NCBI GenBank assembly: GCA_951406725.2
Contig: OX597815.1
Location: forward strand, 95,046,001 to 95,110,000
Reading direction: 5' to 3'
DNA from: Octopus vulgaris
Taxonomy: Eukaryota
DNA length: 64,000 nucleotides
Shown: positions 1 to 64,000 of the stretch, piece after piece
Position numbering within the stretch: position 1 is the stretch's first letter
How the letters are laid out: each line of letters opens with the position of its first letter
The notes under the pieces: generated by a model
Databases searched by the model: none
The model's input: only the letters and a program-made list of their open reading frames with translations
Told to the model about the DNA's origin: nothing
Program-made: the position numbers and the translations under genes

Positions 1-329
1 AGTAATAATGCATCTTTCAAGGTGAATATTTCTAATTTGATAATAAAATGCAGACGATTAGCAGGATGGATCCTCCGAACTTTCAGAACGAGAGAGAAGA
101 AAAATATGATGGTCCTTTGAAGGACGTATATCTTCAGTCTCTTGGACAACAGCTGCCAAATATGTTCATCACACAGTATAAAATTAACATCAGAACTCGA
201 AGCAATCCAACGAAGCTACACAAAGAAAATCGTCGCAATGCAATGTATCAGCTACTAGGAAAGGCTGAAGGAGTTAAGATTCTTCTCCCTAGAACGAAGG
301 CGGGTAAGTAAGCAGTGATATATATCTGG

Positions 330-677
330 AAAATGTATCTCAGCATCTCAGCATCACCATCAAAGTACAGGACCAGATTCTGAAACAGCTTGGATTTCAA
401 GGGTCCACAGCTCTTCTATATCCTTCGAAAATGCCTAGGAAACCAGCATGGTGTGGGTCTAAGTGTGTACAAAACAAAATTGGATCTCCTCCTGTCAAGG
501 ATTCTAGATGAGCGTACCTCACGACAGGAAACACAGATGAAGGCAGCACCATCAAACTCCCTCATTCACCACCAAATGCCACATATCAGAGGTTTCAAAT
601 AATGAAGGTATAGCATAGGCAACGGTGGTGTCTCAGCATGACCACGACTTTAAAGCTGAAACAAGTTAGAGTTAGAG
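330..677 (+). mobile_element. 3' remnant of a CR1-group (CR1/Crack/Daphne-like) LINE
   Basis: ORF 390-602 (FKGPQLFYIL...YKTKLDLLLSRILDE...AAPSNSL) resembles the C-terminus of CR1-group ORF2. It is followed by a short 3' UTR ending GCTGAAACAAG(TTAGAG)2 and then a CA/TA microsatellite. Confidence 0.55.
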
Positions 678-681
678 GTAT

Positions 682-729
<48 letters not shown>

Positions 730-776
730 AAACAAGTCAAAAATAGAAAATGCTAAAATAATTTTATAGTGAACAT

Positions 777-819
777 TTTAGTACCGGTTTCGGTCATTTT
801 GAGACCTTTTCAACTGTAA
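777..819 (-). ncRNA. Mirror copy of the U3/A8 hammerhead in the inverted arm
   Basis: Reverse complement of 5111-5154 with one substitution in stem I (ctaaaa vs ctgaaa). Confidence 0.6.
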
Positions 820-2389
820 CGATTAAATAATTAAATTTAGAAAAATTAGAAGAAAAGTTTTTTTAAAAGAATATTTATATAGTAGTGTTCAGATTTAAGT
901 GGCATTCTGCCTTTCTCTGACTCCCTTGTTTGCACTTGTGTGTCGGAGGTCGTTGTGAGTTCTTGGAAGGGTAGTAGAGGAAGAAGGCTGGTGGGGAAAG
1001 GGGGATGGGAGAATCTGGGAGTGCCCTGATGGTCGTATTTTGAATGGTCAGTGGCGGCTGGCAGTCTCAGTTCAATTCAGGAGAATATTTATATTGACAG
1101 GCTTGTTTATAGAATTAGCGTAGGTGTTATACTAAAAAACATTAGTGACAAAGTTAAGGGGTAGGGGGTGGAGAAGTAGAAGAAGAAGAAGAAGAAGAAG
1201 AAGAAGAAGAAGGAGAAGGAGAAGATGACGATGATGGTGGTGGTGGTGATGATTATGACGACGATGATGATGATAATGATGATGATGAAGAAGAAGAAGA
1301 AGAAGAAGAAGAAGAAGAAGGAGGAGGAGAAGGAGAAGATGGTGGTGATGATGGTGGTGATGATGATGACGACGATGATGATGATAATGATGATGATGAA
1401 GAAGAAGATGAGGAAGAAGAAGAATAAGAAAAAAACAGAGAAGGGGGAATATGAATGGGTGTAAGTATAGCTATGAAGGGGCTGATTAGTAATGGATTCT
1501 ATGGAGTGTAATATTTGTGTGTGTATATATATTTTTTTCTTTTATTCTAAAGTTGAGGTATATTAATTGTTTGTCGTAGACCCGTTTAGAAGTGGCTTGT
1601 ATTTTGTAATAAAGAGATTTTCTTTACTTATTCGTTGTCTCGAGGTTGTATCGTCCCTAAATTGGTAGAGGGGAAAATTCTGAAGTTTGGTGTTTTTTTG
1701 TTGGCGCAAGTATCTATGTGTTGGCTAAAAGCTATTTTTCTGAATTTTTTTGGGGAATTTTTATCTGGGATCTGGACACCCGGAGCAGGTGAGCAGGGCC
1801 ATTCGTTTACGCAAACCGGATTTTAGTCGCATATCCCGCAATTGGGTCTTCCACATTTTTTTACTGTCGGCTTCTGTGTTGAGGAGTGAATTCGGGCTTG
1901 TGTAAGGAGACTTTTCATGGATCTAGGCTGTCTTTTGCTTTTTATGATCGTGTGTGTTTGGAGGATTGTGTTCATTCTGTGAACCCTAACTCTGTAAGCA
2001 GCCAGCGATACAATATCAGGAACACCGCCACTTCAAGCAGAGAAAGGATAAATCAACACCCACAGCATAGACACTGCAACCTCATCCCCACCCAAAGGAG
2101 TTACCAACGAAATCTTCGTCCCATTATCCGGTTAAACAACCATGCACAACAAACCCACACCACTTGCAATGATTACCAACAAAGGCCTCCTAGAACACCA
2201 CACCCGAATATGGGATATCGGGATGCTCTCCTCAATACTGCTCCAAGAACACACACCATAAATCACAACAGGAGACCCCTAATCAACAAAGAACAACTAT
2301 ATACTAGCTACCGTCCCAACCACCGCATTCATTTTTTAGACCCAATACGCAAACACAGAGACACAAGATAGCACCAAACAAGCAGGAGG

Positions 2390-4320
2390 AACCAAAAGTA
2401 ATAAAAATTATTAATCTAACTCACAAGGAACTAAGAGCAAACCAAATAAACATACTTTCCAAAGGACTCAAGTTTACACCCACCCCACAACACCCCAACT
2501 ACAATGAAATGAAAGAAGACATCGCAGAATTCTGCAGAAAATTAAGACTTACTGAGGAGCTATACGATAAATACAACGAGGACGAATCGTTAGCCAGAAA
2601 TAGGAGTAACTACACCCCCTCGAAAGGTAAGAATAAAACACTTGATGATTTCTGTGACCACATATCAAATTACCCATATCAACATATGCACAAACAAAAA
2701 CACAAACCAAACTTCAGCAAAAAAGAATGGGCTGAGTTGAACAAATTAAAACAAGATAAAACAATAACTCAAATTGAGACCCATAATAGCAGGTCCTGCA
2801 TGCGAAACCCACCGCCTCAGTAACATTTTAGACACCCTGTTAAAACCACTCCTCAAACATACCGTCAAAAGCTATATAAGGGACGACTTAGATATGCTCA
2901 ATCACCTACCGAATACTATAAACAAAAACACCATACTGGTATCCTTCGATGTAGTCAACCTCTACTCCAATATCCCCCACAACCTAGGACTAGAGGCAAT
3001 CCAATTCTGGCTAGAGAATCTCGCCAACGAACTACCACACCGCATCAAAAGAATTTGTGATAGAAGGGGTCAAATTCATCCTGGAAAATAACTTCTTCGC
3101 CTTCAATGACAACTTCTACCGACAAAAATCGGGGACTGCGATGGGTACACGAATGGCCCCCTCCTTTGCCAACCTAGTCATAGGATACCTAGAGATCAGT
3201 CTGTATCGTAAGGTTCTAGAAAGATATGGCAGCCCTTTCTCCATCTACATAGAAAACAACTGGAAGAGATATCTAGATGACTGTTTCATCCTTTGGCATA
3301 AAAATATAGAAAAACTCATAGAATTCCAGAAAATTTTAAACGGACTGGACGTAAACATCCAATTCACGATGGAATATAGCCAACAACAACTCCCCTTCCT
3401 CGATATAATCATTAAGAAAGCTAATAATATAATAGAAACAGACATATACTATAAGCCTACAGACTCTAAGCAATATCTTCCATTCAATTCATGCCACCCC
3501 AGACACACCAGGATGAATATCCCCTTCAATCTAGCAAAAAGGATATGCACTATAGTCTCTAACGCAAACACCAGAGACACACGACTACAAGAACTAAAAG
3601 ATACCCTAATCACCAGGAACTATCCACCTTCACTTATTGACAAGTGCATTCAACGTGCCCTTCAACTTAACATCAAGGAACTGAGACATCCCAAATCAAA
3701 GAAAAGCTTACAACCAAAAGCCTTACCATACATCTCCACACACAACCCTCTCAATAACGAAGCCTTCGACACCATCCTCCACAACATACCTCCTCCTAAA
3801 AAAAGACCACAGAATGAACACAATCCTCCAAACCCACACGATCATAAAAAGCAAAAGACAGCCTAGATCCATGAAAAGTCTCCTTACACAAGCCCGAATT
3901 CACTCCTCAACACAGAAGCCGACAGTAAAAAAATGTGGAAGACCCAATTGCGGGATATGCGACTATCTAATTGAGGGTTCTGAGTTCTCCTTCAAACAGG
4001 GACAACGGTTTACAGTGAAAAGCAACTTCACATGTGCTTCGGAGAACCTAATATACTCACTAACCTGCTCCGGGTGTCAAGAGCAGTACATAGGCCAAAC
4101 AAAAAATGGTTTGCGTAAACGAATGGCCCTGCACAGATCCCAGATAAAAATTCCCCAAAACAGAAAAATAGCTTTTAGCCAACACATAGATACTTGCGCC
4201 AACAAAAAAACACCAAACTTCAGAATTTTCCCCCCTACCAATTTAGGGACGATACAACCTCGAGACAACGAATAAGTAAAGAAAATCTCTTTATTACAAA
4301 ATACAAGCCACTTCTAAACG
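2390..4320 (+). pseudogene. Frameshifted Penelope RT + zinc-finger linker + GIY-YIG endonuclease ORF
   Basis: Motifs LSKGLKFTP, RPIIAG, VSFDVVNLYSNI, GTAMGTRMAPSFANL, RYLDDCF, LPFLD, YYKPTD, SCHPRH, CGRPNCGIC and NLIYSLTCSGCQEQYIGQT, spread over several frames (ORFs 2509, 2774, 3057, 3814). An internal deletion near 2770 removes the ADKG...LPKIHK region. Confidence 0.92.
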
Positions 4321-4479
4321 GGTCTACGACAAACAATTAATATACCTCAACTTTAGAATAAAAGAAAAAAATATATATACACACACAAATATTACACTCC
4401 ATAGAATCCATTACTAATCAGCCCCTTCATAGCTATACTTACACCCATTCATATTCCCCCTTCTCTGTTTTTTTCTTAT

Positions 4480-4752
4480 TCTTCTTCTTCCTCATCTTCT
4501 TCTTCATCATCATCATTATCATCATCATCGTCGTCATCATCATCACCACCATCATCACCACCATATTCTCCTTCTCCTCCTTCTTCTTCTTCTTCTTCTT
4601 CTTCTTCTTCTTCTTCTTCTTCTTCATCATCATCATTATCATCATCATCGTCGTCATAATCATCACCACCACCACCATAATCGTCATCCTTCTCCTTCTT
4701 CTTCTTCTTCTTCTTCTTCTTCTTCTTCTTCTTCTTCTTCTTCTTCTTCTTC
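4480..4752. repeat. (CTT)n/(CAT)n compound microsatellite inside the PLE 3' UTR, mirrored at about 1177-1430
   Basis: Seen directly. It explains the poly-K/M/R spurious ORFs at 1225 and 4439. Confidence 0.9.
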
Positions 4753-5110
4753 TACTTCTCCACCCCCTACCCCTTAACTTTGTCACTAATGTTTTTTAGT
4801 ATAACACCTACGCTAATTCTATAAACAAGCCTGTCAATATAAATATTCTCCTGAATTGAACTGAGACTGCCAGCCGCCACTGACCATTCAAAATACGACC
4901 ATCAGGGCACTCCCAGATTCTCCCATCCCCCTTTCCCCACCAGCCTTCTTCCTCTACTACCCTTCCAAGAACTCACAACGACCTCCGACACACAAGTGCA
5001 AACAAGGAGTAAGAGAAAGGCAGAATGCCACTTAAATCTGAACACTACTATATAAATATTCTTTTAAAAAAACTTTTCTTCTAATTTTTCTAAATTTAAT
5101 TATTTAATCG

Positions 5111-5154
5111 TTACAGTTGAAAAGGTCTCAAAATGACCGAAACCGGTACTGAAA
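5111..5154 (+). ncRNA. Minimal type I hammerhead ribozyme, U3/A8 core variant (PLE terminal repeat)
   Basis: ttacag-TTGAAAA-GGTC(tcaaaat)GACC-GAAA-CCGG-TA-ctgaaa: variant core, 4-bp stem II, palindromic stem III loop, weak stem I. A mirror copy lies on the minus strand at about 777-819. Confidence 0.7.
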
Positions 5155-5238
5155 TGTTCACTATAAAATTATTTTAGCATTTTCTATTTTTGACTTGTTT
5201 TTTTCATATATATCAACTCGTGTGTTCCTTTTCACCTT

Positions 5239-5332
<94 letters not shown>

Positions 5333-8300
5333 GTGTGTGTGTGTGTGTATGGTATATGTGTGTTCAAAATACATTCGAATCTGATTACATAATAATGTGT
5401 ATGTATGTATCTATTAAGCATTTTTGAAGAAAGTCGTGGCCGTTATTATGTGAATTGTATGATGATGGTAAAAGTTTTGTTTAGCTGCATCTCTTACCTA
5501 ATCTAGCAGTTCTCTAACAGAAAGCTTTCTTTCAATGAACATCGGTACAGGTATTTTTATAATCAGTGCATGCAAGACGACATTATTCAATGATACCTTC
5601 TGCAAAAATTATTAGGATAGATGTGGATGATATTTCACAGCTATTTCTAGCTCGTTGAGCCACCTCACCCATGTCTCCTCGAAAGTTGCAGTGAATATTT
5701 GATGCGCCAGACTAAAGCAAGATAATAGTTTGCGGTATTAATGAAGGTACTCCTATGTATAGCATTTTAGTCTCGATTTTGAAAAAAACAGTATTCATTT
5801 TAACCCATGCTTCATAACTTTGGGTCTGATACCAATATTAAAGATAATAAACTATACTGATTGCAATAATTTCATGTTACCAGTATTATGAGATATTATT
5901 ACTGTTATGTTTCTCGAAATTTTCTACTGTTAGGGAAAGTAATACAACAAATTTCATAGGACTAATGAGGGCGCTTCTATGTGGTACTCCGGTGCTAGAA
6001 ATATTTTAAAACTTCCTAAGAAATTATAATTTGCCACTTTAGAAAGTCAGGAATGCATTAGACCGATAGTAAATTCGTAGAAGCTTTAAAGCAGCACATA
6101 GTATGACTTCCGATCTCTATTCCGCTTCTTTGTGTTCTAAATTCAAATCCTACCGATGTCAACTCTGCCTTTCATCATTCTGGAATCTTAAATAGAGTTC
6201 TTGACTAGACAGACAGACGAAAGTGTTCGAACGTCGGACGGGAGGCATTGCGTTACTTGTTCCTGGGGTTTGCATTATTACTTCTAATCAGGCTGAGGTC
6301 TACTTGTGTAGTAGATATAGTCCATCGTCCGGTTTATTACTGCTACTTCGCAGAGTCCTTTCTGTTGTCAACATTCGACTAGATCTCCGCTTTAAGGATA
6401 CCTACATCCTATCTCTCCCACTTATCTGAGTAATCATTAAAAGTGTCATGGACATTGTCCCCCATTTTTGATAAAGCGATAAAATAAGTTTTATACATAC
6501 CAAAACAGCAAATAAGCGAAGTGTTTTGAGTGTTGACCATAGAACGCTACGTGAGATTTACTTCGATTCTCTTAGTTCGTATCCCACCGACTTCAGTTCT
6601 GATGTCAAAAGAAAGATAACAAATTCATGACCATGAATTCAGTGGACTGTTTAGTTCACTGAATGATATACACTGCGGTATCATTACCTACTCTGATGAC
6701 AACGTATGCGGGTGGGAGGGACAAATTTGCTTGTAAGTATCCTAGGTGGTCCTCGCTTTAAGAAATCACTTCCCTTCGCAACTGTGGTGTGGTGAGGTGA
6801 GACTTGCATCTATATACTACTACTAAGCTTCCATTCAAAATAATCTTGCTCAGGCTTGCGCATACATGTGTTGTACGTGGTCATGAGGACAGATGTAAAA
6901 CATAGACACATCCCTAATGTAACAGAAGTGTGGGGTATTGTCAGGGTGCCCTATGTCGTACCCCATTCGATCTGAGCTGGCCGGGGAGTAAAATACAACA
7001 AAAACGACACATATATATATATTTAAACTAACATATTGAATGCTTTGCTTTTCAAAATAGTAGACTTTATTTTCAAAAGAGAGGAAATGCAATATAGTTA
7101 AATGTATTTCCCTGTGGAGATTTAGTAATATATCTTCGTATAACTTCCAACGAAGAGATGAAAGCGTGACAAACCAATGTCGATATATTTTTAGTATCAC
7201 ATCACAAACGACTATGCATTTTAAATACATATTTCCATTATCAGTTTCTTCATTAAGCTGTAAGTTTAGTTAACATTTGTACAAAGAAAAATACAATCAT
7301 CACACACTACGAGTCAATCGAATTGAACTTTTCCACAGAAATAATTTCACCCATAATTACTGATAGATAATCTTTTGTACACCACTCCACTTAAAGTGAT
7401 TGAGTGCAAGAAAGGTTAATCTCTTATTGAAATCCTTACAATGATTTTAATCTCGAGATATTAGGTTATAGAGAAAGGTCAATAGAATTTGATACTTAAA
7501 GTATTAACGAAAGTAAGTCAATGCAAGAAGCTATTTACATTTCAGATGACACTATTACAAATGGAAGGTTTTGTCGATAAATCAATAATTTGTAAAGCTG
7601 AAATTACATTATAAATTTCCTTCGACATTCAGTGCGATATTGTATGGGAGGTAGATTGGAGAATGCTACTAACGAGCAGATTATAGCCATCCAAATACAG
7701 GCCAGAAGGAACCGTTAGTGCTACTATATTCATTTGACATAGGAATGAAATTAAAATTGAATGAACAAAGCAATCGATCTCTATCGAATTGTGTATGGCA
7801 ACTTCTTTATACGAAGCACGCTATAGGATCTGTATTTCTGACTAATGAAATATGATTTCTAGACAATTGTAGAGGAACACGCGAAGATTTGATATTAAAT
7901 CACTTTTGATGTAAATCCAATCATCAGAATTATGCTGCATAAAAATTGCCAAATCTTTGCATGGAACATAATACATTATGCCAGTAGTATGTGTGTACGT
8001 TTTCTTAAACAATGTTAGCTACCGTTCTTAGAACGTGTATCTCTGAAATGTTAAGAAGTTCACTGTGATATTATTACTGCACAGTAACTAGTTTGTAATG
8101 AGTGAATAAGTAAACAAAGTAGCTCTTGTCTCAAGTTTCAAAATTTACATCTACTTGCCTACATTGCATTGCTACTAGTTATATGACGATAAGAATATTT
8201 CGTAACGTACTAATGTATTTATAAATTCAATACAATACATTGAAAATATGTAGATATGTAGAAAGCCTAAGTCCCTACTCACTTAATTTCAATGAGGTGA

Positions 8301-11300
8301 TTAATTGTTGACAAATGTATTCTACTTAATATTCTGTTATGAATATAGAGCCAAATCGAACAAATAAAGTTTACTCAAGCACTTTAAATATTTTTAATTC
8401 AATATATTTTGCATATTTATTTTGTTCACATAAATGTCATATATAGCTGGATAATATATGATAATCGTTGTTCTGTTAAATTGTATTAAGCACCTCTTAA
8501 ATAACTTGACGGGTTTAATAAAGGCTGATATAATCATATATAAAATTTATCTATAATATACAATTTTAATGTGAATCAGGATCACAGAAAGGTGAAGAAA
8601 TGCACAATAACAGTAGAATATAATGAATAATCGATTATCAGTCAAGAGGGTTGCTATTGTATTACATCAATATCTATAGTTTTATATCAATAACAATAAA
8701 TTTCTTGATAATTTCAATGAACGCTGTAGTTTTATGAATAGTTGTTTTGTAGTCAAGGTCAGATGTGGGTGGGTAGAGAAATGGCTTACAAGTTTTGGGT
8801 CAAACGACTAGGCGTTCCTGACTGATCTGTTGTCATAGATATAAGATGCCTCTCTAAAGCTGCAAAAATTACTGTACACTCGGACACGCCATGATAGACC
8901 ATATACGAGGAGATAAATATATAGATTTACTCAAATCTGAATGCTATTTCTGTACATTTGTACATAAAGTTAGTACTGGTCGCATCCATGGCGACTAAGG
9001 TGGACTCTATCAGAGTGTGAGAGTTACATTTCGATTGCATCTATTTTTGGTCACGGGCAGACAAGTAAAGTTTTAAAATTAATGAGCTCCGTGATTTTGT
9101 AGATGTTTCTATATGTTCACGTTTGGGGATGAGTGAAAGTTAAATTGTTTTTTTGACTATTTAATTTTGTTGTGCGAGTTAATGCGTCTGGATTGTATGG
9201 GGCTACAAGTGAGCATTCAATTTTAATTTTTGTTAAACATGTTCGGTCTAGGTCGCCCATTTTAAATATGTGACAATGGCAATAAACCTGCATTGTGTTT
9301 TAATATGATGTGGTTTCTTGGAATAAAATTGGAACCAAATCACTTGCAGAATCCAATGTATTGGTCCTACACCATTGCTGCTTCTTTTTATTAAGGAAAT
9401 ATGAGAATTTTGACTGACCTCATTATGTTTCAATGTCGTTTTGATTTCTCTACTATGCTTTCTTCTCATACCGTGGATATTGTATGTAAATTTTAGTGGT
9501 TTCTTAAATTTCTTCTCTGAGGAGATATACTGATATAACTGAATTTGCATTTCTCCTTTTAGGTCCTCTTACGAAAGAAGATAGTAGAATCTCTATTTTA
9601 GGGTTTTTTTGTATGCAGGTTTAGATAACTAAAGCCGTGTTGAACCTCATAAGCATATGTATACGAAGAATGTGAAAAAAGTGAGCACAAAGTCAACTGC
9701 ATACGATTAGAAAATGTGTGGGAAAGGTGGTTCAGTTATATGTTATAAGTGAAGGTAAGAAAACGGTTCTTTCGAAGCATTTCATATACTATATATGTGT
9801 GTGTGTGTGTCTATGTATGTGTATATATATATTTATATACCACACACTTATATACCTACCTGCGGGAGGTATATGAGGACATATTCGGTAATTTAATAAA
9901 ACAAATCTAATCTAGCAGAAACCAAATATATTTTAATAAGAATTTGTGCACATGATTTCGATAAGTTTTCTTAGAAGATTATTCTATTTATCAGCCTTCC
10001 TCTTCGCTGACTGCTTCGATACGTAATTTTCGACATGTCTGCACTAAATGCTTCTTATTTATTTCGGGTATCATCTGGACAATGGTGACCTTCTATGAAG
10101 CTATTGCATTGTGGGGATGTCGATTAGACTCTCAATATTGAAAGGGCAGTAGTTCACATGATATAAATAGGGCGGATTTGGAGGACATAAGTTGGGTGTA
10201 ATATGATGGTTAGAAGACACAAGCTGGATGTTATATGAAGGTAAAGATTGCCTGGCGTCCATTCTTGGGTTACACGGGCTTTGGGAATGAGTGCTGAGTT
10301 TTGTTGGAACACATTTGGCCAACTGTAATTCATCCCTCAGTCACCAACAGCCGAGAGACCTGCTACCACTCCCACCAACCGAGGGAGACAACAACCACCA
10401 TGGGCAATACTATAGCTACTACTATCTTCCCTCCTACTACCAACTGTTTGCTACCACTCTTATTAACCGGTCATCACTACCAGTTAGTAAACATCTTTTG
10501 CAGGAGAAGTGTGTGAACTATCAGAAATATTATGAAAACTTAATTCAATTCAATTAATTTCAATTTTCTTTAAAAAAGACAACCTAAATGACTAAAACCG
10601 CTACATATTTTCTTTCCATTTTACTACGATAAAATTCTCTAAGCATTTTCACGTGTTTGTGTGTATGTGTGTACGTGTGTACACACACACGTACACACAT
10701 ACACGCACACACACGCACACACACACACGCATGCACTAAATAATTATTTTCGACAAGAAACAAAGGTAATCCTTTGTATCGTGAACAATGTGTAAAGAAG
10801 GACAGACAGATGGGGCGGAAGGTGCAAATATTTTGGAGCAATTGAGTTGGTTCGTTGACAGTAATAGAAGTGGTTATGTTGTGTTAATGTTAGACGTGCT
10901 CATTGTGGTAGAGGTAGTTGTGGTGCCAGGGATACCGTGAGATGGGGTGGAGATTATGGGAGTGGTAGAGTTGTGAAGATTGTCGGAAATGGCTGGTGCT
11001 GATCAGTGTAATATTGCCAATGATAATATTAGTGATAATAATATAATGATAGTGACGATAGTAATTATTAACATGATGATGATGATTATTATGATGATGA
11101 TGATGATGATGATTTTTGTGTTAGTGAGAAAGGAATTAATGATGATACTTATGATTATGGTGATGAAAGGGGTGACGAGGGAAGCGATGATGATGATGAA
11201 AATGGAAGCGACAACAATGATGCAAGTCGTGTTGATTTGTTGGCATAGTGTATTCGCGGGCTGCAGCGATGGTACTCACGTGATAATATGATCATGGTCG

Positions 11301-12321
11301 TAAATTGTTTGGGGGTCATAGAGGTAGTGTTGGTAAGAATCGTAGTCGAGTGGCGGAGGTAATTTTGTTATTGTTAACTCTTACATGGATATTTGTATAG
11401 CAAATTTTCTCTGGCCAGGTGGTTCAACACGAAATAAAATTTGGGACCGGTTAATCGTGCACTAAAGCATCTATATATGTATATGGGAAGAGTTCTATAT
11501 TATAACCTAGTTCCTTGTGGAGACGTATAGCGCACGACTAATACCAAAACGTATTGTAACAGAACTAAGCAAAACGGGGACTAACAAACGAGGTACCTTT
11601 TGAAAAGTTACTCGATGAGATCCATATGCACCTACGATGCGCAACAACTGTTTGTACAGAATTTTATCAACAAAACACTGGTGCACAATGGGTTGAAACG
11701 ATCGCAGAGTATCGAGAATCCAATTTTCCTTCTCCCATATTTTATGCGCACACGCGTGCGCGTGCACAGAGATAGGGAGATAGGGATAGATAGATAGAGA
11801 GAGAGAGAGAAAGAAAGAGAGAGACACACATTTGTACAGAGAGATGAATTTCTTAGTCGTAGGCGTCTTCACATTTATATATAAAGGTGCAGGTGTATAT
11901 CTCAAAAGACAAGAAAATGCTACAAGCACAAAATTGTAGAAATTTTAGTATAAGTGTTTGACGGGGAACAGAGTATGCTCCGGAATCGTCCTGAATGCAA
12001 TATTTATTAGAAAAATATTTCCAAACAGTATTAATCACTGCTTTCCAATAGCTAATAACAAATGGATAAAGAAAGATATTTATCTTCAATAAAAGCTTTT
12101 TCCAAAAATGTAATTAATGTATTTCACTTAACAAAAATAAGGAAAACTTGTTTTTACTTAACATAAGTACTCACTTCCATTTTCTTGGTGATAGTGCCTA
12201 AAAACGCCGTGTTTATGTACTTTCAATATTTAATTACGAGAAATACATCTTCGTTTATCGAAATGAAGGGATAATTTCTGCCTTGCGGTAAAATCCACAT
12301 TGAACACACACACACACATAT

Positions 12322-12389
<68 letters not shown>

Positions 12390-12686
12390 ACACACACACA
12401 CGCCTACATATATGAATGCATGTATCTGTGTGCGTGTTTTGGAGCGGTATGTGTATGATTATGTATGTGTGCAGTATTAGTGTTTGTGCCGGTGCAAGTT
12501 TGTGTCTGTGCATTTCTGTGTTGTGGTTATGTATTACTGTTTCGAGAAATAAATCTCGCAAAACATATGTGACCAGATACATTCCGTTAAAATTTTTGTA
12601 ACTGCAAACATACTAGAGTATACATAAGCTGAGATCACTGAGACTTGAAAACTTTCAAGCTTTATATACACACATGAAGAATATTC

Positions 12687-12880
12687 TTTTCTACTCTAGG
12701 CACGAGGGGGCCAGTTAATTAGATCGACCCCTGCACGCAACTGGTATTTAACTTATCGACCTGGAAAGGATGAAAGGCAAAGTAAACCTCGGCGGAACTT
12801 GAGCGCAGAAGGTAAAGACTGACGAAATACCGGCTAAGCATTTCGCCCGGGGTGCTAACCTTTCTGCCAGCTAACCGCCT
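12687..12880 (-). mobile_element. tRNA-derived SINE with Nin/Deu-like body (family C), tail type 1
   Basis: Minus strand reads GGCGGTTAGCTGGCAGAAAGGTTAGCA (A-box-like) ... GCCTTTCATCCTTTCCAGGTCGATAAG. A degenerate 17-bp TSD lies at 12670-12686 and 12882-12898. Confidence 0.8.
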
Positions 12881-13275
12881 TACACGTGAACAATATTCCT
12901 CAATTGTAGATAATAAATAGAGACTTTCAATCAAATACCTACTTGTCTAGCAACTCTAGTAACATCAAAATCATTGAATTAAAACATGAATGTTTATTTT
13001 ATCACCGGCACAAGATTTTGAGGGATATATTGAACAAAATCAAATTCTTTAATCCTTAAGATATATTTCTATAAAAGGAACGCAGTGTCAATAACAGAGT
13101 CAAGAGTATTGAAAAGTTTGCAAGGCACAACGAAAATTTTAGGAAAGTAAAAATAAGTGGAAATTTTACCGGTGAGTGTGTTAAATTATAAGACACAAAA
13201 AGAAAATGACTTTCCCAGACACAATAGAATAAATGTATATATGTATATATATATATATACATATGTAAACATGTC

Positions 13276-13332
<57 letters not shown>

Positions 13333-13347
13333 ATACATATACATGTA

Positions 13348-13378
<31 letters not shown>

Positions 13379-13419
13379 ATATATATATATGTATATATAT
13401 ATATACATAGGTAAAGATG

Positions 13420-13450
<31 letters not shown>

Positions 13451-13458
13451 ATATACAT

Positions 13459-13551
<93 letters not shown>

Positions 13552-13556
13552 ATATA

Positions 13557-13618
<62 letters not shown>

Positions 13619-13619
13619 A

Positions 13620-13802
13620 TCCAAACAAGAAAACGCAAAAAAACACAACGACGCGAGGACGTGGAACAAATATAGTATTATTGGACGCTCAGGAAAGAAG
13701 GAAAGAAGGAGGGTTTAACGTTTCGAGCGGAGCTCTTCGTCGGAAACATAGGAGAAGGTAAGACAGAGGAAAAAAAATCGCCAACGGTACACACGAGGTC
13801 AC
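13620..13802 (-). mobile_element. Short PLE-like terminal-repeat fragment with a hammerhead-like motif at 13713-13747
   Basis: Minus strand: gttt-CCGACGA-A-GAGC(tcc)GCTC-GAAA-CG-TT-aaac. Homologous to 26405-26600 and 62140-62293; next to (TA)n. Confidence 0.55.
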
Positions 13803-13864
13803 CAGATGCCGAAGTGGATTTCCACAAAGGTCTCTTTCTTTCTTTTGTTATCTTACCGTTTTTA

Positions 13865-14024
<160 letters not shown>

Positions 14025-14739
14025 GCAGGCTGCTCTCGATTATTGAGGCCGCCTTAAATCCTCGAAACTCTACTCTCTCCAGCGCCGCCGTGAGCGGTAC
14101 ATCATTTGTACGATGTGGAGAATATACCGCCAACTTTGCCCAAATGACCTGAACATTAGCTTCAAGGTTCATCCAAGACTGGGACCACGGGCCATACGTC
14201 CCCTACCCAATTTAGTATCACAGCATATATGTATGAATGTATGTATATATATATAGGCATATATGGGTGCAGAACGTCACCAACTGCGTAGACAACATGA
14301 AATACTTGGACAAATGACCGAAAAAACGGAACAGAGGCTGTCGGCTGTCTATCTACTTCTCATTTCGAGCATTCAACGACAATATGAGTCTTCATAAATT
14401 CTAAATTAAATTTTAGGATTTATGGAGTGTGAAAGTTGGGGACAAAAACAGGCCAGTGGAGACACACAAGGAAACTGAACGAAAATAGATACGGAGGGTA
14501 GTGAGACCAGAACGAGAGGATAATAGTGAACTGTGGGAGAAATATTTTCTTTGAAGAGAGAAATGATAGGAGAGGAAAAAAAAACGTTTAAACAGTTGGT
14601 GATGTCATGTACCCATACATGTATGTATATATATATATTCGATTAGAGGTTATGTTAACCTCATGGAAGGATGGTTTCATCCAAGGAAATACTGGTTTAT
14701 TACCTAGTATTTAAGGGGAATTAATTTCATTAAAATAAT

Positions 14740-14773
<34 letters not shown>

Positions 14774-15017
14774 AAATTACATTCATATAAAAGAAGAAAA
14801 AGTAAATGTAGATTGGGAAGTTAATAATTGTTTATTATTAACAGCAAATTAATCATCTTCACCTAAACCTGCGTCAATACTCAGTAAATATTAAATATAT
14901 ATGAGCTGAGCATAATATCATCAGAGGGGAAAATATACCCTTGGATGTTTTATATGTATTTACGTATTCATTATAGCAGACCGAATGATATGGCTTATAT
15001 ATATATATATATATATA

Positions 15018-16637
15018 TAGTTGCGGCCAAAATGTTCAGAACGGCATTTTTTTCGTCAGAAAAGTAAGTATAAGTTTTTATCAAAGTAGCTTTATATTCT
15101 ATAATTTTCACAAACAATAAATACAATATCAATTGTTATTGTCATAGATTTTGGTGTAATTTGAGAGGATAATACAAAAGTTATAGATGATTTAGTGATT
15201 TACTGCAAAACCCATGGCGGCCAAAATTATCAGAACGGTTGAAAAAATAGCCAAATAATAAAAAAATTACAGAGAATACTGGAATTATTTAATATTTAGT
15301 GTGAAGCCCTTTAGCTTCAATCACACTCTGGCATATTCGACTGCATGAGGAAATTAAATTTTCAATTTCTTGCTGGGTGATCTTATTCCATTCTTCCTGA
15401 AGGGCATTCCATAATTGCTCACTTGTTTTAGGATTTCTGGCTTTTGAACGTTCTCCTAGAATATTCCATACATTTTCAATAGGATTGAGATCTGGGCTTT
15501 GAGCAGGCCAATCCATAACAATAACCTTTTCAGCCTTGAGGAAGTTCATGACCACCTTAGCCTTGTGACATGGGGGATTGTCCTGCATGAATATGGGTGG
15601 TCGCTTAGTTGAATTTCTCAGCACAGGCAAGACATAATCTTTTACAAGTTGTTTATAAACTCCTGCAGTTACCTTTCCATGCAATCGCACCAAAGGGCCC
15701 ACACCATCTCCAGATATCATCCCCCAAACCATGACACTTCCTCCACCGAATTTAACACTAGTCTTAAGGCATTTAGGCGACAATTTTTCACCTACTTTTC
15801 TACGAACGTACCTTTTCCCATCTGAGCCAAATAACATAAACTTAGATTCATCACTGAAATGCACCGTTTGCCATTTTTCTTGAGACCAAAACACATGTTT
15901 GGTTGCAAAGGTAAGACGACACTTTTTATTCTTGGAGCTGATCAGTGGCTTCACTGCAGGTGCTCTTGCTTGTAGGTCATGTTCAACTAAACGACGAGAC
16001 AGTTTTTCGAGATAAAGTTTTCTTCAATACAATGCTCATTTTCCGAGAAACAGCAGCAGCAGCAGTTTTAAATCTGTCCTTTTTAACCAACTTTACCATA
16101 GCACGATCTTCTCTCTTGGTCGTTTTTCTTGGCCTACCTGTAAACTTTCTTGCTTCACACGAACCACAATCATCGTAGACCTTAAGAATACCGTGTACAA
16201 TACTTTTTGAGTTGTTAACAATCTTTGCAATAGATCCAAAACTTAAATTATCCTTCCTTCGAAGCTTAATAATCTGCTGACGAATTGGTAACGGAGTAAG
16301 TGGCATTATATTAACAAAGTACACTGCAAATATTCTTACTAATGTTTAGTAAACGAACCGTCACGTCAACAAATTCAAAACATTAGAGTTCGCCGGTTAA
16401 ATATACTAAAACACGGAGTAAAAGCAACCGTTCTGATCATTTTGGCCGCCATGGGTTTTGCAGTAAGTCACTAAATCATCTATAACTTTTGTATTATCCT
16501 CTCAAATCTCAGGCAATAACAAATAATATCGTATTTATTGTTTGTGAAAATTATAGAATATAAAACAACATTGATAAAAAATTATATCTACTTTTCTGAC
16601 GAAAACAATGCCGTTCTGAACATTTTGGCCGCCATTG
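15018..16637 (-). mobile_element. Tc1-family DNA transposon with long IR-DR terminal inverted repeats
   Basis: TIRs of about 215-220 bp (15018-15240 and 16426-16637). Each carries the direct repeat GCGGCCAAAATnnTCAGAACGG at both ends. TA lies at both flanks. Confidence 0.93.
15289..16306 (-). pseudogene. Tc1 DD34E transposase, frameshifted near 15955-15985
   Basis: N-terminal HTH with GRPRKTT. Catalytic FSDESKF, FMQDN and SPDLNPIEN, with 34 residues counted between the second D and E. C-terminal GLHTKY. Confidence 0.92.
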
Positions 16638-16649
16638 TATATATAAGAT

Positions 16650-17255
16650 ATTTGTTGTGTAAGCCTAGAACAATGCGAGGTAGTACACAAAACAAAGTTA
16701 CAGTTTTACCTCGTATTTCTATATTTTGGAGCTATGACCCCCTTCTTCAGCATATTTAGAAAAAGTCGTGGGAAAAGTCGTTGCTCAGATGTGTAGGGGG
16801 GAAGGAGGTTGGTGACATGAGCAAACTGGTGTTGCTGCAGCAACCAGTCTGTTTCTTCTAGTTCCTTTCTATTGTTAGTGGCTGGTCTCAATTTGTTTAT
16901 AAGGAGAACTTCCATGTTGCGTTTTGCATGTTTCCATCAGGGAAGCCGAGAGCATTAGGAACAGTCTCATGGAAGCCTTCCTTATAAACGAACTGAGACC
17001 AGCCATTAGCAACAGCAAGGAACTACACGAAGCAGACTGGTTGCTATAGCAACACCAGTCTACGCATGTCACCTTCCTCCTCCACATATCTGAGTAACGA
17101 CTTTTTCTTACTGCCGCTTTTTCCAAATGTCCTGAATAAGGGGTCATGACCTAGAAATATAGAAATATATGATAAAATTGCAACTTAATTGTTTTCGTTT
17201 CCTTTTGTAATTTACTTTGTACTTTCTCGCGTTGTTCCGGCCTTACACAACAAAT
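16650..17255. mobile_element. Degenerate PLE foldback: inverted arms 16650-16916 and 16968-17255
   Basis: The arms are diverged reverse complements. The right arm encodes a GIY-YIG-type C-terminus (LMEAFLINELRPAISNSKEL). Decayed HHR motifs at about 17132-17161 (+) and 16718-16750 (-). Confidence 0.75.
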
Positions 17256-17284
17256 TTCATTAAGTTATACTACACAATGCTTCA

Positions 17285-17348
<64 letters not shown>

Positions 17349-17554
17349 TTTAAGTAGACAAATGAATTATCTTATTACGGATAATTCGAAAGATAACCGA
17401 TACCTGGGTAGGAAACTCACAACAGAAAGGGCACGATTGAAGTTACGACCATAGGGCATAAAATCCGTGCCTTAGTGCGGAAATTTGAAGTTTTATGTAT
17501 TAAGTACAGGAAAGAATGGAGCTGAACGAAGATTTAACAAAATTCCTTTATTTT

Positions 17555-17640
17555 ATTTTCGACATATGTTTCGAAGTCTGCAAAGTCCCTAATTCCGAGT
17601 GACTAAGGAGTCCATTATGCAGCTTTCTCTTCAGGAAAAT
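17555..17640 (-). ncRNA. Identical hammerhead ribozyme on the minus strand
   Basis: Exact reverse complement of 17742-17827. Confidence 0.85.
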
Positions 17641-17741
17641 CCAGGAACTTAATTCTCCAACAAAATGTTACTTTTATGGGCTCCTCGTGAGCAGTCATCG
17701 AAAAGCTTGTTGTGCATTTTGTTGGAGAATTAAGTTCCTGG

Positions 17742-17827
17742 ATTTTCCTGAAGAGAAAGCTGCATAATGGACTCCTTAGTCACTCGGAATTAGGGACTTT
17801 GCAGACTTCGAAACATATGTCGAAAAT
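17742..17827 (+). ncRNA. Type I hammerhead ribozyme with canonical core and GUC cleavage site
   Basis: ATTTTC-CTGAAGA-[long stem II, 17755-17809]-GAAA-CATATG-TC-GAAAAT. Perfect 6-bp stem I and palindromic stem III. Confidence 0.85.
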
Positions 17828-17878
17828 AAAATAAAGGAATTTTGTTAAATCTTCGTTCAGCTCTATTCTTTCCTATAC

Positions 17879-17918
<40 letters not shown>

Positions 17919-18164
17919 CACGTTGAATAAATAATTTTCCGTCTAACACAAATGCCGTTTGAATCATCTGTTTAAATTTACCTTTAAGCTTTTACTTCTT
18001 TCCGTCATTGGACTGAGGCCATGCTGGGGAACGGCCTTGAATGTTTATCATTGAACCACTCACAATTATATCTTCTACTGATCTATTATGACGAACCGCA
18101 ATGTTAAAGGGAGGAAAACAAACCAACACCGGAGAAACACTTAGACACAGAGATCTATCTATCA

Positions 18165-18221
<57 letters not shown>

Positions 18222-18367
18222 AGAATTTTGCTTCTCAACCACATGGTTCCGGGTTCAGCTCCACCGCGTTGCAACTTGAGCAAGAGTTTTCTACTATATC
18301 TTCGGGCCAATCAAAACCTTGTGTATGTGTGTGTGTGTGTGTGCGTGCGCACGCATGTGTGTGTATA

Positions 18368-19340
18368 CGAGGTAGCATCAAAAAGTTCCCGGACTAGTTC
18401 TGTAGCCCACCAACAGATGGCAGCGCACGACCTTCTTGCGGCTCTTCTTGTGGTGCTTACTTCGCAAGTTGTGAAATTTGCGTTTTTGTGATTACGTGAA
18501 TGCAGTAGTCTGCGATTTTTGTGATAGACAGGAAGTTGGTACAAAGAGCCAGCATGAAATTTTGCGATAAACTTGGGAAGTTTACTTCAGAGACATTCAG
18601 CATACTTTCTCAAGTTATGGGACGAGGCGATGGGTCGCACGCAATGTTTCGAGTGACACGATCGGTTCAAAAGCGCAAGAACATCCCTGGAAGACGATGA
18701 GCAATGTGAAAGACTTGACACAAGCGTCACCAATGGAAAGGTGGAAAAAAATTTGGAGGATAATCAACGACATTGCTGCTGTTGGTAATCTGTATTATGG
18801 GTCTAAATTAAACATGCGTATCTCTGCCAAGTTTGTACTCCGCCTACGTCGATTTCTTTCAAAATCTCCGAAAGCGTGCCGCTAATGACCCGTCCTTCAT
18901 TTCATCACCGCTAACGAAATTTGGGTCAACAAGCACGACCCTTAAACGAAGTAATAGTCGTCACAACAGAAGAGGCATTCATCTCCACGCCCGAAGCAGG
19001 CACGACAGAGCCGCTGCTCAATCAAGAGCAGCATGTTCATCAATTTTTCGACCTCTATGGTATTGTGCATCGAGAATATATCCCCCAAGGCTACTCCGAC
19101 AATCGAGAATTCTACAGCGACGTTTTGAAGCTTTTCAGGGAGAACATTTCGCGAATGCTACTGGATCTTTAGAACGCGAAGAATTAGATTCTTCACGACG
19201 ACAATGCACCCTGTCACTGAACCCTTCTCATTCGTGAGTTTCTCGCCAAAAACAACATGGTGTCGATACCGCACACGCATTATTCGCCAGATTGAGCACC
19301 TGTGGACTTCCATCTCTTCCCGAAGATAAAAATGCCACCC
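18368..19340 (+). mobile_element. Decayed mariner transposon; left TIR present, right end lost
   Basis: TA|CGAGGTAGCATCAAAAAGTTCCCGGACT terminus. Broken transposase with QRASMKFC..LGK, LEDDE, HREYIPQG, ILHDDNAPCH and YSPD*APVDFHLFPKIK. Confidence 0.85.
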
Positions 19341-19762
19341 AAATAAGGACGTTTATGTCTAGCAAATTCACTCACAAGGCTTTATACGGCCCGAGTGTGC
19401 CACGCAGTGGAAATGAACCCGGAATCATATCGTTGGGAAGCAAGCTTCTTACCACGAATAATTACATGTTTATATATGTGTGTGTTATTTTGTGTCGGTG
19501 TTTGACCCCCACCGCCGCTTGACAACCGGTGTTGGTGTGTTTACATACCCGCTTGTTAGTGGTTCGGCAAAAGACGGTGATAGGATAAGTACTAGGCTTC
19601 TAATAATAAGTACTGCGGTCGATTCATTCGAGTAACAATTAACAGATAAAAGATATACACACACATACACATACATACATGCATACATACATATATATAT
19701 ATATATACATATATATGTGTATATATAAATATACATATATATTTATATATAGATATAGATAT

Positions 19763-19807
<45 letters not shown>

Positions 19808-21143
19808 CACATATATACATACACACACACATATATATATATATATGTACATCTATATACACCCACATATATATACGTATATTCATATGTATATGTGTAT
19901 GTATGTATATCTAGAGAAAGAGAGAGAGCGAGCAAAGAGACACAGATAGAAATAGAACAGGGAGAGAGAGAGATACATATATACGACGAGTGTCTTTCAG
20001 TCGCCGCTTACCAAATTCACACTTCAGGCTTTGGTCGGCACGCGTGGAAGGTTCTACAATAGAAGGCACTTGTTTAGCATACTACTTACTGTGACTAGAT
20101 CCGGAATCATTTTGTTGAGAAGCAAGTTCCTAAACAGTCAAGCCTGTGTGTATTACAAATGATTATTAAACTACCATAATAGTTTCGTAATTTTAAGAGA
20201 CATTTTGGGAAAATAATTAAAGAGGAACGTATTATTTCGTATTAGTTAGGTGCTTATAAATACACATACATTGCTCTTTTTGCTTCTGCATCACCAACGG
20301 TAAAGTGTAATTTTCCAGAGTGCGTTCAATAAACATGAAAACGTTCTGACAAAGAAGTTTACTATGCCAGCATAAACCTTCAAGGCATGTAGCTAGGAAA
20401 CAAGTGACATTGATATATACGCTTAATACGAAGGAAAAAGAAAACAACTAAACATACAGCGGTGGAGGGTAGCGAGGCATTAAAAATTCAAACGAATGAA
20501 TGGAGGGGTTTAATGGCAAACAACATTGAGGAGAAATGAGTCAAGATGATAGTTAATGAAGACAACGATGAAAAGAGAGATAAAAGAGAAGTGTTTTTGA
20601 TTTATTTATGCAAGTGTAAATAGGATAAAAAGAATACAACGGTTAAGTATAAATATTCAATAAGGTTACAAACAAAAAAAATTGATGAGTTTTTACACAT
20701 AAACAGACGCAAGCACGCTAAGTTCACACGCGCGCATTCAAACATACGTGCATACTCAATCGTACGCGCGCAAACAAGCACGCGAATGTACACAAACGCA
20801 TGCGTCTGTATGTATGAATATATATATATATATATATATATATAAAGGGAGAGATAGAAGGAGAGGGAAGGAAAAGGAGAAATAGGTAGATAGGCAGATA
20901 GATAGATAGATACATGTATAATATATATGCATACATATACACATATATTGATGTATGCATTCACATATATTCACAGCCGTGGCTGTGTGGTAAGAGGTTC
21001 ACTCCTTAACCAGATGGTTCTGTGTTCAATCCTCTTGCGTGTCACCTCGAGCAAGTATCTCCTACTAAAGCCTCGGTCTGACCAAAGACTTGTGAATGGA
21101 TTTGGCAAACAGAAACTGAAAGAAGCGCATCATATATATATAT

Positions 21144-21474
21144 GCATGGCTCAGTGGTTAGAGCGTCGAGCTTACGATCGTGAGGTTGTGAGCTCGAATC
21201 CCGGACCGGGCTGCGTGTTGTGTTCTTGAGCAAGGCACTTTATTTCACGTTGCTCCAGTTCACTCAGCTGTAGAAATGAGTTGCGACGTCACTGGTGCCA
21301 AGCTGTATCGACCTTTGTCTTTCCCTTGGATAACACTGGTGGCGTGGAGAGGGAAGGCTGGTATGCATGGGCGACTGCTGGTCCTCCATAAACAACCTTG
21401 CCCGGACTTGTGTCTAGGAGGGTAACTTTCTAGGTGCAATCCCATGGTCATTCATGACCGAAGGGGGTCTTTAC

Positions 21475-21478
<4 letters not shown>
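21144..21478 (+). mobile_element. tRNA-derived SINE family B, full length (Meta/MESC-like body, RTE-like tail)
   Basis: A box TGGCTCAGTGG and B-box-like GAGCTCGAATCC. Body TTCTTGAGCAAGGCACTT...CACTCAGCTGTAGAAATGAGT. 3' hairpin GGTCATTCATGACC. A near-identical copy is at 39226-39496. Confidence 0.85.
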
Positions 21479-21526
<48 letters not shown>

Positions 21527-21534
21527 GGGGTGTG

Positions 21535-21823
21535 CATGGAGGTGAATGGCCCAGTGGTTTGCGCAGCGAACTCGCTTTCGTAGGATCGCGGCTTCCCAGA
21601 CCGGGCGTTGTGAGTGTTTACTGAGCGAAAGCAACTAAAGCTCCACGAGGCACTGGCAGGGGGTGGTGGCGATCCCTGCTGTTCTCTTTCCCCACAGCTT
21701 TCTCTCACTCTTTCTCCTGTTGGCCTGCTCGCTTAGCCAGCGGGGTGGCGTATTTGAAGGCTAAAACAATGCAAAGCGCATTGTGACTAGCGATGTGTAG
21801 CAACATCTGATAGCCTGGTCGGC
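21535..21823 (+). mobile_element. tRNA-like-headed SINE family D
   Basis: A-box-like TGGCCCAGTGG, GC-rich body, bounded by (TA)n. Confidence 0.6.
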
Positions 21824-22939
21824 TATATATATACACGTATATGTGTATATATGTATTTGTGTCTGTTTTTCCCCTAACACCACTTGAAAACGGTTTTTTG
21901 TGAATTTACGTCAGTGTAATTGAGTGGTCCCGCAAAAGAGACAGATTGAATACGTACCAGTCTTAGACAAAAGTGTTGGGATCGATTCATTCAATTAAAA
22001 ATTCTACAAGGCGCTGAAAGAAGGCACTGAATGTAGTAAGAGCCTAAAGAGGAATACACGCTAAGAAATATTCTCACAATGTATCCACTTCAAGCGCTAT
22101 ATGTTGCAAAATTGGGATTCCCCGTTCGCTCATAAGAGTTCTTACGTTTTGTTAGCAGGCCAGGGGATCGATCCCTCTTTCTCAAATTGGCTGGTCTAGA
22201 GGAGATAACACGTCCTCACCAACGCCGGAACTTTTATCTTTTTACGACTTTTTGACCACCATTCCATCTCCGAGAGATGAAGGGTTAAATTTCTTTCTGT
22301 ATAGATTCTGATGAGCTGTCCAAGTAATCAACAAACGATTATATAGGGTGAATTTTTGTCAAGACCATCAGTTCTAATATTTGAATGTTGTTTTATTTTA
22401 ACGATCCGGGAACGATGGAAGACAGCGTTTATGATTTTCGGTTTGAAAGTAAACATCAAATATGAAGTAGAGTATTTCTTCTGATGCTCAAACTATTCTT
22501 CCAGCTCATTGCCCTTAACATAAGATAAATGTTGGTTTCTGATTTCGGTAAAATGCTTCATAATTTTGAGGGAAGGACGTTAGTTGAAGCCATCGATCTA
22601 GAACTCAACTGAGATTTTATTTCATCCCAAAATATTGAAAGGCAAAGTTGACCGCGGCATGGTCTATACTGAAAATATAAAGTGTCGGAACAAATATCAC
22701 AAAATGTTTTCATTTTTCCGAGGCTTAATGAGTCTGAAAGATTTCGCTTTAAGCGTAAGATAATGAGAGAACCGAAATAAGTCATGAAGTGTGTATGAGA
22801 AAAATTAAGAAACATGAAATTGTATAAATTATTTATCAGTCCTTACTCATGTGGATGTGAAGACTCATACTTGAAATTTAAAAATATTCATTACTTGCGT
22901 GTATTTCGAGCGAAAAATGAAAAATGCAATTAGATTATA

Positions 22940-23075
22940 GGCGCAGGTGCGGGTGTGTTGTTAGAATCTTGCTTTCTGGCCAAATGCGTTCAGTCTCACT
23001 ACGTGGTATCTTCGGCAAGTGTTTTCTACTAAATCTTGAGTGGATTTGGTATACAGGAACTGAAAGAAGCTCGTC

Positions 23076-23076
<1 letters not shown>
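22940..23076 (+). mobile_element. Family A SINE head fragment
   Basis: Aligns to 49580-49740. Further fragments lie near 18000-18330, 19360-19650, 19985-20150 and 44280-44410. Confidence 0.7.
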
Positions 23077-23131
<55 letters not shown>

Positions 23132-23245
23132 TTATATATATTTATATATATGTATGTATGTAGTATATTTAGAAAGATACACACATACACACATATGTAT
23201 GTATGTGTGTATATATATATATGTGTATATATATATGTGTGTGTG

Positions 23246-23279
<34 letters not shown>

Positions 23280-23339
23280 CTTATATTATATATTAATATA
23301 TATGTGAATATGTATATATCTATATGTAAATATGTACGT

Positions 23340-24130
23340 GCGATGGCCATCCACTCGTGACCGTGGAAGACCATTGCTGACCTTCAGAAACAATGTGTGC
23401 TCTAGGACTAACTTATATTTTGCTTTTGCGGCGCCGTTGGTGGCTAATGACATGCTTCCATCTCGTCAAGTCTGCATGCTTCACCACCTTCCCATTGCCG
23501 CAGGACTTCCGAATAAGAATAAAATAAATATATGCTAAAAATAAAGATACATATATACTGAAAATAAAATGAATATATATAGGAAAGAAAAAAATGCAGC
23601 ACATATCGAGCAAAGGCCAGCAATGCCTGTGCAGAGTTTTAGGTCCAATAATGCTTGCACGAGACCTCATAGACCCTCTAACCTCTATTGTCATTATCCA
23701 GAGACAAACCAGAACAAGAATCTGGTGCCAATATAAGTCGCAGGCTCAGGGACGTGGGATCGCCCAGATCTCTAGCACAAACCAAAGACCCCCAAAATAT
23801 CCAATGTCATTCCTTGCATATCTGGTTTTATATCAGAGTGACCTTCTCCTAGAGACATGCTTCAACAGAAGCTGAGGGTTGCCTCACTCCTAGTGGTCTT
23901 TTAGCACGCCGGACATCATCCCAGAGTTTCTATCTATTGCTAGATAGCCGTTAAGCCTGCACTAGGTTCATCCAACCTTGTTTTCAATCCTACTGGGTTT
24001 CTAGTAATCCTCCTCACCAGGGTAGCCTTGTGGGGGTGCCGCTTTAGTCACCGACGACCTGATCAGGCAACATGTTGTACTGGATTCCATGTTACCAATG
24101 GTACTTCTGAGAGCCTTATAAGTGACCTGA
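23340..24130 (-). mobile_element. Probable RTE-derived non-coding remnant
   Basis: Minus strand has TCTAGGAGAAGGTCACTCTGATATAAAACC, resembling RTE 5' UTR motifs, and a 3' end ATGGTCTTCCACGGTCACGAGTGGATGGC. Recognised from memory only. Confidence 0.35.
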
Positions 24131-24777
24131 CATGTATGTACATACGCACACATACACACACAGAGACCTACACACACACATATATACATATACGTATATA
24201 TATTAACACACCCTCATATATATATATATATATGCATGTATATACCCATCATTTACTGAGTATCAAACTAATATCAACTAGTAGTTTTTGTAACGTCTTT
24301 GTGTTGTAGTTTCCGTAAAATTTGCACTATATGTATGAATGTGTTAGTGTGTGTGTGTGTATTATGTATAATGTAGTATATACACATATATTGTGGAAAC
24401 ACAATTTACTCTATATTTGTATTGAATGCATTTTATATTTGCATTAAACTGAGGCCACAGACTTTATATATACATGCTACTATATGTATGTATATGTACA
24501 TACACACACACGAATATGTATATGTGTGTGTAACCGTTTGCATAAAATAAAACAATAACTTACTGAAAGATTGTTTGTAAGCGATAAAAATATTACTGTG
24601 TTTATTATTGAAAAAATTGTTCCTCAAACATGAAAGAAATAAGGAATGAATAAGAAGGAATATATATATATATATAGATAATTTGATTTCTAATCCTTTC
24701 TGAAATATTTGAACTTGTATATGCACTCACTCGATTCACTCACACGTAAGCCCCACTAGCATACCCACCGCATATAC

Positions 24778-24868
<91 letters not shown>

Positions 24869-24883
24869 TATGAATACGTAAGC

Positions 24884-24917
<34 letters not shown>

Positions 24918-25656
24918 ATTTGTGTAAAATCGAACTACAACAATCCACGCACGTACTCACAGACACACATATACGTAACTAAAAGTATAGTGTACTACGT
25001 GTGACTACATCAAACAATGAGAGAACTGAATACACTTTTAACATGTTTATTGTGTGTACTGGAAAGTTCAATGCATCACCGTGGGTAGTGCTTTCATCTC
25101 GGGTGAGAAAGTCATGATATATGACTTTCAGTAATGCAAATTTTGTTTATTGGTTTTTATTTGTGAGAATGGTGAATGTGCTGTGTTTGCTATTTTGGGG
25201 TTGCTTGTTTTTACTTTTGTTTCATTTGTGTTTATGTGTTAGGTTTGAGACGTGTGTGCATGCGTGAAATTAGACACGATGAAAGATTATATAAAGATAA
25301 CAAAATGCTTTTGTGAAAATATAATAAGACAAAGGTTAGTACGTGAAGCAGAGAGCTGGTGTCATCGAGGATAAAATTATTGCGATTATTTGAGGAAATA
25401 AGTTTCATTGGTACATAAAATTTCCTTTTTGTAGAGGCCATGCCGTTAGTCAGGTGTTAGTGTCAAGTTCGCTGTTAGTGTCAATATTAATATGGAATGT
25501 ACAAGGAGTCGATAGATAAGGAATCCACAATCTATTAGCATCTATTGCCGAGTGATAGGTGCATGTATGAATGTTTTAATTTATGCAAATTACCTAGGTC
25601 ATATATGAGTTGTGCTCCATGCTGTATATTTCTATGGGTTTCGTCTGTTGAATATA

Positions 25657-25886
25657 TATTTCTTTATTGCCCACAGGGGGCTAAACATAGAGGGGACAAA
25701 CAAGGACAGACAAAGGGATTAAGTTGATTTTCCACGACCCCAGTGCGTAACTGGTACTTTATTTATCGACCCCGAAAGGATGAAAGGCAAAGTCGACCTC
25801 GGCGGAATTTGAACTCAGAACGTAGCGGCAGACGAAATACTGCTAAGCATTTCGCCCGGCCTGCTAACGTTTCTGCCAGTTCGCCC
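25657..25886 (-). mobile_element. tRNA-derived SINE with Nin/Deu-like body (family C), Tx1-like tail, perfect 13-bp TSD
   Basis: TSD TCTGTTGAATATA at 25644-25656 and 25887-25899. B box GAGTTCAAATT. Body GCCTTTCATCCTTTCGGGGTCGATAAA. Confidence 0.9.
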
Positions 25887-26203
25887 TCTGTTGAATATAG
25901 GCTTAAACAATCGCTGTGATGATGATGCCTACTGAAAGAAAAACAGTTGTTCAGAGCCTCCTCTTGAGACAATCAAATTTTCTTCTCGTTAATCGCATGT
26001 CATTTTCGTCAATCGCAAGACTTCATTCTTGAACTTATCTCTCCTTATTTGCAAATTCCGTCAGAATTCGCGGAGCACTCATCCCATGAAAATTTCAAAT
26101 TTTCAGGGATATACTTGTTTTAACGCACCTGCATATGTTCTACTTTTCCGACACACATTTACACACATATGTACACACACGCACACACACACCACACACA
26201 AAG

Positions 26204-26242
<39 letters not shown>

Positions 26243-26404
26243 CACACGCACGCCCGTACACACGCGCGCGCGTGTGTTTCTGTTTGAGCTTAAATATATA
26301 TATATATATAGATTATAAAGGGTGGCTTATTAGCAATTAGTCAATACCCTCTGTCACTTCTCTGATACACACATACACATATATATTGACACATTTTTGT
26401 CAAA

Positions 26405-27175
26405 ATGTAACCACATGTGAATCGGTGGCGATTTTTTTTCCTCCGCCTTCATTTTCTCTTGGACTTTTCTTTATCTCCTGTTTCTGAATGAGTGGTTTGC
26501 TCGAAACGTAAAACTAGCTTTCTTTCCTTCCCTGAACGTCTGCTGATAATTTGCATGTGCCACGTCCTCTCGTTATTTTTTCTTGTTTGTTCTTCGTTTT
26601 TTTCTCTTCATGCTCACTTTCCCTCCTCTTTTCACTTCACTGTATCCCTGTCATTTTTTCTCGCCCCTCCTTATTTCTTCTGTCCCTCTGCCTCTACCTC
26701 TCTCTCTTCTCTCCCCACGTGACGGGTGTTCGGCCAAGCCTCACCTTTCTTTCTTGGTTCGGCCGCCGTCCCTGCGACATCTATATTCCTCCCTGTGCCT
26801 GAGAAATCTTGTATTCCTGCCGTAAGGCTTTCCTTCCGCACACACCAGATTAATTTAATTCGTCCTTAGTCGGAAGACACCTGTTGTTATGTCCTGTTAT
26901 TTGTATTTATGTAACATTCTCAGTTTTTTCCGTCCTTGTTTCTTCCAAGGAATCTAATGCTCTTAGATTAGTTTTTCTTTGGGGCTGGCCAGATTGGAAC
27001 AATCTCGAGTATAACCAGCCGAAATTGCAAAGATAGTCTGGAACTCGACTGAGGAAAGAAAACACCAAATGACCCTTCCTTGTTTTCTTTGTATTGTCTA
27101 CATGGATGTTTTGTTGACCTTTTTTGTATCACCTAACTGTCTGGATGTTTTGCGCTCCTGTCCCATTTTGCATCA
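26405..27175 (+). mobile_element. PLE-like non-coding repeat with a degenerate hammerhead motif at 26480-26514
   Basis: gttt-CTGAAT-GAGT(ggttt)GCTC-GAAA-CG-TA-aaac. The first part is homologous to 13620-13802. Ends in (TA)n. Confidence 0.5.
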
Positions 27176-30100
27176 TATATATATATATATATATGCATAT
27201 GTATAGAAGATGCTAAAAACAAAAATTCTTCTTACATATTATCTTAAATTTTAAATAAACTCATTTTGGATGGATAATTTCATTTAACAGATATGAGCAA
27301 ATATGTTTATCTGGAATTTGTATATTTAACGGGATTCTATATCTTTTCCTCTTTTTATTTCAAAGAACGACATTCTATACATATCAAGTGAATACAATTC
27401 ACTTTCTATATTGTTCAAGTTGTATTAACTCAAATGTAGCTTGTTTTGCTGGAAACATTTTGATGTTTTTTACATCTCATATAGAAAATAGGTTTTGGGA
27501 GATTCAACTAAGTGTCAGATGGTGCAATGAACTCTGAATGATGTCCCCTAACAGATTTCTCATTTTGTAGAAAAGGTTTCATTGTTAGATAGACCTCAAT
27601 TAAATTTTAGGGCATGTGTGTAATTGCCTTTTGCACTTCCAGTAAACAATGGAAAATAAAATTAACAATCTACTTGTATAATCTTCATCTCTCTAATTGA
27701 AGACTTGATCTTCGTTTAGACTTCTAAACAGTCAATGCATTAAATATGGTTTCATACACTCAGCCGACCTATTGTTCACTGAATTGGGAAATAATTAATG
27801 CTCACTGGACTATAAAATAATGCTTAATGAGATTGAGATTACTAATTAGATTATTAAATGTTATTAAGCATAAGCAGTTGGAGAATATAAAACATACATT
27901 ATGGTGTTCGCTCTGAAATATACAGAACATGTATTTCAAGTATATGTACATGAATATTCAAATGCATGAATAAATAATTTTCTTTTGATTTGTATATTGG
28001 TTACCAAATAATTTAGTAACTAATAAATTGATCAATAAATATATATTGTTGCAAAATATATCAGAGGGAGCAACGATATTATGGTCTTTGCCCTTGCAAT
28101 GAACCAATGGAAGGTCTGTCTAAAAATGTGTACCTATTGTTCACAAATTACAATATAACAAACTTATTACTCATCTCCATGAAACTTAACCACCACCCAA
28201 CCTTAATATTTTACCAAAGATATGATTTAAGTTGAAGATATCAGGTGAGTAAAACAATTATATAGCGATATATAATGTTGCAGATTGTTGCAGCAGTCAA
28301 ATACCGCTTTAACAAGGTACTGATTCACATTCATATTGATTGGATCAGCCAGTGATTTAAGTCTTAAACATAGGTACGTCACAAAAAATCGAAGGACACG
28401 TAATCGATCTGTTTGTCGATTTAACCAGCTGCGCCTCGATTAACTAATAAAACACAAAGTTATGTTATTGCATTTCTCTCTGTTAAACACACACAAACGA
28501 TTGATTCAGAAGAAACTTACATGAGGCATTGAACTTGATATCGATTGATGAAGACTAAATAAATATTTGGATTTCATTTACTTCCATCATTTCAATGTTA
28601 CTTTTAGTGAAGACTAATTTTCAAGATGCCGAAACAGCTTTGGTAATTTTTCATGTAAAGTTTGTCGTACAACCACCAAGTTAATGAATCCGCATATCAA
28701 ATTGACACATTTCTTGCAGTACCTAAAATACGACATGTGTAATCAATATTCATGCAATTAATATTAACAAAATAAGACTTCTTGATTCACAGGACTGGCT
28801 GTTAGAATTAGATATAAGGCCAGTTTGAAAATATATGCAGTCGCCATTATACTTAGAAATAAGACGACAAGAATATTTGTGTAACTTATGAAACCTTAGA
28901 TTAATGTATTTATACAAGCTCGCCTATGAGATTGAGATGTATTACAATGTTCATGCATTTCTTGCAGATAGTTTTTATTTGAAATGCTTATAACTACAAA
29001 TTGAAAAAAAGAAAATGAATCTTTGAACGGATATAATATATATTAACTGAACTTTGCAGGGAACTAGTGAAGTTAACAACAACCATCTTCGGAGGATAGG
29101 AAATATACGCCATTACTTAAAAATTTGAAATTATTTATCCATTTGTTGACAACTTATCACCGGTGGTCTGTATTCACTTTTACTAATGAAACTTTTGAAT
29201 AAAATTATGTACATATTTTTCTCAAATTATGGTGCACTGCTTACTTCATGAAATCGAGACATATAGGCATACAATATCTATTCAACTAGAGAATGTTCGT
29301 TGATGTTTAATGTTTCCATGTTTCCATATATAAGTAACCAGAAAAGCTGTTACCTGTAATAAAGAAAAAATAAATCCTTTATCTTATCTGATTGTGTTAT
29401 TCAAATTCCAAATCAATATTTCCTTTCCAAATAGTCGGTATTAGATGCGTAGTAGGTAGCATTGTAAATAGTATCTGCTCACTGATCGATCAACTCTCAT
29501 TCCTGTTATATCGATAAAAAAATGAAAAGCACAAAAATATAATAGAAGAATATACAAATCAGTTGTAAAGTAAGACAAGATCCAAATTTGAGCAACATTT
29601 ATCCAAAAAGATATACGAAGGACAGCAATTTCTAGTAGCAAGTTATGATTAACAGTATTGATTTCAAATTTTGGCAAGACGCCAGCAATATTTGGGGAGG
29701 GGTAAGTTTGTTATACCGACCCCAGTGTTAGACTTGTACTTATTTTATTGACTCGGAAATGAGGTAAAGCAAAGTCAGCCTTGTGTTTCAACCGTAGCTG
29801 TAAGTGACGAAGCTTGATAATAAAAGCGATGTCTTTTATGTTGTTTTTCTTGTTGATGGAAACCCCGGGTAAGTCTGTTGAAGTAGTCATTGATATTCTC
29901 AGTTGGTACACTTAAATACGTCTTTCGTTTTAACCTGGCTCTTTGTTGGTTTCACTGGAGATTGTAAATATTTGGCCAAGGACACAGAACTGATGATAAC
30001 ATCCTTTTTACACACAAGGATCGAGCCCTTACAAAGGATCATAGGCGCTGCTATATATCCACTGTTCAAGTGACAAAAATATAAGTGCAGATGATAATAC

Positions 30101-30556
30101 TCACGTTTAGACATAAATACGCACAGGAATATAAATATAGTCTTCGAAAATCACGTACCATGTTTAATCAGAGATTAAACATGGTTCAATCGATCAGTAG
30201 CGACAATTTTCAATCATGTTTATTGCACACACCTAATGTTATAATTTCTTACGCAGAATGTGAAAGTATTAATACTCAATTAATTGTAGATGTCAATTAG
30301 ATTATCCGTCTCTGGTCTCTCACCGTTCCAAATAAACATTAATTATTAGTGTTTCTCATATGTTTATTTACTGAGAGAAATTGTAATAGCTACAAGCAAA
30401 ATCACTATTACTTTATTCTCAATATTTATCAGTCTCATTGAGATTGGAAAAAACAACAAAAGATTAACTTAGTTTAAACAACGACTGTATGACATATTTT
30501 CTTTGCTTGATTGTTCCCTCACACAAACACACTCATGCACACACAGATATGTAAAC

Positions 30557-30636
<80 letters not shown>

Positions 30637-30698
30637 GAGACATTTTACAGCTAAATACTGATATACTGAAAGGAATGTACAGTCGAAAGAGTAAGCGA

Positions 30699-30741
<43 letters not shown>

Positions 30742-31429
30742 GACTTTATCTATTTAATTTTCTGCGCTGAATAACAACAGAGAGTTCCGTGCTGAATAAC
30801 AACATGGATGTGTTACACCAGGCTCTCCATTCAAAGACAAATCTAATCTAATAACGTCGGTGGAATGAGATAGAGGGACCTGTGGAAGACTTGAAGGAAG
30901 AGGCCTTTTAACGAAAATAATTACAAAAACAAAATCTTACTGCCATACGAAGCAGTTTCTCCTATGCACGATGTCTCAGTGAAATCTGTGCGAAACACAC
31001 ACGCGAAATCAAGAGGGGGTAATGTTTACAAATTATAAAATGTAAATGGAACAAAACAGTAAGTATGTAAATTGATTAATTACGCATACACTCGAATGTC
31101 AAAACAATCATATATACATTTTAATACCCATAAGACTACACATACATCCCAGTGTTTACACAACTACGTATAATTTACAGGACACACATATGAAAACACG
31201 TATCACAAACGAAGCAAAGAAATACTAAAAAACAAGACCAAACAATTTTTTTTATTTTGGAACCAACATTGACAGAGTGAACAATTCATAAATTTAAAAA
31301 TACCACAAAAACTATGCCCGGAGATAAATCTTTCAACAAAAACATACAGACGAATACAGATCTTTTAGCCTTAAGAAGCAACGTTACGAGCAATGTTTTC
31401 ATTCACAGAACTCGGAGGCGGTGTTGTCT

Positions 31430-32643
31430 CAAAAAATTAACCCTAAACAGATAGATCCATCCCCTAATGTCATCGTCCAAGCTCGTCATACCTCAATGAT
31501 AACAAAGCAAAATACAAACCAGATCGGCTGTCACCCGGATCACCGAGTGCCGCGTAGACGAGCGGTGAACAATATTAGATGAAAAAATCAGCTACTGGTC
31601 CAAATCTTTCCGAGACACAGGAGCTGGAAGTGCCCCACAACCGGAATATTCCAGCAGATTGCCATCCATGCTCATCATCAAATAACCAAAAGGAAAAAAT
31701 AAAAATGGCCTAGCAGAGATAATAAAGGAGTTCTTAAGGCCTTTTATCGTGTCATGTATTTCCCCACAAATAAATCGAATACTGAACAAACCTGCTTAAA
31801 CTGGAGACAGAAACACCTTGAAGTAAGACCCTACATAGACAGTGACAAACGTGCTAATGTCAGAAGAAACATTGTGAAAAAGAAATTATTAACTCAATTG
31901 ACCAAATTAACCAATCAGTTGCAGCGAAAGATGATACTACGGAGGAAATAATTAGAGATCAACCCAGGTCTAATGAAAATGCAATAATGATTGAAAGAGT
32001 TAACGTAGCTGACAAGCAAAGTGAAATCCTCTCCGTGCCAACCATAAACACTAAGGCAGATTAAAATCAAATAGAGGGAAAATTCACACAGAAATCGATC
32101 CAACAGATCTAAAATATCAAATCATGATTGAATGGCTGAAAATTAAAGAAACCATTATGAATGAACGCGACACTCTCCCAAAAAATTCGCAATTCTAACC
32201 AAAACCTGAAAATAATTGAAATCCGCCTTGCACTTAAGGATATAATTTCAGCAAATGATGTTGATATTACAGATCTCAACCACCTGTACTAGGATTCCGC
32301 GAAAATCTCAACGATTCTATGTGGTAAAAAGATTAGAAAACGACGACATTCCCACAAGAAGCCTACTTGGCACGAGCGTATTCAACACCAAATTCAGCTA
32401 CTTAGGTCTAACATAGAATGTTTAAAAAACTTTAAGTTTGACAAGGCTATCAAACGAACAAAAAGCTGAAAATTAAAGAAAAATGTATGAAAACCATGCT
32501 TGACATCGATACTACCATAGAAAACATCAAGCAAAAGGTATCTGCTAAAGCTGTCCACATAGCATGAACTTCTAACTTGTTGTCTCTTGAGGTCTCTGGG
32601 TGAGATTTGGAGTCAACTTGTACAAATACAAGGCAAAAGTCAA

Positions 32644-32649
<6 letters not shown>
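31430..32649 (+). mobile_element. Decayed R4/Dong-like element: N-terminal ORF remnant joined to a probable 3' UTR
   Basis: Fragments WRQKH...RANVRRNIVKKKLL and KPTWHERIQHQIQLLRSNI resemble R4-clade N-termini. The segment runs straight into (TAA)n. Boundaries are approximate. Confidence 0.5.
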
Positions 32650-32711
<62 letters not shown>

Positions 32712-32794
32712 TAATAATAATGATAATAATAATGATAATAATAATGATAATGATAATAATAATGATAATAATAATGATAATGATAATAATAATG

Positions 32795-32838
<44 letters not shown>

Positions 32839-32967
32839 TATAATAATAATGATAATAATAATGATAATAATAATGATAATAATAATGATAATGATAATAA
32901 TAATGATAATAATAATGATAATGATAATAATAATGATAATAATAATGATAATGATAATAATAATAAT
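32650..32967. repeat. (AAT)n/(GAT) compound microsatellite
   Basis: Seen directly. It is the source of the poly-I/N/Y ORFs. Confidence 0.95.
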
Positions 32968-34322
32968 AAAGCAAGAACAAACATACAAATATTTAGGGAT
33001 AAATGAAGGCTCTGGTATTCAGCATGCAAGCATGAAAGAGAAGATCAGGAAGGAATGTTGTAGGAGAGTTCGTGCAGTCCTGAAATCTGAACTAAATGCA
33101 CGTAACAAGGTGTTAGCTATAAATTCCTTAGCAGTTCCAGTTGTTACTTATAGCTACAATGTGTTGAACTGGAATATGAGTGAAGTAAAGAATATAGATA
33201 GGAAAATACGCAAGCTGCTGAGTTGTAATAGGATGCACCACCCAAAGGCAGACGTAGATCGCCTTTACCTTCCCAGAGCCCAAGGAGGTCGAGGCCTGAT
33301 CCAATTTGAACTAGCTTACAAAACAACCACAATTGGACTGGCCAAATATCTCGAAATATCGAATGACTGGATGCTAAAGCTCGTGGAAAATCACGAGAGA
33401 CGAAAGAAGCTTCATTCTATCAAAAAGGAAAGCAAAAAATTTGCTATTGATCTCGTGCAGGATACTCAAACTGAACAACCCGAGGGAAGTACGGCAACTA
33501 TTGTTGCAAAGAAGGTGAAAATGATGGCAATGAAAAAAGCGCACGAGCAATTGGCTGATAGGTGGGAGGAGAAACCTCTGCACGGCAAATATGTGACCCG
33601 CAGCAAACAAGCTGATGTTGACCTGAAGCAAACCCATCAGTGGCTACGGAGCTCAGGGCTAAAAGCAGAGAGCGAAGGTTTCATCGTGGCTGCTCAAGAT
33701 TAAAGCCTATTAACCCGGAACTACCAGGCCAATGTGATGAAAAATGGAGCAGACCCAAAATGCCGATTCTGCAACGACATGATTGAAACAGTGGACCACC
33801 TAATCTCTGGATGTAAAGTCTTAGCACCAGTGGAGTATAAATTAAGACATGACAGAGTTGGCCAATATCTCCACTGGCTAATAAGTCGGCATTACAATAT
33901 CAAAACTGCCGACAAGTGGTATAATCACCACCCTGAGGCTGTAACTGAAGGAGAAAATGTAACCATTCTGTGGGACTTTCCAGTACATACAGACCATCAA
34001 GGCCAATAAACCAGATATTGTTGTGAAAGACCAAAACAATAAAGTTTGCTCATTGATCGACATGAGCATCCCCTGTGATCATAATATCTCAGCGAAAGAG
34101 TTTGACAAGCTCAGAACATATAAAGACCTACTCATTGAAATTGAGAAAATGTGGCATCTCAAGGCGGTTACAATACCAGTGATCGTAGGAGCACTAGGAA
34201 TGATCAAGAAGGGAACCGAAAATTATATGAGAATGATCCCTGGCTTACCATCCCTGCAAGAAGTGCAAAAGATTGTCTTAACTGGTACATCACACGTATT
34301 GAGAAGAGCATTGTCGATGTGA
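32968..34322 (+). pseudogene. R4/Dong ORF C-terminal half (RT thumb, CCHC knuckle, RLE)
   Basis: YKYLG, HPKADVDRLYLPRAQGGRGL, LHGKY, AAQD, CRFC...ETVDHLISGC, RHD, ILWDF, KPDIV...LIDMSIP and PVIVGALG. In-frame stop at 33701-33703 and a frameshift near 33990. Confidence 0.92.
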
Positions 34323-34497
34323 GAACTGTTGCTGCTCATGTATTTTAATTTAACTTAAAAAAAAAAAAAAAGAACGAACTATTGAGTTTGGTTTAATGGC
34401 CTACCAATGTATACTATGGGTTTCTTTGCCCTAGGAGTCGGGAAGACACTCGGCAAGAAATGGAAGCAAATTTGAAAGAAGAAAAAAAAAAAAAAAA
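32968..34497 (+). mobile_element. 5'-truncated R4/Dong-clade LINE with restriction-like endonuclease, inserted in (TAA)n
   Basis: Coding remnant, 3' UTR and poly(A) at 34482-34497, then (TAA)n. Confidence 0.92.
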
Positions 34498-34509
34498 TAA
34501 TAATAATAA

Positions 34510-35065
34510 ATGCCCTGATGCAGAACCAGGCAGTGGCTCTCATGGCATCTGATATTAACTGATTGAAAGTGTTATCATGTACATTGTTTTGTCTTGGTAT
34601 AAAAGATGGGCTACAGCAAATATTCTGCTCAATACTACAGATTTGCTTGTCAGTTGTTTGACCTTAACCAGTTGAGCATGTCCCTTAGTGGCTGACGATA
34701 TGTGCATCTCTGATCACGAGCAGAAGTAGTGGGGGAGCATCATAGCCATGTGGTGAGAGGGATTCTTTGGGGTTTGAATAATTCGCCTCTGGAAATATGG
34801 GTGGTTCTTTCAACATCCTTAAACAACCCTTATTCAGGGACCTTTTGAGCGGGATGGGCTACTCAACCTGAAGAAAATTCTAACTGGGCCCCACCTGCAA
34901 GGTCATGCGCTGTTTATCTTGATATGATATCACCATGTCGCGCACACATGGTTGTGATGCATGTGCCTAGTGCACCCTTATCAGACGGGTAGTCATGATG
35001 GGTATATTGGGCTTCGTATATTTTACCCCAGTGTCACTTTGATGGCATGCACTGCTCTCTCACTC
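34510..35065 (+). mobile_element. Non-coding interspersed repeat between (TAA)n tracts, probably a Dong-related 3' UTR or non-autonomous element
   Basis: Bounded on both sides by (TAA)n. Part of it recurs at 37436-37493. Confidence 0.55.
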
Positions 35066-35169
35066 AATAATGATAATAATAATAATAATAATAATAAGAA
35101 TTATAATAATAATAATAATAATAATAATATTAATAATGATAATAATAATAATAATAATAATAATAATTA

Positions 35170-35266
<97 letters not shown>

Positions 35267-35300
35267 TATAACAATAATTATAATAATAATAATAAAATAA
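35066..35300. repeat. (AAT)n microsatellite
   Basis: Seen directly. Confidence 0.95.
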
Positions 35301-35319
35301 TAGTCAAGACGACGAAGAG

Positions 35320-37435
35320 CGCGATTCGATTGTAAGTTATTTTATTGAACGATATTTCAGCAGTATGTCTGTCTTTGTCAAGTTCAAAATAAGAAGCGAT
35401 AAAAATTCAGAATTTAAACGTAAAGTATGAACGAGAGCAAGTAGCGTCCCCACGTTGATGGAATGACATCATGAGTTTTTAAGTCTTTAACAGGCGAAAA
35501 GAAAGAAAATAACAGAAAAAAGAAGACGACAGAAAAAAGGAAAGAAAAAGAGAGAAAGAAAAATATTTAATCAAACAGCTTTGTATAAACTTGATGATAT
35601 TCTGTCATCTTATTCATTCCTCCAGGGCGTGATGTTAATAACCTGCAAACATATTTCTCCTCATACATTCTGAGAAGTGAAAGTGAAGTAGATTCAGAAT
35701 ATTTTCTGAGAATATGCACTTTCAAGTCTTCTTCAAAATTGCAACCGCTTGAAACGAAATGTTCAGCAAGTTCTGTCGAATTACTGTTATTGTGCCTGTC
35801 GTCGATTCTGTACCCATTAAACCTTTTGTTTGATTGTTCTGTTGTGCAACCAACATAAATTAAGTTGTTTCGTGCATTCTGCAGCGTACACCATATAGGA
35901 ATCTTTACATGTTCCACCTTCTGTATAAATCATAACATTTCTGCTATGATTTCTGATGGAGTTCACTTCACTCATGTTGTTGCCCAATGAACAGGGCTTA
36001 CCTCTCTTGCGGCTGTTCTTTAAGGTACAGCGTGTAGATACTCCAATGTTCGTTTTCTTGGAGTCAGATATAGAGGTCAATAATTCTCTTATATTCTTAT
36101 TCCGTCTAAAGGCTACAATAGGCGGCTGAGGAAATATCTGTTTGAAACGAGGATATTTTATCGCCACATGCTGGTAACTTTCATGCAACACTTTTGAAAT
36201 GCCAGCGAAATGTCGGTGCCAGTTAATCACTGAAGGAATTCTGTCTTCTATTGTATTGTGTTTGCTAAAATTATGCATATAGGTTTGACCATCTTTGCCA
36301 ATCTTAGCTATTTAATTTGCTATTTCCTTTTATCGTGATTCACTGTAATCGCGTTTGACAAAATGACATACAAAAGCATTTGCATGTTTCCAGTAATCCC
36401 CTATGTCAGTACAAATGCATTTTATCCTCAAAAATTGGGATTTCAGATTTGACCGAATAAGATGATGTGGATGATCGGAGCGGCAGTAGAGATAAGTGTG
36501 GGATAACGTGGGCTTGCAAAATAATTCTGTCTTTATTCTGCCTCCAGAAAACCTGACTTTTGTGTCCGAAAATTCAACGCTAGTTTTGGAAAAACTAGAC
36601 GTAAATTTTATGTTGGACTTAAAGCCATAGTTTCTAGGATAACAGTCACAGAAATGCAAGAAGTCCATTAAACTATCCTGTGATACTTCCCAGTAAAAAA
36701 ATACATCGTCAATGAACCGTAATCAGAGTTTTGGTTCATGACCATGAAGGGATTTGAATGTCTTCAGTAAGTGTGACTCGAATTTCGTCATGAAGACGTT
36801 TTCAAAATTAACTGCCATGGGGGTACCCATGCCGCAACCCTTCGTCAGGTGGTAAAATCTTTGTCTAAACTTCATTGTGTTACTTTCTAAAACGAACCTC
36901 AATAATCTACAGAGAAAATTTGATGGAATACTTTTGTTTGACCGCTTTTCGAAGGCATCCTTGCATGCTTCTACCCCCTCATTGTGGTTAATATTGTTAT
37001 ATATGGAAGAAACTTCCATGGTTACCAAAAAAAAGTTCTCAATATGGCCTCGGCGCTTGAAAAAGTTATTGATTTTAGATACAAAATCAAACGTATCCCG
37101 AATATAGGAACTTTATCGTTTTGCGGCGGGGAGTATAAAGCCATCCAGCCATTCCGAAATTTTGGCCGTGCAACGTTCATATCCGCTGCAAATTGGGCGT
37201 ATTGGAGGAAATCTTTCGAACTTTTTGTGTATTTTAGGGAGACCATAAAATACAGGTGTTCTTCTTTCTGGCCTTAACACCTTAGATTCAGCCTTATTAA
37301 CGAAATTGTTTTCCTCCATTTCCAGAATTATTTTGTCAAGCTCCTCTCTGTAATTGGAGTTTGGATCGACAGGTAATTCTTCAAATGAAGTTTTGTCATG
37401 TAAAACTTCACAAGCCGAAATATACTCACTTTTGT
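35320..37435 (-). mobile_element. Second Penelope-like element, 5'-truncated and multiply frameshifted
   Basis: PVFYGLPKIHK..RPICSG, GCGMGTPMAVNF, RFIDDVF, SDHPHH and the GIY-YIG motifs MVYAAEC/LIYVGCT, ELAEHF and PGGMN (ORFs 35567-37319). Confidence 0.9.
35345..35387 (-). ncRNA. Minimal hammerhead ribozyme, U3/A8 variant, at the 3' end of the second PLE
   Basis: Minus strand: TTGAAC-TTGACAA-AGACAG(acata)CTGCT-GAAA-TA-TC-GTTCAA, with a perfect 6-bp stem I. Confidence 0.72.
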
Positions 37436-38562
37436 AGATGGGCTACAGCAAATATTCTGCTCAAGACCACAGATTTGCTTGTCAGTTGTTTGAGAAAAGA
37501 CTGTATTAAATGAGAGACGGTATTAAAATGCTTATTTTCCCAAAATGGCTTCCAGTCATCTACGGTTAGTGATACGATAAAAAACACTTTAATATGACGT
37601 CCTTATTTGTGAGTGAAGAGACAAACAATAATTACTACAATAACGCTTATGAGACTGGATTCTCAAGTAAAGATCACTGGTACGGCAAATGCCCCTCTAT
37701 GGAGCAGGATTTCCCAGTTTATTATTCAACTACTGCAACAAAGATAAGGAAAAGCTGGTTGCAAAAAGAGAAGAGGACTATAAGGAGCAAGTTTGCCAAA
37801 ATAAGATACAAAGATAGGTGTAAAATAAGGATAAATAATGACATTTTTCTTGTCAGAGACAAAATGGCTTCTGGATCATAAAACTAACCATGAAAACACC
37901 AATACTGTTGGTGCTGGAACAGATCTCCAAAACAATGAATGATGCATCATAGAAGCTGAAAAGCAAAAGAAAGGCCACAGAAAGGCCACAAACCACCAGA
38001 AGAAACGGTGCAATTAAGGGAGACATTACCCAGGCAAGTAAAGGCCAAAACCTTAGTTATCGATAAATAGTCGGATTTTATTTTTATTCGTGTCGTATGA
38101 AGCCTCCAGTATATCACTCAGCTTCAATATTTATCCCTCTAAAATATTCTCCAAAATATTGTTCATCAAACATTTTATGGACAACATTTCCTCTCTTATT
38201 ATATAAGCATAAATTTTAATTTAGCAGCATTTGAATTCACTTTAATACTTAATTCGTTTTGATAACACTTTCGTTTACAATATTCTGTTGAAATCAATAA
38301 ATAAAGTTTTCAGTATTTTTTTTAACTGAATATTTCCATATTGAAAAAATCAATGATTCTTCTTGAGATAAAATTTTTTAAAGATTTATAGACTTTCAAT
38401 TTTAGGATATTTTCAAATTTCATCCTTTTTTTCTTTATTCAATTTCTAAAGTCTCTCTTAAGATTTGAAGATTTCATTTTCTTTAATTCATGATGGTAGT
38501 AATGCTTTAATTTATCACTGGATAATATGTCTTTGTGGAAAAAACCATCAATTTACACAAAT

Positions 38563-38602
<40 letters not shown>

Positions 38603-39081
38603 ACGTGTGAGCATATGTGAATGTGGTGTACGTGTGACCGTGTGTATGTGTAAATGTGTGTATGTATTTTTGTATACATGCACGGTGCTCTACAGATTAG
38701 GGTGTCAAACTGACGCTCATATGGTGTGTTTGATTTCTTTGCCGGGTGGCAGCTTGTATCCTCGAACAAATTACGTTTTTACACATTACTTACGTCTACT
38801 CAGATTAAAGTGCGCACTAAATTACCACTGGAACAACTCTGTCTCCCTCTATTCGTTCAATCCTCGAAGTACCGCTTTATGAAGAGGTAACATACCTAGA
38901 AAGTGTCCTATATTAGTTAAAGCCCTACACTGACACCTAAAACAATTAGCGAAAGCGTAGTCCAAGCCATCGAGTGACGATTACACGTAAACAGAAACCC
39001 AGACACGCACGCACACACACACACGCACACACACAAACACAAACTCACTCACACACACACATACACACACACACAGACACA

Positions 39082-39131
<50 letters not shown>

Positions 39132-39225
39132 AAACGAGTTTAGTATTAAGCTACCGAAACTAATTTGCAGGATTATATGTATATGAATGTTTAAGTCAAT
39201 ATATATATTATATATATGTATGTGT

Positions 39226-39496
39226 CGGGCTGCGTGTTGTGTTCTTGAGCAAAACACTTTATTTCACGTTGCTCCAGTTCACTCAGCTGTAGAAATGAGT
39301 TGCGACGTCACTGGTTCCAAGCTGTATCGACCTTTGTCTTTCCCATGGATAACACTGGTGGCGTGGAGAGGGGAGGCCGGTATGCATGGGCGACTGCTGG
39401 TCTTCCATAAACAACCTTGCCCGGACTTGTGCCTAGGAGGGTAACTTTCTAGGTGCAATCCCATGGTCATTCATGACCGAAGGGGGTCTTTACCCT
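39226..39496 (+). mobile_element. SINE family B, 5'-truncated copy
   Basis: Near-identical to 21207-21478. Confidence 0.88.
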
Positions 39497-39518
39497 AATA
39501 TATATCTATCTATCAATG

Positions 39519-39609
<91 letters not shown>

Positions 39610-39616
39610 ATATATA

Positions 39617-40000
39617 GCCGCAGCCGTGGGTTTGTGGTAAGAAGCTTGCTTTCCAAACACGTGATTCTTGGTTCAGTCCCACGGCATGGCACCATGGGCA
39701 AGTATCTTCCACTATCGCCACGGGCCGACCAAGGCCTTGTGATTGGATTTAGTAGTGAAAGAATCCCGTCGTGCGTGTATATATATATATATGTGTGTGT
39801 GTGTGTGCGTGTGTGTATGTGTGCGTGTGTGTATGTGTGCGTGTGTGAGTCTGTGTTTGTCCCCCACCACCATCACTTGACAATGGATGTTGGTTTGTTT
39901 ACGTCCCCGTAAATTAGCGGTTCAGCAAAAGACAGTGATAGAATAAGTCTTATAAAAATAAGTCCTGGGGTTGATTTCTTCGACTAAGGACGATACTCCA
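39617..40000 (+). mobile_element. SINE family A, diverged copy
   Basis: Aligns to 49580-49940, including the internal TA/TG tract. Confidence 0.8.
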
Positions 40001-40495
40001 TTTTACTGCATGAACCCATAGCTAAATCATCTTCTTGTCGATATATATCAGTGTCCATACTGACGTAGGTAGTTTCTACACAGAAGGTCAATATTTCCAT
40101 CAAGTTTCTCATTGGTATACCAGGTGTCTGTCACTGTTTTTCTTGTATCACCGATAGTGCTTCACCAGTTGGAACTTTATCACATCTAGACTCACCATCT
40201 GATTGGATTCAATGGGAGTACCCTTGATCAATTCTGTGAAGTGGGTAGAATTCTTCACATACGATGTTGACTTTCCTGCTAATGGACTGATTATATCCAT
40301 AAGGAAGCGGCTCAGTGGATGACAGGCTGAACCTCTACAGCTTACCATAGGTCTTAACAGAATATCATCCTTGTGAATCTTAGGAAGACCGTACATGTGT
40401 GGTTGTTTACTGTGGTGTTGAGTCAGTTGTCTGTACTTCATTGGTGTAAAGTTTTCCTTGTTCTTCATCAAGATCTGTGACAACTTCCTCTTTTT
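40001..40495 (-). pseudogene. Penelope-like RT fragment (third family)
   Basis: PHMYGLPKIHKDDILLRPMVSCRGSACHPLSRFL...YVKNSTHF...MVSLDV. Confidence 0.85.
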
Positions 40496-41668
40496 TCAGT
40501 AAAAGGAAATTACTATGTAATTGACCGTTATTAAGACGAAAGAGGTATCAGAATGGCCGTTAAATAAGGGGAGAAAAACGAAGGGGAGGAAGTAATTATG
40601 CTCATAGCAATCGCGTATGCGCGCATGTACATACATACATACACATGTGCACACACACACCAACGTACATGAATATGCATATGCTCACTCACACTCGCAT
40701 GAAACACATAGATGCGCACCAACGCATATGTCAATAGATGCACATATATATGCAACAATGCATGTACACGTATACATATCCACACACACACGTGGACAAT
40801 TATATTCAAATACACGCACAATTATATTCAAATACACGTGTAAAAATACGCACATGCTATATATGCATATGCTCGCTCATACTCGCGTGAAACTCATGCA
40901 TGTACACCATATATACACGCAACCATACACATGTACATATATACAAACCCGCACACACGTACACAAACACACGATGTACACATATGCATATCTGCACACA
41001 CACGCGCGCACACCCACACCCACACGTGCACATACCTATGCGCGCACAATTATATTCAAATACACGTCTAAAATATGCAATGCTTATATATGCATATGCT
41101 CACTCATACACACGTGAAACACTCGCATGTACATCCACAAATATATGCAACCATACACATGTACATATACATGTACATATATACATGCACACATACATGC
41201 GCACCAAAAAGTTCATATACACGTCTATATACGCACATACAAAAGAAAAATGCAGGGTGAAAGGTAAAATACAGTAAAAATGTGTCAAAATATATGTGGG
41301 TTTCGTCACTGTCCACAATTATCTTTTGAAAAATTTATTATATAGATGTAATTTTTGACGCCGAATTTGCTTTTCATTCATTCCAGAAAAAGTTTGCAAA
41401 AATGATACAGGTGTACAAAGTATGCTAATCTTTTGAAATTTCAGCCACTCAGTAAACCGCGCGTTCGCTGCCTCTTCCATCATCATTGTGTGGGGAGGCA
41501 TCGGCATGTCATTATATTGCTAGAAATAATAGTCAAAGCATTAAAACATTTGCGAGCAAATTAAATATTTAAAAGCTACGAACCAACAGCATTTGCCAGG
41601 AATAACAGTCAAAACATTGTTTAAAACAGATATCTATTAGTTAAAAAAATTCAAGATCGAAAGTTTGC

Positions 41669-41739
<71 letters not shown>

Positions 41740-42905
41740 AGACAGACACACACAAACATTCACATACATCATTTTTACATTCACACACATATTTACACAG
41801 CGTTGAAACGTTCCCTCTGTCACTATGCCTTCACGCCTTCCTTATTCATCTATTGCTCATTCCTGTCTCATTCATGTGTTTTGACGGAGAAAAACACAAG
41901 AGTATTTTTATAGAAGATTATCTTACTCATATCTCCTTCCCCACCTTGTGCGCATGCACAGCATCTTTGGTTACTATGAAAATAGAGTTTTTCGTTTCGG
42001 TGATGTGTAAAATACTTCTGATTGGCGAAAATATTTAAATTTTGCAAATTTTAAAGGCTAATAACTTTATAATTATGGATTTATAGGAAAAATGAAGTTC
42101 ACAAAACGTAATCCATATACCAAATTTGAAAACCAATGGAGCAAAATTGTAAACAGTGACGAAAACAACAAATATCTCGCAGCACTAATTTCGAAGTAAT
42201 GATATAATAGAAGATTAATTAGTTAATTAACCAAAATGTATTATAGTCATATTCAATTATCTCAATGCCTAGAACTTACTACGCACAAAACGTATATGCA
42301 GAGATAATGTTCACGCATTTATACTGATTCCGACTTAGCCTACTGCCTTAACGAGTATACAAGTTATCTACACTATATATTTACATAATTTCCAATAGAG
42401 ACAATGAGCTAAAAGGATATGGATAAATAAACAAATAAATAATAATTTAATAAAGTAGGCTAAAATAAAATAAGGTGGAATTAAGTACAGAGAATAAACT
42501 GGAACTTATTTTATAAGTCCCAACATGATGAAAATCAAAGTCGGCCACGGTTGAGTTTGATATCACAGTGTAAAGATGGATGAAATGCCACTCAGTATTT
42601 AGCCCAGCGTGCTAACTATTCTGGGATTAGATAAACAAAGTACAGTAAAATATGGTAGAAAGCTGTAGAAATTTGGAGAAAATTAAGGTATATCGGAATC
42701 AGCGAGGCTACATATTCATAAGGTTTCCAGTTATAGTCATGCTAATCAAGTATTTAGAAGCTGCTACGGTACAAATGCAGGCAATTTATTATTACGCCAC
42801 ATACACACATGCGCACACGCCACCCCACACGTACGCACATGCACACTGACACACACACAAACACACGCAAAAGCATAAAAAAACACACACACACGAATGT
42901 GTGAG

Positions 42906-43104
42906 TCTCTTTTACTCTTATTTGTTTCAGTCATTTGACTGCGGCCAAGCTGGAGCACCGCCTTTAGTCGAACAAATCGACCCCAGGACTTATTTTTTGT
43001 AAGCATAGTACTTATTCCATCGGTTTCTTTTGCCGAATCGGTTATCAAGCGATGGTGAGGGGGGGAACAAACACAAACACACAAACATACACACACGCAC
43101 ACAT

Positions 43105-43135
<31 letters not shown>

Positions 43136-43287
43136 AGACGGGCTTCTTTCAGTTTCCACCTACCAAATCCACAAGGGTTTGGTGGGCTCCAGTCTATAGT
43201 AGAAGACACTTGCTCAAGGTGCCACGCAGTGGGACTGAACCCAGAATCATTTGGTTGGTAAACTAGCTACTTACCAAACAGCCACTC
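42906..43287 (-). mobile_element. SINE family A, near full length
   Basis: Reverse-complement match to 49580-49995. Confidence 0.85.
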
Positions 43288-44039
43288 ATCCCAGGGAGAA
43301 CAGAACAGATTCGCTGAATTTATATCATAAATTCTTAAAGCTGAGTAGCTTTACAACTTGGAGGAAACATTTGTTGTAGAAACAATCTTTTTGTTAAAAC
43401 GTTAGTTAAAGAGATACAAGAAAAACAGTTGCCTGCAGGAATCAGATCTGCAACTTATGCAGACTCCAGGAATTCCAACAGAATCTGAGTTATAAGAAAT
43501 GATGATAATAAAGAATCCTCTATTTATTCGGTAAGTCACACATTAAAGAGAAGCTATAGATTGTGTATAAAAATACCGAAATACACCATTTTTCGCATTG
43601 TATAATCTAAATCATGATAGTACATTTCTGAATAGCAATATTTTGATTCTAATTTAAGGCAATTATCTATAAATCTAACAAACAAACAAACAAAAATAGA
43701 ATGTGTTATATTATTTATCAATGACAAAGAAATTTCATTTACGAAAATGATATTAGCATTTTACAAATGTCAAGTTTCACTTGAAGAGGATGTCACGTGG
43801 TTACTTTTACGTTTCATTTTATATAATTCTCCTTTAATCGGATGAAGCCAATGAATTATGAAATTTAGTCTAATCAACCGTTATTAAGAATATAAGGTAC
43901 TTCAAATGCTAACTCTTGACAGTATAAAATTCGTAATTCTCTCTAGTCATGTGAAAATAGAGAAATTATTGAATATTTCGTTCAAAGATACAATTAAACT
44001 TTGATGAAAGGATATTAAAATAAAATACACACATACATA

Positions 44040-44144
<105 letters not shown>

Positions 44145-45084
44145 CCTCACTCTCTCTGTATCGTAATCAATAACTTACAGGTTAAATCATGCTGAAAATT
44201 ACGAAAAAAAAACAGCTTGAAATAATTCTATTCATGATTATTCCCAATTAGGAATTATTAATTACGTAATTGGTAAAAAAAATACAGACTGATTTAATAC
44301 CTGGGTTAGAAAAATATACACTGGGATCGGTTTTTTCGACTCAACCATGCAAAGCAGTGCTCCAGCATCGCCGCTGTCTAATGACTGAAACAAGTGAAAG
44401 ATAAAAGATAGAGGCACTATATATGTGAACTCTTCTTTGCATCTCCACATCTAATTCTTTATTATCCACAAAGGGCTACACAAAGAATGGGACGAATACA
44501 AAACTTGACAAACATAAACTCGGGGAACTTAAAATTACAAAAAGATGAAATAAGAAGAAAAAAATAAAAGAAACGGCTGTAAAGCAAGAGAACGCCAACA
44601 CATTTGTATACACAAACATACACAGAATTTAGGTTAAAATATGTAGGTGACATTTTAACTGCTAAAGTGCACATACACAACATTTGCCGTGGAGAATATA
44701 ACTCTCTTATAGTAAAAAGGCGTGAAAAGACCCTGTTCGTTTGGTTTCGCAATCTACTAGGAATCCCAGACTACGATGTTTCAGGTTTCTTGGCTCGTGT
44801 GCGTGTGTGTGTGTGTGTGTTGATGAGTGTGAATGTGTGTTTGTGAATGTGAGTGTTTGTGTGTTTGTGTGTGTGTGTAAAGAAAATGTAGTCGCTTCAG
44901 TAGCATACGTAGGATGGGAAACATTTATTTGGATTCTTGATATATAGAGCATTCTATCTCAAGGCATTGTAATCATAAAATGACAGTATAGTACAAGGGA
45001 AGCAGTTAGAGCCTGTACATGCACTACCAAATGAATCGATTATATAATCGCTATGGTGTTTCTGAAAATACAGCAACAGGGATC

Positions 45085-47500
<2,416 letters not shown>

Positions 47501-47502
47501 CA

Positions 47503-47549
<47 letters not shown>

Positions 47550-48456
47550 TTAGCTAGCTACATAAACACACACACACGCACACAGATCTACGCACGCGCA
47601 CACACACAGACTCGCACGTACACACACACACGCACACACACACACACATGTACAAGCGTCAAGCACACACATATAGGTTAATAAAGACCTGTTTCCATTC
47701 AAGAGAACTTATCACAGATACCCCTCATAATCTGTCGAGATCGAGGAGGACAATATTATAGTGAGCAAATATTTGTGCTATTCATTAGCTCGACATCACC
47801 TGAAGACAGTGTGCCACACGTCAGATGTCGAAGTAATCATAGTGCAACGTGGATGAAGTATTTTATTCCGGAATATATAAAGCCTGGTCCGGGAAGTGAA
47901 ATCACAATTTCCTTATCGTGAATGCAACACCCCTATCTACTAAGCCACGAGCCCTCACTGAGTCACTAAGCAAAATATAAATCACTGTAAATGCGTAACA
48001 AAAATGTATAGATAATCATTAATCACTCTGACTTACTTTAGAAGTCTTCATTTCAGAAATAAAACCGGAAGATAGTACAGCCGATGCGCCATAACAGAAA
48101 AATATGTATGCTGCTACTTCACTTTTTGATGCGTAACGAATAGAACCATCTATTTTCTTAGCCTGTTTCTAAAAGGCCGGTGAGATACATACATTTAGTC
48201 ACAAGCAACTGATATAAAACTGCACTACGTTATTAATTGACGTATGTATGTGTGTATAGATGAACATAGTTGCACAGACACAGACACAGACACACAGACA
48301 CACACACCCACACACGCACGCACAAACAGACACTACACAGACGCACACACACACATATATATACATATATATATATATATATACAGACATAGATACATGC
48401 ATACATACGTACATATATATGTCTGTATAAAGTGATTAATACATACATACATGCAT

Positions 48457-48511
<55 letters not shown>

Positions 48512-48919
48512 CATGAATACAAGCATACATACATGTACTTATGTATACATACATAAATATATACATATATCGCTTCTCTATATGCTTAATTTGACTTTTC
48601 AAGTAACAACGATTGCTGAAAAAGGAAGGTAATTTTGCCGATAAAATACGCACACAGTTTTAGTTTCAGTTGTTTTCATTATCATCCGTCTATTAGTTAA
48701 CTAATTAACTAATTAATTAATCACTTGTCTGATCAATCGTTTGATCATGCAAGCTGTTGGCTTGTCAGAATTCTTTTAATTCTTTTGTTGATCTTTAAGA
48801 TCTTATTAATCTCGTGCCCTCGTCTCTGGCACCAGCAGATTGCTTTGCCGTCTCCCTCAGTGTTTATAGCTTCTGAAGTGTTTGTGTGTGTGCGCGCGTA
48901 TTGTGTGTGTGTGTATGTA

Positions 48920-48956
<37 letters not shown>

Positions 48957-49579
48957 GGGAGGCTTTGTACTTTTCACTGCAGGGCACACGTACCTGTAAA
49001 CACTGATGCGCGTGTTTTTTGGTAAGTGTATCTGCACGCGTATATGTCTGTGCTCGTATGTCAGATCGAGTCAGCGGTTATTTAAAATCAGTTTTCTCTT
49101 TACCCACTTTTACCGACCCGGGCCGAAAATCTTCATTGTAATTTGTGTCACTACTTTCTGTAACTTTATCCTGAGAGAGGCATTATCTCCCTAGGCGAGC
49201 TGAACTTGCTAAGCGCTTCTGTAACAGACCAGTAGATCAGTCTAAATAAATCACGGTGCTCTACGTTTCATTGAATATTTCCCCGATTGTTGCTTGCCAG
49301 TGGATATGAATATATATGTATTGTCTTCTATTTTTCAATTATTTGAAATCTCACTGTAAGGAAGGATACCAAATTTCATCATTGGAAGGTATACAACAGA
49401 AATTCACATTTTCAATTTGAGGACAGTCTTGCATAATTTTACTCTTCCGCTTACAGTTTATATCTGTAATGTTCGAGATAGCTGGTTGATTTCTTTTTAG
49501 GAATAACGCCAACATATTAAAATTGTCACTTAACAATTTACTCTGCAAAATCAAATGCATATACTATTATTTATATATA

Positions 49580-49993
49580 GGCACAGGAGTGGCTGTGTGG
49601 TAAGTAGCTTGCTTACCAACCACATGGTTCCGGGTTCAGTCCCACTGCGTGGCATGTTGGGCAAGTGTCTTCTGCTATAGCCTCGGCCGGCCAATGCATT
49701 GTGAGTGGATTTGGTACACGGAAACTGAAAGAAGCCTTTCGGATATATGTATATATATATGTATGTGTGTGTATGTTTGTGTGTCTGTGTTTGTCCCCCT
49801 AGCATTGCTTGACAACCGATGCTGGTGTGTTTATGTCCCCGTTACTTAGCGGTTCGGCAAAAAGGGATCGATAGAATAAGTACTGGGCTTACAAAGAATA
49901 AGTCCCGGGGTCGAGTTGCTCGATTAAAGGCGGTGCTCCAGCATGTCCGCAGTCAAATGACTAAAACAAGTAAAAGAGTAAAAGAGTAAAAGA

Positions 49994-49995
<2 letters not shown>
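49580..49995 (+). mobile_element. SINE family A, full length (tRNA head, CORE-like TTGGGCAAGT, internal TA/TG tract, CR1-like tail)
   Basis: A box TGGCTGTGTGG, B box GGTTCAGTCCC, 3' stem-loop AGTC-AAAT-GACT and a (TAAAAGAG)3 tail. Confidence 0.88.
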
Positions 49996-50042
<47 letters not shown>

Positions 50043-52359
50043 TATATAATCTGTATGCAGAGCCAGGAGGTTACGAATCAGTTGTCCGTAGTTATGCTCT
50101 TGCCCTTCGGTTTTTGGAAGAGACATTCACATCAGTGGGGCAGTTAACTTCTATGAGGTTACTTATATTTTCTTGTCTGCTCCAAACAACAATATTGTTG
50201 TTTGAACGTAGAAGTTTCACCAACATACCTTGTGTTGGTGCAATAACAAAGCCGTTATCTATATTTATCTCACGTCATATGCATATATGTAGGTATGTAT
50301 TCAGGTAGGTATGTACGTAAGTAGGTGTATATATGTATGTGCATGTATATTTATTACGTGCATATGTATGTGTGTATATGTGCATGTTTGCATGTGCGTG
50401 CGTATGTGTGTGTGTTTGTGTGCGCGTGTGAGCGCGCGCGCGCGTGCGTGTATGTGTGTATGTGTGTGTAATGAAAGCAAATGTTGTTTCTAGTAAACGA
50501 GATGAATTATGAATTGAAAACATTTGCACCATACAAATTGTTCAGCGGCAGCCTATATTAATATTGGTGTAAGGTAAAAAAACAAAATAGTTGGAATTTT
50601 ATCTGCACTCTGTCTATATTTATTTGCCATGTTTTATGAAGAATTGTTTTATTTGATGAAAAAGGCTGACAAAAATAAACTGAATATTTCGAATCATATA
50701 ATAGTATAGTGTGAGCAGATCGAATATGAAAACGGATAAATAATGGATTTCATTTTCTCATAGCTAACAATAGAAAGACAGAAAGAAGTATTGCATTCGT
50801 TTATCTTATGAATGTAGATCAAATTTTCCAGCAATGTGAATAATGTGCTTTTGGCCGACATTTTCCGTATTGATGCATTTTTATCTTTGATAGTTTTTCT
50901 TCCATGACGTTGAAGATGTCAATGGTAATTCTGACAATAATATATATAAACAATGAAATTTATTACAACATCATTCTAACAATTCATTTCTCTCTATTCT
51001 GCAACAGACACACGAGGGAAACAGTAAAGCATGGCAAATACGACATTAGTATTATTGACACTCAGACACACATACAAATATAAACACACATACACACAGA
51101 CACACAGACACACACACACACAGACACACACACGTATGTGTATGCATATATGTGTGTGTTCTTGCACAATCGCTTACATGCATATATATAAAGCTTTGCC
51201 ATATGTCATATATAAGCATGGCATTGTGACTTGTACCATGCTTCCGCTAAATGATTTAAATACTCATGCGGTCGCGAGCAGAAATAGACACATTCTCAGG
51301 ACCACCACCCTCTACCCAACGGGATATTGGAGATGTGAAGACAGAGGGTAGAGAGAACTCTGCTGCCACTCGGCAGGTACACGTTCACACCTGTGTATAT
51401 TAGAGCAACACGAAATGATATGTTTTACTTCAGGACACAATCGACTACCCAGTCCAGTAATTCAGCATATGACCTCATAATCATGTGTCTGAGACCCTAA
51501 TCCCCAGGTCATGCGACTATATATTTGCATATAACAAATAGATAGATACAAATATTCCTGTTATCGATATTTACACCTATGAATGAAAAATTCCATCCCC
51601 ATGTCTGCAAATGTTGGAACTCGTACATAACGTTTCTATGCGTTTCATGATATTGGTTTGAAAGTTTCAGAAGATGCCAATTTCTCTCTAATCAGAATTG
51701 ATGGCAGCATTGACTATCTGAGCCAGTACCTTTTCACAGGCACTCACAATTTATTCAGAGATATTCTTTTCCTAATCTTGATATTAAGTCCATACTGCTA
51801 TCTCAGTTTGGACATCGGTGTAGCTATATGTGCACTAGTAATTCTTTCTCTTATATAAATATATTTTTATAAAAGCTAAACGATGTCTTACATCCAGTTG
51901 GTTTACAAAAGAAATAAAGAATATTGTATGAGTAGACACACACACACACTCACACACTCACATATATGTTTAGGGAAATATTTATACCTGTAAGCTAATG
52001 CAGTTCGTTACAGAATATAATTTGTAACTCATGCACAATTCATGCACAATTAAGACAATTCATGCACAATTAAGACAGAATGCATAGATAGCCGTGAGAA
52101 GGAAATGATGGACGCATTCTCGGAAATAACTGCTATATCCGAGATTGGTGGGCTAACTGGAGAGAAAATAAAATGGGAGAGGTTAATATAAAGGAAAAGA
52201 AAAAGGATGACAAGAAGTGAGAAAAGAACGCATAGGGTCAGGGAAGACGAAATATAAAGGAATAATAGAAATGAAAATGCAACATCTGCTCAAGTATCTT
52301 TTATGTTTGCATTAAAACATTAATTATGTAAAATCAAATTATATTTCTGTGTGTGTATT

Positions 52360-52396
<37 letters not shown>

Positions 52397-52474
52397 ATAC
52401 ATATATACTTACATATAACAAACACACATACACACACACACACAGACACACACACACAGACACACACACACGCA

Positions 52475-52559
<85 letters not shown>

Positions 52560-54047
52560 TCAAAACTGTTTGATTCAGACTCCTCAGTGCTTTGAGTTTC
52601 AAGCGTGTGGCTAGTCTGAGGCCATTGGGTTCTGAATTAGAGTTCGATTAAAGAGAGTCAATGTTTGTTACTAAACGATTGGTCGATAAAGGTCATGCGG
52701 TACAGCACGTTGATGATGGTATTTCAGCGACAACAATACCGCATGGTGAAATTGACTACGTGGTGAACAGGGAATCGACCGCGTGGTGAACAAGAAATCG
52801 GTCGAGTGGTTAGAGGGAAGTAGAAAGGGGCGGTTGATATGGGTGGGGGGTATGTATCTATATATGTACATGCTTTTAAGGATGTATTTGCGTACACGCA
52901 CCTGTACTTATACGTGTGTGTAAGTGTGCTTATATGTACACACCCAACCGCACGCGCGTGCAAACACACGCACATTCATACACATACGAAACACATACGC
53001 ACACACACAAAGCACACATATACACACATGCACACCCTCACGGCCACACGCGCATGCACATCTTTTAGCACACACATACACACACATACACAAATATGTG
53101 TATAATAAAATGATAATATATATGATAATAAAATGAACTCATGTCAACCTCAGTTTTTAAGGTCCTCCAATCCTATTACCCATAAGTTCTTGACATGTGC
53201 ATTTCCGTAAGAATCTACTCCGACAAACCTGAAGTAATCATGTATGTAATGAAAATCGCGTTCTCAATGAAAAATATTGACCGTGAATGTAAATAATATA
53301 TAGTAACGATGGAGAGCAAATTGAAACAGCAATACTTCAATCGCACTTCTTCATCGAGACAAACAAAACAGAAATGTACAAATAATTCTATTAAAACTGG
53401 CATTTGAGAGTAGATGCTATTGATTCTAACTTCAAATGGAAAATATTTCGGAGACATATTATATATATTTACAATATAACATTATTTATGTACCGTTGAG
53501 CAAAACCTCGTATGAGAATGAAAAATAATACTAACGTTTCACTAAACAGCTAAGTGTCTGAAGAAGAGACCAGAGATTTTGTCAAAGTTAAATTTTGTAT
53601 CAATAGCAGACAAAGTGACTTTTTTTTTTACTTCACATTAATTCCTTTATCAGTCAATAGCATTTTTGGTTTTTTCATACAACCGAAACGTTGGTTCTTA
53701 ATTCTAAGTTTTGATATGTCTGTACTGTACACGAAGTGTCATAACAGTTTTATTTCTGCTACAACCAAAGGGAAGTTACTCATTTGTTTACTAGCATACA
53801 TCCAACCGATACCAATTTAAGCTGTTTTATAATTGAGTAATTAATTCAGCAATCTTATGATTGTTTAAACAATTATTCAATTTGGCATGAAAGCAGAGAA
53901 ATACTGTGACACGCAACATCCTCGCCACTTCTTTGTTAACCACGAGGTTTCAATTCAATATTCGTTCATAATATCACTGCCACAGTAATTACCACTACCA
54001 ACACTTCTAGTTCTTAAACCTTAACAACAACAACAGCAAAAATAACG

Positions 54048-54063
54048 ACTACTACTACTACTG

Positions 54064-54094
<31 letters not shown>

Positions 54095-54151
54095 CACCAC
54101 CACTACCACCACCACCACTACCACCACCACCACTACCACCACCACCACTAC

Positions 54152-54200
<49 letters not shown>

Positions 54201-54266
54201 GCCGCCGCCGCCACCACCACCGACACCACCACCACCACCACCACCACCACCATTACTACTACTACT
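54048..54266. repeat. (TAC)n/(CAC)n compound trinucleotide repeat
   Basis: Seen directly. Confidence 0.95.
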
Positions 54267-57200
54267 GATGCTGCATACTGTGTTTATTACTTCTAAGTAG
54301 CCTATCATTTTATAGAAATGTGCTGTTGTAGTATTCCTTAGTAACGATTCCGAAACAACAATAAGACAGATGACATTGATGGTAGGTTTTCTGAGTTGGG
54401 CCAACTAATGTGTCTTAAAATTTATAACACTGAGTTGGATTTGTTGTGCAAAAGAAGAAAAGCATGGGATTTTCTGTTTGAAGATTTGGGTGTACTATGG
54501 TGTTCGTACTTCTGTAATATACTGGCGTTAAGTGAATTCTCTTGGCAAATATATAATTTTGTACCTCTTCCAAAAACTATACCCATATGATTACTGAAAC
54601 AAGAAAAACAAAATTTTTATCACACGACGGTACAGCCAGGAAACATTTGAATCTACTTCTTCCCACAGCATACACAAATAATTTCATATATTTCACAGAA
54701 AACTTTTGCCCGAAGTAGAGTATTAACAATAGTCTGTGTTTTTTCACTCCCATAGTAGTATTATATCATATTACTTAATTGTGTAATAATAAACTTAACA
54801 GAACCAACACTGTTATTATTAGTGTTGTACAAATATATAGAATCGAAGTTTGTAGTAGTTATCAAAATGCTTTTACAAAGTAAACACATTTTGTACCGTG
54901 AAAAAAAATGCCAAAAAACCCCCCAAAAAAACAAAAAAAACACACATTAATATCAAAACTATATAGCTAAGGAGCCGCCAAGAAATTGTTTGTAATGTTA
55001 TATAGAAAGAGGATTATGGAAATATTGCCTTAGGAACTGTACTCAGATTGTGCGAGATAATATTGTTATCGAAATAAATGTAACAGAAATTTGGAAGGAA
55101 TCAAAGCTTTTCTTGTGAAAAAAACAGTGAATGCTGAAACAGATGGCGGAACCAATTATCAAAACAAACGAGGACTGAGTGCCAAATTTTTTTATATTTT
55201 TGTTTTCTTTTACAACAATATAAACTTTTCTTTGTTCACCCCACCACAAACGTATTCTCACTCAGATGAAATACATTAAAAGAAGAAAGATACAAAGATA
55301 TATAAATTTGAAAATAAAGAAACTATATGTGAATAAGATGAATCTGATGCTTTTCTCAGGTGAATATCTTGTTTAGTGATTTGAAGAATACAAAAGTAAA
55401 CATTGTTGGTAGTGCTCGTATTAATGACGGTGATGGTGAAGATAGTGATGGCGATTATGATAATGATGTTGAGGTTCAAGGTGTTGGAGATGAAGGAATT
55501 AATGGTAATAAAGAGGTTGATGATGATGGCGGTAAATGAAGTAAATGGAAAAAAGATGCCTGCTGATGATGAGATCAATACTTATATATAAAAAAGATGG
55601 TCATGTTGGATATAATGATGGTGTTGTTCTTATTTGTGATGAAGGCGGTGATGATTATTATGATGAGAAATACGATAGAAATGGTTACGACGTCGATGAT
55701 ATTCATGAGGATTCTGTTGGTTGTAGCTTTTGTAGTGTTTGTAGTAGTACCAGTAATAAAGTTTTATTCTTCCCTTTTTTCTTCCTAGTACGTGTAATGA
55801 TTTCAACAACAAAATAACAGATTTTTTCGGGGACAACTGGAGAGTTTATATCGCAAAATAATTATAAGATCCTTCATAAGAACTCTGATTTTAGAGTTGA
55901 GTAGCTATGTTTAGAAATTGCTTGACGCATTTTGTGAAGTAGATTGATGAATGCTTAGGTGTATGTTTTGTTAATAGTTGAATAAACGACATTTCAATTA
56001 TGTTTTTACTGTAATGGATTTGCATTATAATAAACCTCTTTATTACCATCATCAATCTCTTTATTACCATTCATTCCTTCATCTCCAGCCCCTAAACCCT
56101 CAACATCATTATCATAATCAAAATATTTATAAGCAGTGACGTAAGAGTAAATATCTTGAAGAGACTTAAAGAAAGCTTTTGTATACAAGGAAATGTAAAG
56201 GGAGAAAAATATAATAACATATCGACCCTACAATGAACGGGAAATTTGTTGGTAAATAATATAAGAGTAATTTAAACACATTATGGAGTGTGTCTATTGT
56301 AATAGTACAAGTTCTTAATTTTGTGCTGAATGTATAATTGTATAACTAAAGAAAGATATACAGATGTCTATAAAAACTTTGCGGGGGTAAAACATGGAGG
56401 ATTTCTCTGGGGCGTTTGTCTCCTCTTTATGACAATACATGACTGACTGTGAACATGACTGTCATTCCGTCTATAGGAAAATTGCATCTGTGAGCACTTG
56501 GGAAAACCGTAAAATTTGCCTCAATATCTCTTTATTAGAACCTATTACTTCATTAATGAGGCGCTGATCAGCATGGATTCGTTTAATTAAATAATTTAAA
56601 TAATTAAATAAATTTGTAAACACGAGAAATTCAAGGTGATATCGTTAATTTTCCAGCAATAGCTTCCTTGCAGCTTGATTTTGTACTTTAAGAATTTAGG
56701 TAGACATCAACAGAAATATGAAAATATGATTTCACATGGAATTAAAGACACACTAGGACTTTTATATAACTTTAACAAGAAAAATGATTCTTTTGGCTAG
56801 ACATATGATGAGGAGAAATAGGAGCATATTGAATACTTGATATATTAGTGATAGAAAGTTTATGAAACAGTGTAAATATATAATGTTATTACATCAAATT
56901 TGAACGCATGATGAGAAGTTTTCTGAGAGAATACGATAAGTGAAGTTAAACAGCTTTACTTACTCTACATAAGCCTGAAACTTGATATAGATAAAGCGTT
57001 TCTCCAAATTGCGTGACCTTGAGCGAATATTACAGTTAAATATTTTCTCACCAAACATATCCAGGATATCAATGATCGCCCACGGCGGTACAAAGATTAA
57101 TTCATCGATCTACCACATTTCAGAACAAATGCACATGTAAACTAAATCGATCTTCTTTCTAACCTGGCAAGCAGCATACCAACATAGGTGCTGAGTTCTG

Positions 57201-58751
57201 TCACTTGACCTTCTAGAAATGCCTTATCGGATATCCATCCATCCATCCATCCATCCATCAATCGATCGATCCATCCATCAATCCATCTAGCCAGTCAGCC
57301 AGCCAGCCATCACCGCTGCTATTCTTCTGACTCCTTAGGCACCTCCTCCATAGGGTCTTATCAGAAGTTATGATCATCAGTCGTTCTGGCTAGGTTCCGA
57401 AGCGTGACCAACTAAGACTATGATCATGTTCTACCCATTGGCTTCCTGAATGTTGGCTAGCTGTGTGCAATTCATTATTCTGACATCCTAATCTCATGTC
57501 CGTATTACCGGAGTTGTAGCCTCTCAATGCAGAGAAATAGAGGCTCAACCTGGAAAGATACCCTCATACCCCAGCTACGCACCCAGTCGCGTAACGTTAC
57601 TTCAGAAACGTTTCGAAGGAACTCCAATTAGGCCACTTGTAGTCGCTGTCTTTCTGTTTCGGTCCTTGCTTAATATTCATGGCGAAAGGTGAGGATAGAC
57701 AGAAAAGCCAAATTGAAGATAAAGGTTTGGCTTTTTTTTTCGCCAACTTTTTCTCTGCAGAGGATGAAATGCTGGATCTGGTGTATTACTGAGCTAAATT
57801 TCTCAAATCATTTATTTAGCATTTCAATAAGACGACGATATACTATATAATGTAGTTCTTCAAACCACTAGAAAGAACAGATAATGGTTGTTGGAAAAAA
57901 TTTGCTCAATCATAACAGAATTGAAACCAACCTAGAAATATTCAAGCAGAACAAGCACAGCATTTTCATTAGCAATTTCAAAGAGGTTGAAAAGGCCATG
58001 TCCCCCCAATGAAGTAACATCAGAGAGCTGGAGGAATACATTCATCCATAAGAAATCAATAATTCTGATGAAATAAATAAAATTGATATTGAGGCTATCG
58101 CAGTGCTGCCAAGCATTGTAGGTCACCCAATAACAGCCGTAATGTTTTCATATTAGCCACGTATTGCATGCCTCCTTATTAATTTTACAAAATTTTCTCA
58201 AGTTGGAATGCTAGCTATAACAGCTAAACAAACTTCACATGCACAAATATACACATACGCACACACATGAACGCGCACACATAGATCCTCTCTGTCACAC
58301 ACAGACACAATCATACCCACACACAAAATGCAACGATAATTTTACTGATCTAATCATTTGTAAATTTTCAACTTTGTCGATGGGCGCAATTATATTAATA
58401 AAATATAATTACACACTCATATTTGCACACAGATTTCTAATACAGTCTTTTATGTATCTTGTGCGGCTTATCTGCCACACAAATCAACCACAATAACGTC
58501 AGAGATATCAGATATTTCTACTTTAGAGTCTGAAGATTTCTGAACATAGAAAAAAAAATGGAATTGGAAAAATACATACATGGTAACTGTTAACTATTAC
58601 AAACACACACACTTATATATATATATATATGTATATATATTTACGTGCGTGTGTGTGTGCATATATCTATATATCTATCTATATATCTATCTATCTCTCT
58701 CTCTATATATATATATATACAAACTATACATACATATATTTGAATATGTAC

Positions 58752-58803
<52 letters not shown>

Positions 58804-59618
58804 ATATGTAATTACACATACATACACATACATGTGTATATTTGTATGTCTGTATGTATATATATATAACATTGATCATATATACTTTACGTATCGAGCA
58901 TTTAAAGTCAGGCATCGGTGAAAAATGTTGAATTGCGAAACATAAAAAAAAAAATCGTATACAAGAAGGCAATGAATTGATAGTTTTCAGATAGTAAGTC
59001 ATTTAAAGATAAAATAAGTTCAAAAGAATGTCTGTGGATAGAAAAATAAATGAAAAAGAGAAACTGAATCAACAAAAACTTCGCAGATCATAGCTACACG
59101 TTCAAACCCATACATGCAAACATACATACATGCATACATACATACATACATACATACATACATACATACATACATACATACATACTTATTCTGAAGGAGA
59201 GAAATTCGTTAGTCCGAGTTTCTTTTTTGTCTTCTCCTAGTTGGGAGAACGCGATGTGTACTCATGCATATATATATATATATACCATGTATACGTACAC
59301 GGTACGCGCACTCATATCGCGACACAATCTCTCTCTCTCTCCACATGTATATATACAGGGAGAGAGAATGAGAGAGGAAGAGAGATTGTGTGTTCGTGTG
59401 TGTGTGATATGTTGACACATTCATATGGTAAATACATTTTTATCCATAATATGAAAACGATACACATAATTTTAAGCATAATATAAACTGATATATGTGT
59501 ACTTATTCATGTATATACTAATATATATATATATGTTACACATATGCATATATGTATATACATATATATGCATGTATATAAATAATTCGTGTATACATAC
59601 ACATATATAAATGTGTGT

Positions 59619-59683
<65 letters not shown>

Positions 59684-59897
59684 CATACACAACACTCACA
59701 TACACAAATATATATATTGGTGTGTGTGTGTGTGTGTGTGTGTGTCAAATTAATTGCACAGCTTTACGAACAAAGACGTGTACAAAGTACTAAATAATAC
59801 AATTGAGTAATGTCAAACATGTATTTAAGAAGCACTTCATACAAACACGCTGACAGACACACAGACACACACATGCACAAATCATGTATGTGCGCAC

Positions 59898-59979
<82 letters not shown>

Positions 59980-60042
59980 ATATATATATATATGAAAGGA
60001 AAAGAAAATGGATATTGGGAAAATAATATATCGTATACACAG

Positions 60043-60119
<77 letters not shown>

Positions 60120-60369
60120 TGTATATATGTACATACAGATATATATGTATATATATATATTTATATAAATGTATGCATAGAGAAAGAAATACATACATGT
60201 ATATATAAATACAAAAATACATACATGTGTGGGTGTGTATATATATACATACCTATATACAAAATTATATATTTGAATATATGCATATACATTTAAATAC
60301 TCATATATGTATATGTCCATATATGTGTGTGTGTGTTTGTATATTTGTATATGTGTTTGAGTGAGTAAG

Positions 60370-60439
<70 letters not shown>

Positions 60440-61769
60440 TGTGTACGTGAATGAATGTGTGTATAATATAGACTATATAGACTTCATATATGCAGACAGT
60501 AACGATCAATGATTTCATTTATGGGAGATAAAATATTTTTCTTAATGGTTTTGAATTTCTGAGCAAAATGGGTAGGAAATGTGTTACTGAAACGATAGGC
60601 AAATATTTTTGGCATCTTATCAAAGACATATACATTTATACCGATAAATATATTGTATAGCTTAACATCAAGAAAAGTATACAAAATATTAGCAGGGTTT
60701 TGCATTTACTGTAAATCATAAGAAAAAAAATCGATAGTCGAAGTGTATACTCTGTGAGGTTGATATCTATACAGAAAAAGAAACTAGTTGGAAAGTATTA
60801 TAATATATTACAATAATGGAATGTTTGTATATAAATCATGAATAGAATTGATAAAAAATTCTTCAATTCTAGGTTATTTCATATAAATATATGTTATGAA
60901 ATAGCAATTTAAAAATAAAAATTACATAGTCATGAGGACTTACGCGTTATTTCATATTTGTGAATAACGTATGTATATAAAACGTTGTATAGAAAAAATT
61001 TAAAATCATTAATGCGAAATCAACATCATAAAACTATATTTCACTGGATTTGTTTATATGTTCAAAGTAAACAGTTGCATTCGATCTAATGCAAACAGTT
61101 TTTGCACGATAGTGTAAAACTATATAACCGAATATATACATGTTGCATTTAGTCTCATTATGGTGCAGGGTTTGCATGAAATCTGAATGCGAGAGGCATA
61201 AATGAGAAAATTGTTTGACTTGTTTTAACTACACAAATGGGTTCTTACAGATGTAGTTTATGCGTTTGTCATTGAACGATGAAGATATCCGTTGTGTTAT
61301 AGAAATGGATTAGTTAAAAAAAAAGAGGAAAAAGGGCATTTACAAAGGAATCAATAGCTTACAACGAATCTTGAGACACGGCTCAACCGAGTTATAAAAC
61401 AAAGTCAACCAAATTCAATCACAGTGAATGGGTTAGTTACAAGATAGACTTGTATGCGAATTGGATATTAGTAACTAATGAGATTGGGGCTGTAGGCCAT
61501 GGATTATGTCAGACTCTGAATAGACACTTGATTCGGAACGGGAATTAGGGAATAGCGCAACGTTGCATTAAATAGAGTATGTGCGAGAACATACACACAC
61601 GAACACACAACTATATGAATACATGTATACACACATTCGTATGTACTCACATAATATGTATGTGTGATAAATATTAAATGTATGTGTACGTGTGTAAGTA
61701 TGTCATACATTGTTATTATACATGATGAAATTTGAATAATTATAATCAAGACTTACTATTACCCTTGCT

Positions 61770-61770
61770 T

Positions 61771-61831
<61 letters not shown>

Positions 61832-61835
61832 AACA

Positions 61836-61907
<72 letters not shown>
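61770..61907. repeat. (CTA)n microsatellite
   Basis: Seen directly. Confidence 0.95.
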
Positions 61908-61908
<1 letters not shown>

Positions 61909-62139
61909 CTGCTGCTGCCATTTTACTGCTTGCTAATGTCTCTTCATGTCCTTAAAATCATTAATCATCTGACTCGCTGTGTGCAAAGCTAAAATAAGAG
62001 GAAATGAAAGAAAAGAAAAGGGCACGTAAAATACAACCAAATATGAATTTAATTGGTCAACAATAAACACGCAGCCAGAATAAGTGATGCTACTTTTTGG
62101 TTACCTCACCCCCATTAAAATATTGGGTTATCTACCCTC

Positions 62140-62290
62140 TTGTTTCTCTCTTTGTTTCTTTCTGTGTTCCTTTCTGTGGAAGAGCGTAGGCTCGAAACGT
62201 TAGAGACTTTTTCAATTCCCGAGCGTTATACTAATACATCTGTTTTTTTCTATACCACCAGTCTTTGTCTTTTGTTTTTTCGTGAATTCT

Positions 62291-62293
<3 letters not shown>
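62140..62293 (+). mobile_element. Short PLE-like terminal fragment with a hammerhead-like motif at 62170-62205
   Basis: cttt-CTGTGGA-A-GAGC(gtag)GCTC-GAAA-CG-TT-agag. Ends in (TA)n. Confidence 0.5.
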
Positions 62294-62359
<66 letters not shown>

Positions 62360-63586
62360 GTGTGCGCGCGCGCGTGTATTCACGTTTGGAAATGTAGATA
62401 TACACAAGAATCGTACAGTAAAATTGATGGTCCACCGTATTTAAGATGAATTTTTACTCCAAAGTGTAAGCGATGGAATCATATCTCAAGGAATTCCACT
62501 TGAAAAGAATAAATGAGCTATATCGTGCACTTCAAGTTTGAACTATTCCCTTAAAACAAAGAAGGAACTTTTCTGTGACCCTGTCAGCTTCTGATAAACT
62601 ATGTTTGCTTAATGTCCTGACTTCCAAAGTAGAATCTGGTAGAGTTGCATGGACTCATGTCATTAAACATAGAGCATTTATCCCAAGTGTAATGACAATC
62701 TCCCAATGATCTGAGTGCATGCTCTTATAAACAATGCAACCTCCCCATTTCAGCAAGTTACAAAACGTCTTCGCTCCAAACAATTGTACCTTTCGTAGTA
62801 GATGCGAGCTGAGTGATATTCTGATAAGATCAATGGGTAGAGATTTATGCAGCGCTAATCACAAGTTTAGCATTTGTAAAATAACATTGATATTTGGAAG
62901 CTGAATATGCACTCAGAGCAAACATTTCTAAGATGGCTACAGAGAGTTGAATCGCAAATAATTATCATTTAAAAATGAAACCATCTGAAACCACCTGTGA
63001 AAAACTAAATAAAGTATTCCTGAAGGACTAAACAATCAATACTGAAAATGTAGAGACATGATGGTCTTCACACACTAAAAAAAAAAAGATTTATGAATCT
63101 ATGCAGGTGGCTTAATGAGCCATCGAAGCTCGTTCTGCCAGGATTGATTTGATAAAAATAACAAAATAATCAAATGAAGATTTTAAGAAAAAAAAGAAGC
63201 TAAATATGCTACCTGCATTTACCGCCCCACCCCCAGAGCAACAAAAGAGCTCAGTGTAAAAACTAATGATCTTAGAGTAAACGTGTTCTCTTCCAAGAAA
63301 AAAAGTATGGTGCATGTATAATGACTGAACTGGAGAAAGGCTTCGGAAGACACAAATAATGCACAAGCCTTCTTTGGATTCCGTTGTGAAATCTATGGCT
63401 CCGCTACCTTGGAAGTTTCATCCCTCTTTACAGCAGATGGAAATATATCATACACAAAGAAGGGCTATGTGGGAAATGGTTAAGCACATAAAATGTTCTG
63501 GACAGATATTCAAATTAAATTAGGATCTGTTATAATCTTGTGCAGATTCCAATCTCCCAAACCACCTTACGTATATATATAGGAAA

Positions 63587-63676
63587 ACTATAATTTCCAC
63601 TAAATGTGACTAGGGTGCTAGAAACACCTAAATTGCTTGAAATAGCACCCTAGTCACATTTAGGGATAATTATAGT
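63587..63676. repeat. Compact hairpin with 34-bp arms (21 bp perfect) and a 22-nt loop
   Basis: CTAAATGTGACTAGGGTGCTA (63600-63620) pairs with TAGCACCCTAGTCACATTTAG (63643-63663). Confidence 0.85.
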
Positions 63677-63729
63677 CTTCTTTTTTGGTAAAACACTGGA
63701 GACTGCTGTCTATATTAATATTCTGTATG

Positions 63730-63799
<70 letters not shown>

Positions 63800-63839
63800 C
63801 GTGCGTGCTTTTGTGTGTGTGTGTGTGCGTGCGTGTGTG

Positions 63840-63878
<39 letters not shown>

Positions 63879-64000
63879 TTGAATATAATTTTGTAGATAT
63901 ATTTCCAATGTTTATTATTTTGGGGATGTTAAATATTTTTCCTACTTTTCACACAACATGGATTTAGAGATTATGTGTATTTTCCAAAATAATATGAAAA

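Follow-up and report, generated by a model that had tools for sequence, protein, structure and literature searches.

A foldback insertion with a hammerhead motif on each strand in Octopus vulgaris, very probably two truncated ends of a Penelope-like retrotransposon

A foldback with a type I hammerhead motif on each strand, found in the genome of Octopus vulgaris (contig OX597815.1), is very probably made up of two truncated copies of the end of an autonomous Penelope-like retrotransposon (PLE), joined head to head within a (TA)n run, and is likely to be a dead by-product whose two hammerheads are predicted to be masked in read-through RNA. Comparison with other copies in the same genome demonstrated that the arms, the tail and the spacer all derive from the pseudo-LTR (pLTR) of the element, in agreement with the Penelope-derived origin advanced in the original prediction for this DNA, and it also revealed the ORF of the parent, a different junction at each locus and a tail present on one arm only. 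Positions are those of the window, the whole stretch of 64,000 nucleotides analysed, and loci retrieved from the genome carry labels beginning with L. The whole insertion measures 534 bp (17351-17884) and lies between two (TA)n runs, with the following features:

17288..17345, no strand: left (TA)n run, read from the sequence, likely target site
17351..17493, minus strand: one-sided 143-nt tail covering +68 to +210 relative to the ribozyme cut (natural copy L041 matches it at 97%)
17494..17667, minus strand: left arm, element end from -106 to +67 from the cut, running on into the tail (inverted-repeat and copy comparison)
17555..17640, minus strand: type I hammerhead motif, the same 86-mer as on the plus strand, with cleavage predicted between 17561 and 17560
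17667..17668, no strand: head-to-head junction, blunt and free of microhomology, unique among the sampled loci (copy comparison)
17668..17714, plus strand: 'spacer', element sequence -153 to -107 (query positions 175-395 match another copy at 100%)
17715..17884, plus strand: right arm, element end to the first terminus (ACTTAAT, about +62 to +67; inverted-repeat and copy comparison)
17732..17842, plus strand: predicted distal extension of stem I, AAGTTCCT at 17732 with AGGAATTT at 17835 (pair probabilities 0.5-1.0; 93% of cells paired in 15 copies)
17742..17827, plus strand: type I hammerhead motif, predicted cut after 17821 (from sequence; core kept in 14 diverged copies)
17883..17915, no strand: right (TA)n run, read from the sequence, likely the other half of the target

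The inverted arms (17494-17667 and 17715-17888) comprise 174 nt each, are 98% alike and stand 47 nt apart. Their three mismatches include the two already noted over 170 bp in the original prediction, and none falls inside the ribozyme. When folded as a whole, the 395 nt reach -311 kcal/mol (z -43.7), a value equalled by none of 100 shuffles. Together with the identical 86-mers, these results bear out the initial description of a foldback with a hammerhead on each strand, whereas the likeness of the arms agrees with the young age proposed for it and the lack of any overlapping ORF of at least 120 aa with its reading as non-coding. On the other hand, only the right-hand limit of the element originally drawn at 17498..17884 holds, since the insertion reaches 17351 on the left through a tail that had been missed, and the supposed spacer is element sequence.

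Pseudo-LTRs were recognised from partial tandems in which the upstream pLTR runs into the ATG (L061, L062, L067, L072 and L073), and on the basis of these junctions the 143-nt tail corresponds to the 5′ leader of the next tandem unit, stopping about 55 nt before the ATG of the ORF. The 47 nt of the spacer come from further upstream in the element itself, and many genomic copies align at 97-100% with the right arm and spacer together. The TTAA present at both arm ends could recall piggyBac or a MITE, a reading that was rejected, given that TTAA forms part of the terminus of the element and that the left arm runs on as the tail. As a separate and speculative observation, CAG/GTATCG in the tail and a downstream CATATACAG could bound an intron of about 68 nt, the AG being missing in three diverged copies.

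A detailed view of the plus-strand motif shows a 6-bp stem I (ATTTTC at 17742 with GAAAAT at 17822), the core CTGAAGA at 17748, a 55-nt stem II (17755-17809) closed by G-C, GAAA, a palindromic stem III (ACATATGT) and GTC with the cut after 17821, which are the parts that had been recognised at the outset (perfect 6-bp stem I, GUC triplet, palindromic stem III and a stem II of about 55 nt). The copies on the plus and minus strands are identical 86-mers, and they contain every hallmark of a type I hammerhead: the CUGANGA core, GAAA, NUH, G10.1-C11.1 and three helices with an open stem I. The motif was read by eye against the published core. The search with Rfam hammerhead models suggested along with the original prediction gave no match at E<=10 in 15000-20500, where only generic hairpin (miRNA) models matched, below their gathering score, a result for which the long stem II and the minimal stem III may account. 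A pattern of standard length likewise detected no hammerhead anywhere in the window, as a stem II of more than 50 nt is beyond its reach. Among 14 copies, some of them only about 77% alike, 10 of the 11 core columns are invariant, compared with 54% of all arm columns, and the variable positions N7 (A 11, T 3) and H17 (C 7, A 7) show letters that the motif tolerates. Covariation for the ribozyme fold is weak, as 25 of 500 shuffles reach its score, and in the arm alone the hammerhead fold lies 5.7 kcal/mol above the MFE. We read this as a putative ribozyme kept by the parent element. An 8-nt deletion in the outer hairpin of stem II was also seen in the pLTR subfamily of L040 and L063; their core is intact, which suggests that this outer hairpin is dispensable.

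Searching the genome itself (2.8 Gb in 227 contigs) with the foldback yielded 2158 candidates, of which the best 40 were scored, and copies followed upstream lead into a long ORF. Long unbroken frames were found in L064 (3462-6173, plus strand), L072 (1714-4434, minus strand), L061 and L065, the first two including the ATG and encoding 904 and 907 aa, respectively. Motifs in the alignment indicate that the parent has a single ORF with a PLE-type reverse transcriptase (RT) plus, at its C terminus, a GIY-YIG endonuclease (EN). In this line, a profile built from L064, L072 and 14 homologs matches a Penelope RT that is itself positive for Pfam RVT_1 (E 2e-6), and Pfam GIY-YIG was matched by four of the 16 alignment members (best E 2.5e-4, no cut-off shown), together with a weak EN profile match (probability 33%). 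Pfam searches with the L064 and L072 proteins and with ORF pieces gave no RT or GIY-YIG match, and a PDB sequence search with the alignment profile returned nothing relevant. Nearly all of the 120 homologs listed are unnamed, and the only named animal one is an Argonauta protein. The family comprises several subfamilies about 75-98% alike, has 285 exact matches to the ribozyme 24-mer in the genome and is abundant in the Logan contigs of four sequencing runs; no piece spanning the foldback appeared among the matches listed there, where the joint at 17667-17714 is the element's normal continuation. Judged by its sequence, the family is an EN+ PLE, with the single ORF, the pseudo-LTRs and the inverted truncated copies with a one-sided tail all present. 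No paper on the parent family, or on a 5′-end hotspot at the start of a pLTR, was found in a search covering mostly the open literature, with Repbase outside its scope, so that a family entry may already exist.

Within the PLEs, the closest relatives are those of the Hydra clade, which are described as having a single ORF with a C-terminal EN, DKT, no CCHH, CxxC/CxH, a canonical hammerhead and insertion into (TA)n (PMC8557442). The parent family shares all of these traits: DKT replaces DKG (QSDKTRN in L064 and L072), CCHH is missing, and CxxC and CxH flank the conserved E and N (ICALCNSE...N...RCTH in L064). It may differ in an RWL that takes the place of RWK (RIRWL aligns with the RWK/RWR of homologs), and it does differ in lacking the CxCX5C linker. 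A CxC linker before GIY-YIG is absent from all 18 copies read through, whereas CxC-x(3-9)-CP is present in 111 of 115 complete homologs, and its position is occupied by an Asn/Ser-rich stretch of 157-181 aa. Adineta Penelope ORFs also have an in-frame N-rich stretch between RT and EN (PMC3846280), but here it is found in all 18 copies and coincides with the loss of the zinc linker. The unit, of about 3.5 kb, is longer than those of the Hydra clade, which are given as under 3 kb, and the hammerhead sequence listed for Hydra-1_Obim (2507 bp) differs from that of the parent, which makes it another family (PMC8557442). The family is thus likely a new Hydra-related variant, placed there by its motifs and without the CxCX5C linker. 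A fragment of another Hydra-like element (L015:3-548) keeps the CxC...CP linker (SCSCRNKELCP), from which it follows that both linker types coexist in this genome.

Copies of the element end were sampled twice. The first sample, which is unbiased, took every locus among the first 78 of the 285 matches to the 24-mer, amounting to 62 insertions. Opposed arms occur in 34 of them, while the remaining 28 have no opposed arm by the thresholds of the script (reaching +30 or beyond, with at least 22 nt aligned). The second comprised 40 of about 48 further loci, drawn from the first 100 of 452 matches to a pattern downstream of the cut. In both samples almost every 3′ end adjoins (TA)>=5 (92/96 and 54/58, versus 3.9% of random 36-mers in the window), and six single copies of the first sample have (TA)n at their 5′ side too, which suggests that the run was a pre-existing target. 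Moreover, the arms of one insertion diverge by a median of 1.3%, compared with 5.8% to other copies, and are the closer ones in 44 of 45 pairs, indicating either one source RNA or later homogenisation.

The same copies inform about the state of the template. Among the first 100 of the 452 downstream-anchored matches, two start exactly at the cut (a slight undercount, as the pattern misses copies with T at the first place), three begin no more than a few bases upstream of it and the other 95 extend across it, so that integrated cDNA would come mostly from uncut RNA. Both arms at the locus likewise cross the cut site, and their template was therefore uncut when copied. In two tail-bearing arms (L124:215-426 and L131:227-438) the 5′ end coincides exactly with the cut of the hammerhead, which hints weakly at cleavage of some templates.

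Mapping of 5′ ends against 53 natural copies revealed a hotspot at -158 to -144, where 15 of 47 arms at risk stop (p 3e-8, with the interval chosen on this sample). It was found again in the second sample, mostly of the sister subfamily, with 11 of 24 arms (p 1e-7 against the rate at -143 to 0). The right arm at the locus starts within it, at -153, so that the start of the spacer lies in the hotspot, behind a TATA/Inr-like motif, with the TATA box itself outside. Counted from the cut, TATAAATA begins at -175, TCATTA at -156 and CCAAT at -194, and a TGACGTCA-like motif is kept across subfamilies. It is fairly probable that the hotspot marks run-off of the RT at the 5′ end of the transcript, the start being placed here by motifs, although several diverged copies have a degenerate TATA box and nine arms end at -200 to -159. 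A possible but rather doubtful alternative is that a U-rich tract behind a small hairpin makes the RT fall off, or that cDNAs are joined there through AT-rich microhomology. The region is indeed U/A-rich in the subfamily of the window, and weaker clusters of 5′ ends at -120 to -105 and -36 to -18 indicate that the RT also stalls at U-rich or structured sites. However, the hotspot persists in the second sample, in which the sequence is different and less U-rich, and the stop rate drops from 0.025-0.042 per nt inside it to 0.002-0.003 at -320 to -159. In addition, the TATA and Inr-like motifs, separated by about 20 nt, are reminiscent of the promoter that has been proposed for the pLTR (PMC3846280).

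As regards how the foldback was formed, the tails follow a nearly strict rule. In 33 of the 34 pairs of the first sample, a +67 end is combined with a +210 end (binomial p 2e-9 against 0.5), and the second sample gave mixed pairs in 15 of 15 cases by script, or in 19 of 20 once five pairs dropped by the script are judged by eye (four mixed, namely L142, L146 twice and L147, and one not, L125). The exceptions are L040, which is complex, and L125, in which a (TA)n spacer is flanked by two +67 ends. The latter (L125:380-600) is a perfect palindrome with no tail, either an exception to the rule or an assembly artefact. In the mechanism that we favour, the element's protein would cut both strands of a (TA)n run, each 3′ end would prime reverse transcription at one of two AU-rich RNA sites, +67 and +210 from the cut, and the two cDNAs would stop early and then be end-joined; the stop of the right arm at -153 would represent run-off at the 5′ end of the transcript. 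The two-primer step is, in our judgement, the likely one. Support for it comes from the observation that neither arm is consistently the longer in the first sample and that, among the 33 mixed pairs, ten show a tail arm whose start lies downstream of the cut, seven of them beyond +67.

An unlikely competitor is the folding back of a single template that primes itself, as proposed for the inversion by Arkhipova et al. 2013 (PMC3846280), followed by trimming of one arm by the endonuclease, so that the tail is left on one side, in line with the resolution by EN put forward by Craig et al. 2021 (PMC8557442). Among the 34 junctions, 19 overlap by 1-8 nt, five are blunt, eight have short gaps or inserts and two lie far apart; the overlaps speak for a fold-back, as do some junctions that fall in palindromes or in stem II (L047, L142) and the variants shared by the arms. 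Against it, the junction at 17667/17668 is one of the blunt ones and has no palindrome, and the seven tail arms that start beyond +67, among the ten that start downstream of the cut, share no sequence with the other arm and would need large extra trimming. Furthermore, cleavage and extension of both strands, with synthesis beginning at two internal sites, were observed by Frangieh et al. 2024 (PMC11167929).

More tentatively, and with somewhat poorer prospects than its single steps, a wider picture can be drawn in which a Hydra-related family inserts into (TA)n despite having lost the zinc-finger linker credited with guiding the targeting of microsatellites, and its hundreds of stubs form an in-vivo record of transposition, where an asymmetric dimer might prime the two strands at different sites (+67 and +210), with uncut RNA of a single source as template and with cDNAs begun in the leader running off at the transcription start.

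It is most improbable that the foldback is a young non-autonomous ribozyme mini-element, similar to a retrozyme or a MITE, moving as an arm-spacer-arm unit. At least 15 distinct loci do match all 395 nt at 80-100% (among the best 40 of 2158 scored), and the hotspot makes foldbacks of about 400 bp recur and resemble a family, the similar size of these look-alikes being explained by the search query together with the hotspot. Nevertheless, the junctions are different in all 34 pairs of the first sample and in the look-alikes too, which means that each foldback is a separate insertion product of the autonomous element and contradicts the family of non-autonomous units originally envisaged. The genomic comparison proposed at that time did find similar-sized loci and the autonomous PLE, but a unit with the same junction does not recur. 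The spacer, moreover, is element sequence, and no tandem array of monomers of the retrozyme type exists at the locus, with a single two-unit tandem (L024) among the loci seen. A stub without ORF, TATA box and upstream motifs is also unlikely to be transcribed or moved as a unit.

Were the foldback read through from outside, the antisense arm would be made first on either strand, and the RNA prefix ending at 17827 is predicted to be already fully paired. Forcing the hammerhead fold in this RNA costs 142 kcal/mol on either strand, versus 5.7 for the arm alone, so fold prediction agrees with the earlier idea that a read-through duplex masks the ribozyme. Hammerheads of animal PLEs with a short palindromic helix III showed no cleavage as monomers in the case tested (PMC4209133). 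The order of the arms, this cost and the poor cleavage of PLE monomers together make cutting of host RNA unlikely, and the further suggestion that the insertion could cut a host pre-mRNA in either orientation finds no support, as the antisense arm comes first and the cost applies to both strands. No host exon was detected at the Pfam cut-off among 120 short frames. A 174-bp duplex, if transcribed, would be a substrate for ADAR or Dicer, and dsRNA editing of the foldback is possible in that event. This suitability is what would favour the idea that the host has co-opted the foldback, either to cut RNA or for regulation through dsRNA, which is very hard to credit for a young insertion (arms 98% alike) lying among transposon remnants, whose ribozyme is predicted to be masked and belongs to a class that cleaves poorly as a monomer (PMC4209133). 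Least credible of all is an assembly artefact in which a read folded back on itself, because, even if assemblies typically run into trouble at a near-perfect palindrome flanked by microsatellites and L125 looks like such a case, the arms here differ at three positions and show the family-typical asymmetry, with the tail on one side, a rule followed by dozens of other loci.

The anatomy of the insertion is a known one, and there is no sign of a new ribozyme element at the locus. Insertions of EN+ PLEs with an inverted 5′-truncated copy and a one-sided tail have been published (Craig et al. 2021, Fig. 2, PMC8557442; Arkhipova et al. 2013, PMC3846280), and for the Repbase entry Penelope-13_HM both strands are recorded as carrying a hammerhead, together with an inverted 5′ copy (PMC8557442 supplement). 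The octopus foldback has in common with them the head-to-head copies, the tail on one end, the pseudo-LTR hammerhead and the (TA)n target, and differs in a tail of 143 nt that lies wholly in the 5′ leader, instead of the 30-40 bp from the ORF start described in those sources, and in that both copies are too short to keep the ORF. For the Poseidon element PAc of Anolis, it has been reported that synthesis starts at two internal sites on either side of the tail, that both strands are extended, that a dimer is predicted, that the hammerhead is protein-assisted and not needed for insertion, and that the template is mainly unprocessed RNA (Frangieh et al. 2024, PMC11167929). The octopus family resembles it in the AT-rich target, in two presumed RT starts that enclose the tail and in a template that would be mainly unprocessed; the clade is another one, the starts are 143 nt apart and upstream of the ATG, and the evidence is genomic rather than biochemical. 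Animal non-LTR retrozymes are likewise non-coding, carry type I hammerheads and are related to PLE pseudo-LTRs (PMC7229834; bioRxiv 10.64898/2026.07.22.740005), but they consist of direct tandem repeats of a monomer, in contrast with the single inverted pair and unique junction of this locus.

Altogether, the locus is ordinary retrotransposon debris, whereas its parent family is modestly informative. The near-strict presence of one tail per pair, along with some arms that do not overlap, favours two primers over a fold-back, and the genomic counts extend the two-start-site result obtained in vitro. For the role of the hammerhead, it matters that copies derive mostly from uncut RNA. The linker zinc finger of the EN has been linked to (TA)n targeting (Craig et al. 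2021, PMC8557442), and a family that lacks this linker and still lands in (TA)n argues that it is not required. As unbroken ORFs are at hand, the questions of linker, inversion and hammerhead can be tested in vitro.

The surroundings contain further mobile elements. A Tc1/mariner element at 15010-16645 has TIRs of 142 nt (89%) and DDE_3 and HTH_Tnp_Tc3_2 frames on the minus strand. It is followed by an older, MITE-like foldback at 16803-17081 (possibly about 16650-17260), with 114-nt arms that are 83% alike and 51 nt apart, in which no hammerhead pattern was found and whose inverted similarity seems, by eye, to reach further outward. Two broken Penelope-like elements of another clade, at 1883-4275 (plus strand, with a Cys-rich linker before the EN) and 35567-37112 (minus strand), show weak Pfam matches to RVT_1 and GIY-YIG. 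Finally, remnants of non-LTR retrotransposons lie at 32591-33703 and 45113-47061; they include L1/Tx1-like sequence with a zf-RVT match and, judging by its motif, sequence that we take to be RTE-like.
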